From positions 161,022 through 225,021 of the forward strand of contig CAWHSB010000004.1 in the NCBI GenBank assembly GCA_963831795.1: 64,000 nucleotides of DNA, read 5' to 3'. The translations under genes and the position numbers were made by a program. The notes under the pieces are model-generated. The model worked only from the letters and a program-made list of their open reading frames with translations, did no database searches and was not told the DNA's origin. Position 1 is the first letter of the stretch. Each line of letters starts with the position of its first letter. The DNA is from Terriglobia bacterium. GTDB taxonomy: Bacteria > Acidobacteriota > Terriglobia > Bryobacterales > Bryobacteraceae. Of this stretch, positions 1 through 64,000 are shown one piece after another.

Positions 1-672
1 CGCAACCGGCAGAATCAGAGGATCGCCGCCTGCGCGCCGCACCTGGGCCGCGACGGAGTATGCATTCGAGTTCCGGATCTGATGCGCGGCAGGAGTTTCG
101 GCGATGCCTACGATCTCATCGCCGGTTGCGATGATGGCAACTTTCGGGCGGTAGTAGACGCTTACACGCATATGGCCGGTCGTCGCAATCCACGCCACAC
201 TTGTGTAGCCGATGCGAGTGCCTTTTTGCAGCACGACAATCCCGTTGCGAGCTTCGCAAGCCGCCGGCACAATGTTCGTTCCGGCGGGCTCGGCGCGATC
301 TGTTTCGACTATTCCGTCGGGATGCCGGACGGCGTATTCGACCATGAGAACCGTGTCCGCACCTTCGGGTACCGGCGCACCGGTCATGATTTCGACCGTT
401 TCGCCGGGTTCGATTGGGCCTGAAAAACGTTCGCCGGCGCGAACCTCACCGATGATGCGGACACGCCCGGGTATGTCTTCGGAGCGGACGGCAAAGCCAT
501 CCCGCGCCGATCGGTTGAAGGCCGGATAGTCGCGGTCGGCAGGGATGTCCTCGGCAAGGACGCGCCCTTCGCAGGCCTCGATATGAACGATCTCGGCGGC
601 GGGCAGAACACGATGCGCGCGCACTTCGCGAAGCACGGTTGAGCGCGCATCGGTGAAACTCAGAGCGGGCAC
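1..672 (-). CDS. moeA: Molybdopterin molybdenumtransferase MoeA, N-terminal part (gene runs off the window start)
   Basis: Absent from the ORF track because it has no stop in the window. My minus-strand translation from GTG at 672 reads VPALSFTDARSTVLREV..AEIVHIEACEGRVLAEDIPADRDYPAFNRSARDGFAVRSEDIPGRVRIIGEVRAGE..GETVEIMTGAPVPEGADTVLMVEY. This is the classical MoeA N-terminal pattern, and the frame stays open to position 1. Confidence 0.85.
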   Translation of the reverse strand, partial: MPALSFTDARSTVLREVRAHRVLPAAEIVHIEACEGRVLAEDIPADRDYPAFNRSARDGFAVRSEDIPGRVRIIGEVRAGERFSGPIEPGETVEIMTGAPVPEGADTVLMVEYAVRHPDGIVETDRAEPAGTNIVPAACEARNGIVVLQKGTRIGYTSVAWIATTGHMRVSVYYRPKVAIIATGDEIVGIAETPAAHQIRNSNAYSVAAQVRRAGGDPLILPVA

Positions 673-699
673 GCATTTAGTTTAGCTTTGACGCGGAGC

Positions 700-1095
700 T
701 TACCCGGCAGCCTTTGCGGCCAGTGCTTCGAGGACCGCGATGTTCGGGAGAAGATCCTGCGGGAAATGATGGCGGGCCTGAAGCCATGCCGGGCTGTTCC
801 AGGAGACCTGGACTTTTCCGTCGGCGTCTTCGGCGACCAGGATTTTCAGCGGAAGGTCGATCGCGATTGAGGGTGAGGCTAGCATAAGCGGGGTACCGGC
901 TTTCGGATTGCCGAATATCAGGAGCTTCGTCGGCCGCATCTGCATTCCGGCTTTTTCCGCTTCACCGCTGTGATCGATTAATGCGAACAACTGGACACCT
1001 TTTTGCCTGAGTATCTCTTTGAGGTTTTCCACCGTTTCATCGACGGAGTGATTGCTTGATATGGTGACGATCCCGGCGTTGTCGGTGGACGGCAT
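700..1095 (-). CDS. DUF302 domain-containing protein
   Basis: ORF 700..1128. VTISSNHSVDETVENLKEILRQKGVQLFALIDHSGEAEKAGMQMRPTKLLIFGNPKAGTPLM..IDLPLKILV fits DUF302 as I recall it. I prefer the ATG at 1095, preceded by GGAGAG, over the TTG at 1128. Confidence 0.7.
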   Translation of the reverse strand: MPSTDNAGIVTISSNHSVDETVENLKEILRQKGVQLFALIDHSGEAEKAGMQMRPTKLLIFGNPKAGTPLMLASPSIAIDLPLKILVAEDADGKVQVSWNSPAWLQARHHFPQDLLPNIAVLEALAAKAAG

Positions 1096-1140
1096 GGGGG
1101 CGCGCTCTCCGTATTCTAAACTGAACAAGCAGGGAAGCCG

Positions 1141-1713
1141 ATGTCGAGTAATGCAATTTCCTTACTGACCGCCGCGCAGTATCTGGAGATGGAACGAAGG
1201 TCGGAGTTCCGCAGCGAATATCTGAACGGACAGGTCTTCGCCATGTCCGGCGGGACGATGAATCACGCGCGCATTGTTCGAAACGTCCTTTCCAGGCTCT
1301 CAGAGCAGTTAAGAGGGCAGCCCTGCGAAGCGTTTGCGAGTGATCTGAGGCTCTTTTGCGCTCGTTACAACATTTTCACTTATCCCGACATTGTGGTCGG
1401 CTGCGGCGCAAGTAAGTTTCTGGACGACCGTCGCGACACAATCACCGATGCCACAGCCGTTGTGGAGGTACTTTCTCCAGGCACTATGAATTACGACCGA
1501 GGTGAGAAGTTTCGCTACTATCGCTCGCTCGAATCATTCTCCGAATATCTCCTGTTGGCCCAGGATACGCCCCGCGCTGAATATCACGTGCGTCAGGCGG
1601 ATGGTTCCTGGATTTTTCGTGAATTCACATCGCCCGCGAGTGTCGTCGAGTTGAATTCTGTCGGCTGCCGGGTGGACCTCAAGTCAGTGTACGAGACAGT
1701 CGAATTCGATTAA
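1141..1713 (+). CDS. Uma2-family (DUF820) putative PD-(D/E)xK endonuclease
   Basis: 190-aa ORF. LLTAAQYLEMERRSEFRSEYLNGQVFAMSGGTMNHARIV... is typical of the Uma2 family. It is a clear paralogue of 56678..57256. Confidence 0.75.
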   Translation: MSSNAISLLTAAQYLEMERRSEFRSEYLNGQVFAMSGGTMNHARIVRNVLSRLSEQLRGQPCEAFASDLRLFCARYNIFTYPDIVVGCGASKFLDDRRDTITDATAVVEVLSPGTMNYDRGEKFRYYRSLESFSEYLLLAQDTPRAEYHVRQADGSWIFREFTSPASVVELNSVGCRVDLKSVYETVEFD

Positions 1714-1767
1714 GCCCCGTGAGGGCGGCAAGGCGCTAAAAGTCCAGCGGCGACAAGATCGCCGGGG

Positions 1768-4700
1768 TTACCAGAGGATCTTGAGCGCGAGCTGCGTGTT
1801 GCGAGGCTCGCCGAAACCGAGGCCGGGCGCGGATCCGCCGTTCAGAGTCTGGGTAAGCTGGCCGAAACTTGAGCTCGTGAACGTCACGCTCGGGTTGGCC
1901 CAGTTGGTCCGGTTTAAGAGATTGAAGATCTCGGCGCGGAATTCCATCGAGACTCGCTCGGTGATCGGGATCTTCTTGAACACCGAGAAATCGACCGATC
2001 CGAAGCCTGGCCCGTAATAAAGGTCTCTTCCAATGTTTCCGAACGTTCCGGGAGCCGGCTTTGCGAACGCCGTAGGATTGAAGTACTGCACGGCTGTAGT
2101 GTTTGTCAGGACAGGCACGTTGGCGAAGGGATCTCCGACGACGTTAACGCGATCCTGGTTCTCACCCGTTCCGCTGACATTGGTTCCGGCCAGGATATTG
2201 ATCGGCTGCCCGGTGGAGAACGTGAGTAGCGCATTGAGCTGCCATCCCGCCGTGAGACGCGGGAATCGGGGAGCCCACTGCGGGACGTCGTAACTGACAA
2301 AACCCGTGAAGAAATGGCGGATGTCGAACGTGCTGGAGCCGCGCTGGTCGCCGAGGTTATAACTGTCCGTCGGCACGGTATTTCGCACGGAGGATGTATC
2401 GTCGATCGAGTGCGCGTAAGTGTAATTCGCGGTTGCCGATAACCCTTTCCAGAGCCGCTGTCTCAGCGATGTCTGCAGCGAGTTGTAACTGGAAGTCCCG
2501 ATTGACTCCGCCGTATCGATTGTTCCGAGTTGAGGGTTCTGCAAGGCATAAGGGCGCACAGCAACGCCGCCGATCAGCACGGGCTGGTTGACATCGAGAA
2601 GCACCGGGAGCTTGCGCCCGACATTCCCCACATAACCGACCTGCAGGATGGTGGATTTTGAAATCTGGCGCTGGATATTGAGGTTGAAATTCTGCACATA
2701 GGGCGTGCGGAAGTTCTGGTTGACGGAGAACACACCGAAAGGCGGAGTGGGATTAGCGGCTCCGAAGATCGGCACGCCGCTCTGGAAGACTACGTTCTTG
2801 ACTGACAGGTTGTAGACGGGAGTCGACCCACCGGGGTTCGCGTTGACTCCGGCGGCGCCGCCGTTGGACAGTGACGTATTCGCCGTGAAAAAGTTCAGCG
2901 CCGGCACATCGTAATAGATCCCATATCCGCCGCGGATGACGGTCTTGCCATCGGATTGAGGTGTGTACGCGAAACCGAAACGCGGAGCGATGTTGTTCCA
3001 GTCCTTCGGGTACAGCGGGCCGGCGCCGTTCATGTTCGGTGTCACAAAACCCTCTCCAGGTACGAAGTTGGTGATTGAATTCCGCGAATCGTGGAGCACG
3101 CCCTGATAAGTAAATCGGGCCCCATAGTTCACCGTAAGCCGGGAATTGACGCGCCAGGTGTCACCGGCCCAGAGATCGAAGGAGTTCTGATAATAGAGAC
3201 GCTGCAAGGGCCCCTGGGCAATGGTGGCTCCGTTCGAATTACTGGGATAGCCCGCGAGGAAGTCCGATAACGACCTCAGATTGCCCGAGAGCGTGGTGTC
3301 GCTGGACCACGGTCCGCGAGAGCCGTCGAAGTTGAACGTTCCCCGCTCGTTAATGTCGTAGCCGACGTCGAGAACGGCGCGGCGAAACTCTCCACCGAAG
3401 ATCAGGGAGTGCTTGCCGAGGTTCCATGAGAGCGCATCCGTGAGGTGACCGGTAGTGTCGGTCCGCGCCTCGGGACTGGTGGCGCCCACATAATCGAATC
3501 CTGTGATCGAGAGCTTGGGCGATCCCTGCAGCACGGCCTCGGTTGCTCCGGTGTTCAGGCCAAGGGCAATCGGATCGATGCCGGTATTGGCATCGTTGAA
3601 CGACTGATAGAAGTAATTCACGCCGAGCGTGAGCACATTGACGATCTGTGGCGAGAAAATCGCCGTATCGGCTACGGCGACGTTATGCATATGACTGGGC
3701 GCGATCTGGAAGAAATCGGGAATGTGCGATCCAATATCGGCAGTCTGTGTGCCGGTGCCTACGAAGTAGCGCACGAACATCGAATTTTTGTCGTTGAACC
3801 GATGGTCGATCTTCATCACGCCGTTATAGCTGTTGTAGTTGTTTTGGCCATTGCTCAGGTAGTTGGTCGGCGACGCAGCGCCATTGCGTACCGTGCTGGG
3901 CCAGATGGTAAGAAGGTTCAGCGAGACCTGATTCACCGGGACGCCGTACTTCGCGAGCACGCCTTCCGCCGCCGTGACGTAGGCGTTTGAAGGCTCCGTG
4001 GTCAGGATGGAATTGTCCGATATGGCGGTCTGACCTTCGCCCGCAAGGAAAAAGAATGTCTTGTTTTTGATGATCGGACCTCCGGCCGAAAAGCCGAACT
4101 GGTTGTTGCGAATCACCTGCTTCGGAGCGGTCGGCGAAAGAAGAGGCGAACGGGACGCAAGGGCCTCATTTCGATTGAAGTAAAACAGGCTGCCGTGGAA
4201 GCCGTTAGTGCCCGATTTGAGAACCACGTTAACCTGGGCACCGGAGTTGCGGCCCTGCTCGGGTCCGCCGTCCGCCTGGACCGCGAACTGGTCGATCGCT
4301 TCGATCGGCAGCAGGGTTCCGGCGATGCCTGCGACTCCTCCCTGGTTGACCGCCGATACGTTCTGGAAGGCATCGTTGTTATCCGCGCCGTCGATCTGAT
4401 AGTTGCTTCCGGTGGTTCGGCTGCCGTTGATCGAACTCGAAAGCGGCGATGCGCCGGGCACCAGCTTGATCATCTGCCGGAAGTCACGGCCGTTCAGCGG
4501 CAGATCCTGAACGGTGGCGGTATTGACGACAGCCGTCAGCGCGCTTGAAGTGGTATCGACCGAGACAGAGGATGCGTTCACTTCGACGGTCGACTGCTGG
4601 CGAGCCACCCCAAGGGTTACCGTAATGTCGGTGATCTTTGAGACTGCAATTTCGACCGCGTCGACCTTTTTCGTCTCGAAGCCCGCGCTGGAGACGGTCA

Positions 4701-4965
4701 GCGAATAGACGCCTACGGGCAGATCCGCAAAGAGAAAGCCGCCATTCGCGGCCGATACCGCGGAACGGGTCAGGCCGGTGGAAGGGCTATCCAGTTTGAC
4801 AATTGCGCCGGGGACGGCGGCGCCGCTGGCGTCGGCCGCGGTGCCCGACAGGCTGCCGAGAAAGGTCTGAGCAAAAGCCGCGGTTGTTAATACCGTAAAG
4901 AGTAGTAATCGGGAAAAAAGCACGCTCGTGTCTCCTTGAGTTCGAGTTGAATAACAACCCGTCAA
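1768..4965 (-). CDS. TonB-dependent outer-membrane receptor with N-terminal carboxypeptidase-regulatory-like domain (Oar-like)
   Basis: 1065-aa ORF with a hydrophobic signal-like N-terminus. It has a CarboxypepD_reg-like beta-sandwich (GAIVKLDSPSTGLTRSAVSAANGGFLFADLPVGVYSLTVSSAGFETKK) and a plug-like LPLNGRDFRQMIKLVPGA. A long barrel ends in the aromatic ..LALKILW. The exact start is uncertain. Confidence 0.85.
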   Translation of the reverse strand: MTGCYSTRTQGDTSVLFSRLLLFTVLTTAAFAQTFLGSLSGTAADASGAAVPGAIVKLDSPSTGLTRSAVSAANGGFLFADLPVGVYSLTVSSAGFETKKVDAVEIAVSKITDITVTLGVARQQSTVEVNASSVSVDTTSSALTAVVNTATVQDLPLNGRDFRQMIKLVPGASPLSSSINGSRTTGSNYQIDGADNNDAFQNVSAVNQGGVAGIAGTLLPIEAIDQFAVQADGGPEQGRNSGAQVNVVLKSGTNGFHGSLFYFNRNEALASRSPLLSPTAPKQVIRNNQFGFSAGGPIIKNKTFFFLAGEGQTAISDNSILTTEPSNAYVTAAEGVLAKYGVPVNQVSLNLLTIWPSTVRNGAASPTNYLSNGQNNYNSYNGVMKIDHRFNDKNSMFVRYFVGTGTQTADIGSHIPDFFQIAPSHMHNVAVADTAIFSPQIVNVLTLGVNYFYQSFNDANTGIDPIALGLNTGATEAVLQGSPKLSITGFDYVGATSPEARTDTTGHLTDALSWNLGKHSLIFGGEFRRAVLDVGYDINERGTFNFDGSRGPWSSDTTLSGNLRSLSDFLAGYPSNSNGATIAQGPLQRLYYQNSFDLWAGDTWRVNSRLTVNYGARFTYQGVLHDSRNSITNFVPGEGFVTPNMNGAGPLYPKDWNNIAPRFGFAYTPQSDGKTVIRGGYGIYYDVPALNFFTANTSLSNGGAAGVNANPGGSTPVYNLSVKNVVFQSGVPIFGAANPTPPFGVFSVNQNFRTPYVQNFNLNIQRQISKSTILQVGYVGNVGRKLPVLLDVNQPVLIGGVAVRPYALQNPQLGTIDTAESIGTSSYNSLQTSLRQRLWKGLSATANYTYAHSIDDTSSVRNTVPTDSYNLGDQRGSSTFDIRHFFTGFVSYDVPQWAPRFPRLTAGWQLNALLTFSTGQPINILAGTNVSGTGENQDRVNVVGDPFANVPVLTNTTAVQYFNPTAFAKPAPGTFGNIGRDLYYGPGFGSVDFSVFKKIPITERVSMEFRAEIFNLLNRTNWANPSVTFTSSSFGQLTQTLNGGSAPGLGFGEPRNTQLALKILW

Positions 4966-5117
4966 ACGGAGACGGCGGCTAACTGTAGAGCCCTCGTTCG
5001 GTACGTGGAAGGCGAGTATAGCGATCAGGAAATCATTAATATTGCGAGTTTCGTTGATCTTAGCGTGTCGGGGATCGTCGAGTCAATGCCGAGAAAGCGA
5101 AGACGCCGGCGCTACGG

Positions 5118-7088
5118 CTAGTCGGGTAAGGCGAAGGCCAGGATATTCGAACCGGCCGCTATCGCTATGTACTGTTTGTGGTCGAACATGTATGTCATAG
5201 GCGAGGCCTTCCAGGTCTGGTTGGTGGAAAATTGCCACAGGGCTTTGCCTGTTGCAGCGTCCGCAGCCATAAACGCTCCGCTATTCTCGCCGAAGAACAC
5301 CAGGCCCGATGCTGTCGAGAGCAAGCCGCCAGAAGCCGTCAGAGTCCCGCTCATCTGCGGCAACTCCCAGCGGATTTCACCGGTTTTCAGGTCGATCGCG
5401 CACAGCACCTTTTCGAACGTTTCGCCAGGCGCGGGCCGCGCCGCTCCGCCCATGTAGCTCTTTCCGGCTTGCCACTCCATGGTTCTCTTCGAGAACAGAT
5501 TGCACCTTTCGAGCGCCTGGATGTAATAGAGACCCGTGCCGGGGTTGAAAGAAGTTGAGAACCAGTTGGTCCCGCCCTGGAAGCCGGGACAAACGTAGGT
5601 TTCACCGTCCGCTGTCTCCGGCAGCTTGTTGAGAATCGGGCGTCCGTCTTTGCCGATTGCCTCCGCCCAGTTCAGCTTTTTCAGGAACGGCTTTGCGAGA
5701 AGCACCTTGCCGTTTGTCCGGTCGAGGACGTAGAAAAAGCCATTGCGGTTGGCTTGCAAGAGCAGTTTGCGCGGCTGGCCCTGCCAGTTCGCATCCACGA
5801 GCACGGGCGGTTCCTGCGCATCCCAATCGTGAACGTCGTGAGGCGTGAACTGGAAATACCATTTGAGCTTGCCGGTTTTGGGCTCGAGCGCGAGGATCGA
5901 ATCGGTGTAGAGATTGTCTCCCTGGCGGTCGTCGCCGTTGAAATCTGCGCCGGGGTTTCCTACCGGCCAATAGAGCGTGTCGAGTTGCGGGTCGTATGTC
6001 CCGGTCATCCAGGTCGCACCCGAAGCGTGCTCGAGCGAATTTCCTTTCCACGTTTCGGAATTGGGCTCGCCGGGTTTCGGCACCGTCCAGAATCGCCAGA
6101 CTTCCTTGCCGGACGCCCCATCGTATGCGGCCACGAAACCGCGCACGCCCTCATCGCCTCCCGCGGTTCCTGTAATTACCAGATTGCCGACTACGAGCGG
6201 CGCGGCGGTCCCGTTGTAGTTCTGATGCCAGTCGGCCATCTCGGTCTCCCAGACGAGCGCGCCGGTGAAGCGGTTCAGGGCGATGACGTGAGCGTTATCG
6301 GTGAGCATGAAGATGTTGTTGCCGGACCATGCGACTCCGCGATTGAAGCCGATGGCCGCGTTGCCCGCAAGTCCCTTTGTGCGGGGACGCTGGAAATGCC
6401 AGATCATGCGTCCGCTGCCCGCGTCAAGCGCATAGCATTCATTCGCGTTGGAGACATACATGACGCCTTCGATCACGAGCGGCGTGTTCTCGACCTGGGG
6501 CACGTTCGCCATGGGAAAGATCCAACGGGGGGAGAGACGGCTGACGTTGCTGCGATCGATCTGCGCGAGAGTTGTGTAGCGGTTTCCGCTTGCACTGCCG
6601 TTGTAGGAAGTCCAGTCGGCTTGCGAAGTCACGACGCGGTAGCGGGCGCCGTCCTTGCGCAGAAGGCGCAGTTCGTTGTCGCCCGTTCTGAGTTGCAGAT
6701 CGGTCATACCTTCGCTCAAGACCTGCCCTTCCAGCGTATGACCGTCTGTGGTTTGGACCTTTCGTCGCACCATTGCAGCCGGCGCGTTGCGCGACATCGG
6801 CGCCAGGGATCGGACGTAGCTGACGAGCGCCGTCATCTCGTCGTTTGCCAGAGGAAAGGCCGGCATCCCTTTTGCGGGCCGGCCTTCGCGCAGGAACACC
6901 GCGAGTTCGGTGTCGCTGCGCGAGGCGATCTGGGTGACGATTCCGGGACCGGATTCTCCGCCGGTGGCGTCGGCGCCGTGGCAGCGGGCGCAACGGTTTT
7001 CGAAGTCTCGACGGCCGGGATCGCCGGGCTGTGCCCCAGCAGGCGTCAGGATGACCATGCATGAAAACGTTATGAACAGGGTTCGCAT
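5118..7088 (-). CDS. PQQ-dependent dehydrogenase (methanol/ethanol family beta-propeller) with N-terminal cytochrome c domain
   Basis: ORF 5118..7109. A heme c motif CARCHGADATGGESGPG plus ..RPAKGMPAF lies in the first ~110 aa. Repeated propeller W-motifs follow (YALDAGSGRMIWHF, ALNRFTGALVWE, AYDGASGKEVWRF, ALEPKTGKLKWYF, AIDLKTGEIRWE, ADAATGKALWQF). The start is set at MRTLFITF (signal peptide); the GTG at 7109 is also possible. Confidence 0.8.
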   Translation of the reverse strand: MRTLFITFSCMVILTPAGAQPGDPGRRDFENRCARCHGADATGGESGPGIVTQIASRSDTELAVFLREGRPAKGMPAFPLANDEMTALVSYVRSLAPMSRNAPAAMVRRKVQTTDGHTLEGQVLSEGMTDLQLRTGDNELRLLRKDGARYRVVTSQADWTSYNGSASGNRYTTLAQIDRSNVSRLSPRWIFPMANVPQVENTPLVIEGVMYVSNANECYALDAGSGRMIWHFQRPRTKGLAGNAAIGFNRGVAWSGNNIFMLTDNAHVIALNRFTGALVWETEMADWHQNYNGTAAPLVVGNLVITGTAGGDEGVRGFVAAYDGASGKEVWRFWTVPKPGEPNSETWKGNSLEHASGATWMTGTYDPQLDTLYWPVGNPGADFNGDDRQGDNLYTDSILALEPKTGKLKWYFQFTPHDVHDWDAQEPPVLVDANWQGQPRKLLLQANRNGFFYVLDRTNGKVLLAKPFLKKLNWAEAIGKDGRPILNKLPETADGETYVCPGFQGGTNWFSTSFNPGTGLYYIQALERCNLFSKRTMEWQAGKSYMGGAARPAPGETFEKVLCAIDLKTGEIRWELPQMSGTLTASGGLLSTASGLVFFGENSGAFMAADAATGKALWQFSTNQTWKASPMTYMFDHKQYIAIAAGSNILAFALPD

Positions 7089-7145
7089 CGGAAGGCCGAC
7101 TCTCGTCACACAAGATATCAGGATTTAGCGGAGGTTATAGTAAGC

Positions 7146-7991
7146 TTGACGGCGAGCGCGATGCGTATTCAGAGTTGGGTCTGGCCGGCCGGCATGTTCA
7201 TGATTGTCGGTGCGGCCCTCGCGTTCCAGTTGCCCTTCCGCGAATATCCCGGTCAGGAATACAACGACTTTCCCGTTCCGCCGGACGCCAGCGAGAAGAC
7301 GGAGTTTGTCATGGGACGGCTGATGTATCCGGGCTCTCCGTATGGCATGTTCGGCGGACTTGAGCGTTATCGGGACTGGCGCCAGGGCGGCACCAGCTGG
7401 ACCAACGATTATCCGCGCGCGGACCGTCACTTCGTTCAGGCGGTGCGCCGCCTGACGCGCATTCAGGTGAGATCTGTGGAGCAACCGATCAACTTGGAGG
7501 ACGGCGACGACGTTTACAACTGGCCGTGGATATATGCCGTTCAGGCGTCACCCATGGACCTTACGGCGCCTCAGGCGAAGAAGCTTCGGGAGTATCTTTT
7601 GCGCGGCGGATTCTTGATGTGCGCCGATACGTGGGGCGAGAACCAGTGGGAGATTTTCGCCGAAACCATGAAGCGCGTCTTTCCGGATCGCCCGCTGGTT
7701 GAGATTCCCAATCAGGATTCGGTCTTCCATGTACTTTATGACCTCAGCGACCGGTATGGAATTCCGGGCGAATGGTCTCTGCATTCGGGCGTTCCCTATC
7801 TGAACGGCGGCCGGGTGGGCCACTGGCGTGGAATTTACGATGACAGGAATCGGCTGATGGTGGTGATTGACTTCAATTCAGATACGAGCGATTCGTGGGA
7901 GTGGGCTGATGAACCACGCTACCCGGAGAAGTATTCGGCGCAGGGGATTCGTATCGGAGTTAATTACATTGTCTATTCGATGACCCACTAA
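7146..7991 (+). CDS. DUF4159 domain-containing protein
   Basis: 281-aa ORF with a TTG start; an ATG alternative lies at 7161. It has an N-terminal TM segment. WTNDYPRADRHFVQAVRRLTRIQV..NWPWIYAVQ..LREYLLRGGFLMCADTWG recalls DUF4159. Confidence 0.6.
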   Translation: MTASAMRIQSWVWPAGMFMIVGAALAFQLPFREYPGQEYNDFPVPPDASEKTEFVMGRLMYPGSPYGMFGGLERYRDWRQGGTSWTNDYPRADRHFVQAVRRLTRIQVRSVEQPINLEDGDDVYNWPWIYAVQASPMDLTAPQAKKLREYLLRGGFLMCADTWGENQWEIFAETMKRVFPDRPLVEIPNQDSVFHVLYDLSDRYGIPGEWSLHSGVPYLNGGRVGHWRGIYDDRNRLMVVIDFNSDTSDSWEWADEPRYPEKYSAQGIRIGVNYIVYSMTH

Positions 7992-7999
7992 GCGGGGAA

Positions 8000-8037
8000 G
8001 CCGGACCCGGGGGTCCGGCGCGCACGAGGGCGTGCGC
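8000..8037. terminator. Two adjacent GC-rich hairpins between convergent genes (candidate bidirectional terminator)
   Basis: GCCGGACC-cggg-GGTCCGGC (8000..8019, perfect 8-bp stem) is followed by GCGCAC-gagggc-GTGCGC (8020..8037). The pair lies between the stops of 7146..7991(+) and 8066..10291(-). There is no clear U-tract. Confidence 0.45.
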
Positions 8038-8065
8038 CCCACTTTGCGGGTTTATCTGGAGTGGA

Positions 8066-10291
8066 TTACTCGCTTCCGCCCGTGGTCGGCCACTTCCTCA
8101 GCAGATTGAACGCGTTCACCGATCCGATGCCGGTCGGAAAATCCCAGCCGGTGTTCGCAGCATACGCGGGCTGATCGGCCGAATTGGAAGTCGAGAGCAG
8201 CCCGTAAGTGGTGAAGAACCGGAAACAATCAGTCGCGACAAGAAGCTGCGCTTTGCATACGCCGACGTTGTCACCCTGCGTGATGTCGTAGAAGACGCAG
8301 CCGTTGGTCGTCTTGTTAACCAGGTTCGAGTTACAGAGTGCCGCGCCCTTTCCCGCCGCGCCGTATTCAGCGGCCGCGATCGAGTAATAAATCGGGTTCG
8401 GGTTCCCCCATCGGGAACCTGTCTTCTGATTGACGAGGGCCTGGATGCCGGCCATGATCGGGGAGGAGACGGACGTGCCGCCGAAGCCAGCCCAGGTGCT
8501 TGGCGCGCCTGTGCAGGTAAATCCGCCGCCGACGTTGGTGTCGGGGTTCGACCAGCAAGTCACGTAATAGGCATCCCAGAACCCGTTTGACGCGAACAGT
8601 GAAACGTCGGGAATGTCGCGAACACCGTCGCCGGGGTTGCCGATCAGACCGGCCTGCCAGGAGGGCTTGGCGTAGCCGGCGCAAGTGCCGCCAACCTTTC
8701 CTCTCGAGGCGGGCGTGCCCGTGGCGCATCCACTGGGACCACCGCTGCCGCCAATCGAGTTCAGCAGAAAATTGAGCGAACCCGAGGGACTGGTCACATC
8801 CGATTCGTTGCAGAGGGCAAGCGGGCCGGTTGCCCCGAGGAACTTCGCGACGAGCGTTCCGGCGCACGAATCGTTCCACGGTATTTCCTGAATATAAGAC
8901 AGAGCGGAACTGAAGTTCGGTCTGTTTGTGGCGCTCCAGTAGGTCGCGGGATCGACGTTATCCGCGGTGTAGCCGAAGTCGGTTCCACCCACGGAGACGT
9001 TATACGGCGTCGAAGTGAATCCGCTGACTCCGATGCCGTGCGTCGCCGGATTGCCGTTGTCCGCGCTGGCGTCGTCTTCGTCACCTGACGATACGAAAAC
9101 CGAAACACCTTCGGCGTCGGCCTGTTGATAGGCGGTGCTGTACGCAAGGTTGGCAGCAGCGCCGTTCAAAGCTTCGGCTTCTCCGTAACTGATACTGACC
9201 ACCGATGGCAGCCCCGAAGCGGGTCCATTAAGCGTGTTCTCCAATGCGATCAGGCCACCGAATGTGGTGAGCGTGTCCTTGCAGGCGGCGAGCACGATAG
9301 CTGCGTTCGGCGCCGCCGCCGATGCCCATTCAACGTCGATGATGGCTTCACCGTCGTCTCCATAGCCGAGGGTGCCCGGTCCCTGGAAGCCTGGGTTCGC
9401 GCAGTTGATCGCGCCTGTTGGGCTCACCTGGCTCAGCGTTCCGGAAGGAAAGGCCGCCGAAAGGCCGAGCGTGGTCCTGAAGGTCGCCCAGTCGGAGGCT
9501 GCATAAAGGTAGGTGTCTTCCACGACCATGATGGACGTGCCCTGGCCGCTGAACCCTGCCAGGAAAGCGGCGTTCAAGTTGTAGATGGTGCCAATGTCGC
9601 CAGGCACCAGTGCGTGAAAGGTTCCGGATGAGTTGGTGTAGGTGTACTGACCTCTTGGTACCAGCAGCGGTTTCGGGTGAAAATTATGCAGCGAAACGAT
9701 TCCCGCTACCACTGGCTGCAGGGCCGCGGGGATCTGCGGATCGCTCATATTCGCGAAGTGATTTGCTCCATTCACCACGAGATTATGGATTTCCGTGTGA
9801 AAGCCGCCGCGAACCTGACCGGCGCTGCCTCCGAAATCGATCGTCAGTCCGCTGGGCTGCACTCCATTGACTGCGAAGCCGTGAGACTTGAGCCAGCCGG
9901 TAACCGCATCGACGTCGCTCTGTGCGACCCCGAAGTGTTCCGCAAACTGGGCAGCGGTGAGCCATTGGTGGAAGTTCGGCGAGTTGGCATCGTGGAGTTC
10001 GTCGATGTATTGCTTCAAGGCTGCCTCCCGCTCCGGAGATCGCTTCAACTGGAGCAGCATATGATCCAGCTGGAAGCCGTCATCGACGATGCCGCGATCG
10101 TTTTGGGCGTTTGCTTCGGGCCGGGTGTTGCCCTGCAGCGTGGCCAGTCTTGTTTCATTGATGCCTTCCCGAATCACCGCGGCCGGATGGCCCGTCGGTT
10201 GCGCGAGAACAGCGGGAGACAGGCTCACCGCAATAGCGCTGTAAATCAAAAATCTGCTTCCCTCTATTCGTTTTCCCTTTAGTCTTTTCAT
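8066..10291 (-). CDS. S53 family (sedolisin/kumamolisin-like) serine peptidase, secreted
   Basis: A pro-kumamolisin-type activation domain is present (SPEREAALKQYIDELHDANSPNFHQWLTAAQFAEHFGVAQSDVDAVTGWLKSHGFAV). The catalytic Ser motif is GGTSVSSPIMAG. The start is set at MKRLKGK.. (signal peptide) rather than at the 790-aa ORF start (10438). Confidence 0.85.
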   Translation of the reverse strand: MKRLKGKRIEGSRFLIYSAIAVSLSPAVLAQPTGHPAAVIREGINETRLATLQGNTRPEANAQNDRGIVDDGFQLDHMLLQLKRSPEREAALKQYIDELHDANSPNFHQWLTAAQFAEHFGVAQSDVDAVTGWLKSHGFAVNGVQPSGLTIDFGGSAGQVRGGFHTEIHNLVVNGANHFANMSDPQIPAALQPVVAGIVSLHNFHPKPLLVPRGQYTYTNSSGTFHALVPGDIGTIYNLNAAFLAGFSGQGTSIMVVEDTYLYAASDWATFRTTLGLSAAFPSGTLSQVSPTGAINCANPGFQGPGTLGYGDDGEAIIDVEWASAAAPNAAIVLAACKDTLTTFGGLIALENTLNGPASGLPSVVSISYGEAEALNGAAANLAYSTAYQQADAEGVSVFVSSGDEDDASADNGNPATHGIGVSGFTSTPYNVSVGGTDFGYTADNVDPATYWSATNRPNFSSALSYIQEIPWNDSCAGTLVAKFLGATGPLALCNESDVTSPSGSLNFLLNSIGGSGGPSGCATGTPASRGKVGGTCAGYAKPSWQAGLIGNPGDGVRDIPDVSLFASNGFWDAYYVTCWSNPDTNVGGGFTCTGAPSTWAGFGGTSVSSPIMAGIQALVNQKTGSRWGNPNPIYYSIAAAEYGAAGKGAALCNSNLVNKTTNGCVFYDITQGDNVGVCKAQLLVATDCFRFFTTYGLLSTSNSADQPAYAANTGWDFPTGIGSVNAFNLLRKWPTTGGSE

Positions 10292-10476
10292 GGAACCTCT
10301 GGAACCCCTGCTTAGGCAGAACAATCGGTCAACACGCCGATCAACCCACGGAATTATCCGTCCCCTTGATATAGCGTTCAGGTTGACACAGAAAGCATCG
10401 CGCGGCAATAGTGCCTGCCGCCGAGGGCGGGGAAACACCTGTTTCGCGGTGCTGAGAATACCAGGACTTGCCGCAA

Positions 10477-11505
10477 TCAGGGCAACTCGAGGTCCGGGTG
10501 CAACGCCGCGGCTTCGGGCTTGCCAATCACTCCGAGATAGCCTCGAAGCAGGTCCGCGTCCGGAGTTTTGGGATCCAGCGCCAGGTATTTCGCGACATGT
10601 TCGCTCGCTCCGGCGGAATCGCCTTTCGCGTCGAGGATACGGCCCATTACGAATTCGGCTCTTGCGCCTTTGTGGCTCTGGTCGAGTTCGAGGGCCAGCT
10701 TCGCGCTGGCTTCAGCGCCGGCGAGGTCCTTCATTTCGTAACGCGCCACCGCCTGATGGAGGTAGACCTCGGGAAACGTGCGCTTTGGATCGAGCCGGAT
10801 GGCATTATCGGCGGCCGCGGCAGCGCCGGGCCAATCTTTCAACAGCACATCCATGCGTGAGAGCGTGACGTACGAGACAGTCATTTTGGGGTCGGCCTCG
10901 ATCGCATGCGTATAAGCGGCCTTCGCGTCGGCGGGCATCTGCAGCGTCTCGTAAGCGATTCCCAGCGAGTGCCAGCCGCGCGCGAATTTGGGCGCAGCGG
11001 CGACGACGAGTTTGAGCTGAGCCTCGACTTCCGCTAAATTGCCGCTGTCGACGGCCTTCATCGCGGCTTTCCACGCAGCTCGCGCGGAGGGTGGCACGTC
11101 GGAGGCGTTACTGTCGATCGTCCGCGGATCGGCCCCGCGCTTCATGAGGACGAGCGGCGGAAGTTCCTTTGCGCTATTGATGAATCCGCTGAGGTCCGAG
11201 ATGTCGATTGCCGTCGAGACGTAACCGGCGAGCGTGGCCTCAAGACGGCATGTGCGGGTGAGCATGTTGTCGACATCCATGCGCCACAGGTACTCACCCT
11301 TCTTATTGGTGAGCGGGCCGGGCGCCGAGCCCTGGCCATCGCTGCAGAGCCTTTGGATGCCAACGGTCGCCGGTGGAGGCGAGCCGTCGCGCATGGTGAC
11401 CTTGCCGCGGAGGATCAGCTGATAAGTGTCAGCGGCGGCCGGCGTCACCAGCCAGGGCAGGACAGCTGGAATGCAGATGCGGGCAATTGAGCGAAGTAAG
11501 ATCAT
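10477..11505 (-). CDS. Secreted tetratricopeptide (TPR) repeat protein
   Basis: 342-aa ORF with a signal peptide (ICIPAVLPWLVTPAAA). The C-terminal two-thirds consist of TPR-like helical repeats (ARGWHSLGIAYETLQMPADAKAAYTHAIEADP.., AEASAKLALELDQSH..). Confidence 0.7.
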   Translation of the reverse strand: MILLRSIARICIPAVLPWLVTPAAADTYQLILRGKVTMRDGSPPPATVGIQRLCSDGQGSAPGPLTNKKGEYLWRMDVDNMLTRTCRLEATLAGYVSTAIDISDLSGFINSAKELPPLVLMKRGADPRTIDSNASDVPPSARAAWKAAMKAVDSGNLAEVEAQLKLVVAAAPKFARGWHSLGIAYETLQMPADAKAAYTHAIEADPKMTVSYVTLSRMDVLLKDWPGAAAAADNAIRLDPKRTFPEVYLHQAVARYEMKDLAGAEASAKLALELDQSHKGARAEFVMGRILDAKGDSAGASEHVAKYLALDPKTPDADLLRGYLGVIGKPEAAALHPDLELP

Positions 11506-11666
11506 AAGCGCTCCCGGCCCAAATTGAGCCGAAGCACATTATATATGGGAATCGTCAGGGATGCGGTGATATGGATGCGGCGGTGAGAGAGTTCCGTGAC
11601 GGCAGGGTTGCTGTATAATGAGGGAACATCCAACGCAATACGCTGAAATCAGGCGAGTTAAAAAAC

Positions 11667-11759
<93 letters not shown>

Positions 11760-11938
11760 GATTATCAATCTCTTAGGGGTAAGCCTCCCTGGCCTGCCCG
11801 AGGTGAGATTTATATCCCAAACAGAAAAAAGCGCTGGCGCCTGGGCAGGAGCGAAGGCAGCGACCCAGGATTTTTACCGGCTGCGAGACGGCTCAAAGAA
11901 TCGTTAAGATAAACCCGAATCAGACGCTTGCGCCAACT

Positions 11939-12283
11939 TTGAGATGGTGTATGCCGTACAAGTTCTCAGAACTGCGCCGATCAGGGACCCCGCACACGCA
12001 GAGCGAGACGAGTCTGATCGATCTTCTCCTGGCGAACATCCGAATTGCGCGGGCACTGCTTGATGCGGCCAGGGTGTCCCGCAATCCGACTCGGAGATCC
12101 ACAATCCTTTGCACTGTTCGACGGGCAATTCTTTCCATTCGATATGTTGCGGAAGAGATCGAAGACCTGAGCGCGCGGGCAGAAATTGAAGAGAGCGCCA
12201 ACAGACTGGAAGTCGAGTCTAGTTCGATTTCAAACTCGCCAAACCGGCTTGATCTTTATCTGAGCCACTCGCAAAAATCATGA
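11939..12283 (+). CDS. Hypothetical helical protein (low-GC islet)
   Basis: 114-aa ORF whose stop overlaps the next gene's ATG. I recognise no family, and coding status is uncertain. Confidence 0.3.
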   Translation: MRWCMPYKFSELRRSGTPHTQSETSLIDLLLANIRIARALLDAARVSRNPTRRSTILCTVRRAILSIRYVAEEIEDLSARAEIEESANRLEVESSSISNSPNRLDLYLSHSQKS

Positions 12284-13119
12284 CCTCGTTGAAGGAACAT
12301 CTTCGGGTCATCTATTTTCGATCCAGGATCTGCCGTCATATGGCGCGATGGCTGATACGCGGTAAACGTTTGCCAATCGATTTTTCACATTTTGTCTCCC
12401 TTCGAGACGACATTATAGGTCCGGTGGACCGGGACGAGGCCTTGTTCCTGATCGGCCTGACGCGGATTCTCTGTCCCCAAACGATTGTCGAGTTCGGATT
12501 CCTGACAGGTCAGAGCGCGCTCAATTTTCTGCTGGCGGCCCGTCCGGATTGCCAGGTTTTCAGTTACGACATCTCCGACAGAGCGGAGGACATTGCGCAG
12601 CGATGCCTTCGCCAATTCAGGAATTTTCACTTCATTAAAAAATCGCAGGACGATTTTTCGCCGTCCGATATCGACAATCGAAAGATTGACCTTTGCTTTC
12701 TCGATGCCTCGCACGATTGTTCGCTCAACCTCAGTACCTTTGACCTGATCCGCCCCCACCTTTCCGAAACAGCGGTTTTTGCCGTCCACGACACGGGCGT
12801 CTGGCATCGGAAGTTTTTCACAGCCGATCACCACGCCTTCACCTGCTCCAGTCTGGGCAGGAAGACGGGCCGGTGGATCGACGGAGACCGGTACCTGCAA
12901 GCGGTGACGGAGCGGCTTTTTGTGAATACCTTATTGCTCAACTGTCCCGATTTTTCCCAGATCCATCTTCACAGCGCCAATACATTGCGTAACGGCATAA
13001 CCCTCCTGCAAAGAGGAGCGCCCCTTGTCACCGAACCGGCGCTGGAGAAGAACATGATTGAGGACAACGCCTTCCTGACGTCTCGAATTGGGCAAACCGA
13101 AAACGTTGCGTCTCCATGA
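12280..13119 (+). CDS. Class I SAM-dependent methyltransferase (Methyltransf_24-like)
   Basis: 279-aa ORF. IVEFGFLTGQSALNFLL (motif I-like) is followed by VFSYDI.., CFLDASHDCSL and AVFAVHDTG. G+C is visibly lower than in the flanks. Confidence 0.6.
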   Translation: MTSLKEHLRVIYFRSRICRHMARWLIRGKRLPIDFSHFVSLRDDIIGPVDRDEALFLIGLTRILCPQTIVEFGFLTGQSALNFLLAARPDCQVFSYDISDRAEDIAQRCLRQFRNFHFIKKSQDDFSPSDIDNRKIDLCFLDASHDCSLNLSTFDLIRPHLSETAVFAVHDTGVWHRKFFTADHHAFTCSSLGRKTGRWIDGDRYLQAVTERLFVNTLLLNCPDFSQIHLHSANTLRNGITLLQRGAPLVTEPALEKNMIEDNAFLTSRIGQTENVASP

Positions 13120-13355
13120 GCGGTCGCCAGCCCGACCGGGAACTGTCGGGAATGTACGATCTCTAAACCACCCGGACAATTCGAAGACGGGTCCTGGATC
13201 ACTTTCCGGCGGTAGAACCCATACTTCGACAATCGGCAACCCGCCGCGCCGCAGCTCTGTTTTGGGACCGTCCGTTCCCGATCTTCTTGACAATGTTAAA
13301 CGCGTGTTTTAATCTTCTGTTTGAACCTGACTCCCGACTGGCGATAAGCACCGTT

Positions 13356-15123
13356 ATGCGCATCAAAGCTGCAACCCGAATTGGAAGCAAGCCCAAGGGA
13401 CCGTCCGCGGCCGGGCTTCTCCCGCTGCTCAAGCCGTACAGGCTTCTGATCGCCATACTGGTCGCCTTGACCGTTGCCGGCAACGGTCTGAATCTGGTCG
13501 TGCCGAAGCTGATCTCGCACGCCATCGACGCCTACACGCAGGGCCGCTTCGTCCTGCATACCGTTGTTCTGGAATTTCTGGTGGTCGGGATTCTGGTGTT
13601 CGTCCTGACTTACGGGCAGAGCCTGGTTCAGACCTGGGCATCGGAGCGCGTAGCGAAGGATCTTGCGGACGCGCCTGGCGGCGAAGATTTCGGACCAGTC
13701 GTTCGCGTGGGTGGAGCAACTCACGCCGGCCAAGCTGCTGACGAATCTGACGTCCGATGTGGACGCGGTCAAGACTGTTCGTGTCGCAGGCCATCGCCTC
13801 GATCATTTCTTCGCTTTTCCTGATCGTCGGCGCCAGCGTTCTTCTGCTCTCGATCAACTGGCGGCTGGGGCTCGCGATCCTGGGCGTCGTTCCGTTCATC
13901 GCCATTACGTTTCAGCTGGTGCTGCGCAAAGGTGCGCAACCTTTTCAAGCAAGCGCAGGAAGCGATCGACTGGCTGAATCGCGTGATCAACGAAAGCATC
14001 CTGGGCGCCTCGCTGATCCGGCTGCTCAACACGCAGCAGATCGAGTATGAGAAGTTCCTGCAGGCCAACGCGCGAGCGCAGAGATCTGGGCCTCAGCATT
14101 CTGCGTCTGTTTGCCAGCCTGATACCGGCCATCACGCTTGCCACCAATATCGCGACGGTGATCATTCTTGCGCTGGGCGGCCATTTCGTCATCGCCGGCA
14201 GCATGACGCTGGGCGATTTCACGGCCTTCAATTCTTACCTCGCGATCCTGATTTTTCCGATCATCCTCATCGGATTCATGAGCAACGTGATCGCGCAGGC
14301 GTCGGCCTCGTATATGCGCATTGGCGCCGTTCTGAGCGCTCCCGAAGAGGACGAGGCGGCCAGGTTGTTACGGAGTTGCGCGGCGACGTCGGCATGAACG
14401 ATGTCTCCTGTCCTTCGGCGACAAGATGGTACTGAAGAACGTTTCGTTCACCGCCCCGGCCGGAACGAGAACGGCCATCATCGGACCCACGGCCGCCGGC
14501 AAGACGCAGCTGCTGTACCTGCTGATCGGACTTCTGAAGCCTACATCCGGAACCGTCACCTACGACGGCGAGCCGATCGACGCTTACGACAAAGAGGCGC
14601 TGCACCGGCGCGTCGGATTTGTCTTTCAGGACAGCGTGATGTTCAATCTGACGCTGCGCGAGAACATCGCTTTCAGTACCAGCGCCGGGCAGCAGGACAT
14701 CGGAAAGGCCATCGCGACGGCGGAACTGGACGACTTCGTCGCCGCGTTGCCGGAGGGTCTGGAAACCGTGGTTTCGGAGCGGGGAACCAGTCTTTCCGGC
14801 GGACAGAAACAACGCGTCATGCTGGCGCGGGCGCTGGCGCTGAATCCCCAGGTGCTGCTGCTCGACGATTTCACGGCGCGCGTGGATGCCAACACCGAGC
14901 GGACCATTCTGGAGAATGTTCACAGAAATTATCCCGGCATCACTCTGATCTCGGTGACGCAGAAGATTGCGTCGGTGGTGGATTACGACCAGATCATTCT
15001 TCTTGATGGAAGGCGAGGTGCTGGCCATCGGAACTCACGAGCCAGCTGATGGAGACATCGCCCGAATACGTCCAGCTCTACGATTCGCAGCGGAGCACGA
15101 GCCACTATGAAGTACACGCTTGA
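13356..15123 (+). pseudogene. ABC exporter (fused TMD-NBD, MdlA/MsbA-like), multiply frameshifted
   Basis: A continuous ABC exporter sequence is obtained only by hopping among ORFs 13287.., 13663.., 13757.., 13932.., 14047.. and 14426... Frame changes lie near 13663, 13776, 13930, 14085, 14360, 14408, 15005 and 15041. NBD motifs are still perfect (GPTAAGKT, LSGGQKQR, LLLDD). Confidence 0.8.
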
Positions 15124-16867
15124 GACCGGCGAAAGGCCCCCGGCAGAAGCGATCGCTGCGGGAATACGGGAGCAAGTTTCTGCCGCTGTTCGCGACCGAG
15201 AAGGGTCCCTTCGTCGCCGCGGTTGCCGCCATCCTGCTCAGTTCCGGCGCCACGCTGGTGGCGCCGGTCATGATTGTTCGGACCATCGATACCGACATCC
15301 GGCTGAAGAATACGCACGGCTTGCTGATCTCTGCGCTGCTCGTGCTGGCGATTTATGTCGCGGGCGCGGTTGCGAGCTACGTCCAGGTGCGGACCATGGG
15401 CGGCGTCGGCCGACGGGTGCTGTTCCACTTGCGCAACGCGCTCTTTCTGAAGCTGCAGGATCTGCCGGTGGCCTTCTTCAATCAGAACAAGGCCGGCGAT
15501 CTGATCTCGCGCTTGAACAACGATACGGACAAGCTGAATCAGTTTGTCGCTCAGGCGCTGATGCAGTTTGTGGGCAGCGTCTTCCTGATCACCGGCGCCG
15601 GCATATTTCTCATGAGCCTGAATATCAAGCTGGGCATGGCCGCGCTTCTGCCCGCATTCGGGGTGCTGCTTCTGACCCGAGGAACCTCCGCCTGGATCAA
15701 GCGCAAGAACCTGGGAAGCCTGCAGGCGCTGGGCGGAATGAGTTCGGAGATTCAGGAGAGCCTGAACAACTTCAAGGTGATCGTGGCGTTTAACCGAATG
15801 GATTATTTTCGGCGGAAGATTCGAGACCGCCAACGAGAAGAACTTCGCCGCTTCCGTGTCGGCGGGCTTCGCGAATAACATCTTCATGCCGCTGTACGGC
15901 CTGGCTTCGCACCTGGCGCAGTTGATCGTGGTGGCTTACGGAATCTACGCTCATCGAGGCCGGGCAGATGACGGTCGGACTGCTGATCGGGTTCCTGCTC
16001 TACGTGAACAGTTTTTATGGTCCGATGCGGCAACTGGCCACGGTGTGGTCGTCGTTCCAGCTGGCGATGGCGGGGCTGGACCGGATCTCGGAAGTGCTGG
16101 CGCTCGAATCGAATATGCCGGTGCTCGCCGCGGTGACACGGAAGGTGAATCGGTGCTTTCATTCCGGCACGTCTGGTTCCAGTATCCGGACGGCAAAGAG
16201 GTTCTGCGCGATGTCAGCTTCGAGATGGAGCGAGGGAAGGCATATGCGCTGGTGGGTCCGACCGGCGGCGGCAAGACCACCACGGCGAATCTGATGGCGC
16301 GCCTCTACGATCCGACGGAAGGATCGGTTCTTCTGAATGGCCGCGACATCCGCTCGTATACCGCCGAAGAGCGCGCGCAAAAGATCGGGTTCATTCTGCA
16401 GGATCCGTTTCTGTTCAGCGGCACCGTGCGCGACAACATCGTCTACGGAAATGAGCCATACAAGAATTACTCCAGCCAGCAGCTTGGCCGAGGTTCTGGA
16501 GGAGGCCAATCTTTCGAGCTTGATTTCGCGCTTTCCCGAAGGACTGGACACCGCCGTCACCACCAGCGGCAACAGCATCAGCCTGGGGCAGAAGCAGCTG
16601 ATCGCGTTCATGCGCGCCGTTCTGCGGAAGCCGGAGTTGCTGATTCTGGACGAGGCGACGGCGAATATCGACACGGTGACCGAGGAGCTTCTGGAGGAGA
16701 TTCTCGACAAGCTGCCGGCCACAACCACGCGGGTGATCATTGCGCACCGCCTGAATACGATCGACAACGTGGACCAGATCTTTTTCGTGAATTCGGGAGA
16801 GATTACGCTGGCGGGCTCCATGGAGCATGCGGTCGACATGTTGATGCACGAGAAACGCGCCAGCTAG
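15107..16867 (+). pseudogene. ABC exporter (fused TMD-NBD, MdlB-like partner), multiply frameshifted
   Basis: The product is spread over ORFs 15120.., 15856.., 15968.. and 16337... Frame changes lie near 15819, 15949, 16130 and 16485. Motifs GPTGGGKTT, SLGQKQLIAF, LILDEATANID and AHRLNTI are intact. The exact 5' end is uncertain. Confidence 0.8.
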
Positions 16868-16880
16868 CCAGCCCGCGATC

Positions 16881-17340
16881 TTACCCGCGACGATCGTATC
16901 GACCGGATTGATGCGGCTCGCGTGCCGCACGGGGCAACCAGACTGCGGCGAACGCAATGGCCAACAACAGAGCCGGCGTGACCGAAAAGACCTCCGCGTC
17001 ATGCCGCCGGTGGCCGTGGAATTGGCTCGCCAGCACACGTGAAAGGACGAGGGCCGCAGCGATCCCGATTGCAACGCCAGGCGCATACCCTGAGAGACCA
17101 CGAGATTCCTGACCCGAGCCGGTTCCGAGCCCAGCGCCATCCGGATGCCGATTTCCGGCGTCTGCTGCTGAACTGAATAAGCCACGAGTCCATAGATGCC
17201 GATCGCCGCGAGGCGTAGCGCGCAACCTCCGAAAATTGAGAGAAGGAGAGCGACGAAATTCTCTCGGCGATCGACTGGGAAAGCGTATCGTTCACGGTGC
17301 GGATGCTGGCCACCGGGAGGCCGCCGTTTCCGACCCGCAA
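16881..17340 (-). pseudogene. C-terminal remnant of an FtsX/MacB-like (ADOP-type) permease, 5'-truncated and frameshifted
   Basis: Joining three minus-strand frames gives ..LPVASIRTVNDTLSQSIAERNFVALLLSIFGGCALRLAAIGIYGLVAYSVQQQTPEIGIRMALGSEPARVRNLVVSQGMRLAL..GIAAALVLSRVLASQ..DAEVFSVTPALLLAIAFAAVWLP..ASRINPVD. Only about the last 150 aa of a normally ~800-aa protein remain. Confidence 0.75.
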
Positions 17341-17439
17341 CGCATATTGAATCGAAGCGCCAGGCGGAGTCGGCGCGGTTTGACGTCTACTGCATCGCTA
17401 ACCGCCCGAAACCCGCCTCAGGATAACATCGAATGAAGC

Positions 17440-18390
17440 ATGATCCAGACCTTATTCGGCTCGGTGGAACAGGAGCCGACGTTACTCGATAAATTGAAGA
17501 GCGGCGTCCAGAAAACGCGCGAAGGACTCGTCTCGCGCCTGGAAGACGTCATCTCGGGCCGCAAGGAGATCGATGCGGACCTCCTCGACGAACTGGAATA
17601 TACGCTGATCAGCGCGGATATCGGGGTTGCCACGACCAATGAAATCCTCGATCGCATCCGGGAACGTGTGGATCGGAAGCTGGTAGGCGATGCGACGGAA
17701 CTCCGCGGCCTGATCCGCGAGTACCTGCTCGAAGTGCTGCAGGCGAACGATCGGCCGCTGGCCTACGTGGATGAACCACCCGCGGTGATCATGCTGGTCG
17801 GCGTCAACGGGGCGGGGAAGACCACGACGATCGGCAAACTCACCTCCCATTTCAAGGCGGAAGGACACACGGTGCTGCTGTGCGCCGCCGATACCTTCCG
17901 CGCCGCCGCGATCGAGCAGCTTGAAGTCTGGGGCGAGCGCACGGATACGCGTGTGATCCGCCAGAAGACCGGCGCCGATCCGGCCGCGGTCATGTTCGAC
18001 GCGCTGCAGGCGGCGAAGGCGGCCCGAACCGACTACGTAATCATCGACACCGCCGGCCGCCTGCAAACGAAAACCAATCTGATGGCGGAACTGGAGAAGA
18101 TGCGCCGGACGGCCGCGCGCGTAATCCCGGATGCGCCGCACGAAGTTCTGCTGGTGCTGGACGCAACCACCGGGCAAAACGGTCTTGAGCAGGCGCGCAA
18201 ATTCACCGAGACATCGGGCGTGACAGGCATCGTCCTGACAAAGCTCGATGGCACCGCGAAGGGTGGCGTAATTGTCGCCATCGCGCGCGAACTTGGCTTG
18301 CCGATCCGGTTCGTCGGGGTCGGCGAAAAGGTGGAGGATCTGCTTCCGTTCGACCCGGAAGCGTTCATCGATTCGCTGTTTGAAATATGA
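17440..18390 (+). CDS. ftsY: Signal recognition particle receptor FtsY
   Basis: 316 aa with SRP-GTPase motifs [21 protein letters not shown] and [10 protein letters not shown]. It is intact. Confidence 0.95.
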
Positions 18391-19507
18391 GCGCTGAGCC
18401 TGTTCGCGCCGGGCACATGAGCGAGGCCCTGGCGCTCGCGCGGAGAGGCATCGCCCTGGCGACGCCGAACCCCATGGTGGGCGCTGTGATCGTGAACGGC
18501 GGAGAGGTTGTCGGCCGCGGCTTTCATACCTGGGACGGCCTGAAGCACGCCGAGATTCTGGCGCTCGAAGAGGCCGGTGATCGCGCTCGCGGCGCGACCG
18601 CGTACGTTACGCTCGAACCCTGCTCGCATACCGGGCGCACCGGTCCTTGTGCCGAATGCCCTGATCGCGGCGGGTGTGGAGAAGGTGGTTGCGCCGTCTT
18701 CCGATCCGAATCCGCTCGTTGCGGGCGAAGGATTCCGGAAGCTGCGCGCCGCGGGCGTTCAGGTGGAGATCGCCACCGAGTATCAGATCGAAGCGGAGAA
18801 GCTGAACGAGCCCTTCTTCCATTTCGTCCGAACCGGCCGGCCGCTCGTGATGCTGAAATCCGCTTCGACGCTTGACGGAAAAATCGCAGCTCCGGAAGAC
18901 AACAGCGGCTGGATCACCAGCGAACGCGCGCGGGCGCACGTGCAGGAGCTTCGGCACGCGTCGGACGCTGTGATCACGGGTATAGGTACGGTGCTCGCCG
19001 ACGATCCGCAAGTTGACGGATCGCAGCGGGCTGCCGCGCGTTCGGCCATTGATTCGCGTGGTGCTGGATTCGACGCTGCGGCTGCCGCTCGAGTCGAAGC
19101 TGGTTCAGACGGCTGAGAACGATCTGCTGGTGGCCGGGACATCCGCCGCTTCGGCCGAGCGGCGGCGTGCGCTGGAGAATCGCGGCATCGAGGTGAAGCT
19201 CTTCGACGGACCAAGAGGCCGGGTCGATATTCGCGACGTCATCGCCCTTCTGGGTGAGCGCCGGTGCTTGTCGGTAATGATCGAGGCGGGCAGTAAAGTG
19301 AACTGGGCCGCGCTCGAATGCGGCGCGGTGGATAAGGTGTTTCTCTACTACGCGCCGAAAATCCTCGGAGGCCTGCAGTCCCTGCCGATGGCGGGCGGCA
19401 TCGGAAAAATGCGCAGGGCGGACGCGATTCTGCTGGAACGCACCGCGCTGCATATGATCCCGCCGGACGAGTTTGCCGTCGAAGCTTACGTGCGGAAGGA
19501 CATCTGA
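18387..19507 (+). pseudogene. ribD: Riboflavin biosynthesis deaminase/reductase RibD, interrupted by two single-base frameshifts
   Basis: Three ORFs (18387.., 18577.., 19013..) together give a complete RibD. The deaminase part reads ..[29 protein letters not shown]|[11 protein letters not shown].., and the reductase part reads ..TSERARAHVQELRHASDAVITGIGTVLADDPQ|LTDRSGLPRVRPLIRVVLDS... The junctions lie near 18657 (gaa-t-gcc) and 19012 (caa-g-ttg). The ATGA start overlaps the ftsY stop. Confidence 0.85.
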
Positions 19508-19548
19508 GTATGCGGTTCTTCGGGCTGCTCGGTATGCCGGTAATTTCG

Positions 19549-19742
19549 GAGCCGCGACCGGAAGGGAGCGTTCAGGCCCGCGGCGGGCCGCCAAAGCGGA
19601 TGAAGACGCTGCGCAAGGTCTATGCGGCCAGCGCTTCGGCGCTGCCGCCGAGCTTCCGCTCGGCGCGGAGCGTTACGTCAGTGCCGGTGGCGCCGGCGAT
19701 CTCGTCGCTGGTGTTCTTACGAACCGCGTCTTCGACAGAGCG
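19549..19742. repeat. REP-like dispersed repeat, copy 1 (hairpin modules)
   Basis: It shares gagccgcgaccggaagggag..ggcccgcggcgggccgccaaag-ggatgaagacgc and ..ggcgccggcgatctcgtcgc-ggtgttc..accgcgtcttcgacagagcg with 44603..44716 and 49511..50040. It contains the palindromes GGCCCGC/GCGGGCC and CCGGCGA/TCGCCGG. Confidence 0.75.
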
Positions 19743-19749
19743 TTTGTTC

Positions 19750-19785
19750 GAATACGTTAACAAACTTCTGAACTGGAGTACTTAA
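19750..19785 (+). mobile_element. Solo IS630-family terminal inverted repeat remnant
   Basis: gaatacgttaacaaacttctgaactggagtacttaag closely matches the right end of the IS630 element at 39344..39380 (caatacgttagtgaacttctgaactggagtactaag). It ends one base before the ribE GTG. Confidence 0.7.
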
Positions 19786-20376
19786 GTGTTTACCGGAATT
19801 ATCGAAGAGCTGGGTAAGGTTGAAACGGCGGGAACGCGCCTCTCGATCAACTGTTCTCGCGTGCTCGCCGATCTCACCATGGGGGCGAGTATCGCTGTGA
19901 ACGGCGTTTGCCTCACTGCCGTCGACATTCGCCCTGACGGATTTTCGGCCGATCTCGCGCCGGAGACCCTCGAACGCAGCAATCTCGGGGATCTCAAGCC
20001 GGGCGACTTTGTCAACCTGGAACGCCCCATGACGCTTCAGGCGCGGCTGAGCGGGCATATCGTGCAAGGGCATGTGGACGCCACCGCTACCCTGGAGGCG
20101 CTCCACGAACTGGGCGACGGGAATTGGGAGCTCACGGTTCGTGTCCCGAGCGATCTCGACCGCTTCCTCGTGTACAAAGGCTCGATCTGCATCGACGGCA
20201 TCAGCCTGACGATCGCGAGTATCGAAGACAGTCACGTTCGAGTTGCGATCATCCCGCATACGTACGAAGCGACCAACCTGAGCGGCCGTAAACCGGGTGA
20301 TCGCGTCAACATCGAATGTGACGTTCTTGCCAAACACGTAGACAAGCTTCTGCACGGCATGAATCTGGTCCGATAA
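19786..20376 (+). CDS. ribE: Riboflavin synthase (alpha chain)
   Basis: 196 aa with a GTG start. It has the canonical MFTGIIEELGKV N-terminus and duplicated lumazine-binding repeats (..GASIAVNGVCLT.., ..GSICIDGISLT..). Confidence 0.93.
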   Translation: MFTGIIEELGKVETAGTRLSINCSRVLADLTMGASIAVNGVCLTAVDIRPDGFSADLAPETLERSNLGDLKPGDFVNLERPMTLQARLSGHIVQGHVDATATLEALHELGDGNWELTVRVPSDLDRFLVYKGSICIDGISLTIASIEDSHVRVAIIPHTYEATNLSGRKPGDRVNIECDVLAKHVDKLLHGMNLVR

Positions 20377-20385
20377 CATTGAACT

Positions 20386-21213
20386 GTGACGTCGCCGAAG
20401 CAGGAGAAGCTTTTCGCCCACTTGCGAGAATTGCGCCGCGTGATTGTGGCGTACTCGGGCGGTACGGATTCAGCATATCTTGCGTGGGCGGCAAAGCAAG
20501 TGCTGGGAGAGGATGCAGTTGCGATCACGGCCGATTCCGCTTCAATTCCGGAGTCTCACAAGCGAGACGCCGAGGCGTTTGTTCGCGAGTTCGGGATCCG
20601 GCACGAATACGTTGAAACGCACGAATTCGATAACCCGGATTACGTGAAGAACGACGCCAACCGCTGCTTCCACTGCAAGGATGAGCTATTCACGGTTCTG
20701 GAGAAAATCGCCGCCGACCGTGGCTTTACCAACATCATTTACGGCGTGAACAAAGACGATCTGGGCGACTATCGGCCCGGTCAGAAAGCGGCGAAACTGC
20801 ACCAGGTAAAAGCGCCGCTGGTAGACGCGGATCTGACCAAGGCTGAGATTCGCGAGTTGTCACGGATGGCGGGCCTGCCCACCTGGGACCGCCCGGCGGC
20901 CGCCTGCCTGAGCTCGCGGATTCCCTACGGAACGCCGGTGACGATCGCGAACGTCAAGACGGTCGAAGTCGGCGAGGAAGCGATCAAAGCCCTCGGATTT
21001 CGCCAGTTCCGCACGCGCTTTCACGGCGAGCTGGTGCGAATTGAAATCGCGCCGGAAGAGTTACCGCGGGCGCTCAACGCGGAGATGGCAGCCCGATTGA
21101 CGGCGATCTTCAAGCGTCTGGGCTACAAATACGTCACGCTGGATCTGGAAGGCTACCGCCAGGGCGCTTTGAACGAAGTGCTCACGTTGCAGGATCAAAC
21201 GTCCACTTTGTAA
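20386..21213 (+). CDS. larE: ATP-dependent sacrificial sulfur transferase LarE (PP-loop ATPase)
   Basis: 275 aa with PP-loop VAYSGGTDSAYL, then CFHCKDELF and the Cys-containing AACLSSRIPYG motif. Confidence 0.8.
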   Translation: MTSPKQEKLFAHLRELRRVIVAYSGGTDSAYLAWAAKQVLGEDAVAITADSASIPESHKRDAEAFVREFGIRHEYVETHEFDNPDYVKNDANRCFHCKDELFTVLEKIAADRGFTNIIYGVNKDDLGDYRPGQKAAKLHQVKAPLVDADLTKAEIRELSRMAGLPTWDRPAAACLSSRIPYGTPVTIANVKTVEVGEEAIKALGFRQFRTRFHGELVRIEIAPEELPRALNAEMAARLTAIFKRLGYKYVTLDLEGYRQGALNEVLTLQDQTSTL

Positions 21214-21584
21214 TCCAGCACATGTTCGTCGCCCGGTAAACCGCGGAAGCCCCAATTCGCTTTGGGCGTTTCGAAAATGGTAACCTCCACATCGTTCGGC
21301 CCGATGCCGAGGTTTTCTGCGAATCGCTGAAACAGCAGACGAATCAGATTCTTTTTCGCCTCCACGCTGCGGCCTTCGAACATACTGATCTCGATAATCG
21401 TGTATTTTTCGGACCGCCCTTCAGGGTAGAAGAATTCCGACCGGTCCAGCAGCAGGAATCGATGAGCGCGCTTGCCCAGGGGATACCGCAGCGCTTCGAC
21501 CACACAGGAATGGACCACATCCGAGACGCTCTGCGTGATCGGACCGAGATGATCGCGCAAGCCGAAGATTTTGATTTGAGACAT
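21195..21584 (-). CDS. Tautomerase-family protein
   Basis: The start is set at MSQIKIFG.. (ATG 21584, sharing one base with the upstream stop). ..EKYTIIEISMFEGRSVEAKKNLIRLLFQRFAENLGIGPNDVEVTIFETPKANWGFRG is typical of tautomerase_3-like proteins. Confidence 0.65.
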   Translation of the reverse strand: MSQIKIFGLRDHLGPITQSVSDVVHSCVVEALRYPLGKRAHRFLLLDRSEFFYPEGRSEKYTIIEISMFEGRSVEAKKNLIRLLFQRFAENLGIGPNDVEVTIFETPKANWGFRGLPGDEHVLDYKVDV

Positions 21585-22195
21585 CAGGAATCCGCTTTGT
21601 CCGCCAGGAGCCTGCTGAACCACTGCTTCGCCAGGGAAAAGTCGGCTGGCGTGAGCTCGTGACCAGCGTTCTGGATCGCCAGGTCAACGCGCGCGCCCGC
21701 ATCGGTCAGCAGCTTTCCCAGGGCCTCGGCATCAGCCACGGGAATAATATGATCGTTCTGTCCCGCGGAAATCAGCACGGGCGCGCCCTTGAGATTCGCT
21801 CGGTGCTCGGGAACAAGAATGGTTCTGCTCCGAAGGAGGCAGGCGCCCGACAGAACTCCGGGATGCAACAGCATGAGATTCGCGGCCAGGTTGGCGCCAT
21901 TCGAATACCCCAGAGCGACTACACGCGCGGGATCGAACGCATAATGCGCCGCTGCCTCGCCGACCCACGTCGCCAGTTCGGCGGCCCGCTCGGGGACATC
22001 TCTCCAGTCGAGCCCGAAGAAGCGAACCATACCTTGGCCTGTAACCTTGCCTCGCGGGCTCAGCAGCGCGGCTCCCGGCGCGACCGCGCGCGCAACCGGC
22101 GGCAAATCGTTCTCGTCCCCGCCCGTTCCGTGGAGCAACAGCAGAGTAACGGCTGAGCGTCCTGCGACGAACTTGTGAATGAAGTCGTTGATCAT
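21584..22195 (-). CDS. Alpha/beta hydrolase (phospholipase/carboxylesterase family)
   Basis: The real product starts at MINDFIHKF (ATG 22195, ATGA overlap with the upstream gene). LLLLHGTGGDENDL, the nucleophile elbow GYSNGAN and ..GQNDHIIP..GHEL are present. The 359-aa ORF extension looks spurious. Confidence 0.75.
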   Translation of the reverse strand: MINDFIHKFVAGRSAVTLLLLHGTGGDENDLPPVARAVAPGAALLSPRGKVTGQGMVRFFGLDWRDVPERAAELATWVGEAAAHYAFDPARVVALGYSNGANLAANLMLLHPGVLSGACLLRSRTILVPEHRANLKGAPVLISAGQNDHIIPVADAEALGKLLTDAGARVDLAIQNAGHELTPADFSLAKQWFSRLLADKADS

Positions 22196-22929
22196 GATTT
22201 CCGACGATACTTGCCGAGCAGACTGTTCACGCGGATCTGCGCCACTTCCACAAAAGCATGCAGCCCGGTCATCAGGCTGACCTTGCTGCCCTCCACGTGG
22301 TTCCAGCGTACCGGCGCCTCGGCGATGCGATATCCGCGGCGCGATGCGATGTAAAGCACTTCCGCATCGAACCCGAATCGTTCGAGGAGCTGGCCGGCAA
22401 AAACTTCCTCCGCCGCCGCGCCCCGAAAAAGTTTGAAGCCGCACTGCGTATCCGAAATCCGCAAGCCGGTCGTAAGGCGCATCACATTGTTGAATAACCG
22501 CCCGAAAGCTTCGCGGTAGCCGGGCTGGCGAACCCCGATCAGAGATCTGTCCAGCGCGCGCGAGCCGATGGCGATATCGTAATTTCCACGCGCAATAGCG
22601 CACCAGAGCTTTTGCAGCTCTTCGATCGGTGTGGAAAGATCCGCATCGGTGAACAGGCGCCACTCGCCGCTTGCCTCAATCATTCCGCGGCGTACCGAGA
22701 AGCCTTTCCCGCGGTTACCCGGATTCCTCAGAACGCGAACGTGGCAGTGTGCCTTTGCAAATTCTTCCGCCACCGCGAAAGTGCCATCCCTGGAACCGTC
22801 ATCGACCACCAGAATTTCGTAAAAGCTCCAGGCGGTCGATTCCAGATAGTCCGTGACCCGGCGGAGCGTGTCCGGCAACCTGATCTGCTCGTTGTAGGCA
22901 GGGATGATGATTGAGATGGAACGGTTCAA
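22192..22929 (-). CDS. GT2-family glycosyltransferase (dolichyl/polyprenyl-phosphate beta-glycosyltransferase-like)
   Basis: SIIIPAYNEQIRL, LVVDDGSRDGT, NPGNRGKGFSVRRG, TDADLS and DTQCGFKLF are present. I chose the TTG start at 22929, because the longer ORF would overlap the divergent lysS promoter and gene. Confidence 0.75.
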   Translation of the reverse strand: MNRSISIIIPAYNEQIRLPDTLRRVTDYLESTAWSFYEILVVDDGSRDGTFAVAEEFAKAHCHVRVLRNPGNRGKGFSVRRGMIEASGEWRLFTDADLSTPIEELQKLWCAIARGNYDIAIGSRALDRSLIGVRQPGYREAFGRLFNNVMRLTTGLRISDTQCGFKLFRGAAAEEVFAGQLLERFGFDAEVLYIASRRGYRIAEAPVRWNHVEGSKVSLMTGLHAFVEVAQIRVNSLLGKYRRKS

Positions 22930-22991
22930 ATGGAAAGTTATTGCTAACGAAGAATTATAATAACGGATTCCCACTACAGGAGACTTAAGTT

Positions 22992-24503
22992 TTGTCGCTG
23001 GAAGACGAATTATTTGAACAGCGCGCCGCGCGCGTGCATGAGATCGAGGCGCTGGGGTACAGGCCCTTCGGCAAGCGCTTCGATTTTTCCTGCACCGTGC
23101 CGGAGGTGCTTCTCCAGTATGGCGGCAAGACGGCCGAAGAACTCGTGCCCGAGATCCGGATGCTGGTCGCCGGGCGCATTCAGACCATCCGGCGGATGGG
23201 AAAGGCGGGGTTCTTCCACATTCAGCAAAGCGGCGCAAAGCTGCAATGCTATGTCCGAAAGGACGCAGTCGGCGAGCGCGATTATCAGCTGTTCGGGCTG
23301 CTCGACATAGGCGATATCGTCGGTGTCGAAGGATATCTTTTTCGCACACGCACGGGCGAATTGAGTCTGCATGTCGAGAAACTGGAGTTCCTCTCGAAGA
23401 CGCTGCTCGCCATGCCCGAGAAATTTCACGGGCTGGAAGATGTGGAGATCCGCTATCGCCAGCGCTATCTCGATCTGATCTCCAATCAGGACAGCCGCGA
23501 GGTATTCGTCAAACGGGCGAAGCTGATTTCGTCACTTCGGCGGCAACTCGAAGAGCGTGGTTTTATCGAAGTGGAAACGCCGATGATGCAACCGGTCTAC
23601 GGCGGCGCAGCGGCGCGGCCATTCGTGACGCATCACAACACGCTGGATATCGATCTCTACCTGCGTATTGCGCCAGAGCTGTATCTGAAGCGATTGATCG
23701 TGGGCGGACTCGAACGCGTCTACGAAATCAACCGCAACTTCCGCAACGAGGGCATCTCGACGCGTCACAATCCCGAGTTCACAATGGTCGAGTTCTATCA
23801 GGCCTACACGGACTATCGAGGCCTGATGGAACTGACCGAACAGTTGGTTCGGCAGCTTGCGATCGATGTTATCGGCGGCCTCAGCGTGCCGTTCGGGGAC
23901 GTGGAACTCGATTTCGGATCGATCCGCCGGCTCACTATGCGTGAGGCCGTCGTCGAATATTGGGATGGGCCTGGTAAGCCTTCTCTCGATGAGGTGCGCG
24001 ACCCGGCGTGGCTCACAAGCCAGACGGGAAAGACAAACGCGGGCGAAGCTCTCGCGCTCCTGTTCGAGGAACATGCGGAGCGAAAGCTGATCCAGCCGAC
24101 GTTTATCTATGACTTCCCGGTCGAGATCTCGCCGCTCGCAAAGAACAAGCCGGACGAACCCGCGTTCGTCGAGCGGTTCGAGCTCATCATTGCCGGCATG
24201 GAGATCGGAAATGCCTACACGGAGCTCAACGATCCCATGGAGCAGCGCCGTCGCTTCGACGCCCAGCGCGCCATGCTGGAACGAGGTGATGAAGAGGCGC
24301 ACCAGATGGACGAGGACTACCTGCGCGCCATGTCTTACGGACTGCCGCCAACTGCAGGCGAAGGTCTCGGGATCGACCGCCTCGCGATGCTATTGACGAA
24401 CTCGCAATCGATCCGCGATGTCATCCTGTTTCCGCTGCTGCGGCCGGAAGGTGAGATCGGCATAGCGGACCGCTTACGCCGTCTCGATGCAGCGTCTGGA
24501 TAA
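22992..24503 (+). CDS. lysS: Lysine--tRNA ligase (class II)
   Basis: 503 aa with an OB-fold N-terminus and class II motifs ..FIEVETPMM.., ..[23 protein letters not shown].. and ..[11 protein letters not shown]... Confidence 0.95.
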
Positions 24504-24505
24504 AA

Positions 24506-25741
24506 GTGACAGGCTCGTTCGAATATTTCATCGCCGGCCGTTACCTGCGCGCACGCCGCAAGGAGAAGGTGATTTCCGTCATCACGGTGATCTCGGTCGT
24601 CGGTGTGGCTGCCGGTGTCGCGGCGCTGATCATCTCGCTGGCGGTCAACAATGGATTTCAAAACACGCTGCAACGGAATATGCTGGCGGCTACGGCGCAC
24701 ATCAACATCCTGGACAAGAATCCAAGCGCTGGGATCGATGACTGGGGCAACCTGATAAAGATATTCCGGAAAATGCCGCATGTCGTGGCGGTCGCGCCCG
24801 TCCTCTATGACGAAGTGTTTCTCACCGGTCCTCATGGCGCCAAGCTCGTGACATTGAAGGGTATCGATATTCGCGCTGAACTGGCGGCAAGCGACACGCT
24901 GCGTCATCTGAAATCAGGTTCCCTGGCGCAACTCGACGAAGACGGCGGCTTGCCGGGTGTGGTGATCGGCAGCAGGCTGGCGCAAGACGCCGGGCTCCTG
25001 GTGGGCAGCGCCGTGACGCTCATTGATCCCGAAGGAAACCTGACACCATATGGCCCCGCGCCGAAAAGGCAGCGTTTCCGCGTCACCGGCATTTTCGAGA
25101 CGAACTTCTTCGACGTCGACGATTCCTGGGCCTATGCGTCACTGGCTTCCGTGCAAAGACTCCAATCCGTGAATGACGTGGTAAACGCGATAGAGATCCG
25201 GCTGGATGATCCGAACCGCGCGCCCGCCGTCGCGAAGGAAGCGCTGCGCCTCGCGGGCAATCGCTACAGCGCTCAAACATGGGAAGAGCAGAACCGCCAG
25301 CTCTTTCATGCGCTGCAACTTGAGCGCGCGGTCACCGCCGTTACCATCGGACTGATCGAACTCGTGGGGGCTTTGAACATTCTCATCACCCTTACGATGA
25401 TTGTGCTGACGAAATACAAAGACATCGCGGTACTGATGTCGATGGGCGCGCGCCGAGGACAGATCCGGCGCATCTTCGTTATGCAGGGGGCGATGATCGG
25501 CATCATCGGGACCGTTATCGGAATCGTGGTCGGGTACGCGTTTTGTTACTTCGCGGGCGTCTATCACCTGATCCCGCTGGACGAGTCGGTCTATGCGCTG
25601 AGCTACGTTCCGTTCGATCCGCGCCCCTGGGACGGCGTCTGGATTGCCGCCGCCGCGCTCGGAATCAGCCTGCTGGCCACGCTCTACCCTGCGCGTAATG
25701 CCACGCGCATCACACCGGTTGAGGTCTTACGATACGAATGA
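24506..25741 (+). CDS. Lipoprotein-releasing ABC transporter permease, LolC/E family (FtsX-like)
   Basis: 411 aa. FEYFIAGRYLRARRKEKVISVITVISVVGVAAGVAALIISLAVNNGF is the typical LolC/E N-terminus. A MacB-like periplasmic domain and a C-terminal FtsX 3-TM bundle follow. Confidence 0.85.
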   Translation: MTGSFEYFIAGRYLRARRKEKVISVITVISVVGVAAGVAALIISLAVNNGFQNTLQRNMLAATAHINILDKNPSAGIDDWGNLIKIFRKMPHVVAVAPVLYDEVFLTGPHGAKLVTLKGIDIRAELAASDTLRHLKSGSLAQLDEDGGLPGVVIGSRLAQDAGLLVGSAVTLIDPEGNLTPYGPAPKRQRFRVTGIFETNFFDVDDSWAYASLASVQRLQSVNDVVNAIEIRLDDPNRAPAVAKEALRLAGNRYSAQTWEEQNRQLFHALQLERAVTAVTIGLIELVGALNILITLTMIVLTKYKDIAVLMSMGARRGQIRRIFVMQGAMIGIIGTVIGIVVGYAFCYFAGVYHLIPLDESVYALSYVPFDPRPWDGVWIAAAALGISLLATLYPARNATRITPVEVLRYE

Positions 25742-26421
25742 TGGTTACCAACCCCAAGCGGGTGCAGAAACCGAAGACGAAGGCCGAACGGCAGGGGCGC
25801 GTGCAGGCGATTCTGGCAGATCTGGACGAGATGTATCCTGGCGCCACCTGCGCGCTGATTCATCGCACTCCCTGGGAACTCCTGGTCGCGACCATCCTTT
25901 CCGCGCAGTGCACCGACAAGGTCGTGAATGAGGTGACCCCGGGCCTGTTCGAGAAATACCCGACACCCAGTGATTTCGCCGCCGCGCGCCAGGAAGTGCT
26001 CGCGAACGACCTCCGCCGGACCGGTTTTTTTAACAACAAGGCGAAGTCGGTCATCGGCGCGGCGAAACGAATTGTGACCGAGTTTGGCGGCAAGGTACCA
26101 CAAACACTGGAAGAATTGATCACCGTACCGGGTGCCGCGCGCAAGACGGCCAATGTGGTGCTGGGAACCGCATACGGAGTCGCTTCGGGCATCGTGGTCG
26201 ATACCCACGTGGCGCGCCTGTCGCATCGTCTCGATCTGACGAAGCAAACCGATCCCGTGAAGATCGAACAGGACCTGATCAAAATCATTCCGAAGGACCG
26301 CTGGATCCTCTTCTCGCATCAGCTGATCCTTCACGGCAGGGCGCTTTGCATCGCGCGCAAACCGAAGTGCGCGGAATGCAAGCTGGACCCGGTCTGCTAT
26401 GCGAAGGATAAAACCGTATGA
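25738..26421 (+). CDS. nth: Endonuclease III
   Basis: 227 aa with an HhH-GPD core (..LVATILSAQCTDKVVN.., ..VPGAARKTANVVL..) and the C-terminal [4Fe-4S] loop CIARKPKCAECKLDPVC. Confidence 0.93.
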   Translation: MMVTNPKRVQKPKTKAERQGRVQAILADLDEMYPGATCALIHRTPWELLVATILSAQCTDKVVNEVTPGLFEKYPTPSDFAAARQEVLANDLRRTGFFNNKAKSVIGAAKRIVTEFGGKVPQTLEELITVPGAARKTANVVLGTAYGVASGIVVDTHVARLSHRLDLTKQTDPVKIEQDLIKIIPKDRWILFSHQLILHGRALCIARKPKCAECKLDPVCYAKDKTV

Positions 26422-27377
26422 GGCTCGGCGTCTTTACCGCGCTGCTCTCGCAGATGTCGCTCGCTGGCGTCATCGCGAAGATGAAAAGCCTCGGCATCAC
26501 GACCGTTGAACTCGGCACCGGCAACTATCCCGGTGACCCGCATTGCAAGCTGTCGATGCTCGATAACCCTGCGGAGCTGGACGAATTCCGCAAGAAGCTC
26601 GAAGACAACGGCCTCTCGATCAGCGCCCTCTCTTGCCATGGAAATGCGCTCCATCCCGACCGCGACATCGGAGTTCCCCACCGCGAGGTGAGTCGCAAGA
26701 CGATTGAACTGGCGCACCGGCTCGGCGTCCCGGTTGTGATCGACTTCTCCGGATGTCCCGGAGACAGCAACAAGAGCCGCCATCCGAATTGGGTCACGTG
26801 CCCCTGGCCGACCGAATATCTCGACCTCCTCAACTGGCAGTGGGATCGGCGCGTTGCGCCTTATTGGAAAGAGCACGGCAAGTTCGCCGCGGACCATGGT
26901 GTCAAGGTAGCGGTGGAAATGCATCCCGGCTTCGTCGTCTACAATCCCGAAAGCATGCTGCGATTGCGCTCGATCGCGGGGAAGGCGGTCGGGTGTAATT
27001 ACGATCCCAGCCATATGTTCTGGCAGGGCATCAATCCGATCGCGGCGATCCGCGTACTCGGCGATGCGATCTTTCACGTGCACGCAAAAGATACGCAAAT
27101 GTACCCCAGCAACCTGCCCCTGACAGGCGTGCTGGATACCAAAAAATATACGGACGAGCGAAATCGGTCCTGGATCTTCCGCACGGTCGGGTATGGCCAT
27201 GGAGAAGAGTGGTGGGCGGAGTTCATCTCCACGCTTCGAATGTTTGGATACGATTACGTGCTTTCGATCGAGCACGAGGACAGCCTGCTTTCGCCCGAAG
27301 AGGGACTGACGAAGGCGATCGATTTTCTGGAGACGATCGTGATAAAGGAACAACCCTCCGCGGCATGGTGGGTTTAA
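26418..27377 (+). CDS. Sugar phosphate isomerase/epimerase (xylose isomerase-like TIM barrel)
   Basis: 319 aa. ..GITTVELGTGNYPG.., ..VAVEMHPGFVVYN.. and ..VLSIEHED.. are typical of the AP endonuclease 2/xylose isomerase-like barrel family. Confidence 0.7.
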   Translation: MRLGVFTALLSQMSLAGVIAKMKSLGITTVELGTGNYPGDPHCKLSMLDNPAELDEFRKKLEDNGLSISALSCHGNALHPDRDIGVPHREVSRKTIELAHRLGVPVVIDFSGCPGDSNKSRHPNWVTCPWPTEYLDLLNWQWDRRVAPYWKEHGKFAADHGVKVAVEMHPGFVVYNPESMLRLRSIAGKAVGCNYDPSHMFWQGINPIAAIRVLGDAIFHVHAKDTQMYPSNLPLTGVLDTKKYTDERNRSWIFRTVGYGHGEEWWAEFISTLRMFGYDYVLSIEHEDSLLSPEEGLTKAIDFLETIVIKEQPSAAWWV

Positions 27378-27388
27378 GCTTGTAGATA

Positions 27389-27733
27389 ATGACTGCACGA
27401 TTGACTTCGCTCTTATTGTTGCTGGCGTTGGCCAGCTTCACGTTCGCGCAGAAAAAGAATCAACAACCTGCCGAAAAGGCGGTGACGGGGATAGTGACGG
27501 ATGCGGCCGGAGCCCCCGTTCCCGGAGCGGTCGTGCAACTCAAGAACATGAAAACGCTCGAGGTCCGCTCGTTTATCTCGAAGGATCGCGGCGATTATTT
27601 CTTCCACGGTCTGGCGACCGATGTCGATTACGAACTCAAGGCTCAGTTCAATGGAAAATCGAGCGCACCCCGCGTGCTGAGTTCGTTTGACAGCCACGCG
27701 GAAGCCGTGATCAACCTCCAGTTGAAGCCGTAG
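27389..27733 (+). CDS. Small secreted carboxypeptidase-regulatory-like domain protein
   Basis: 114 aa with a signal peptide (LLLLLALASFTFA) plus a single beta-sandwich (VTGIVTDAAGAPVPGAVVQLKN..DYFFHGL..DYELKA). Confidence 0.6.
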   Translation: MTARLTSLLLLLALASFTFAQKKNQQPAEKAVTGIVTDAAGAPVPGAVVQLKNMKTLEVRSFISKDRGDYFFHGLATDVDYELKAQFNGKSSAPRVLSSFDSHAEAVINLQLKP

Positions 27734-27756
27734 TCCGACTCGCCGTAGCTCTCAGA

Positions 27757-28392
27757 TCAAAGCTTCAGCCAATCCTCCATGCGCTCGCGCAACGTTTGAT
27801 GCGTACAGGTGTGAGGCAAAAGGTCTCCGATTACCGCGACGGAATCCGCACCGGCATTCCAGCAAAGGGAGGCGTTGTCGCGCGTAATGCCGCCTATCGC
27901 AACCAGCGGCTTCGAATTGATCGCATGGGCTGAACGGAGTCCCTCGATGCCAACGGTTGGATCGGGGCGCTCTTTCGATGCAGTGGTAAAGACTGGTCCG
28001 AAAGCGACGTAGTCCACCGGTTCCGATTGGGCCGCGCCCATCTGGGCGGGGCTGTGCGTAGAGAAACCGACGATCGCGTCCCGTCCGATGACGGTACGCG
28101 CGTCGGCCGGCAGGAGGTCGTCCTGTCCGAGGTGAACGCCCGCGTTGAGCAAGCGGGCATAATCCGCCCGATCGTTTACGATTAAGGGCGCGTCCACGCT
28201 CCGGCACAGGGCGGCAATTTCCTGCGCCTGGGCGAAGACCTCGCGGTTCCAGAAACTTTTGTGGCGAAACTGGAGTATCCGCGCGCCTCCGTCGAGCAAC
28301 GCAGCCGCCGCTCTGACTGGATCAAAGTCCAGTCGCGTCATCGTTGCGGTATCTAGAATCGGGTAAACCCGGGGAAGTCGGACGTTCAGCAA
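27757..28392 (-). CDS. thiE: Thiamine-phosphate synthase
   Basis: 211 aa. ..VYPILDT.., LQFRHK, ..HLGQDDLP.., VGFSTHS, DYVAFGPVFTTASK and VAIGGIT are present. Confidence 0.88.
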   Translation of the reverse strand: MLNVRLPRVYPILDTATMTRLDFDPVRAAAALLDGGARILQFRHKSFWNREVFAQAQEIAALCRSVDAPLIVNDRADYARLLNAGVHLGQDDLLPADARTVIGRDAIVGFSTHSPAQMGAAQSEPVDYVAFGPVFTTASKERPDPTVGIEGLRSAHAINSKPLVAIGGITRDNASLCWNAGADSVAVIGDLLPHTCTHQTLRERMEDWLKL

Positions 28393-28729
28393 TCTGAATT
28401 ATCGGATAGTGGCTCATGTGCGGGCATCACGCGGGCCAATGATTGCCTGTGGGAAAGCGGCCCAGCGGATAATCTTGCACGGACGCCGTTCTGGATCTTT
28501 GAGCCTTACGACGAGTACGCCCCGGAAGGCTTGCCGGATCGGACGCGCGGGCCCTTCCGCTACTCCAAATCCAACTTCCAGCCCGGCTGGAACTTGCGGT
28601 CTCGCTCGCTGCAAGTAATTGAATCTGAAGGATCGAAAATCGCGTTTTTTCTCGACCGGCGGTGAATGGCGCCCACGCATCGCGCAGGTTTGCCTCAGCG
28701 GGGCGGATTGTACCATTAAATCAGATCCC

Positions 28730-29446
28730 ATGAGTACTGCAACAGTCTCTCCGGCAATAGCCGGCCGGTCGAGTCGCGCGCTGCGATTTTTTGAGGCCAC
28801 GATTGTCAAGAAAGCCGTGATGGCGGTTACCGGATTCATCCTTTTTGTTTTTGTTACGGGACATCTGCTGGGCAACTTGCAAGTCTTCCTCGGCCCCGAG
28901 CGCCTCAACGGTTACGCGGCCTTCCTGAAAGGCAATCTGGAATTGCTGTGGGGAACGCGCATCGTTCTGCTCATCGCGGTGACGGCTCACATAATCGCAA
29001 CCATCCAGCTGGCGGCTTTAAAGAACAAGGCTCGTCCGGTGAGTTACGCGAAAAAGAAGAATTCGCATTCGAGCTTCGCTTCCCGGAGTATGTATGTCAC
29101 GGGGCCGATGATCGCGGCCTTTGTGATTTATCATCTGCTGCATCTTACGGTGGGCGTGGTTCACCCGCAGTTCTCCGAAACCGACGTTTACTCGAACGTG
29201 GTTTACGGATTTCAGCAGTGGCCGGTTGCGATCGTTTATGTGGTGGCGATGGGGCTGCTGTGCCTGCATCTGAATCACGGAATTTACAGCATGTTTCAGA
29301 CGCTGGGGCTGTCGCATCCGCACTACACGCCGCGCATCAAAGTAGCGGCGCGAGTTATCGGGATTTTGTACTTCATCGGCTTCGCGTCGATTCCCGCCGC
29401 GGTGCTGCTGGGGATCCTCACAACGAACGCGCCGGCGCAGCTATAG
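28730..29446 (+). CDS. sdhC: Succinate dehydrogenase/fumarate reductase cytochrome b subunit (b558 family)
   Basis: The start is set at ATG 28730 (MSTATVS..). [42 protein letters not shown], with five TM helices and conserved His residues, matches Bacillus-type SdhC. Confidence 0.85.
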
Positions 29447-29453
29447 GATCAGA

Positions 29454-31361
29454 ATGAAACTTGATTCCAGGGTCCCGTCGGGGCCGATCGAACAGGCATG
29501 GGAAAAAGCCCGCTTTGAGATGAAGCTGGTGAATCCCGCCAATAAACGGAAGTTCAACGTGATTGTGGTCGGCTCGGGACTGGCCGGCGGATCGGCCGCC
29601 GCGTCGTTGGGCGAGCTCGGTTACAACGTCAAGTGTTTTTGTTTTCAGGATAGCCCGCGGCGGGCGCACTCGATCGCGGCGCAGGGCGGAATCAACGCCG
29701 CCAAGAATTACCAGAACGATGGCGACAGTATTTTCCGCCTGTTCTATGACACGGTCAAGGGCGGCGACTTCCGCGCGCGCGAAGCGAACGTCTACCGGCT
29801 GGCGCAGATCAGCGTCAACATCATCGATCAGTGCGTCGCGCAAGGTGTGCCGTTCGCGCGCGAGTATGGCGGTCTGCTGGCCAACCGTTCTTTCGGCGGC
29901 GCCCAGGTCTCACGTACCTTCTACGCCCGCGGACAGACGGGCCAGCAACTGCTTCTGGGAGCTTATCAGGCGCTGGAAGCGCAGGTGGCTGGCGGGCGCG
30001 TGCAGATGCTGCCGCGGACCGAGATGCTCGACCTGGTGGTGATCAACGGCCAGGCGCGGGGCATCGTAACCCGCAACCTGATCACCGGGAGGCTGGAGAC
30101 GCACGTGGCCGACGCCGTGATTCTGGCAACCGGCGGCTACGGGAACGTCTTTTACCTTTCGACCAATGCGAAGGGCTCGAACTGCACGGCGATCTGGAGG
30201 GCGCACAAGCGCGGCGCGGCGTTCGCAAACCCGTGCTTTACGCAGATCCATCCCACGTGCATTCCGGTCTCGGGAGATTATCAGTCGAAGCTGACGCTCA
30301 TGTCGGAATCCCTGCGAAACGACGGCCGGATCTGGGTTCCGGTGAAGGCGGGGGATAAGAGATCTCCGAGCCAGATTCCGGAGAGCGAGCGTGATTACTA
30401 TCTGGAGCGGCGGTATCCGAGCTTCGGCAACCTCGTTCCGCGCGACGTGGCTTCACGCGCCGCGAAGGCGGTTTGCGACGAAGGGCGCGGAGTGGGTGAG
30501 AGCGGGCTTGGCGTTTACCTCGATTTCGGCGAGTCGATCAAGCGGCTGGGGAGCAAGACGATCGGCGAGCGCTACGGCAACCTGTTCGAAATGTATGAGC
30601 GCATCACCGGCGAAAACCCCTACAACACGCCGATGCGCATCTACCCGGCGATCCATTACACGATGGGCGGACTGTGGGTGGATTATCAGCTGATGAGCAC
30701 GATCCCGGGCCTGTTTGTGCTGGGCGAGGCGAATTTCTCGGACCACGGCGCCAACCGCCTCGGCGCGAGCGCGCTGATGCAGGGCCTTTCAGACGGGTAC
30801 TTCGTGATTCCTTACACGCTCGGCAATTATCTGGCGTCGACGAAGCTCGACAAGGTGGACGCGAGCGCGCCCGAATTTCGCGCGGCTACCGCCGAGGTGG
30901 AAGACCGGGTGAAGCGGCTGCTTTCGATTAAAGGGACACGAACTGTGTCTTCGTTCCACCGCGAGCTGGGCAAGATCATTTGGGACTATTGCGGGATGTC
31001 GCGCAATGCGGAGGGTCTGCGGGTTGCGATCGAGAAGGTTCGGGATTTGCGCGAGGAGTACTGGCGCAATGTCAACGTGCCGGGATCGGAAGGGGATCTG
31101 AATCAGCAACTCGAGGCGGCGGGACGCGTGGCGGATTTCTTCGAATTGGGCGAGCTGATGTGTATCGATGCGCTCGACCGCAATGAGAGTTGCGGCGGGC
31201 ATTTCCGCGAGGAGTATCAGACGGAGGACGGTGAAGCGTTGCGCGACGACGAGCATTTCCAGTATGCGGCGGCGTGGGAGTACACGGATGTTGGACCTGT
31301 GCTGCATAAGGAGCCGCTGGAGTTCGAATACGTGCATCCGGCGCAGCGGAGCTACAAGTGA
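29454..31361 (+). CDS. sdhA: Succinate dehydrogenase/fumarate reductase flavoprotein subunit
   Basis: 635 aa with FAD fold [17 protein letters not shown], covalent-FAD His context [15 protein letters not shown], and ..[10 protein letters not shown]... Confidence 0.95.
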
Positions 31362-32107
31362 ACCTCACATTGCATGTATGGCGTCAGAAGGGTGGCTCGA
31401 AAGAAGGGCGCATGGAGCGATACGACGCGAAGGATGTCAGCGCCGATATGTCGTTTCTCGAGATGCTCGATGTGGTGAACGAGAAGCTTATTGCCGACGG
31501 CAAGGAGCCGATCGCGTTCGAGCACGATTGCCGCGAGGGCATCTGCGGATCGTGCGGTTTCATGATCAACGGAATTGCGCATGGGCCGGAGCGCGGGACC
31601 ACCGTTTGCCAGCTTCATATGCGCCACTTCAAGGATGGCGACGAGTTGTATCTGGAGCCGTGGCGCGCGCGGGCGTTTCCGGTGATTAAGGACCTGGTGG
31701 TGGACCGGAGTGCGTTCGACCGTATCATTGCGTCGGGCGGATATATCAGCGCGCGCACCGGCGGGGCGCCCGATGGCAATACGCTGCCCGTGCCGAAGGT
31801 GGATTCGGACCGGGCGATGGATGCGGCGGCTTGCATCGGATGCGGAGCTTGTGTAGCAGCCTGTCCGAATGCTTCGGCGGCGCTGTTTACGGGCGCTAAG
31901 ATTTCGCATCTTGGATTACTGCCGCAAGGTCAGGCGGAACGTTCGCGGCGGGCGTTGCGCATGGTTGCGCAGTTCAACACAGAGCTTTTTGGAAGCTGCA
32001 CGAATATCGGGGAGTGCGAAGCGGTTTGTCCGAAAGAGATACGGCTGGATGTGATTGCGCGAATGAATCATGATTATCTTAAGGCTAAGTGGGAAGACCG
32101 GAGTTGA
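31358..32107 (+). CDS. sdhB: Succinate dehydrogenase/fumarate reductase iron-sulfur subunit
   Basis: 249 aa with three Cys clusters: [22 protein letters not shown] and [12 protein letters not shown]. Confidence 0.95.
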
Positions 32108-32311
32108 GTTCGGTTATGTGAGTGGCCGTGCATTGCTGCCAGAGTACGAGCTACGCGGTCTTGAAACGCTGGTTCAGTTCTCGATAGTCGTGGTTTCCGA
32201 GCGCGTGCGGCCGCCGATGCCAAATCTCAGCGACGGGCGTTTTAAGACCAGGTAAATTGCCAGTCACCGAACGGCTCTCGAATCCGAAAGGCGCTAAAAT
32301 CAAGGGGAATA

Positions 32312-32580
32312 TTGCAAACTCGATTCTATATCGATCCGGCGACAGACGCGCCGCACATACATAGCCATCAGGTGGAGGAGCATGAAGTCGTTGACGTTCT
32401 TGACAGACCTGGCGAGGATCGTGCCGGTCGGGATGGTGCCAGAGTTGCTTTAGGCCAGACTGCATCGGGGAGGTACTTAAAGTCCCGGAGCCCGAGGGTG
32501 TGTTTGTGATCACGGCTTATGACCTGACCGGGAAACCGCTCGCGGCATACCGAAAACGCAGAAGGAAAAAACATCAATGA
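32312..32580 (+). pseudogene. Small toxin-like gene (BrnT/DUF497-like by architecture), frameshifted
   Basis: Frame 1 gives MQTRFYIDPATDAPHIHSHQVEEHEVVDVLDRPGEDRAGRDGARVALGQTASGRYLK. After a frame change in the tta-aag-tcc context (~32474), the rest reads ..VPEPEGVFVITAYDLTGKPLAAYRKRRRKKHQ*. The stop overlaps the next ATG (ATGA). The family assignment is tentative. Confidence 0.5.
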
Positions 32581-32771
32581 CCGAAAACAATTTCCCGGAA
32601 GGATGGGATCAAAACAGAGTACGAAAAGTGCTCGCACACTACGACGAACAGAAGGACGATGAGGCGTTGGCCGAAGATGAAGCCGGCTTAGCTTCTTCCG
32701 AAACGGTCATGAGTGTCCCTCACGATCTTGTTTCGCAGGTTCGGGAATTAATCGCGAAGCACCACGACTAA
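32577..32771 (+). CDS. Small acidic antitoxin-like partner protein
   Basis: 64 aa: MTENNFPEGWDQNRVRKVLAHYDEQKDDEALAEDEAGL..VPHDLVSQVRELIAKHH. It is translationally coupled to the preceding gene. This recurrent small-protein pattern is seen next to toxin-like genes. Confidence 0.5.
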   Translation: MTENNFPEGWDQNRVRKVLAHYDEQKDDEALAEDEAGLASSETVMSVPHDLVSQVRELIAKHHD

Positions 32772-33152
32772 CGCGCCTCCAGGCCTGACCAAGAGGCGCG
32801 TATGAGCACACTCCTGCGGTGAACTTCCAAGCCGGTTCAGTTCGTTGGCTCGGGCCCCAAGCGAGTGACCACACGGGAGCATCCGGAATGAGATACGGCC
32901 AGCCCAGTCCGGTCAGCCTTGTCTCGCTGCCGAGCCTTTTCGGTCAGGATGCGAGCGCATGTTGTGAAGCAGCGAAGCAAACTTGAAACCGACCCTCGCC
33001 AGTTAATCTCCGCCGACATAATTTCGAAAGCTCTCGTTTCGCCGGAGTGAGACCGAGAAGCGTGCGTGTCGCCTCGCAGGATCTCTCCGGCGAGCTATCG
33101 GCGGGAGTTGTGCCAAAATCTCCGGGCCGCGCTGCTGCCGATTCGCAATCTT

Positions 33153-34145
33153 CTAATCTATTTCTTCGAAGTCCGGCAGAGGCCAGGACCGATCGAAGCA
33201 GGCTTCAGTCGGCTGATAAAACCGGAAACAGGCGAACCAGTTCCTGCCACTGACGGTCGGGATCCAGTTCTTCTCGAAGCCGGTCGGGGACCGTCGATCC
33301 GGAATAGATGTCCACGGACCCGTCCTCGTTCCTGCGAAGGTCCATGTGCGAAGAGCAATCGGCGATCGTCTGCTCATTCAGGATCAGTGCGCGCGTGTCT
33401 ACATCGTAGACAGTTACGGACCAGCACAGTTTGATCGGCGGATCGGCCGGAACTCGCGGGCGATACAACACGCCGCCGTCCAGCCACGCGCCGGTCTTGT
33501 CCTTATACGTGCCCAGGTATGCTGACGAAGGACCGGGCCGTTTGGGGGCCATCGCCGGGCCGGCGCCGACTGCCTCATAAAACCAGGTGCACGTTGGTCG
33601 AGCAGGTCCCAGAATGCGTCGGGATCGTTCGCGTCCAGCTGGAGCGAGAAGTCCCGATGCTCGTCGCGGCGATATCTCCCGGCGTCGAAGCGGCGGTCGC
33701 CAGAGTTGGCTTTCGCCATGGCCTCCCCGACCAAAGCGGCGTCGGTCAGGATCTCCGTCTGCCTCCCATCCGGCTTGAATGGTTTCCCTTTCCGCAGGCC
33801 GAGCGGTCGCAACATCGCATGGAAGAAAATGTCGTGCAGTTCGACTGGCACATCGTTGAGCCGCTCCCGGTATTCCATTCCGCCCGGCAGCAGTCCGGTC
33901 CGTGCTTTCGTGCCCGCGTCGAATATTTCTGTTTTCTCCAGGTTGTCATGTTGCGTCCAGGGATATATCTGCAGCCGGGCTAATGCCTGCTTCGCCACGG
34001 CTGGATCCGGGTCGGTAGCCGCACGCCAAGGAAGATATTCAAGGTCGGCGACTGGCGCACGGCGTAGCCGGCGACGTTGTCCGGGGCCTTCTGCTCCGGC
34101 CAGGACGAGATAACCTGGGCGGGCCCGTCGGTTCAGTAATGGCAC
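33153..34145 (-). pseudogene. DUF1254/DUF1214-family protein remnant, 5'-truncated and frameshifted
   Basis: Three minus-strand frames give ..LRKGKPFKPDGRQTEILTDAALVGEAMAKA.. / ..YKDKTGAWLDGGVLYRPRVPADPPIKLCWSVTVYDVDTRALILNEQ..NEDGSVDIY / ..GFEKNWIPTVSGRNWFACFRFYQPTEACFDRSWPLPDFEEID*. This is the DUF1214 C-terminal signature. Confidence 0.7.
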
Positions 34146-34324
34146 GCTGCCACGCGTCGCTTGTCGCGCCTTGCACGCCGCGCGACGGCATCTCCAGAAC
34201 CATCGGCCGTGATGAGAGATCGGCGAACCAGCGGTACTACGGGTGTCGTGGCATTGGCGGTCAGGATGCCGCGCCTCGCCCCATAGGACAGGATCGCGAC
34301 GGCGTTTTCGGATGAGCCCGAGCC

Positions 34325-34771
34325 GTGGCGCGCGCGGGCGTTCCGGTGATCAAGGATCTGGTGGTGGACCGGAGTGCGTTCGATCGCATTATTGCTTCGG
34401 ATGGATATATCAGCGCGCGTACTGGTGGCGCGCCCGACGGGAATACCTTGCCGGTGCCGAAGATGGATTCGGACGGGGTGATGGATGCGGCGGCTTGCAT
34501 TGGGTGCGGGGCGTGCGTGGCCGCTTGTCCGAGTGCTTCGGCGGCGTTGTTTACGGGCGCGAAGATTTCGCATCCTGGGTTGTTGCCGCAAGGGCAGGCG
34601 GAACGTTCGCGGCGGGCGTTGCGCATGGTTGCGCAGTTCAACACGGAACTTTTTGGAAGCTGCACGAATATCGGGGAATGCGAAGCGGTTTGTCCGAAAG
34701 AGATACGGCTGGATGTGATTGCGCGAATGAATCACGATTATTTTAAGGCCAGGTGGGAAGATCGGAGTTGA
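34325..34771 (+). pseudogene. Partial paralogous copy of sdhB (C-terminal two Fe-S cluster domain only)
   Basis: The 148-aa ORF (GTG start) aligns codon for codon with sdhB residues ~108-249 (31681..32107). It retains [12 protein letters not shown] and [12 protein letters not shown] but lacks the [2Fe-2S] domain. Nucleotide homology spans ~34318..34790. Confidence 0.8.
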
Positions 34772-34777
34772 ATTCAG

Positions 34778-35197
34778 TTGTGGTCACCTGGTCACGACGT
34801 CAAGGAGATCGAGCGCTCCCATCGACACCTTGTTATTGAGGAGTCGCCGACCAACGGTGCTGCTCTGCTGTTTGGAGCCTTCGCTCTCTTCACACTTAGC
34901 GCCTTTCGACGGCCGGTTGACGTAGTAGTCGCCTTCTTTTTCGCTGCGGTTGGACTTCTCGCATCCGTAAGGTCATCGTTCGTCGCTGACAGAGATCACC
35001 GGAGCCTGATCATCACCAGGCAGATTGGGTACTGGACTCGCGAGAGGACCTGTCAATCCGAGACCGTCGAGCGGATATACGTTCGACCTACTCTTAAGGG
35101 CAGCGGCCCTGTTTTGCGGCTTAAATCCGGCCGGAGTCGATCTTTGACCCTGTCGATGGTTTTGGCAGCGACCTTGACGGGGCCGCTGCGGCATTAA
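34778..35197 (+). CDS. Hypothetical membrane protein
   Basis: 139-aa ORF directly after the sdhB fragment, with two predicted TM helices (GAALLFGAFALFTLSAF, VVVAFFFAAVGLLASV). I recognise no family. Confidence 0.3.
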   Translation: MWSPGHDVKEIERSHRHLVIEESPTNGAALLFGAFALFTLSAFRRPVDVVVAFFFAAVGLLASVRSSFVADRDHRSLIITRQIGYWTRERTCQSETVERIYVRPTLKGSGPVLRLKSGRSRSLTLSMVLAATLTGPLRH

Positions 35198-35456
35198 ATC
35201 ATTTTCTGCATGCATCCCGCCGAGCATAATGCCGTGCTGGCAACTATGGTGACGAACGCTAATACCCCGCCACGTCCCGGATATGTGCCCCGCTGATCTT
35301 GAAGGACAAGTCGAGAAAATTCCCACCGCCGGATCAGGCGCTCAGCTTCTTCCTGAACGCCAAATGACACGATTTTGTGCGTGGACCGTCCCTGTCGCTT
35401 CTTCGATGTCGGAAGAATGGCCTCCACATCAAGCATCTCGTCGAAAATGCCAGGGT

Positions 35457-35520
35457 GTGGCGGACTTCTTTGAATTGGGCGAGCTGATGTGTATCGACGC
35501 GTTCGACGGCAATGAGAGTG
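35457..35520 (+). other. 64-nt fragment homologous to sdhA (31128..31191)
   Basis: gtggcggacttctttgaattgggcgagctgatgtgtatcgacgcgttcgacggcaatgagagtg matches sdhA gtggcggatttcttcgaattgggcgagctgatgtgtatcgatgcgctcgaccgcaatgagagtt. It encodes [15 protein letters not shown].. Confidence 0.8.
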
Positions 35521-35828
35521 GAATCAGACGGATTCCCGACATACCCGAATGGCACTCTTGACATTTTTGTCGCCTGTCAACTGGACGCTCTCGCGAGGAA
35601 AGCGAAGCAGACGTTCCAGTCGCACGTTAAGAACAAATATCGGTAGTCGGCGGATTCTTCCGAGCCGCCAACCGCGGGTCAGCTCGTGATCAGGGAAACC
35701 AATCCGGCCCGAACGTGAATGTCACCACAAGGAAGGGCCGTTGATCCAGTACAATCCCAGGGCTGTTGCCGATGATGGTGCTATCGGAAGAGCGTCCGTC
35801 AGCGAGATGGTCCTCTGCGCGCTCCCAT

Positions 35829-36776
35829 CTATCCCAGCCGTCCCAGAAAGATAATCCATCCGGCCAACGTCACGATTCCGGCAGCGTAGCTGAAAATCAG
35901 GCTGGAACTGGCCGTAAGTGGCGATGAATTGAATCCTTTGCCGAACACCAGACCAAAGAAACCGCAGGGAATCGCCACGATCAGGACGGCATATCGCGTC
36001 TCGACCGCAGAGAGTCCGATGAGCCACGCCAGGCCGAGGCAAAGCGCCGGTTGCATCAGGTTCTTAGCCATCATCGCCGCAATGACGCGCCCGTCGAGCC
36101 GGAATGGTTGCGCGGAGACGATCAGACCGGTCAGAAACAGTGCCGCTCCCGCGGTCGCGTTTCCCATGACGGTCAAGCTTCGGTTGACATAGTCCGGCAG
36201 GTGCAGTTTAATCAGTGCCGCCACAACCCCCAGGAGGGGGGCCCAGACCACGGGGCGCTTCACTGCCTTCCATAGCGAGCCACGAACCGCGGCCGCCTGC
36301 GACTTCGCGTGGCCCGTCGGCGTGCCATGCTCGAGAATGGCCAGTGTTATAGGTGAAATGGTGACCGCGCCAATCGCGATGCCCATGGCAGTCGCAGCTG
36401 CCGCGGTCGGCCCGTAAACGGCATCGAGCAGTGGAATACCAACAGCGGTGACGTTCGGGAACGCAAGGGTTAGCGCGAGAACGGCATTGTCAGCCGTACC
36501 CGAGCCGAATATCCGCCGGTCAGCAAGCAGAGTGGCGAAAAACAGAATCAGATAGACCAGCCCGAGGACCGCAACCAGTCTGCTCTCACTTTGCAGCATT
36601 CGTGGATCGGTATGCGCGATTGCAAGAAACAGCGAACAGGGCAGCGCAAAATTCATGACGAACCGGACGAGGCTGTGGACGTCGCGATTGTCCACGAATC
36701 CGCGGCGACCGGCGAAGTAGCCCAGCAGTAGTCCAAAGAAGACGGGGATCAGGGCGAACGCAAGGATGGAAATCAC
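35829..36776 (-). CDS. AEC-family (auxin efflux carrier-like) membrane transporter
   Basis: 315 aa and ~10 TM helices, with the typical N-terminus ILAFALIPVFFGLLLGYFAGRRG and an overall AEC/mleP-like pattern. Confidence 0.75.
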   Translation of the reverse strand: MISILAFALIPVFFGLLLGYFAGRRGFVDNRDVHSLVRFVMNFALPCSLFLAIAHTDPRMLQSESRLVAVLGLVYLILFFATLLADRRIFGSGTADNAVLALTLAFPNVTAVGIPLLDAVYGPTAAAATAMGIAIGAVTISPITLAILEHGTPTGHAKSQAAAVRGSLWKAVKRPVVWAPLLGVVAALIKLHLPDYVNRSLTVMGNATAGAALFLTGLIVSAQPFRLDGRVIAAMMAKNLMQPALCLGLAWLIGLSAVETRYAVLIVAIPCGFFGLVFGKGFNSSPLTASSSLIFSYAAGIVTLAGWIIFLGRLG

Positions 36777-36977
36777 AGGTGTGGGTGATTGCCAAGTTTA
36801 TCCCACCGGGGCCAGGCTATTTAAAGACGGCGGCTCGGGCCCGGCCCGCGTACACACGACAAGGGACCGCCCTGCGACGCACCTCCGACGCCGGAGCTGT
36901 TTCCGGTCCGTTACGGCATAGTTGGACAAAAATTCCTCGCTGGCGGGCAAAGGGTCGCCAGCGGTCGAAGCGTCACG

Positions 36978-37298
36978 ATGACCGACATCGCGGGTATCTG
37001 CCGGGAAATGGGGATCCTCGATCGTCCGGTCATCGGCCGAACAGGTTTCGCCGGGAAGTTCGATCCGAAGATACAATGGAAGCCCGACCCGGCAAGCCCT
37101 GGACGCGGCCGCGCGATTCCGCAGAAAGGATCATCCGGGCCTGCTGCTCCGCCGACCACGCAAAGTTCCGAGCTTGACGCCGAAGGGCCGAGTTTCATAC
37201 CAGCCTTGCGCGAGCAAGCCGGACTTAAACTCGAATCTGCCAAAGGCCCTGTCGCGATGCTGGTGATCGATCACGTCGAACGGGCGTCCGAGAACTGA
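36978..37298 (+). pseudogene. C-terminal fragment of a TIGR03435-family (Solibacter-type) protein
   Basis: ..LDRPVIGRTGFAGKFDPKIQWKPDP..GPSFIPALREQAGLKLESAKGPVAMLVIDHVERASEN* is the conserved C-terminus of the TIGR03435 family. No matching N-terminal half lies upstream. Confidence 0.75.
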
Positions 37299-37463
37299 TA
37301 TGAGGGGGGCGGCGCGCGGTTACATGATCGGCCGGGAGCTGTCTCGGCATGGGCGGCTCGGCGGGCCTTCATCGCGATCAACGTATCGCGGTTTTACCTG
37401 CGCGACGTAACCGTTCCATGGCGAATTCGGCTGCACGGGAATTTATCAATATCCGTCATCTGT

Positions 37464-38113
37464 TTGGGGAAAACGCCGATGAGCACCGCCGATCTTCCGA
37501 AGATCGCAAGTGTCGCGGGACCAAGTCGTGGAATGAAACTCGCCCTGGGGGCCGCTATGGTAGCGGTGGCGACATCGATCATTATTGACGTCCTGCGTGC
37601 GCCCGCCGTGCGGGCTCAGGATGCAACAGACTGGCAGACCAGGGCCGGAGGCAGGATGGCATTCGATGTGGCGTCCGTCAAGCTGAGCAAACCCGACACA
37701 CTCTTCCCGCCGACTTTCCTCTCGAGTCCGGCGATGCGTTCACAAATCTGCAAATGCAACCGCCCAGCGGGCGCCTCTCTCGGGCTACATTAGCTTCGCC
37801 TGCAAGCTGCATGCAGCCACTGGCAGCTGGACCCTACGACGTCGCATCTCCCGAAATGGGCGACGCAGACCGCTTCGAAATCCAGGCTCGCGCGCTGGCG
37901 AACACCACGAAGGATCAGATGCGCCTGATGATGCAGTCGCTGCTTGCGGAACGCTTTCAGCTGGCCGTACACTTCGAAATGCGCGAGATTCCCGTACTCG
38001 CGATGACTCTGATTAAACTCGGCAACCCGGACCCGGCCTGCGTCCACACGACCTTGGACCGCCATGCGATGTGCCTCCGAGCGTCGGAAGACAAGCCGAT
38101 AAGCGGTGACTAA
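37464..38113 (+). pseudogene. N-terminal part of a second TIGR03435-family gene, frameshifted and cut off by the IS630 element
   Basis: A signal peptide is followed by FDVASVKLSKPDT.. then (other frames) FPLESGDAFTN.., GYISFACKLH.., ..DADRFEIQARALANTTKDQMRLMMQSLLAERFQLAVHFEMREIPVLAMTLIK. It ends at the IS boundary (~38112). Confidence 0.75.
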
Positions 38114-39377
38114 GTCATCGCTTCCAAAAATACACACACGTATTGTTTGGTTGAAAAATGCGTTAACGTATGGCATCTTGAGCGGGGGTATTCATATTGC
38201 CACGCTCAAGCCCATACTCTATAGAATTATCTGCGCAAGAAGAGCGCGAGCTGCTCCGGCGGGCCGCGAAATATACGTTACCGTATTTTGAGGTCATGCG
38301 CGCCAGAATGGTGCTTCTCGCTGCCGATGGACTGTCCAATGATCAGATCGCCTCCCGCCTTGACACTCGTCGCGAAGTCGTTAGCATGTGGCGTAAACGC
38401 TTCTTCGAGGAGCGCCTGGCCGGACTGGACGAGCGTTCCCGCCCGGGTCGTCCCCGGGTTTTTCCCCCCAGAACTGGTCGTTCAGATTAAGGCGCTGGCT
38501 TGCGAGTTGCCGGCCACTCATGGCGTTCCCCTCTCCCACTGGAATACCCCAGACATAGCTCGTCAGGTCTGTAATGCCGGTTTGGTCGCCACTATCTCGG
38601 GAAGCACCATTTGGCGATGGCTCCATGAAGACGCCATCCGCCCCTGGTACCACCGCAGCTGGATCTTCCCCCGAGACCCCGCCTTCGCCGTCAAGGCTAA
38701 CCGGATCCTGGACCTGTATGAGCGCTCCTGGAATGGTAAACCCCTCAAAAACGATGAATTTGTCATCTCAGCCGATGAGAAAACCAGCATCCAGGCTCGC
38801 CGGCGCAAGCATGAGACTTTGCCCGCCGCGCCCAAGCGTCCGATGCGCGTTGAACATGAATATGGTCGTTGCGGAGCCTGGGCCTATATCGCAGCTCTCG
38901 ACGTTCATCGTGCTCGCATCTTTGGCCGCTGCGAAACCACCACTGGCATCGCACCCTTCCATCGCCTGGTTGAGCAAGTCATGACTCGCCCTCCCTATAA
39001 CGACGCCCGCCGTGTCTTTTGGATCGTCGACAATGGGAGTTCGCATCGCGGTAAGGCTTCCGTCGCCAGACTCAAGCAGCAGTTCCCGCGCCTGACCCTC
39101 GTTCATGGGCCGGTCCACGCCAGTTGGCTCAATCAGGTCGAGATCTACTTCTCCATTGTGCAGCGAAAGGTCCTCACCCCGAACGACTTCACCGGCCTCG
39201 ACCAACTCGCCGAACGCCTGCTCGACTTCCAATACTACTGGGAGGCAACCGCAAAACCCTTCGAATGGAAGTTCACCAAAGCCGATCTTGCGGCCCTCCT
39301 CACCAAGCTTTCGGCCCACGAAAACGTGCCGGCTTGACCGGTCAACAATACGTTAGTGAACTTCTGAACTGGAGTAC
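38113..39377 (+). mobile_element. IS630-family insertion sequence (~1.27 kb)
   Basis: It carries a DDE transposase gene. Imperfect terminal inverted repeats share the core ACGTATTGTT/AACAATACGT (38139.. and 39344..). TA dinucleotides flank both ends (38111-12, 39378-79). Boundaries are good to a few bp. Confidence 0.8.
38197..39337 (+). CDS. IS630-family DDE transposase, two overlapping frames (orfA HTH 38197..38490; orfB 38288..39337)
   Basis: The orfA HTH part is ..DGLSNDQIASRLDTRREVVSMWRKRF..RPGRPRVFPP. Continuity into ..ELVVQIKALACE.. requires a +1 shift in the run GGG-TTTTT-CCCCCC (38456..38469). The DDE triad context is SADEKTSIQ, IVDNGSSH and SWLNQVEIYFS. Confidence 0.85.
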
Positions 39378-39449
39378 TAAGGATAAATTGATTTCTGGAT
39401 TTCCGACCAATACTGCCCTGTTTGTCGTGTACACTAATCAGCACCCGGA

Positions 39450-40385
39450 ATGCCGCCGATCGTCTTTTTGGCCAGCAGCATCAAAAACAGAGCCCTCGTG
39501 GATGCTGTCGCCCGACAGTTGAATCATTGCGCGACTCCACGCGTGTGGATGGATGACCAGGCGGCGATTGGATCCTATATTCTCGACTGGGTTGCAGCTC
39601 GGGCACGCGAGAGTGATTTTGGTGTCTTTATCTTTGCGCCCGATGAGCGTTGGGGCAATCAGGTCAACGGCAACGTACTTCTGGAAGTCGGAGTATTTGT
39701 TGCTTGCCTGGGACTCGATCGATGCCTGATTATGACTGCCAGGGGAATGGAGTTGCCATCGGATCTTAAAGGCATATTGACGGCCGAGTACGATCCTGCC
39801 GCGTTCGCTTCACAGGGCGACGGCGCTCTCGATTCGGCAATCGCGGCAATAGCAGACGCAATCGCCACACGCCGCAGCCTCTCACAATTGATTTGCGGTC
39901 TGTGGATGGAAGAGAAGGATCGTTTTCGGTCCGAAGGGTCCTTGTCTCTCGTCGAGTTCTACATACTAAGAGGAGAATTAAAAGTGCGTGGCCGCTCGTA
40001 CGATAGTCGGGGAGAGGAAACTCTGATGTGGCCGGACACGGTTGATTACTCTCATGTGAGGGAAGAACGCCGCGAGGTGTGGCATACTTTCGACGCCCGG
40101 TTCGGGCGGTTCGGACGGAACGTCGCGGTCGGCGTCACATGCTTCTCTTTCGATAGCAATTATAAGACGGGTTCGGGGCATTTCGTCGTTTCGGGAGAGG
40201 GTCGGATTCAACAGGGGCTTATCGCGTTTACGCTTCGGCGGATTACCCCGGCCACCGCAACGGGAGCTGCGGGCGAAAGTGAAGAACTCTCAATCGATAA
40301 CAAGGAAGGTTGCAGGAGTTTTATCCAGGAATTTCTCGCGAGGCGCTTTGATTCGCGGGATCAGCCGAAGCCAATTTCTTCCTGA
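39450..40385 (+). CDS. TIR-like (PF10137 / Cap12-PycTIR-type) domain protein with uncharacterised C-terminal domain
   Basis: 311 aa. Residues 1-115 (IVFLASS..DFGVFIFAPDE..NVLLEVGVFVACLGLDRCLIMTARGMELPSDLKGILTAEYD) match the recalled PF10137 consensus (..dfavvLltpDD..NVvfElGyfvgaLGrerv..elPSDlsGv..). I could not assign the beta-rich residues ~135-311 to any family. G+C is visibly lower than in the neighbours. Confidence 0.7.
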   Translation: MPPIVFLASSIKNRALVDAVARQLNHCATPRVWMDDQAAIGSYILDWVAARARESDFGVFIFAPDERWGNQVNGNVLLEVGVFVACLGLDRCLIMTARGMELPSDLKGILTAEYDPAAFASQGDGALDSAIAAIADAIATRRSLSQLICGLWMEEKDRFRSEGSLSLVEFYILRGELKVRGRSYDSRGEETLMWPDTVDYSHVREERREVWHTFDARFGRFGRNVAVGVTCFSFDSNYKTGSGHFVVSGEGRIQQGLIAFTLRRITPATATGAAGESEELSIDNKEGCRSFIQEFLARRFDSRDQPKPISS

Positions 40386-40559
40386 ATCACGACTAATGCG
40401 CCACAGTTCGCCGGGCATACATTTAATTTCACATATAGGAATTACCCCCGGCAGGTTCAGAGATAACTAAAACACGTCTCTGGAGTCGGAATTGATGGTA
40501 TATTTCATCTGATCGCGAATAACCCCAGCGCAACCTTAGCCTAAAGGGAGTACCAGCAA

Positions 40560-41963
40560 GTGAAACTCAGGCCGGTAACCCGCGTATCTTTTCTGCTGTA
40601 CATGATGGCGGCTTCGCTGTCGGCGCAGACCATTCTAAACTTCAATGGCGCCAATGGATCGAACCCGCAATCAGCGCCCATTCAGGCCGCGGACGGAGCG
40701 CTTTATGGCGTAACGGCAAACGGAGGCGCCCACGGAGGGGGAACAATTTTCAGAATTGCGGGCGGCACGCTGACGACGATTTACAGTTTTTGCTCAAAAT
40801 CCGAATGTCAAGACGGCGCCACGCCGGTTGGCGGGCTTCTCCAGGCGGCCGACGGTGGCATCTGGGGGTCAACACGGGGTTTGGAGAGTTCCCCGTCCAG
40901 CTTTCCCTCTACCCTATTTGTCGTCACACCTTCGGGCAGGTTCCGGCAGGACGGGATTCTGACTCAGGACAACTACGGCATCGTAGTCACAGCAAGCCCC
41001 ATACAGACCGCTAATGGAAACATTTACTGGATAGGCGCACTTGGAGGGCCACACAATGCGGGGACAATTTTCAATCTTACAGAAGGAGGCGCTTCTCCGG
41101 TTCATCTCGGCTTTTGTGCGCGGATCGGTTGCCCGAGCGGCGCGGAACCGGCAGGCGGCCTGGTCGAAGGACCGGGGGACAATGTTTACGGCGCGACCTA
41201 TCGCGGCGGGTCCCCGGAATCCACAGGCGACGGCGGTACTGGCTTCGGCACGATCTTCCGTGTCAGTCCCGACAGTAAGCTGACGACGATCTACACCTTT
41301 TGCCCTCAAGCCGGCTGCGCGGACGGCTGGGGACCTGTGGGAACCCTCGTCCGGGCGGCGAACGGGGACCTTTACGGGTTAACCCAGCTCGGCGGAACCG
41401 GGAATGGCACGGTCTTCAAAATCACGCCCGCCGGCGCACTCACGACGCTGCACAGTTTCGCGGGTCCGGACGGCGCGTCACCTAACGCGCTGATTCAAGG
41501 CTCGGATGGGAACTTTTACGGCACTACAAAGTCCGGCGGAAGCGGCTCTTTGGGTACGGTCTTCAAGATCACTCCGGACGGCACGCTGACAACGTTATTC
41601 AATGCAAACGCAAGTGTCGGGTCTCCCACCGGACTGGGGCAGTATACCGACGGTAAATTCATTGTGTCCGGGGCTGGCGGCGGGACTCACGGCGCCGGCA
41701 CGATCTTCGTTCTGGATGAGGGTCTCGGTCCGTTCGTGAAAGCGCAGCAAGCCTTTGGCGGCGCGGGCGCGGCCGTCACAATACTGGGCACGGGTCTTAC
41801 TGGCGCCACCAGTGTTACGTTTAACGGCACAGCGACCGTCTTCGACGTGGTTTCGGATTTCGAAATCACGACGACAGTGCCCGTCGGCGCAGGCAGCGGA
41901 ACCGTCCAGGTGGTCACCCCAGGCGGAACGCTTTCGAGCAACGCGCCGTTCACGGTGCAGTAG
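40560..41963 (+). CDS. Secreted GloVer tandem-repeat (choice-of-anchor) protein with C-terminal IPT/TIG-like domain
   Basis: 467 aa with a GTG start after AGGGAG and a signal peptide. It has ~8 repeats of the form G..YG.T..GG..G.GTIF+I.P.G.LTT+++F. The C-terminus GAAVTILGTGLTGATSVTFNGTA..VQVVTPGGTLSSNAPFTV is IPT/TIG-like. Confidence 0.75.
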   Translation: MKLRPVTRVSFLLYMMAASLSAQTILNFNGANGSNPQSAPIQAADGALYGVTANGGAHGGGTIFRIAGGTLTTIYSFCSKSECQDGATPVGGLLQAADGGIWGSTRGLESSPSSFPSTLFVVTPSGRFRQDGILTQDNYGIVVTASPIQTANGNIYWIGALGGPHNAGTIFNLTEGGASPVHLGFCARIGCPSGAEPAGGLVEGPGDNVYGATYRGGSPESTGDGGTGFGTIFRVSPDSKLTTIYTFCPQAGCADGWGPVGTLVRAANGDLYGLTQLGGTGNGTVFKITPAGALTTLHSFAGPDGASPNALIQGSDGNFYGTTKSGGSGSLGTVFKITPDGTLTTLFNANASVGSPTGLGQYTDGKFIVSGAGGGTHGAGTIFVLDEGLGPFVKAQQAFGGAGAAVTILGTGLTGATSVTFNGTATVFDVVSDFEITTTVPVGAGSGTVQVVTPGGTLSSNAPFTVQ

Positions 41964-42056
41964 GCCTTTCGTAATTCCACGCTGACTCGGCCCTCGCAGC
42001 GCCAGATTCGCAAGAAAGATCAAGCAGGCATCCGTTCGTTGGATTAGGCTGCTCTT

Positions 42057-42458
42057 ATGGTTCGCAGCGTGTTGGCCGTTCTCGCGGGAATTGCGGTCCT
42101 TACGGCGTCATCCTTCGCAATAGAGGCGGCACTCGATCCTCTGTTACTCAGAATATTTCCCCAGGCCTTCCCCGGGCCGGCGGCGCTTTCGACGAATCGG
42201 TGGGTCAGGACACTCACTTTCTCGTATGGCCTTGCTTGCGTGGCCGCGGGCGGATATGTCGCGGCTCGTGTCGGACGGCGCATGCCGATGAGGCATGCCG
42301 CTACGATGGGAATGATTCAAGCGGGGCTTACGATTATGGCGATGCTGTCGCCGGAAGGAAACCACGCGTCACGACGCCAGTGGATCGCGATTGCCATCCT
42401 GAGCGTGCCGGCGGCGCTGGCAGGAGGAACTCTCTACAAGCGCAGGGCAACTTCATGA
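42057..42458 (+). CDS. Hypothetical 4-TM membrane protein
   Basis: 133-aa ORF with four hydrophobic helices. Its stop overlaps the ATG of the AraC gene. Confidence 0.4.
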   Translation: MVRSVLAVLAGIAVLTASSFAIEAALDPLLLRIFPQAFPGPAALSTNRWVRTLTFSYGLACVAAGGYVAARVGRRMPMRHAATMGMIQAGLTIMAMLSPEGNHASRRQWIAIAILSVPAALAGGTLYKRRATS

Positions 42459-43384
42459 AGGATTGGGCACGGCTCCAGCGAGCCCTCAGGCATGCCGCCG
42501 AAAACACCGGCAGAAACGTGACCCTGGCTGACCTGGCGGCCGAGACAAATCAATCCTCATTCCACGCTCATCGCCAGCTTCACGCGGTTTTGGGAGAGAC
42601 CCCGAAGCAGTTCACTTTGCGTTTGCGTCTGGACCGGGCCGCCGGCGCCCTGGTTAGTTCCCGGTGCTCAATTCTGGACATCGCGCTGGCGTGCGGATTC
42701 CAGAGCCACGAGGCGTTCTGCCGCGCCTTTCGGCGGCGTTTTCGGACGAGTCCGAGCGCCTGGCGGAAGCTTCACTTTGCGGGATCCGACGCTCTGGCTC
42801 ATCAGGGGCTGGTGAATGAAATCGGTCCCTGCGTAGGGTTGTATCACGTCGACATCAGAGAAAGGCATTCCCAAAAGAACATGGAATACGCAATTTCGAA
42901 GAAGGAAGTCCCCGCGCAGCCGGTCCTCGTGGTCAGGCGGCGGGTGCGGCGCGCTGAGATCGCAGCCACGATTACCGCGGAGCTGCCCAAAGTCTTCCTC
43001 CATGCGCAACAGCGAGGGTTCGCCATAGCGGGATACCCGATTACCCGGTACCTGGAAACAAGCGTCGGCCATGTGACTTTGGAGACCGGTATGCGGGTGA
43101 CGGCTCACGATGGTCAGTGGACTGCTACCGAGGGTGGAGGCGACGTTTTGGCCGAAATACTGCCTGGCGGCCTTACTGCGGTAACCGTCCATTCCGGACC
43201 GTATGACCAACTGCAAGACGCCTGGGCCGCTCTCGAGGAATGGATCGCCGCGAACGGATTCCGGCAACGTGGAGCGCCGTGGGAAGCGTACTTGAACGAT
43301 CCGGGGGATTATGCCGATCCGCGGGATTGGAAAACGGAGGTTTGTTGGCCTATCCAGAAGGAGCAAGGGGTAAGTGTAGGATAG
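42455..43384 (+). CDS. AraC-family transcriptional regulator with GyrI-like effector-binding domain
   Basis: The start is set at MKDWARLQ (ATG 42455). The HTH_18 region is ..LADLAAETNQSSFHAHRQL.. and ..ILDIALACGFQSHEAFCRAFRRRFRTSPSAWR. The C-terminal ~150 aa are GyrI-like (..PGGLTAVTVHSGPYDQLQDAWAALEEWI..). Confidence 0.8.
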   Translation: MKDWARLQRALRHAAENTGRNVTLADLAAETNQSSFHAHRQLHAVLGETPKQFTLRLRLDRAAGALVSSRCSILDIALACGFQSHEAFCRAFRRRFRTSPSAWRKLHFAGSDALAHQGLVNEIGPCVGLYHVDIRERHSQKNMEYAISKKEVPAQPVLVVRRRVRRAEIAATITAELPKVFLHAQQRGFAIAGYPITRYLETSVGHVTLETGMRVTAHDGQWTATEGGGDVLAEILPGGLTAVTVHSGPYDQLQDAWAALEEWIAANGFRQRGAPWEAYLNDPGDYADPRDWKTEVCWPIQKEQGVSVG

Positions 43385-44523
43385 ATTACATTAACCCTTC
43401 TATTCATCCCAACCGACAGTATCTGCCGGCGCTGACCGGATTTCGCTTTGTGCTCGCGATCTGGGTGATGATGCATCACCTGACCGGCAAGGGCATGCTG
43501 CTGGCCGCGTGGTCCGAAACGCTACCTGAGTTCCTCCAGAGCCTGCTTCATGGCGGCTATCTGGCGGTGCAGACATTTTTTCTCCTTTCCGGATTTGTAC
43601 TGGCGCGAAGCTACGCTTCGACGCGGTGGAATCGGGAGAGTCTGATGCGGTTTGCGGCCGCCCGGTTCGCGCGAATCTATCCCGCTTATCTTCTGAGCCT
43701 GGTCGTCATCTCCTGGTTTGCGCTCCTGTTCCTTCTTAAACCGGGCCGGAGCGCGCTGCAGAAGGCCGGCGTTCTGAGCGATTATGCGTTTGTTCTGCAA
43801 GGCTGGAAGGGGTCGCTGGGAGTTGGGTGGAATACGCCCGCGTGGTCTCTTTCCTGCGAATTTTTCTTTTATCTGTGCTTCCCGTTGCTGTTCCTGTGGT
43901 TGCGGCGCGGCGGGATGGTGAGAATATCGGCGGCGCTCGGGATTTCGTTTGTGGTTCCGATGCTTTTGGCGCGTACGAGCATGCCGCCTTACTGGAAACC
44001 CATCCATCATCTCTCCGATTTCGTGGCTGGGATCGCGGCGGCGGGCCTTTACGGTGTGATCGTGCGGACGAGCGCTGGGAAATGGTGGGGTGCGTGGCTC
44101 TATCTGCCGGCGCTCGCCGCGGCGGCTGCGTTCATTGTGTATCCGCAGGTTCTGAGCGGCACGCCCATGAACCTCAATACCGTGCTGCGCCCGCTTAACG
44201 TGGCGATTCTGGTGGGCCTGGCGCTGGGAGGTGGCTTTGTTGCACGCGTTCTCTCAGGGGATATCGCGGGGTATCTCGGGAAGGTAAGCTACTCGATGTA
44301 TATCCTGCATATCCCGCTGCTTTGGTGGTATTCGGCGCTGACGTTCCATTTCTTCGGGTCGGTTCCTCCGGCATGGACAGGGTTCTTGTATATGGCGCTC
44401 GTGATGGGAGCGTCAGTCGCCGTCTTCGAGTTCGTCGAAGATCCGGCCAACCTCTGGATTCGGAATTGGGCGGCAGCGCGAATCCGGTCCGCACAGCCCG
44501 TGACGATGCGCGTCGCGGCGTAG
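43345..44523 (+). CDS. Acyltransferase family 3 membrane protein
   Basis: YLPALTGFRFVLAIWVMMHH.. is the hallmark N-terminus of acyltransferase_3, and there are ~10 TM helices. The start codon is uncertain: TTG candidates lie at 43342/43345, and the ORF-track start 43240 overlaps the AraC gene. Confidence 0.75.
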   Translation: MAYPEGARGKCRIDYINPSIHPNRQYLPALTGFRFVLAIWVMMHHLTGKGMLLAAWSETLPEFLQSLLHGGYLAVQTFFLLSGFVLARSYASTRWNRESLMRFAAARFARIYPAYLLSLVVISWFALLFLLKPGRSALQKAGVLSDYAFVLQGWKGSLGVGWNTPAWSLSCEFFFYLCFPLLFLWLRRGGMVRISAALGISFVVPMLLARTSMPPYWKPIHHLSDFVAGIAAAGLYGVIVRTSAGKWWGAWLYLPALAAAAAFIVYPQVLSGTPMNLNTVLRPLNVAILVGLALGGGFVARVLSGDIAGYLGKVSYSMYILHIPLLWWYSALTFHFFGSVPPAWTGFLYMALVMGASVAVFEFVEDPANLWIRNWAAARIRSAQPVTMRVAA

Positions 44524-44602
44524 CGGGCTACGAAAAAAACACGCAAAGACGTTTGCTTGCGCGTGCGGCCAGAACAGTTCTTGCCTGTTATCAATGCTTT
44601 AC

Positions 44603-44716
44603 GAGCCGCGACCGGAAGGGAGTCTCCATGGCCCGCGGCGGGCCGCCAAAGCCGATGAAGACGCGAAATGGCGTTTACGTAGAATCAATAATTTGGACCG
44701 CGTCTTCGACAGAGCG
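44603..44716. repeat. REP-like dispersed repeat, copy 2
   Basis: gagccgcgaccggaagggagtctccatggcccgcggcgggccgccaaagccgatgaagacgcg...accgcgtcttcgacagagcg has the same modules as 19549..19742. Confidence 0.75.
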
Positions 44717-45089
44717 TCATCGGTGGGATTGAGACTCAAATCGGGCCAGGCTCTTTTCGGAGCAGATCGTAGTTCATCGGATGGGGAAGCCGTCAGGCGG
44801 CGGTTCGACGATCCCTCACTCGCGCAGGGCGAACGTGAATAGCGCCGATCCCACCTGAATGCTGACATCCTGCTCGCCCGCCGCTGGATCGGTTTTTCGC
44901 CAAACATCCCGATAAGAGCCGTGTGCGTTAGCAGCGCTCGCACGGATCTGTGCGGGGGGTGCCGGGTAACCGGCATCCCTACCGCGACCGCCGGCCCCCC
45001 GGTCCGGCTCCACGAACCGGAGACCGCCCTACCTACAGCCGTTTATCGAATCTCGATTTTGGAGATCACACGTAAGGGACAATTAAAGC

Positions 45090-46595
45090 GTGATCGAACG
45101 GGCAGCCGCCACGATAAAGCACTATCGCATGACAGCGGCGGGAGGCCGGATCGGCGTGGCGGTGTCCGGCGGTGCCGACTCCGTATTTCTGCTGCATGCA
45201 CTGCGAAAGCTTGGTCTGGCCGCAATAGTTCTGCATATCAATCATGGATTGCGCGGTCCGGAATCCGATGCCGACGAAGCCTTCGTTCGCGACCTGGCCG
45301 GCCGTTTCGAACTTCCTGTGCGCGTTTTCGCCGCCCCGGGCGCAGCCGGCAACCTCGAGCAGGAAGCTCGGCATTTTCGCTACGACTTTTTCTCGCGGCA
45401 GATCGCCGACGGGGTATGCGACGCAGTGGCCACTGGTCACACGCTCGATGACCAGGCCGAGACTGTCCTTTACCGCTTCGTCAGGGGTGCGGGAACCGCT
45501 GGCCTCAGCGGAATTCTCCCGGTCACGCCCGCCGGCGCCATCCGGCCGCTTCTCGATTTGCGACGGGATGACATCCGCGCCTGGCTCCGCGAACGTAACA
45601 TTCCATGGCGCGAAGATCACTCCAATACAAGCGCGGAATTCGCCCGCAACAGAATCCGGCTCCAGCATATGCCCGAGCTCGCCGCCAGCTTGAATCCATC
45701 GCTTCCGGAGATCCTCGCCTCGACCGCCTCGTGGGCGCGGGATGAGGAAGAATATTGGTCGGACGAAATGGATCGCCTGGAATCGCAGCATTTCATTTCC
45801 CGGCCCGAAACAATTCTGATAAATACGAGGCCATTTCTCGAAATTCCGGTTGCGGTCCAGCGGCGGCTGCTTCGACGGGGAATCCTTCGCGTTCGCGGCT
45901 CACTGCGGGCGATCGATTTCAGGCATGTGGAGGCCATCCGGGCACTCATGGCGACGCGGGAGGGAAGCGGCCGAATGCAGCTTCCGGATCTCGATATCTA
46001 CCGCTCGTTCGATTGGCTGCGCCTGGCGCCGGTGGGGTTCGACTCCCGGCTGGGTCGGGATTTCGAGGCGCCCCTCGATGTACCGGGACGTACCGCGCTG
46101 CCGGAACGCAGGATTGTCATTGAGATGGAACTGGTTAGCAGTGCGGACGTATATAATGATAGCGTGCAGGGTCTGGACTGGGATCGGTGTACCGGTTCGC
46201 TGCCGTCCTGGGAATTGAGGCTGCGAAACTGGAGGCCGGGCGACCAGTACCAAGGTAGAGGCCGGTCCGCGGCAGATAAGATCAAGACACTGTTTCAGGA
46301 ATTCCGAGTGCCCCTGTGGGACCGGCGGACTTGGCCGGTGATTACCCAGGCGGCGGCTGGTCTGAATCAGCCCGATACGATCCTGTGGACGCGGAGATTT
46401 GGCGTGGCGAGCGAGTTTGCCGCCGGGCCGGACAGCCGGAAGATTCTGATGATCAACGAGCTGGTAATTGATGAGATCACGGAATCAAACCCGGTGTCCC
46501 TGACGTCCAAACGGGTGTATGCGCCGCTGAATATGCCCCATGAAAGACCGGAGCCCCGTGAAAGACCAGGGGCCCACGAAAGACCAGGGGAATGA
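45090..46595 (+). CDS. tilS: tRNA(Ile)-lysidine synthetase
   Basis: 501 aa with a GTG start and PP-loop GVAVSGGADSVFLLH. The TilS substrate-binding and C-terminal domains are present, and the tail is a repetitive HERPEPRERPGAHERPGE. Confidence 0.88.
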   Translation: MIERAAATIKHYRMTAAGGRIGVAVSGGADSVFLLHALRKLGLAAIVLHINHGLRGPESDADEAFVRDLAGRFELPVRVFAAPGAAGNLEQEARHFRYDFFSRQIADGVCDAVATGHTLDDQAETVLYRFVRGAGTAGLSGILPVTPAGAIRPLLDLRRDDIRAWLRERNIPWREDHSNTSAEFARNRIRLQHMPELAASLNPSLPEILASTASWARDEEEYWSDEMDRLESQHFISRPETILINTRPFLEIPVAVQRRLLRRGILRVRGSLRAIDFRHVEAIRALMATREGSGRMQLPDLDIYRSFDWLRLAPVGFDSRLGRDFEAPLDVPGRTALPERRIVIEMELVSSADVYNDSVQGLDWDRCTGSLPSWELRLRNWRPGDQYQGRGRSAADKIKTLFQEFRVPLWDRRTWPVITQAAAGLNQPDTILWTRRFGVASEFAAGPDSRKILMINELVIDEITESNPVSLTSKRVYAPLNMPHERPEPRERPGAHERPGE

Positions 46596-46673
46596 GAGAC
46601 CCGAGGATAGAAACGTGAAGCGCGCTCGTGGCAGCCAGTTCCGGCAGTCGCCTGAGCCGGGCGCGGAGGTATT

Positions 46674-48593
46674 GTGAACACTAACGTCAAAACAGTAATT
46701 TTCTGGGCCGTCCTGATTTGCGTGGCGGTGCTGTTGTGGGCTGTGGTCAAGAGCGGCCACACGAAGCCGGACAAGCCGCTGAACTTCAGCGACTTCCTGA
46801 GCGAAGTCGAAGCCGGCAATGTGAAGTCCGTCAGCATCAACGGAAGCACCGTGAAAGGCGATTTCGTCAGCGGGCGTGATTCTTTCCATACCGAAGTGCC
46901 GAGCAATTACCCCAAGCTTTACGACATGTTGAGCGATAAAAAGGTTCAAATGACCTTTGAATCCAGCAACTCGAACAGCTGGGTTTCGATCCTCGTCAAC
47001 GCGTCACCGTTCCTTCTGCTGATCGGATTCTGGATCTTCATGATGCGCCAGATGCAGAGCGGCGGAAACAAGGCGCTCAGTTTCGGCAAGAGCCGCGCGC
47101 GCCTCCACTCCACGCAGCAGCGCAAGGTTACTTTCAAGGACGTAGCCGGCGTTGAAGAAGCAAAGGAAGAACTACAGGAAATTATCGAATTTCTGCGCGA
47201 ACCGGCGAAATTCCAGAAGCTGGGCGGCCGCATTCCCAAGGGCGTGCTGCTGATCGGGCCTCCCGGCACCGGCAAGACGCTTCTTGCCCGTGCCATCGCG
47301 GGTGAGGCGAATGTTCCCTTTTTCTCGATCTCGGGTTCGGATTTCGTCGAGATGTTTGTCGGCGTAGGCGCAAGCCGCGTTCGCGACCTGTTCGAACAGG
47401 GCAAAAAGAACGCGCCTTGCATCATCTTTATCGACGAAATCGATGCGGTCGGACGCCATCGCGGAGCGGGTCTCGGCGGCGGACATGACGAGCGCGAGCA
47501 GACTCTCAATCAGTTGCTGGTCGAGATGGATGGTTTCGAATCCAACGAAGGGGTGATTCTCGTGGCGGCGACAAACCGTCCGGACGTTCTTGATCCGGCG
47601 TTGCTGCGCCCCGGCCGTTTTGATCGGCGAGTTGTTGTGGGACGCCCGGACGTAAATGGCCGCGAGGCGATTCTGAAAGTTCACACCAAGAAAGTTCCGC
47701 TCGGCGACGATGTGGATCTTTCCGTCCTCGGCCGCGGCACACCCGGCCTTGCGGGCGCTGACCTGGCGAACCTGGTCAACGAAGCGGCTCTCAACGCCGC
47801 CCGCCAGAATCGCAAGCTCGTGATGATGATCGATTTCGAACTCGCCAAGGACAAAATCCTGATGGGCGCGGAACGTAAGTCGATGATTCTCAGCGATTCG
47901 GAAAAACGGACCACGGCCTATCACGAAGCCGGGCATGCGGTGGTTGCGGTTGTAATCCCGAATGCCGACCCGCTGCATAAAGTCTCAATCATTCCCCGCG
48001 GCATGGCGCTCGGCGTGACGATGCAGTTGCCGACTGACGACAAGCACAACTACAGCAAGGTTTACTGCGAAGATCAGCTCGCTATCATGATGGGCGGCCG
48101 CATCGCGGAGGAGATCTATCTCAACCAGATGACGACCGGTGCGGGCAACGACATCGAGCGGGCCACCGAAATGGCGCGCAAGATGGTGTGCGAATGGGGC
48201 ATGAGTGAACTCGGGCCTCTGAGTTACGGGAAGAAGGAAGAGCAGATCTTCCTCGGCCGCGAGATCTCGCAGCATCGCGATTACAGCGAAGAGACCGCGA
48301 TCCGTATCGACGAGGAAGTGAAGCGGATTATCTCGACCGCTTACAGCCGGGCCCGCGCGATCATCGAGCAGCACACGAGCGCGATGGTGCGGATCGCTGA
48401 GGCATTGCTCGAGCGCGAAGTGCTCGACGGCGCGGAAGTGAAGACGCTGATCGACGGTGGGAATCTTCCGCCGATGAGTCCGACGGCCAGGCCGAAGGAT
48501 ACGGCGGATCACACCCAGCAGGTCATTCGCCCCGAAACGGGCGGCCGGCGCCTGCCTGGTCTCGCGGAAGGGGAACGGCCCGCTCCGGCTTGA
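46674..48593 (+). CDS. ftsH: ATP-dependent zinc metalloprotease FtsH
   Basis: 639 aa with a GGAGG RBS. It has Walker [18 protein letters not shown], Walker [13 protein letters not shown], and Zn site HEAGHAV. Confidence 0.97.
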
Positions 48594-49219
48594 TCCCGCG
48601 TTTTCGTTGTTATCTGTTCGACCTCGATGGCACTTTGCTGGACTCTGCCGAAGATATTTGCGGCGCAGTCCAGCAAGCGCTTTCAGGGCATGTTTCGGAA
48701 CCCCTTCCGTTCAACTACCTCAAAGGCTTCATCGGATATCACCTTGACGCGGTATTCACCGATGTCCTTCCGCATTACACGCGAACGCAGCTTGACGAAT
48801 TGATTGAGGCCTACAAGCTTCACTATCCGGCGCGCGGGCATGAGGCTACTCGCGTATACCCGGGAGTGATCGAAGCGCTCAACAGTCTCGATGGACGCAA
48901 AGCCACCGCTACTACCAAAGGCACGCCCATCACTCGCGCAGTTCTCGAAAAATTCGGGCTCCTGCCTTACTTCGATCATGTACAGGGCACCGACGGCTTC
49001 CCGTGCAAACCAGCCCCTGACGTGCTGCATCGTTCGATGGCGGCGCTTGGAGTGAGCCCCGAAGAGTGTCTCTTCGTTGGGGACGCAGAGACGGACATGG
49101 AAGCCGGGCGGCGCGCCGGAATCACAATCTGCGCCGTGGACTACGGCTACGGCAATGCCCAGGCGCTCGCAAAATGGGAACCCGACTACCAGATTTCCGA
49201 CTTGCGTGAGCTTCTTTGA
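48590..49219 (+). CDS. HAD-superfamily hydrolase (phosphoglycolate phosphatase-like)
   Basis: 209 aa with motif [13 protein letters not shown], then ..ATTKG.. and ..[16 protein letters not shown]... Confidence 0.8.
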
Positions 49220-49225
49220 GCCGCT

Positions 49226-49410
49226 CCGAAAACCCGGTCACAAAAATCGACAGGGCGTTTTCAGTAAGTTACAGCGAAAATATGCACCATTCGCAATTTC
49301 ATGTGATCTATTTGGATCAAACAAACCTGTACGTTTTTGAGCGACGTACCCGGTGACATAAGATCGGACTGGCGGCGATTATGGCGACCGCTGTCAGTCC
49401 GGTCTCTCCA
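49226..49410 (+). repeat. Diverged direct repeat, copy A (pairs with 51339..51520)
   Basis: aaaacccggtcacaaaaatcgaca...aaatatgcaccattcgcaatttcatgtgatctatttggatcaaacaaacctgtacgttt...hairpin...ggtctctcca aligns colinearly with copy B. By eye about three quarters of positions are identical. Confidence 0.7.
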
Positions 49411-49510
49411 ACTCGAATCAACCATTCCAACTCTGATCTCTCCTCTTGAGCCAGTCGCCGTGCTACGGGCCGGCTTGCTGACGCGCGCGGCTTCAGAGCG
49501 GGTATTCCAA

Positions 49511-50040
49511 GCGTTCCATGCCCGCGGCGGGCGCGCCAAAGGCGATGAAGACGCGGTGCCCGTTGTGGGGCAGGCCCCCCGGCCTGCCGCCGAGCCCCAG
49601 CTCGGCGCGGGAGCTTTACGTCCTGCCGGTAGCACCGGCGATCTCGTCGCCGGTGTTCGCACCAACCGCGTCTTCAACGGAGTCCCCATGGCCCTGCGGC
49701 CACCGAAATGATGAAGATGCTGGAGCGGGAAAGCACGAAACCGGTAGCGCCGGCGATCTTGTCGCCGGTGTTCTGCAGGGGAGCGTTCCATGGCCCGCCG
49801 CGGGCCGCCAAAGGGGATGAAGACACTGCAGCCGGTGTGGGGCCAGGGCTTTGCCCTGCCGCTGGGCTTCCGCCCGGCGAGGAGCTTTACGTCAGCGCCG
49901 GCCGTCACAGGAACCGCGTCTTCAACGGAGTCCCCATGGCCCTGCGGGCCACCGAAATGGATGAAGACGCTTGGAGCGGGAAAGCACGAAACCGGTAGCG
50001 CCGGCGATCTCGTCGCCGGTGTTCTTCAGGGGAGCGTTGC
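49511..50040. repeat. Tandem composite array of REP-like hairpin modules (two ~250-270-bp units)
   Basis: Units start at 49511 and 49783, and the array decays from 50034. Each unit contains two ccatggccc(g)c(c)gcgggcc(g/a)cc(a)aa..gatgaagac hairpin modules. Each also has ggtagcgccggcgatctcgtcgccggtgttc and accgcgtcttcaacggagtcccc modules. Confidence 0.8.
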
Positions 50041-50427
50041 CACTGTTATTTGTGACGAGCCCTACGGAAAGGCGTACATGCGCCTGCGATGCGCTCGCGC
50101 GGCGCCCCCTGCCCCTGGCGAAGATGTGCAAGAACTATGTCCCCGACGGCGAACGCGGGAAGGCGGCTCTTCTCGATCTCTTCACACTCGCCGCCACCTC
50201 ATAATCGGCCAACAGTTCCGCGCGATAAAACATCTCCGGTCAAATTGCGATCAAAAAACCATAACAGCAATCGTTCCGCCAGACCTCCAGCGTTTAGTTC
50301 ACCAACCTTTTTCAGTCACAAGCCAGACCCCAATATTTGACGAATAAATCCAATCACATAGCTCACGCCGGGCGCACCATCCCCAAAAACGCATGCTAAA
50401 GAATAGCCAGGAGAAAACAATAGACCC

Positions 50428-51162
50428 ATGTCCCCGGCCACCGAGTCCGTTTCAAACAACGCAGCCTCCCCGCAACCCAACCAGTCCACCGGACCCCGCA
50501 CCGAAGAAGGCAAACAGCGTTCCGCTCTGAACGCCCTGCGCCACGGCCTGACCGGCCGCACGATCGTCATGCCTTACGAAGACATGGACCAATACCACAT
50601 CTTCTGCAAACGCCTCTTCCAGACCCTCGCCCCCGAGACCCCGCTCGAAGAGCAATACGCCCAAACCTTCTGCGATACTCAATGGCGCCTGAACCGGGCC
50701 CGCTCGCTCGAAGACGCCATGCTCGCCCTCGGCCACTCCGAAGCCGCCGGCGAAATCGAAACCGAACATCCGCAGGTCCACGCGGCGCTCACCGCCGCGC
50801 GAGTCTTCCGCGACGATAACAAATCCTTCGCCAACCTGACCCTCTACGAACAGCGCCTGCACCGCACGCTCGATAAGACCATGCGGGAGCTCAAAGCCCT
50901 CCAGGCCGAACGCAAAGCCCAAAGGCAAGCCGAACTCGACGCCGCCGTAGCCGAGCGCAATCTCCTGAAGATGAAAGTGAAACACGGTCACCATCACATC
51001 CAGAACGAAACCGAACCGATCACCCGACAGTTCGTTTTTTCGACCGCCGAAATTGAAGCGGAAGCACGTCGCCAGTTCCGTCTCGCAGACATCGCAACCG
51101 CCCAAAGACACCACTACAACTTCGAAAGTTACCGCCGATTCGCCCCTAAATGGGCAGCATGA
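50428..51162 (+). CDS. Conserved-looking hypothetical protein (GPRTEEGKxRSxxNAxxHGLTG motif)
   Basis: 244-aa ORF preceded by AGGAGAAAA. A disordered N-terminus is followed by STGPRTEEGKQRSALNALRHGLTGRTIV and a helical/coiled-coil C-terminal half. I remember this motif from many unannotated proteins but know of no function. Confidence 0.55.
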   Translation: MSPATESVSNNAASPQPNQSTGPRTEEGKQRSALNALRHGLTGRTIVMPYEDMDQYHIFCKRLFQTLAPETPLEEQYAQTFCDTQWRLNRARSLEDAMLALGHSEAAGEIETEHPQVHAALTAARVFRDDNKSFANLTLYEQRLHRTLDKTMRELKALQAERKAQRQAELDAAVAERNLLKMKVKHGHHHIQNETEPITRQFVFSTAEIEAEARRQFRLADIATAQRHHYNFESYRRFAPKWAA

Positions 51163-51338
51163 TGCTCAGCCATGCGGCGTTTTGCACTTCTTCGGCGGTG
51201 CGAACACGATCGGGGAAACCTGTCCCGGCGGAGCTGCGACTTATTGCCGCCCAGTGCTTCGGCATCACGCCGTGGGCAACCTGCGAAAGGCTGTTTAACT
51301 TTGCAACCGTCACGCCGTGGGCGTCCCTATGCACATCT

Positions 51339-51520
51339 CCCAAAAACCCGTTCACAAAAATCGACATAACCTTTTCAATAGCTTGCGGTCAAAAAATGCA
51401 CCATGAACAATTTCATGTGTTCTATTTGAATCAACAAACCGCTACGTTTCATGGTGCGTACGCGGTAAGAAGACTGGATGGGCAGCGGTTTGGGCGCCGC
51501 TGCCCGTGCGGTCTTCTCCA
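51339..51520 (+). repeat. Diverged direct repeat, copy B (leader region of the kor operon)
   Basis: aaaacccgttcacaaaaatcgaca...aaaaatgcaccatgaacaatttcatgtgttctatttgaatcaacaaaccgctacgttt...GGGCAGCGG-tttgggcg-CCGCTGCCC...ggtcttctcca. Confidence 0.7.
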
Positions 51521-51616
51521 TACCGCATGCGACCGGCCGACAAAAGGAGTAAACTTTTCATCTGGACTCGGCGGCCCGTTCCACTTGCCGCGCGGCATCC
51601 CGAACAAAATCTTTAC

Positions 51617-53413
51617 ATGCGTCCCACCGACACCTCGAACCCGGATTACTTTCACAAAGTTGTCGATTGCCAGTGGGCCTGTCCCGCTCACACCAACGTT
51701 CCCGAATACATTCGCCTCATCGCGCAGGGCCGATATACCGACGCCTACATGCTGAACCGGGAATCGAATGTTTTCCCTGGCATACTCGGCCGCACGTGCG
51801 ACCGTCCCTGTGAGCCGGCGTGCCGTCGCGGACGCCTGCCCGGTGAAAACGGCAAGCCCGTCGCCATCTGCCGTCTGAAGCGCGTCGCCGCCGACCTGCG
51901 CGATGACATTCAGTCGCTCCTCCCGCCCATACCCGCCGCGAAAAACGGCAAGCGGATCGCCTGCATCGGCGCGGGACCGGCATCGCTCGCTGTCGCCAAT
52001 GACCTCATGCCGCTCGGCTACGAAGTCACTATCTTCGAGAAGCTCGGCCAGCCCGGCGGCCTGATGCGGACCAACATCCCGTCCTTCCGTCTGCCCGAGC
52101 GTGTGCTCGCCGAGGAGATCGACTACATCCTCGATATGGGCGTGGACATACGCTATAACGCTCCGATCGAAAGCATGGCTGCGCTGCTCGATCAGAACTT
52201 CGACGCCGTCTTTATCGGCAGCGGCGCGCCGCGGGGCAAGAATCTCGAACTGCCTGGCCGCTACGAAACGGATCACATCTACATTGGCATCGACTGGCTC
52301 GGGTCGGTCGCCTTCGGACACACCGATTCCATCGGCAAGCGCGTCCTGATCATCGGCGTAGGCAACACCGCGATGGACTGTTGCCGGTCCTCCCGGCGTC
52401 TGGGCGGAACCGATATCAAAGTGATGGCGCGTCGCCCGCGAGGGTTCTTCAAAGCCTCGCCCTGGGAGCTTGACGATGCTGAAGAAGAGGGTGTTGAAAT
52501 CGTCATCAATCACGCGCCGAAGCGCTTTGTGATCGAGAATGGCGTACTCACGGGAATGGAATTCGAGCGCCTCGAATGGGACGCCGAGGCGAAGCGCTCG
52601 ACTGTCATCGAAACCGTAACCATCCCGTGCGACGACGTGATCCTGGCGATCGGACAGGACAACGCATTCCCCTGGATCGAGCGCGGCCTTGGCATTGAAT
52701 TCGACAAGTACGACATGCCCGCCGTAAACAAGGTGACTTTCGAATCCAGCCGCCCAGGCATCTTCTTTGGTGGCGATGCTGCCTGGGGGCCGAAGAACAT
52801 CATCTGGGCTGTCGAGCACGCCCATCAGGCCGCAATCTCGATCCACAACCGCTGTCAGGGCACCCCGGCCGCCGAGCGCCCGCCCTATGCCATGAATCTC
52901 ATCAGCCAGAAGATGGGCCTCAGCGAATGGAGTTATCACAACGATTACAATCCGGCTCACCGGCAGAAGATGCATCACGTCGACCTCGTGCATCGCTTCG
53001 AGGAACTCAACATCGAAGTCGAACTCGGCTTCACCGCCGAGCAAACGGCGCGCGAGGTTCAGCGCTGTCTGAACTGCGACGTGGAAACGGCCTTCACCGC
53101 CGCGAAATGCATCGAATGCGATGCCTGCATTGATATCTGCCCCCTCTCCTGTCTCACCATCGCTGCCGACGCTGAGGAAGACGTGCTGAAGCATCGTCTC
53201 TCCGCGCCCGCGGTAAATCCGGACCAGGCGCTGTACGCCTCAAAACCGCTCCCCCAGACCAGTCGCCTCATGTTGAAGGACGAGGACCTGTGCGTCCATT
53301 GCGGCCTTTGCGCGGAGCGTTGCCCCACCGCGGCGTGGGACATGCAGAAGTTCGATCTCCTTATCAGTTACGCAGGTCAGGTTCCTCCCAAACAAACATG
53401 GACAGCGGCATAA
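51617..53413 (+). CDS. GltD-like NAD(P)H-dependent flavin oxidoreductase fused to a C-terminal 2x[4Fe-4S] ferredoxin domain
   Basis: The start is set at ATG 51617 (MRPTDTSNPDYFHKVVDCQWACPAHTNVPEYI). Fe-S Cys motifs (CDRPCEPAC) and two Rossmann motifs (RIACIGAGPASLAVANDL; VLIIGVGNTAMDCCRS) are present. The C-terminus carries CLNCD..CIECDACIDICP and CVHCGLCAERCP. Confidence 0.8.
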   Translation: MRPTDTSNPDYFHKVVDCQWACPAHTNVPEYIRLIAQGRYTDAYMLNRESNVFPGILGRTCDRPCEPACRRGRLPGENGKPVAICRLKRVAADLRDDIQSLLPPIPAAKNGKRIACIGAGPASLAVANDLMPLGYEVTIFEKLGQPGGLMRTNIPSFRLPERVLAEEIDYILDMGVDIRYNAPIESMAALLDQNFDAVFIGSGAPRGKNLELPGRYETDHIYIGIDWLGSVAFGHTDSIGKRVLIIGVGNTAMDCCRSSRRLGGTDIKVMARRPRGFFKASPWELDDAEEEGVEIVINHAPKRFVIENGVLTGMEFERLEWDAEAKRSTVIETVTIPCDDVILAIGQDNAFPWIERGLGIEFDKYDMPAVNKVTFESSRPGIFFGGDAAWGPKNIIWAVEHAHQAAISIHNRCQGTPAAERPPYAMNLISQKMGLSEWSYHNDYNPAHRQKMHHVDLVHRFEELNIEVELGFTAEQTAREVQRCLNCDVETAFTAAKCIECDACIDICPLSCLTIAADAEEDVLKHRLSAPAVNPDQALYASKPLPQTSRLMLKDEDLCVHCGLCAERCPTAAWDMQKFDLLISYAGQVPPKQTWTAA

Positions 53414-55209
53414 ACGACTTTGCGATCAAGCTGGCGAACGTGAATGGCTCGGGTTCCGCCAGCGCCAACAGCCTCATCATGCAGGCGATTTTTCGGATGG
53501 GGGTACCCGTCTCGGGCAAGAACCTCTTTCCGTCGAATATTCAGGGTCTGCCTACCTGGTACGAGATCCGCGTCAATAAGGACGGCTACACCGCGCGGGC
53601 GCTCGACTACGACCTGATTATCGCGATGAACGCGCAGACTTATGCCCGCGATGTAAGTGAGGTGCGCTCGGGAGGTTACATCCTGTATGACTCCTCGTGG
53701 CCTCTGGATGACTCTCTGATCCGCGACGATATCACTTACCTCGGCGTGCCCCTGGCGGAGTTGTGTAACGAGAGTTTTCGTGAATCGCGCGAGCGCGTTC
53801 TGATGAAGAACATCGCTACCGCGGGCGCGCTCATCGAGTTACTGAACATCGACGGCGCGGTCGTGCAGAAACTCATCGAAGAGAAGTATGGGCGTAAGAA
53901 GGGGCTTCGCGAATCGAACCAGAAAGCCCTGCGGCTTGGCGCCGATTATGTTCGCGCGCACTTCGACTGCCCTCTGCCGTTCCACTTACAAACGATGGAC
54001 GCGAATGGCGACAAGATTCTGATCGATGGGAATACCGCCGCGGCGCTCGGCTGCGTCTACGCGGGCGCGACCGTCGCGGCATGGTACCCGATCACGCCGT
54101 CCACCTCCGCCATGGATGCGTTCAAGGCTTTCTGCGAACGCTTCCGAACTGATAAAGAAACCGGCGAACATGATTATCTGATCCTCCAGGCCGAGGATGA
54201 ACTTGCCGCGATCGGCATGGTGCTCGGAGCCTCGTGGATGGGCGCCCGAGCATTCACCTCGACTGCGGGACCGGGCATCTCACTCATGAACGAGCTTCTC
54301 GGTCTCGCTTACTACGCCGAAATTCCGGTTGTTGTGATCGATGTGCAGCGCGTCGGACCGTCCACCGGAATGCCTACGCGCACACAGCAGGGAGACATTT
54401 TCGAATGCGCGTACGCCTCCCATGGCGATACCCGGCACATCCTGCTTTTCCCTTCGAATCCAGCCGAGTGCTTCGAATTTGCGGTGAAAAGCTTCGATCT
54501 CGCCGAACGCTTTCAAACCCCGGTTTTCATGCTGACGGATCTCGATATCGGTATGAACGACTGGGTCACGCCGAAACTGACCTGGGACGACTCGTTCCGT
54601 CCGGACCGCGGCCTCGTCCTGACCACGAGGGACCTCGAATCGATGCCGAAATTCGAGCGGTATATGCCGCAGAACGGCAGCGCCGTCGCCGCCCGAACCC
54701 TGCCCGGCGTCGGGGCGAAAGGCGCCTTCTTCACCCGCGGTTCCGGCCACAACAAATACGGCGGATACACCGAAATCCCCGATGAATATCAGGAGGTGAT
54801 GGATCGGCTCCTGCGCAAACATAAGGAGTCCGCCGCCTTCGTGCCCGAGCCCGTCATCGAGAGACGGGAGGGGGCGCGCGCCGGCATGATCACCATCGGC
54901 GGATGCGATCCCGCGGTTCGCGAAGCGCTGGACATCCTGGATCGCCAGGGTGTGCCCATGGATTACATGCGTATCCGCGGATTCCCCTTCGACGAACCTG
55001 TCGAAGCTTTCATAGCCGAGCACGAAATCTGCTACGTCGTGGAGCAGAATCGCGATGCCCAGTTGCGGTCGCTGCTCGTTCTGGAAACGTCCGCCCCGAA
55101 AGAAAAACTCCGCTCGATCCTGAGCTATGGTGGATTCCCCCTGAGCGCCAGCCACGTTCTGGAAGCGATTACTCCGGGTGTGGAGGAACTTGATGCCCTC
55201 TATCGCTAA
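53398..55209 (+). CDS. korA: 2-oxoacid:ferredoxin oxidoreductase, fused gamma/alpha subunit (KorA-type)
   Basis: The start is ATG 53398. The gamma-like N-terminus is FAIKLANVNGSGSASANSLIMQAIFRMGVPVSGKNLFPSNIQG. The alpha part is GNTAAALGCVYAGATVAAWYPITPST. Confidence 0.85.
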   Translation: MDSGINDFAIKLANVNGSGSASANSLIMQAIFRMGVPVSGKNLFPSNIQGLPTWYEIRVNKDGYTARALDYDLIIAMNAQTYARDVSEVRSGGYILYDSSWPLDDSLIRDDITYLGVPLAELCNESFRESRERVLMKNIATAGALIELLNIDGAVVQKLIEEKYGRKKGLRESNQKALRLGADYVRAHFDCPLPFHLQTMDANGDKILIDGNTAAALGCVYAGATVAAWYPITPSTSAMDAFKAFCERFRTDKETGEHDYLILQAEDELAAIGMVLGASWMGARAFTSTAGPGISLMNELLGLAYYAEIPVVVIDVQRVGPSTGMPTRTQQGDIFECAYASHGDTRHILLFPSNPAECFEFAVKSFDLAERFQTPVFMLTDLDIGMNDWVTPKLTWDDSFRPDRGLVLTTRDLESMPKFERYMPQNGSAVAARTLPGVGAKGAFFTRGSGHNKYGGYTEIPDEYQEVMDRLLRKHKESAAFVPEPVIERREGARAGMITIGGCDPAVREALDILDRQGVPMDYMRIRGFPFDEPVEAFIAEHEICYVVEQNRDAQLRSLLVLETSAPKEKLRSILSYGGFPLSASHVLEAITPGVEELDALYR

Positions 55210-56242
55210 GCCGCCCATTGCCCATCCGAGCCTCACGCGGAACGAACTGGGCCTGACCATTCGCGATTACGAAGGCGCGATGTCGACCCTCTGCGCCGGA
55301 TGCGGGCACGATTCCATTACCGCCGCCATCGTTCGTGCCCTGTGGGAGCTCTCGACCCCGCCCCACCGCGTCGCCAAGCTGAGCGGAATCGGCTGCTCCT
55401 CGAAAACCCCCGCCTACTTCGTCAACGCCGCTCATGGTTTTAACTCGGCCCACGGCCGGATGCCGCCGATCGCTACCGGCGCCAACGCGGCCAACCGCGA
55501 ACTCACCTATATCGGTGTTTCCGGCGATGGCGACTCGCTCTCAATCGGGCTCGGCCACCTCTGCCACGCCATGCGGCGGAACGTGAACATGCTCTATGTC
55601 ATCGAGAATAATGGGGTTTACGGCCTCACGAAAGGCCAGTTTTCCGCCTCCTCGGATATCGGCTCAAAGAGCAAAAAGGGCGAGGCGAACGTACTTGCGC
55701 CCATCGACCCGGTCCTGCTCGGCCTGAGCCTCGGCGCCACCTTCGTGGCCCGTAGTTTTTCCGGCGACAAGGAGCAACTCGTTCCGATTCTTAAGGCTGG
55801 CCTGGCACACCGCGGTTTCGCCCTGGTCGATGTGATTTCCCCTTGTGTGACTTTTAACGATCACGAGGGTTCAACAAAAAGCTATTTGTACACCCGACGA
55901 CATCTTTCGGAGGCCACGGAGTCGGATTTCATACCGCATGCGACGGAAATTGTTGCGGAAATTGCCCGAAACGGCGAAAGTAATGTAACAATGCATGATG
56001 GAAGCGTGCTTCGCTTCACTCGCCTGCCGGAAGACTACGACGTCCACGACAGGCAAAAGGCTTTTGCTTATCTGAAGCAGCACCCCGGCGAGGTGGTGAC
56101 GGGAATTCTCCTCGCCGATGAAAGCGTGCCCGATATGCACGAGACGAATCAGACGCCACGCACGGCGTTGGTCGATATTCCGTACGAAAAGTTGTGCCCG
56201 GGCTCTAAGCAGTTGCAAATTCTCCAGGAGGAGTTCATATGA
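55193..56242 (+). CDS. korB: 2-oxoacid:ferredoxin oxidoreductase beta subunit (TPP-binding, KorB-type)
   Basis: The ATG at 55193 follows GGAGGA. CAGCGHDSI and the TPP motif GVSGDGDSLSIGLGHLCHAMRRNVNMLYVIENNGVYGLTKGQ are present. Confidence 0.85.
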   Translation: MPSIAKPPIAHPSLTRNELGLTIRDYEGAMSTLCAGCGHDSITAAIVRALWELSTPPHRVAKLSGIGCSSKTPAYFVNAAHGFNSAHGRMPPIATGANAANRELTYIGVSGDGDSLSIGLGHLCHAMRRNVNMLYVIENNGVYGLTKGQFSASSDIGSKSKKGEANVLAPIDPVLLGLSLGATFVARSFSGDKEQLVPILKAGLAHRGFALVDVISPCVTFNDHEGSTKSYLYTRRHLSEATESDFIPHATEIVAEIARNGESNVTMHDGSVLRFTRLPEDYDVHDRQKAFAYLKQHPGEVVTGILLADESVPDMHETNQTPRTALVDIPYEKLCPGSKQLQILQEEFI

Positions 56243-56664
56243 CGCAACAGGTTGCTTACCGCTTTATCGAAGCGCTCAGCGCGCTCGAACAGGACGGAGA
56301 AATGGAACCGATCCTGGCCACATTCGGCGAGTTCTGCGAAATCGGAACCCCGGTCAATCCGGAGAAACTGCACGGCATCGAAGGCGCGCGTCAGTTCTGG
56401 CATGGGTACCGGACCACCTTCAGCCGTATCCGGTCGACCATTCGCAATATCGTGATCGGCGATAACAGCGTTGCCCTCGAGTGGACAGCGGATGGGGTGA
56501 ACCGCTCAGGCAAGGAAGTTCACTACGACGGTGTCAGCGTTCTTGATACCTCGGGCACCCACATCACCCGATTCCGGACTTATTTCGACGCCGCCGCCGC
56601 AGCGGCTACCACGCGAGTTCAGGCCAGTGCGGCCGGCTCATATCTTGCTCGGGCGGCGTCCTGA
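56239..56664 (+). CDS. NTF2-like (SnoaL-type) small protein
   Basis: 141 aa with an ATGA overlap with korB. ..FIEALSALEQDGEMEPILATF..ARQFWHGYRTTF..VALEWTADG..GKEVHYDGVSVLD is SnoaL/NTF2-like. Confidence 0.6.
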   Translation: MTQQVAYRFIEALSALEQDGEMEPILATFGEFCEIGTPVNPEKLHGIEGARQFWHGYRTTFSRIRSTIRNIVIGDNSVALEWTADGVNRSGKEVHYDGVSVLDTSGTHITRFRTYFDAAAAAATTRVQASAAGSYLARAAS

Positions 56665-56677
56665 CGCTCCGGGCTCG

Positions 56678-57256
56678 TCATGCGGGTGGCAGATCGACTT
56701 TCTCATAGACATCGGCCATCAGGAGATGTGCGTCCACCGATTCGAGAGTCAGAGACTCTTCCATCCGGCTCACTGAAGTGAGCAGCCAGCGCCCGTCCGC
56801 TTGTCTCGTATACAGGTCGCCATGGACTCGGTCAGTAGCGAGCAGTAGATACTCACGAACCGAATCCATAGTCTTGTAGTTTTCGAATTTGCGTCCGCGA
56901 TCATACGCCTCCGTTGAAGGCGAAAGCGCCTCGACCAGCAGAACGGGGTTCAGCAGCGTGTCCCGCTGGTCGTCGGCAAATTGCGGTTCTTCGCAGACGG
57001 CAACGACATCGGGATACGTATAGAGGCCAGTTGCATTGATCCGCACCCGCATCTCACTCTGATAGACGCGGCAGGATCGACCGCGAAACTGCTGCCGCAG
57101 TTCACCGAACGCATTTCCGACTACGAGGTTATGCGCCTCGCGGGCTCCCGCCATCGCGAACATTTCGCCGTCGTGGTATTCGCTCCTGAACTCGGCGGCG
57201 CGCTCGATTTCGAGATACTGCTCCGCGGTCAGCAGGGTCTTCGGTTGCGTCGACAT
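56678..57256 (-). CDS. Uma2-family (DUF820) putative endonuclease
   Basis: 192 aa: LLTAEQYLEIERAAEFRSEYHDGEMFAMAGAREAHNLVVGN... It is a paralogue of 1141..1713. Confidence 0.75.
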   Translation of the reverse strand: MSTQPKTLLTAEQYLEIERAAEFRSEYHDGEMFAMAGAREAHNLVVGNAFGELRQQFRGRSCRVYQSEMRVRINATGLYTYPDVVAVCEEPQFADDQRDTLLNPVLLVEALSPSTEAYDRGRKFENYKTMDSVREYLLLATDRVHGDLYTRQADGRWLLTSVSRMEESLTLESVDAHLLMADVYEKVDLPPA

Positions 57257-57275
57257 CAGGATGTTATTGAAAAGA

Positions 57276-57350
57276 TGGAGCGGGAGACGAGAATCGAACT
57301 CGCAACCAACAGCTTGGAAGGCTGTGACTCTACCATTGAGTTACTCCCGC
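57276..57350 (-). tRNA. tRNA-Gly (anticodon UCC)
   Basis: The reverse complement is GCGGGAGTAACTCAATGGTAGAGTCACAGCCTTCCAAGCTGTTGGTTGCGAGTTCGATTCTCGTCTCCCGCTCCA. The acceptor is GCGGGAG/CTCCCGC, the anticodon stem ACAGC/GCTGT has loop CT-TCC-AA, the T-loop is GTTCGATTC, and CCA is encoded. Confidence 0.92.
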
Positions 57351-57431
57351 GCTTGACGAGGCTTTCACGATTGTAGCAATCCGCCCCCTGTGCGTCCGCC
57401 AGGCATAAGGCCGGAAATACTTTAAATCGAC

Positions 57432-57911
57432 TTGCCGGCATGCGCATCATCACCTTTGGGCGATCTGGGAAACACTGAGGGAAAGCCGGCGGGCCCTTTG
57501 GAAACATCGCTAAAAGACCGGGGAACCGTTCTCGCCGAGGAGCGAACCGATCTTGCGGTCGAGCGGACGAGGATCGCGGCGGAAAGAACATTAATGGCGT
57601 GGATACGAACCGCCAATTCGATGATCGGATTCGGTTTCACGATCTACAAGTTCTTCCAGTACCTTCCCGAAGAAATTGCCGCCGGTAACATTCAGCGCCC
57701 CTACGCGCCGCGGAATCTGGGATTGACGCTCATTGCGCTGGGCACGCTGGCATTAGCCGCGGCGACGTGGCAGCACTGGAGTTTTCTGAAAACACTTGGA
57801 CCTTCGTCCCTGCGAAGCGTTTGGTCGATCTCCTTTGTGATCGCCATTTGTATCGTGCTCATTGGATGCATTACTTTTTATGGGGTGCTGCTCAAAAAGG
57901 GCCCATTTTAA
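57432..57911 (+). CDS. DUF202 (YidH-like) membrane protein
   Basis: ERTDLAVERTRIAAERTLMAWIRTANSMIGFGFTIYKF is the DUF202 signature, and three TM helices are present. The start codon is uncertain (TTG candidates). Confidence 0.7.
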   Translation: MPACASSPLGDLGNTEGKPAGPLETSLKDRGTVLAEERTDLAVERTRIAAERTLMAWIRTANSMIGFGFTIYKFFQYLPEEIAAGNIQRPYAPRNLGLTLIALGTLALAAATWQHWSFLKTLGPSSLRSVWSISFVIAICIVLIGCITFYGVLLKKGPF

Positions 57912-57940
57912 CAGCGAAGATCTTTCAGGAGAAATCTGAA

Positions 57941-58627
57941 ATGTACTTGCCAAGTTTTCCGAATGTCGACCTCTTCTCCGCCGGAATCAATGCCCTCAAC
58001 GGAGTGCTCGTCGCCCGCAATCCATCGCACAATCGCGGCTATGCCCTTGTGGGTCTGTTGATCATGGCCTTCTTTGGCGGTATCGGTGGCGGCGTCTCGC
58101 GCGACGTCCTTCTTGGCGACATTCCGTCGCCGCTCAAGGATCCGGTATATCCCTTCGTGTGCGTTGGCATGGGTTTGCTGGGGGTGGCGATCTATCGGTA
58201 CGCCGATTCGAAGGAGGAGTGGTTCCGCACCAGATTGCTGGCCTTCTTCAAGTCCTTCTCGCTTCCCTGGTTTGCGGTGCTCGGCGCACACAAGGCGCTG
58301 GAACACGGCATAGGGATCGTCGGCGCGGTCATCGTGGGTTTGATCGCGACCACCGCCGGCGGCGTGCTGATCGACGTTTTCTCCGGGGTGACGCCGGAAA
58401 TCGTCAGGCCGTCGGAACATCTCGTCACGACCGCGATCCTCGCGGCTACGGTTTATTCGCTGATCGCGGTGGCCTACAAGGGCTCGGGGTTCTTTCCCGT
58501 AACGCTGATCGCCGTGTCGGTTTCGTTCGTGTTTCGCGTCGTTGCTGTCCGGGAGCACTGGCAGCAGATCGTGCCGCTCGACGCGCCGGCCCAGGGTCCA
58601 AAGATCGGCCGAAGCGCGGCTGTGTAA
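57941..58627 (+). CDS. Trimeric intracellular cation channel-like (TRIC / UPF0126, YadS-type) membrane protein
   Basis: The start is set at ATG 57941 (MYLPSF..). Duplicated glycine-rich motifs are present: FFGGIGGGVSRDVLLGDIP and ATTAGGVLIDVFSGVTPEI. Confidence 0.7.
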   Translation: MYLPSFPNVDLFSAGINALNGVLVARNPSHNRGYALVGLLIMAFFGGIGGGVSRDVLLGDIPSPLKDPVYPFVCVGMGLLGVAIYRYADSKEEWFRTRLLAFFKSFSLPWFAVLGAHKALEHGIGIVGAVIVGLIATTAGGVLIDVFSGVTPEIVRPSEHLVTTAILAATVYSLIAVAYKGSGFFPVTLIAVSVSFVFRVVAVREHWQQIVPLDAPAQGPKIGRSAAV

Positions 58628-58644
58628 AGAAAGGATAAACACAA

Positions 58645-59058
58645 ATGGACGATATATGGACGCGAGTCGGACATAACCTGATCGACCGTGTCAGTGGTCC
58701 GATGAAATTCAGGCTGGTTCTTCAGCCGACCATGGCTGCGATTTTCGCAATTCGCTCGGGCCTGGCGGATGCCAGGCTTGGCAAATCACCGTATTTCTGG
58801 GGACTTCTCACGGATTCCGGCCAACGCGAGGCCATGGCAAAAGACGGGTGGAAGAGCGTCGGCAAGGTATTCATTCTCGCCATGGTGCTCGATGCCGTAT
58901 ACCAGCTGATCGAGGAACACTTTGTCTATCCAGGCGAAATGATCATCGTGGCGTTCATCCTGGCCATCGTGCCTTATCTGATTCTGCGCGGGCTGGTCAC
59001 GCGTGTGGCTCGAAGGTTTGAGGCGCGCCAAAAAGCCGTCAGCGCGGGTCGACCGTAA
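58645..59058 (+). CDS. Hypothetical membrane protein
   Basis: 137-aa ORF with three hydrophobic segments. It follows the DUF202 and TRIC-like genes on the same strand. I recognise no family. Confidence 0.45.
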   Translation: MDDIWTRVGHNLIDRVSGPMKFRLVLQPTMAAIFAIRSGLADARLGKSPYFWGLLTDSGQREAMAKDGWKSVGKVFILAMVLDAVYQLIEEHFVYPGEMIIVAFILAIVPYLILRGLVTRVARRFEARQKAVSAGRP

Positions 59059-59063
59059 TGGTG

Positions 59064-60839
59064 TCATTTGCGGCTGCGGATTTGTTTAAGATTGGCGCGG
59101 GCCGCGTCCAGTTTGGGATCGAGTGCCAGAGCCTTTTCGAACTCGGCGCCGGCATTCGAGTAATCGGCCTTCTGTGCGAATAGTTCCCCCATCAGGTTGT
59201 GCAGACCCGCATCCTTCGGATAGGCGGCAATGACCTTCCGCAAATTGTCCTCGGCGGCCTCAAGACGCCCAGCCCTCACGAGTGCGAAGACGAGGTTGTA
59301 ACGAGCATTGACATTCGCGGGATCGAGCTTTACCGCCGTTTGAAACTGCTCCATCGCCTCGCGCGAGCGGCCCACGCGTGTGAGCGCGGCTCCGAGAATG
59401 TTGTGTCCCTGAGATTGCGAGGGATCCACGCGCACCGCCGTCTCGATGGCCGAGAGAGCGCCCTGAGTATCGAGGCGCGAGAGCTTGAGCTCTCCGAGAT
59501 CGAGATACGAGACGTAATCGTCCGGATACTTCTCGACGCGGTGCTGCATTGCCGCTTCTTCCAGTTCGCGGCGGCGGTCGCCCGGTCCCCGCGGCAGCAG
59601 CTGCAGCCACAGGTGACCCATCTCGTCGGTCGCATTGTTGCCCGCCTTGACGCGGATCGGCGGGTTGTTGGGATTGCGCGGATTCGCCGCGGAGTTGTCG
59701 TAATGAAACCGCATCGAAATCACCGATCCTTCGGGCAGGAAGACCGGTTTGCGGTAACGGTAAACCGCCTGGCGGTTCAGATCCCAGTCGGGAATGCGGA
59801 TGAGCCACTGGCGTTTGCCGTCGGGCAGTGTAGCGTAGCCCTCGAGTAGTTTCCCCAGATAATGGGCGTGCGGGTAGACTGCCAGAACATCGGCGTCGAG
59901 CGGCAGGCGAAAATCGTCCGACACAAGAAAATCCTTGTTACCGGCGGGAATATTCAGAGCCCCGTCATGTTCGAGCTGGAGCAGAACCGGGAAGTGAGTC
60001 GGCGGCTTGTCCGTGAAGTAAAGACCGACAGAGGGCTGAACGAGCTCGGGCTTACCCGATGGCTGCATGTGCGTGTTGAGAACAAGGTCATTGCCGGGTT
60101 CGAGACGCCATGAGAAGCCGTCAGGTTCGGAGTAAGGCGCGCCGCCGGGTTTCCAGAAGAGGAAATGCCCGGGGGGATCGAAGATGCCGGACTTGATGTC
60201 GAGGTCCATGCCGGGAAAACCCGCGCCCGGAGTTTTTTCCGTCTTCCGGCCCGAGTTCAGGCGGTCGATGAGCAGGTTGGCGTGGTGCACGAGCCGTTTA
60301 TCGCCCGGCCGGATTTCGACGGCGCGAACGTAACGAGTGGAAGGAACGTTCGGGGAGAAGACGAAATTCCAGAAGATGTTGGGTCCGCCCGCGGGCAGCG
60401 CGAAGGGATGGGAAGCTTTGAGGACGAGATCGGGCGCGCCAAGCTGCCATCCGTCGGAGAACCTCGGCGGCGCCGGAGTCTGGGACGCATCGCCTTCTGG
60501 CATTCCGGCATTCACCCAATCGGCGATCTGCCTGATCTGGCTGTCGCTCAGGCGGAGTTCATCCACGAAGTCGCCGTAACCGGGCTCGGGCAGCCAGGGC
60601 GGCATGAAGCGCGTCTTCGTTACGAGCGCGATCTGCCGGGCGTGTTTGCGAACGTCATCGTAGCTCAGAAGGGAGAATGGCGCGGACTCCCCCGGGCGAT
60701 GGCAGGAAGAACAGTTGTTATAGATGATCGGGGCGATGTCACGCGCAAACGTAACAGCCGTTGAAGGTTGCGCTGCAACAGTTCCGAGCGTTGCAATCCC
60801 GAGCAGGACGCACGGGCGCAGTTGGGGTATCCCGCTCAA
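59064..60839 (-). CDS. Secreted heme c (CxxCH) / copper-monooxygenase-like / TPR multidomain protein
   Basis: 591 aa with a signal peptide. It has FARDIAPIIYNNCSSCHRPGESAPFSLLSYDDV (a planctomycete-type cytochrome c motif). The central beta-rich part has His/Met motifs (VHHANL, YPHAHYLGK, TDEMGH). The C-terminal ~170 aa are TPR repeats. Confidence 0.6.
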   Translation of the reverse strand: MSGIPQLRPCVLLGIATLGTVAAQPSTAVTFARDIAPIIYNNCSSCHRPGESAPFSLLSYDDVRKHARQIALVTKTRFMPPWLPEPGYGDFVDELRLSDSQIRQIADWVNAGMPEGDASQTPAPPRFSDGWQLGAPDLVLKASHPFALPAGGPNIFWNFVFSPNVPSTRYVRAVEIRPGDKRLVHHANLLIDRLNSGRKTEKTPGAGFPGMDLDIKSGIFDPPGHFLFWKPGGAPYSEPDGFSWRLEPGNDLVLNTHMQPSGKPELVQPSVGLYFTDKPPTHFPVLLQLEHDGALNIPAGNKDFLVSDDFRLPLDADVLAVYPHAHYLGKLLEGYATLPDGKRQWLIRIPDWDLNRQAVYRYRKPVFLPEGSVISMRFHYDNSAANPRNPNNPPIRVKAGNNATDEMGHLWLQLLPRGPGDRRRELEEAAMQHRVEKYPDDYVSYLDLGELKLSRLDTQGALSAIETAVRVDPSQSQGHNILGAALTRVGRSREAMEQFQTAVKLDPANVNARYNLVFALVRAGRLEAAEDNLRKVIAAYPKDAGLHNLMGELFAQKADYSNAGAEFEKALALDPKLDAARANLKQIRSRK

Positions 60840-60873
60840 TTTCTTCTTTATCTTAGCTGCACAAGACGGCGCG

Positions 60874-62451
60874 TCAGGCTTGGGGAAGAACGTCGTACGG
60901 CCGCATCATTTCGTTGTCTTCATGCTCCAGAAGATGACAATGCCAGACATAGCGGCCGGTAAATCCCTCGAATTTTACGATGATGCGCGTTACCGACAGA
61001 GGGTCGACCCGGATGGTGTCCTTCCATCCCGCTTCGCTCGGACCGGGTTTCGCGGCGGGGCCGGTGAAAACCACCTTGCCTGTGAGCTGATAGGCAGGCA
61101 GATCGAATGTGGTGCGGTCGAGAAGCTGGAAGCGCACGAGGTGAAGATGGATGGGGTGCGACTCGTCGGTCGGATTGATAAAACTCCAGATTTCAGTGGA
61201 ACCCAGGACAACTTTCTCGGTGACCGGGTCGGCCCATCGCGCGCCGTTGAGCAGCATTCTCTTCGATCTGCCCAGCCGGTCCTGGTAGTCGGACAGAGTC
61301 AGTTCGCGGGTCCTGACGGCGGCCGACTCAGGGATACCGGGCACAGGCCGCAGCGTGGCGGGAACTTGCGACGGGTCGTCAACTCGCGTATTGGACACGC
61401 GAAATTGCAGGATATTCGCGGCTTTGGTTCTCAGGTAAAGTTCCTTGCCGCGGCTGGAACTGAAGTCGATGATGACGTCGCCCCGCTCTCCCGGGCCGAG
61501 GATCAACGTTTCGGTTTGCGATGGCTCGGAGTGCAGCCCCTGATCGCCGCCAATCTGGAAAAACGGCATCGGGCGCGAAGTGAACGAGAGCTCCGGCGAG
61601 ACAGAAAACACATAAAAGCTGCTGTTCGATGCGTTTAAAATACGAAACCGATATCGACGTGGCTGCACGTTGAGGAACGGAAACAGTTTGCCGTTGACCA
61701 GAATTCCGCCGCCGTAATATTCGGAGACCCAGGGTTTTTCGGGATCGCCGGAAACCGGGTAGAAGATCTGGCCTTTCGATGTGAACGAACGGTCAACTAC
61801 GACCAGGGGCGCCTCGAATTCGCCGCCGGGCAGGTTCAGGCGATCCTCGAACTCATCGCGTATCAGGTAGAGGCCCACAAGACCGGCTGCCGTATTGAGC
61901 CGCGTAATGCCCATTGCGTGGTCGTGATAGAACAAGGCGGCGGCATCCTGCTGGTTCGGATAGTAATGAGACGCCGAACGGCCCGGCCCGATCCAGCTTT
62001 CGGGATAGCCGTCGCTCTCCGGCCCTACTCTTCCGCCGTGCAGATGCACGATGGCTCGTACCTCGGGCTTGTCGGATGAGGCTCCGTCGAGTGTACGATC
62101 GACCGTGAACAGATGCTTTGAGGGCAGGTTGTTCGTCCAGTCGACTCTGATCGGGCTGCCGCTTCTTACCTCGATGGTGGGGCCGGGGGACACGCCATCA
62201 TAGCCCCACATCGTAGTGGGCGGAAGGTCGCGGTGAACCTTCGCCTGAAACTGATGCATGTCAATGCGGTATTGAGCGGCGCCGCCCCCGGTGGATTGCA
62301 ACGGCGAAGCCCTGCGCGGAATCGGGAGCGGATCGACGAAGCGCGGCAGCGAACCGATGTCGAGCAGATCGTCATCTCCGCTTGCGGGCGGCGAGACAAA
62401 TCCCAGGGCGAGTGCAGTGCGGCGAAGGAACCTTCTTCTCGTAGAGTTCAC
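60874..62451 (-). CDS. Three-domain multicopper oxidase (CotA/bilirubin oxidase-like), Tat-exported
   Basis: 525 aa with twin-arginine signal STRRRFLRRTALALG. The Cu ligand motifs are HLHGG, HDHAMG, HPIHLHLV and HCHLLEHEDNEMM. Confidence 0.88.
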   Translation of the reverse strand: MNSTRRRFLRRTALALGFVSPPASGDDDLLDIGSLPRFVDPLPIPRRASPLQSTGGGAAQYRIDMHQFQAKVHRDLPPTTMWGYDGVSPGPTIEVRSGSPIRVDWTNNLPSKHLFTVDRTLDGASSDKPEVRAIVHLHGGRVGPESDGYPESWIGPGRSASHYYPNQQDAAALFYHDHAMGITRLNTAAGLVGLYLIRDEFEDRLNLPGGEFEAPLVVVDRSFTSKGQIFYPVSGDPEKPWVSEYYGGGILVNGKLFPFLNVQPRRYRFRILNASNSSFYVFSVSPELSFTSRPMPFFQIGGDQGLHSEPSQTETLILGPGERGDVIIDFSSSRGKELYLRTKAANILQFRVSNTRVDDPSQVPATLRPVPGIPESAAVRTRELTLSDYQDRLGRSKRMLLNGARWADPVTEKVVLGSTEIWSFINPTDESHPIHLHLVRFQLLDRTTFDLPAYQLTGKVVFTGPAAKPGPSEAGWKDTIRVDPLSVTRIIVKFEGFTGRYVWHCHLLEHEDNEMMRPYDVLPQA

Positions 62452-62639
62452 GGCGTGTAATTCGGATTTTACGGAATAGAGAGTGTTAATTTTCTGTTAC
62501 CAGGGAAAACCGATTCAATTCAGCGCGCGGCAGCACAATTGAAGTCCGATTTTCATCAGACGATAACACTTCGGCCACTATACTCGGCGTTGTGTTCCCC
62601 CGTTCCCGGCGGAGACACCACTACATCAGGAGAGACTTA

Positions 62640-64000
62640 ATGAGTTTCAATACTTTATTGAGAAGGCCGCCGGCGCTGTCGAAAAGCGCGCTGGCTGTTC
62701 GAACGGCGGCAATGTTCGCCGCAGTGACTCTCGTGCAAGTCGTATCGGCCCAGCAGGTAACGTATTTGCCCTACCTGCAATTAGGCGATAACGGGCCCTT
62801 CCGCCCGACCGACCGGATCGTCATCGCGTGGCAGACGAATGAGGCCACGCCGGGTACCGGCTATCAGGTTAATTTCGGAACCTCGACAAGTTACGGCGCC
62901 AGGGTGCAACCTTCCGGGCGAGTCGTGGATAATTATCTGACGGCTGATCCCACCTTACCTGTAAGTCCTTACACTTATGGGCCCCATACCAATTACACAG
63001 CCGTTCTGACGGGGCTAAGCTTCGATACCACTTATTACTACAGCGTAACTGGTCCGGGCCTTCCACAGTCCGGCTTTACCGCCTGGTTCCATACCCGCAA
63101 GAAGGGTTCCGTTTTTTCCTTTGCTGTGGAAGGTGATGAAGGGTACTTTCCGGCGGTTCCGAACTCAAACCCGGCGACGATCATCAATTATGAAGCCCGG
63201 ATCGCGCATCTGATTTATAACGCGGGAAACATTCCCGTGCAGGGGTCTTCTTCCCGGCCGCCCGCGGATCTGATCCTGAATACGGGAGACAACATTTACA
63301 ATCAGGGCTCCGAAGGCAATTACCGCGACTTCTTTTTCCCCGTTTTAAACAACGACACCGATTCGAACGAAACCGGCGCTCCAATCATACGCAACCTTCT
63401 GTACTTCGTGGTTGACGGCAATCACGACTTGGGAAGCACCGGCGTTTCGGCTAATCTGCTGGCCGACAACACGGCGCCGCCTTTCGCCGGAAATCTGGAT
63501 GGCGGCGATGCGCTGGCTTTCTACAACAATCTCTACTATCCGCTGAACGGACCCACCGGCTTCGACATTCAGAACACATGGAATGGCGACACTTCGACGC
63601 CCAATGGATTCTATCTGTCTTACATGAACCAGACGTACACTTCCCCCGCCGCCCTATCCGCTTTTCGCGCGTCCACGAACGTCAATACCGGCAAGGGAAC
63701 GAAGGCCCAGATCGACCACATGGGTAATTACTCCTTCGATTATGGGAACACGCATTTCCTTTATCTGGATGCAAATCCGCATCTGTTCAACGGCATCCTT
63801 CCCGGCGGAACCGTCGACACGACCGCGCCGCCCCAGTTTCCCGCCTATCCCACGGCTCTGGCGAACTGGGTCATCAACGACCTCGATACGACGAAGCAGC
63901 TCTGGAAGGTTGTCGTATTTCATCAGCCGTCCTTCTCATCCGGCGACGCTACTCTCCTGAACAGTCAAATGCGAGCCGTGGCGAAGATTCTCGAGGATCA
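62640..64000 (+). CDS. Secreted metallophosphoesterase (purple acid phosphatase-like), 3' end outside window
   Basis: Absent from the ORF track because it has no stop in the window. The ATG at 62640 follows AGGAGAG, and a signal peptide is present. An FN3-like N-domain (..YYYSVTG..) is followed by calcineurin-like motifs AVEGDEG, GDNIYNQG, VDGNHD and VVFHQPSFSSG. Confidence 0.75.
   Translation, partial: MSFNTLLRRPPALSKSALAVRTAAMFAAVTLVQVVSAQQVTYLPYLQLGDNGPFRPTDRIVIAWQTNEATPGTGYQVNFGTSTSYGARVQPSGRVVDNYLTADPTLPVSPYTYGPHTNYTAVLTGLSFDTTYYYSVTGPGLPQSGFTAWFHTRKKGSVFSFAVEGDEGYFPAVPNSNPATIINYEARIAHLIYNAGNIPVQGSSSRPPADLILNTGDNIYNQGSEGNYRDFFFPVLNNDTDSNETGAPIIRNLLYFVVDGNHDLGSTGVSANLLADNTAPPFAGNLDGGDALAFYNNLYYPLNGPTGFDIQNTWNGDTSTPNGFYLSYMNQTYTSPAALSAFRASTNVNTGKGTKAQIDHMGNYSFDYGNTHFLYLDANPHLFNGILPGGTVDTTAPPQFPAYPTALANWVINDLDTTKQLWKVVVFHQPSFSSGDATLLNSQMRAVAKILED

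Follow-up and report, generated by a model that had tools for sequence, protein, structure and literature searches.

The gene at 39450..40385 of the window (the whole stretch of 64,000 nucleotides that was analysed) is intact and likely encodes an NAD-destroying immune "suicide" enzyme, in which a Cap12/PycTIR-type TIR domain is joined to a predicted beta-barrel of an undescribed family. The barrel recurs on several other kinds of effector domain and is probably the sensor of the trigger of the TIR enzyme. The features of the gene are as follows:

39450..40385, plus strand: complete gene of a two-domain protein (TIR plus beta-barrel), 311 aa from ATG to TGA, taken from the open reading frame listing
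39462..39794, plus strand: Cap12/PycTIR-type TIR domain (aa 5-115), assigned with PF10137, PADLOC models and Foldseek
39684..39686, plus strand: codon of Glu79, the candidate catalytic glutamate, which aligns with SfSTING E84
39795..39866, plus strand: long connecting helix between the TIR and barrel domains (aa 116-139), from the AlphaFold model (helix 116-140)
39867..40382, plus strand: C-terminal domain of an undescribed family (aa 140-311), from AlphaFold, Foldseek and the lack of a Pfam match
39897..39917, plus strand: GLWMEEK, the predicted first barrel strand with the motif G-x-W-x-E-x-K (G150, W152, E154, K156), from conservation among 17 members

All peptides quoted in the original prediction were exactly present in this open reading frame. 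The protein aligns over its whole length with three relatives at 42-67% identity, many positions in both domains are invariant among its relatives, and an identical 311-aa protein is found in a second public assembly, which derives from an independent sample. A scan for promoters and terminators around the gene gave nothing better than shuffled sequences.

A Pfam search bore out the assignment of the N-terminus to PF10137. Residues 5-115 match the CAP12-PCTIR_TIR profile over positions 2-118 of 119 (E 4e-19, 69.2 bits, cut-off 24.7), and the PADLOC models for CBASS TIR effectors and for PycTIR match the same domain with E values of 3e-20 to 4e-17. The top PDB matches obtained with Foldseek were the TIR halves of the TIR-STING structures 9lmq, 9lmr and 7un8 (E 5e-8 to 8e-6), while a HMMER comparison of the full protein with the PDB yielded the TIR halves of Cap12 and PycTIR only. 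A Thoeris ThsB-type TIR was considered and rejected, PF13676 scoring 16.7 bits against a cut-off of 28 and a ThsA-like gene being absent nearby.

Glu79, which had been put forward as the candidate catalytic residue, is in place: it falls in an NVxxExGxF motif, is aligned with SfSTING E84 and is invariant across four full-length relatives. In SfSTING, E84 is the catalytic residue, and the residues listed for the NAD pocket and catalysis are F6, S10, W33, R78, N80, E84 and D110 (PMC9402430). In the window protein F6, S10, W33, N75 (equivalent to N80), E79 (E84) and D105 (D110) are kept. The equivalent of R78, which contacts the NAD phosphodiester in SfSTING (PMC9402430), is Asn73, and a family-specific NGNV motif takes the place of RDNV. 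Because of this replacement, the activity or the substrate of the TIR domain could differ.

The C-terminal half had originally been described as unplaceable in STING, SAVED, cNMP-binding or any other family. By sequence this description stands: no matches to Pfam, NCBIfam or PHROG were obtained for the C-terminal 172 aa, and none of 17 barrel members could be assigned to a Pfam family at E<=10. With PADLOC only a marginal match to the CBASS '2TM' effector was seen (E 0.055), and HMMER searches of the PDB with the barrel profile (A3) and with the distant relative P0038 returned chance matches only. By fold, however, the domain can be placed. AlphaFold modelled it on its own with a pLDDT of 84.9 and a pTM of 0.82, and the predicted order is a short helix, then nine strands that form an up-and-down beta-barrel (aa ~150-264), and finally a helix at the C-terminus (aa ~285-303), which amounts to a calycin-like barrel with Cap15/S-2TMbeta as its nearest neighbour. 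The best Foldseek match overall was an S-2TMbeta (Cap15-type) protein in BFVD (E 2.7e-5, TM 0.57); within the PDB, lipocalins and nitrophorin were best (TM 0.45-0.49, E ~1e-3), and anticalin complexes occurred among the matches. The signature of lipocalins is a G-x-W that opens strand A. Across the 17 diverse barrel members the W of the first-strand motif is invariant, with a conservation of at least 90% for its G, E and K, and conserved polar residues alternate along the barrel strands (W-x-E-x-K and R-x-R-x-Y). According to the model, the barrel is calycin/lipocalin-like at the level of the fold, without membership of a sequence family.

An exhaustive profile search for the barrel among 1.84 billion representative proteins returned 29 matches, four of which (P0026, P0027, P0032 and P0034) were discarded as repeat proteins with spurious matches in multiple stretches. 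Pattern scans of 185,579 species genomes of GTDB gave nothing for the two-domain clade and, for the three-domain clade, only generic AAA_28 proteins that all lack the barrel; a pattern scan of IMG/VR gave no match. The fusion partners of the barrel are the PF10137 TIR, TIR_2, a third TIR-like domain, SIR2, DUF4062 and two TM helices, the last in P0038, where an N-terminal hydrophobic region that by eye comprises two TM helices is followed by the barrel. Many barrel proteins also carry a C-terminal AAA_28 P-loop domain, so that the barrel is the middle domain of these effector-barrel-AAA_28 relatives, and the two-domain barrel proteins are well conserved though they have no NTPase at all. In the literature on TIR plus lipocalin, PF18153 and TPR-S conflict systems no description of the TIR plus barrel architecture was found. 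Reuse of one barrel across death effectors is the pattern expected of a shared sensor, and this shuffling among TIR_2, SIR2, DUF4062 and 2TM effectors strengthens the earlier suggestion of a sensor module in the C-terminal half. We consider the barrel probably to be the sensor; because it is the middle domain in the three-domain relatives, it might instead be a coupling or oligomerisation module.

The 2TM element is described as obligate in the S-2TMbeta/Cap15 family, the barrel of which binds cyclic dinucleotides (PMC12657218). Kinship with this family was assessed with the VnOptE sequence from the Panoptes supplement and with an OptE-family profile made from a 116-sequence OptE alignment. 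PF18153 (Cap15_CD_rec) recognises VnOptE with an E value of 2e-19 and recognised 0 of the 17 barrel members, even at E<=10. In hhalign the barrel profile A3 reached non-significant E values of 0.028 against VnOptE and 0.19 against the OptE-family profile, and reciprocal hmmsearch between the barrel and OptE was non-significant as well. Even so, A3 consistently aligned with one and the same part of the OptE proteins, their C-terminal barrel region (~30 homologues by hmmsearch, again non-significant); this and the marginal PADLOC '2TM' match point weakly towards a Cap15-type barrel. The solved Cap15 structures (7N34/7N35) were absent from the top 50 PDB Foldseek matches of the barrel, where lipocalins were found instead. 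As every sequence and profile test failed, membership of the Cap15 family was rejected, and the resemblance was retained. Nucleotide binding by the barrel is accordingly put forward only as an analogy, since the Cap15 profile tests fail and solved Cap15 lies outside the top 50.

The surroundings of the gene contain the following features:

37754..38113, plus strand: fragment of a truncated TIGR03435/DUF3738 gene immediately upstream (positions 50-113 of 241 in the TIGR03435 profile; PF12543)
38113..39377, plus strand: IS630-family insertion sequence of 1265 bp, from the NF033545 transposase, DDE_3 and an inverted-repeat search
40560..41963, plus strand: unrelated downstream GloVer tandem-repeat protein with a TIG domain (TIGR03803, E 1.4e-67; PF01833)

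These flanks, IS630 and TIGR03435 fragments upstream and GloVer (TIGR03803) downstream, agree with what had been read from the sequence before. The IS630 has imperfect terminal inverted repeats and a TA target duplication at 38111-12 and 39378-79, its transposase is split into two frameshifted open reading frames (NF033545), and its boundaries agree with a difference of 1267 bp from the IS-free allele of the second assembly. It occupies the spacer between the TIGR03435 fragment and the TIR gene. The original prediction also held that the IS630 had truncated the TIGR03435 gene, and this part has to be withdrawn: in the IS-free allele the fragment ends at the same stop codon, 69 bp before the TIR gene begins, so the insertion is not the cause of the truncation. 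The IS630 is a later insertion and lies outside the TIR-barrel system. The gene had further been described as visibly AT-richer than its surroundings; the lower G+C content is real but modest (55.1% versus a window mean of 59.2%, SD 2.4, which corresponds to the 5.8th percentile). Its GC3 is 0.587, compared with 0.67-0.78 in the neighbours, and both of these lowered values would fit horizontal acquisition.

That no cyclase or partner gene is visible holds here and in related loci. Within +/-6 kb of the gene there is neither a cyclase nor a SMODS/CD-NTase, and no conserved neighbour, cyclase or AAA_28 partner was found in about ten related loci with flanking DNA, most of these flanks being short. 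In an all-against-all BLAST of the open reading frames of 11 loci the barrel gene itself was the sole shared gene, and a search of all open reading frames in the related loci with the AAA_28 profile revealed no partner. The surroundings of relatives are of mobile or defence type: an IS-rich region, a plasmid-like contig that carries Rep3, an integrase and a ParA-like gene, and a position beside a SIR2 defence-like gene. A TPR-S protein is encoded upstream of P0022 and has no conserved counterpart in the other three-domain loci.

To the following reading we give about an even chance: the window protein would be a single-gene or genetically unlinked abortive-infection effector, a ligand-gated TIR NADase with a calycin-like barrel as its regulator or sensor. 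The Cap12/PycTIR-type TIR domain would be an NAD+ glycohydrolase that has no activity on its own and is switched on by the packing of TIR domains against one another, Asp105 of one subunit completing the Glu79 site of the next, as happens in filaments of TIR-STING. In the barrel, the conserved residues W152, E154, K156, R180, R182, Y184, H212 and D215 would line a cavity for a small polar ligand, which is most plausibly derived from a nucleotide. Binding or loss of the ligand would then switch the oligomeric state, with the long connecting helix relaying the change, and the outcome would be phage defence. A wider and decidedly tentative proposal is that the barrel represents a new class of cytoplasmic small-molecule receptor, Cap15-derived or convergent, which fires TIR, SIR2, DUF4062 and 2TM effectors without a dedicated cyclase. 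It might respond to a housekeeping or phage-altered metabolite or to the loss of a constitutive ligand (Panoptes-type inverse signalling), and in the three-domain relatives the AAA_28 NadR-like P-loop domain might make or consume the ligand.

Alternatively, the protein could be a CBASS/Pycsar-type effector whose signal is made by a CD-NTase, cyclase, mCpol or DAC from another part of the genome, so that it eavesdrops on or backs up another signalling system. PF10137 TIRs are typical cyclic-nucleotide-activated effectors, the best structural neighbour of the barrel is a Cap15-type cyclic-dinucleotide receptor, and there are reports of rare non-membrane fusions of the Cap15-type barrel (beta-PNP) next to minimal DAC cyclases (bioRxiv 10.64898/2026.08.10.743972). 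Known systems, however, form compact operons, whereas a cyclase or shared neighbour occurred in 0 of about ten flanked loci, and sequence does not support Cap15 family membership; we regard this explanation as unlikely. The same lack of a signal generator in all examined loci would suit a barrel that is not a small-molecule receptor at all and either recognises a phage protein directly or acts as an autoinhibitory or oligomerisation scaffold, AAA_28 being the real sensor in the three-domain relatives. The middle position of the barrel in effector-barrel-AAA_28 proteins and the ability of calycin barrels to bind proteins, as in the anticalin complexes among the Foldseek matches, point in this direction. 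Conserved polar residues that alternate along the strands (W-x-E-x-K, R-x-R-x-Y) are, on the other hand, as expected of a lined cavity, and the two-domain proteins are conserved though they have no NTPase, which leaves the non-receptor role somewhat less likely still.

Two further explanations dispense with defence. The TIR-like domain could be a barrel-regulated metabolic enzyme that processes nucleosides or nucleotides or takes part in NAD signalling, since nucleoside 2-deoxyribosyltransferase-like hydrolases such as MilB have the TIR fold too (PMC9402430), the R78 equivalent is Asn and the gene has ordinary genes around it in the window. Such a role fits poorly with a distribution as sparse and patchy as 29 matches in 1.84 billion representatives and none by pattern scan in 185,579 species genomes and IMG/VR, with fusion partners that are all of death-effector types, or with contexts made up of mobile elements and no conserved operon, and it appears improbable. 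The gene might also be a decaying remnant that at present has no function and was left behind where genes are decaying, between IS630 and pseudogene fragments of TIGR03435. A full-length frame, the retention of all motifs of both domains against relatives at 42% identity and the identical protein in an independent sample make this very improbable.

The known switches of TIR NADase effectors are STING, SAVED, cNMP-binding and CARF domains and partner proteins. In the gene described here an undescribed and very rare barrel module stands in the switch position of a predicted TIR NADase, and this barrel has been exchanged between five or more kinds of effector domain with a signal generator adjacent in none of the examined loci. 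Should the barrel prove to be a receptor, knowledge of its ligand would uncover a new immune signal or else a means of detecting infection without a cyclase, and Cap15-like barrels would not be confined to membrane effectors. The question can be tested directly, because the protein is small (311 aa) and soluble and a clear catalytic control (E79A) is available.

Among known systems, Cap12 TIR-STING (SfSTING, PDB 7UN8; 9LMQ/9LMR) provides the best PDB match to the TIR half by sequence and structure. Both proteins begin with a PF10137 TIR of comparable size and continue with a helix and a C-terminal regulatory domain of ~170 aa, with ~310 aa in total, and they have the catalytic Glu and most NAD-pocket residues in common. 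The Foldseek alignments to TIR-STING span only ~150 columns, and, unlike in Cap12, the C-terminal half is a predicted beta-barrel instead of STING and RDNV is replaced by NGNV. The NCBIfam Cap12 equivalogs, for which the cut-off is 450 bits, scored 42.5 and 31.9 bits and covered aa 3-157 only. Membership of CBASS Cap12 was rejected, there being no STING or SAVED Pfam match, a predicted barrel fold and no adjacent CD-NTase. Pycsar PycTIR and Pucsar PucTIR likewise share the PF10137 TIR NADase effector (PADLOC PycTIR E 4e-17; PDB 8jsj E 0.002). In these proteins an N-terminal cyclic-nucleotide-binding domain precedes a C-terminal TIR and the cyclase is adjacent (bioRxiv 10.64898/2026.08.12.744502), whereas the window protein has the reversed domain order, another sensor fold and no adjacent cyclase. 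With its TIR at the N-terminus, no cNMP-binding match and no cyclase nearby, it was not assigned to PycTIR. Lipocalins and calycins (nitrophorin 4, nitrobindin) resemble the modelled barrel in the short N-terminal helix, the G-x-W strand A, the up-and-down antiparallel barrel and the C-terminal helix; unlike in lipocalins, the conserved interior residues are polar or charged instead of hydrophobic, the protein is cytoplasmic and enzyme-fused, and there is no sequence-family membership. The predicted barrel exceeds that of Cap15 in size, with nine strands and a C-terminal helix (~170 aa versus a 122-position model), and is fused to a TIR instead of 2TM, with no CD-NTase, mCpol or DAC adjacent. 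As modelled, it resembles Cap15/OptE/PanE (S-2TMbeta, PF18153) in being a small soluble barrel with a G-x-W-x-E/G first strand and a terminal G-[YF]-[YF]...G-R-[IV]-x-F hairpin, and its relative P0038 has the same 2TM-plus-barrel architecture as these proteins.

The gene lies on the forward strand, and both the ORF and the peptides originally quoted for it agree exactly with the translated sequence:

39450..40385, + strand, TIR-barrel gene, ATG-to-TGA ORF of 311 aa

The TIR part of the protein is ordinary. Its residues 5-115 match PF10137 (CAP12/Pycsar effector TIR domain) in Pfam (E 4e-19; 69.2 bits, gathering score 24.7), and the PADLOC models of CBASS TIR effectors and PycTIR match the protein at E 3e-20 to 4e-17, as the original prediction had proposed for the N-terminus. 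The closest solved relatives by sequence are the Cap12 TIR-STING 7un8 (E 3.9e-5), 9lmq (2e-4) and the PycTIR 8jsj, of which the TIR parts alone align. Likewise, the best PDB matches of the full-length AlphaFold model (pLDDT 78) are the TIR halves of 9lmq, 9lmr and 7un8 (E 5e-8 to 8e-6, ~150 aligned columns). In the Cap12 protein SfSTING, F6, S10, W33 and N80 form the nicotinamide/ribose pocket, E84 is catalytic, D110 acts in trans and R78 contacts the phosphodiester (PMC9402430). Sequence alignment to the PDB chain (numbering offset 8, checked at R78, N80 and E84) equates the pocket residues with F6, S10, W33 and N75, E84 with E79, and D110 with D105; the sole departure among the mapped residues is R78, which is Asn73 in our protein. 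E79, D105 and the motif N-G-N-V-L-x-E-x-G-x-F are invariant in four full-length relatives. As the pocket residues, E79 and D105 are kept, the earlier choice of Glu79 as candidate catalytic residue is supported, and judged by its residues the enzyme looks competent. The NGNV of this subfamily stands against RDNV in most PF10137 proteins, three-domain relatives included, and it is possible that substrate or product is shifted relative to SfSTING.

The C-terminal half had been considered unplaceable in described families, and so it remains: residues 140-311 (172-aa query) had no match in Pfam, and the NCBIfam Cap12 equivalogs, at 42.5 and 31.9 bits, stayed below their cut-off of 450 and covered only residues 3-157. 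When modelled alone with AlphaFold from a four-sequence alignment (pLDDT 84.9, pTM 0.82), the domain showed a short helix, then nine consecutive antiparallel strands and, after a loop, a long helix at the C-terminus. Foldseek against the PDB retrieved nitrophorin 4 and other lipocalins (TM 0.45-0.49, E ~1e-3), with nitrobindin and avidin lower down. The domain is an undescribed family with a predicted calycin-like fold. Its first strand reads G-L-W-M-E-E-K (W invariant and G, E and K at least 90% conserved in 17 diverse members), and a G-x-W start is the hallmark of lipocalins. Conserved polar residues alternate along the strands (W152-E154-K156 and R180-R182-Y184), which suggests that they share one face, plausibly that of a putative polar cavity. 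The first-strand counterpart in the Panoptes effector VnOptE is G-T-W-E-G-E (PMC12657218 supplement). P0009, a PF10137 protein sharing the TIR only, has a different beta-rich C-terminal domain with a G-A-W-E-G start and no Pfam match, which may be a second, independent lipocalin-like sensor on this TIR.

A word-indexed search of 5.8 billion proteins returned only three full-length relatives (67%, 42% and 42% identity), all others sharing the TIR alone. Exhaustive HMMER with the barrel profile gave 29 proteins at E<=1e-3 among 1.84 billion cluster representatives; four of these, repeat proteins that matched weakly in several stretches, were spurious. No barrel turned up when 185,579 species genomes and IMG/VR were scanned by pattern; the family is rare and to date comes essentially from metagenomes. 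The barrel is joined to a PF10137 TIR in several relatives, to TIR_2 in P0017 and P0036, and in P0015 to a third TIR-like domain matching a CBASS TIR effector model, while the hydrophobic N-terminus of P0038 reads as two transmembrane helices, the Cap15 architecture. Three-domain relatives begin with a PF10137 TIR, SIR2_2 (P0023) or DUF4062 (P0030), continue with the barrel and end in an AAA_28 P-loop domain. The sharing of one module among alternative NAD-consuming or membrane effectors classically marks a regulatory or sensor domain in conflict systems. Neither the TIR-barrel architecture nor its SIR2, DUF4062, 2TM and AAA_28 relatives were found in Pfam, NCBIfam, PADLOC, PHROGs or the searched literature. 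The gene call of the relative P0002 (274 aa; L001 9860-10825) probably lacks part of the N-terminus: the frame stays open further upstream, and with this extension it aligns with our protein at 66% identity over 305 aa; a member of its cluster (P0041) has 307 aa.

The IS630 noted upstream and the GloVer gene noted downstream are both present, the transposase being split over two frameshifted ORFs and the GloVer protein being a TIGR03803 repeat protein. The upstream features are:

36978..37298, C-terminal piece of a TIGR03435/DUF3738 gene
37754..38113, N-terminal piece of a TIGR03435/DUF3738 gene
38113..39377, IS630 of 1265 bp from an inverted-repeat search, with TA duplicated at 38111-12 and 39378-79

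Positions 36978-38113 form a small gene-decay zone immediately upstream of the TIR gene, in which the N-terminal piece may continue the overlapping ORF 37464..37793 via a frameshift. An identical 311-aa protein is encoded in an independent assembly (Logan, run ERR12040025), in the order TIGR03435 fragment, two small ORFs, TIGR03435 fragment, TIR gene and GloVer gene, without the transposase. There, the second fragment stops 69 bp upstream of the TIR start codon, and the spacer is longer in the window by 1267 bp, exactly the IS630 plus the TA duplication. The IS-free allele with the same fragment end and this exact difference indicate that the IS630 hit the stop-codon TA of an already truncated fragment, so that the view that it had truncated the TIGR03435 gene is wrong; the insertion is recent and polymorphic. 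The lower-GC segment with the TIR gene is a candidate for having removed the 3' part. The gene had been noted as AT-richer, and its G+C is indeed lower (55.1% against a window mean of 59.2%, the 5.8th percentile among equal-sized windows), although the drop is only modest; its GC3 is 0.587, that of the neighbours 0.67-0.78, and the spacers on either side of the gene have 44-46% G+C. The lowest-GC stretch of the window (52-53%) is at 11450-13200 and may be another acquired or decaying segment; there and just beyond lie:

12280..13119, Methyltransf_24 gene
13287..13823, ABC_membrane fragment
13932..14435, ABC_membrane fragment, which with the preceding one looks like a broken ABC transporter gene

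No cyclase or CD-NTase is present among the genes within ~6 kb on either side, as first reported; these include a membrane transporter, an Fe-S protein, an AraC/GyrI regulator, an acyltransferase and TilS. The loci of the window gene, its three close relatives, seven metagenome sequences and the 2TM and three-domain relatives were compared, and none of those collected contained a cyclase or CD-NTase. When the ORFs of 11 loci were compared all against all by BLAST, the sole gene shared between loci was the TIR-barrel gene itself, and the AAA_28 profile detected no AAA_28 gene either in the window or in the collected loci. The P0002 gene sits in an IS66, IS4-like, resolvase and DruA region. On a 133-kb contig a relative is flanked on one side by an M15 peptidase, a subtilisin-type (S8) peptidase ORF and a sigma-54-type activator (the last two by eye) and on the other by a contractile-tail-like cluster. 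Downstream of the TIR-barrel gene of L007, an AAA ATPase, a small ORF and a phage tail-sheath-like ORF (13278-18460) by eye resemble an extracellular contractile injection system cluster. A partial TPR-S protein (L007 3-1067, - strand) lies 8.5 kb from that gene and has a ~115-aa segment in common with the barrel-containing ORF L009 327-1262 (35% identity); if the segment makes up the N-terminal domain of that ORF's product, the same effector domain would pair with TPR-S or barrel. A TPR-S (PF20308) 'sensor' repeat protein (L013 2-922) ends 18 bp upstream of P0022 (TIR-barrel-AAA_28, 940-2406), and the two could form a two-gene system; this pairing is absent from the other three-domain loci (L014-L016). 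In L011 (4996-7194), P0038 comes after an HTH_36 protein and before an ORF of 60 aa and a SIR2 defence-like protein (PADLOC SIR2 E 5e-13), possibly a small defence island or multi-gene system. The contig of P0023 (SIR2-barrel-AAA_28) looks plasmid-like, carrying a Rep3 initiator, an integrase of phage type and a ParA-like (CbiA) gene (region L015 1148-8586).

We propose the window protein as a predicted TIR effector of abortive infection that carries a new regulatory module. NADase activity would need TIR-TIR packing, in which D105 enters the E79 site of a neighbour, by analogy with TIR-STING, TIR-SAVED and PucTIR (PMC9402430 for SfSTING; bioRxiv 10.64898/2026.08.12.744502 for PucTIR). The barrel would control this packing through a small polar ligand, probably nucleotide-derived, that it binds or lets go, and the result would be NAD+ depletion and abortive infection. 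We give this mechanism as a whole about an even chance. What the analysis shows is that the PF10137 TIR is intact and keeps its catalytic residues, that a long helix joins it to a calycin-like barrel predicted with confidence, that this barrel recurs with other death effectors, and that none of the collected loci has a linked signal generator. Alternatively, the effector may heed the signal of a cyclase encoded elsewhere, which we consider rather unlikely, and a barrel that senses a phage protein or merely scaffolds oligomers appears slightly less likely again. An enzyme without a defence role is improbable beside the recurrence of the barrel on death effectors, and a dead remnant, given the full-length frame and the conserved motifs in both domains, is the most improbable of all.

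Cap15, OptE and PanE barrels bind cyclic dinucleotides (PMC12657218; bioRxiv 10.64898/2026.08.10.743972). PF18153 (Cap15_CD_rec) detects VnOptE at E 2e-19 and matched none of 17 barrel-family members even at E<=10. With the family profile, hhalign gave E 0.028 against VnOptE and 0.19 against a 116-sequence OptE alignment, and hmmsearch aligned ~30 OptE homologues over the same C-terminal barrel region with insignificant scores; the reverse search with an OptE profile gave only scattered chance matches. Membership of the Cap15 family was therefore rejected. The isolated barrel had one marginal PADLOC match, to a CBASS '2TM' effector model (E 0.055). A solved Cap15 structure was absent from its top 50 PDB Foldseek matches; the best BFVD match is an S-2TMbeta/Cap15-family protein (E 2.7e-5, TMq 0.57, 164 columns; runners-up 7e-3 or worse). 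The Cap15-type barrel has been described as 'obligately' fused to 2TM (PMC12657218), and rare barrel-PNP fusions occur beside minimal DAC cyclases (bioRxiv 10.64898/2026.08.10.743972); a report of TIR or SIR2 fusions was not found in the searched literature. The family is very rare and the finding directly testable. By analogy, the barrel may resemble the Cap15 receptor barrel in its working, possibly through a distant relationship, and the TIR-barrel protein challenges the view of Cap15-like barrels as receptors of membrane effectors only.
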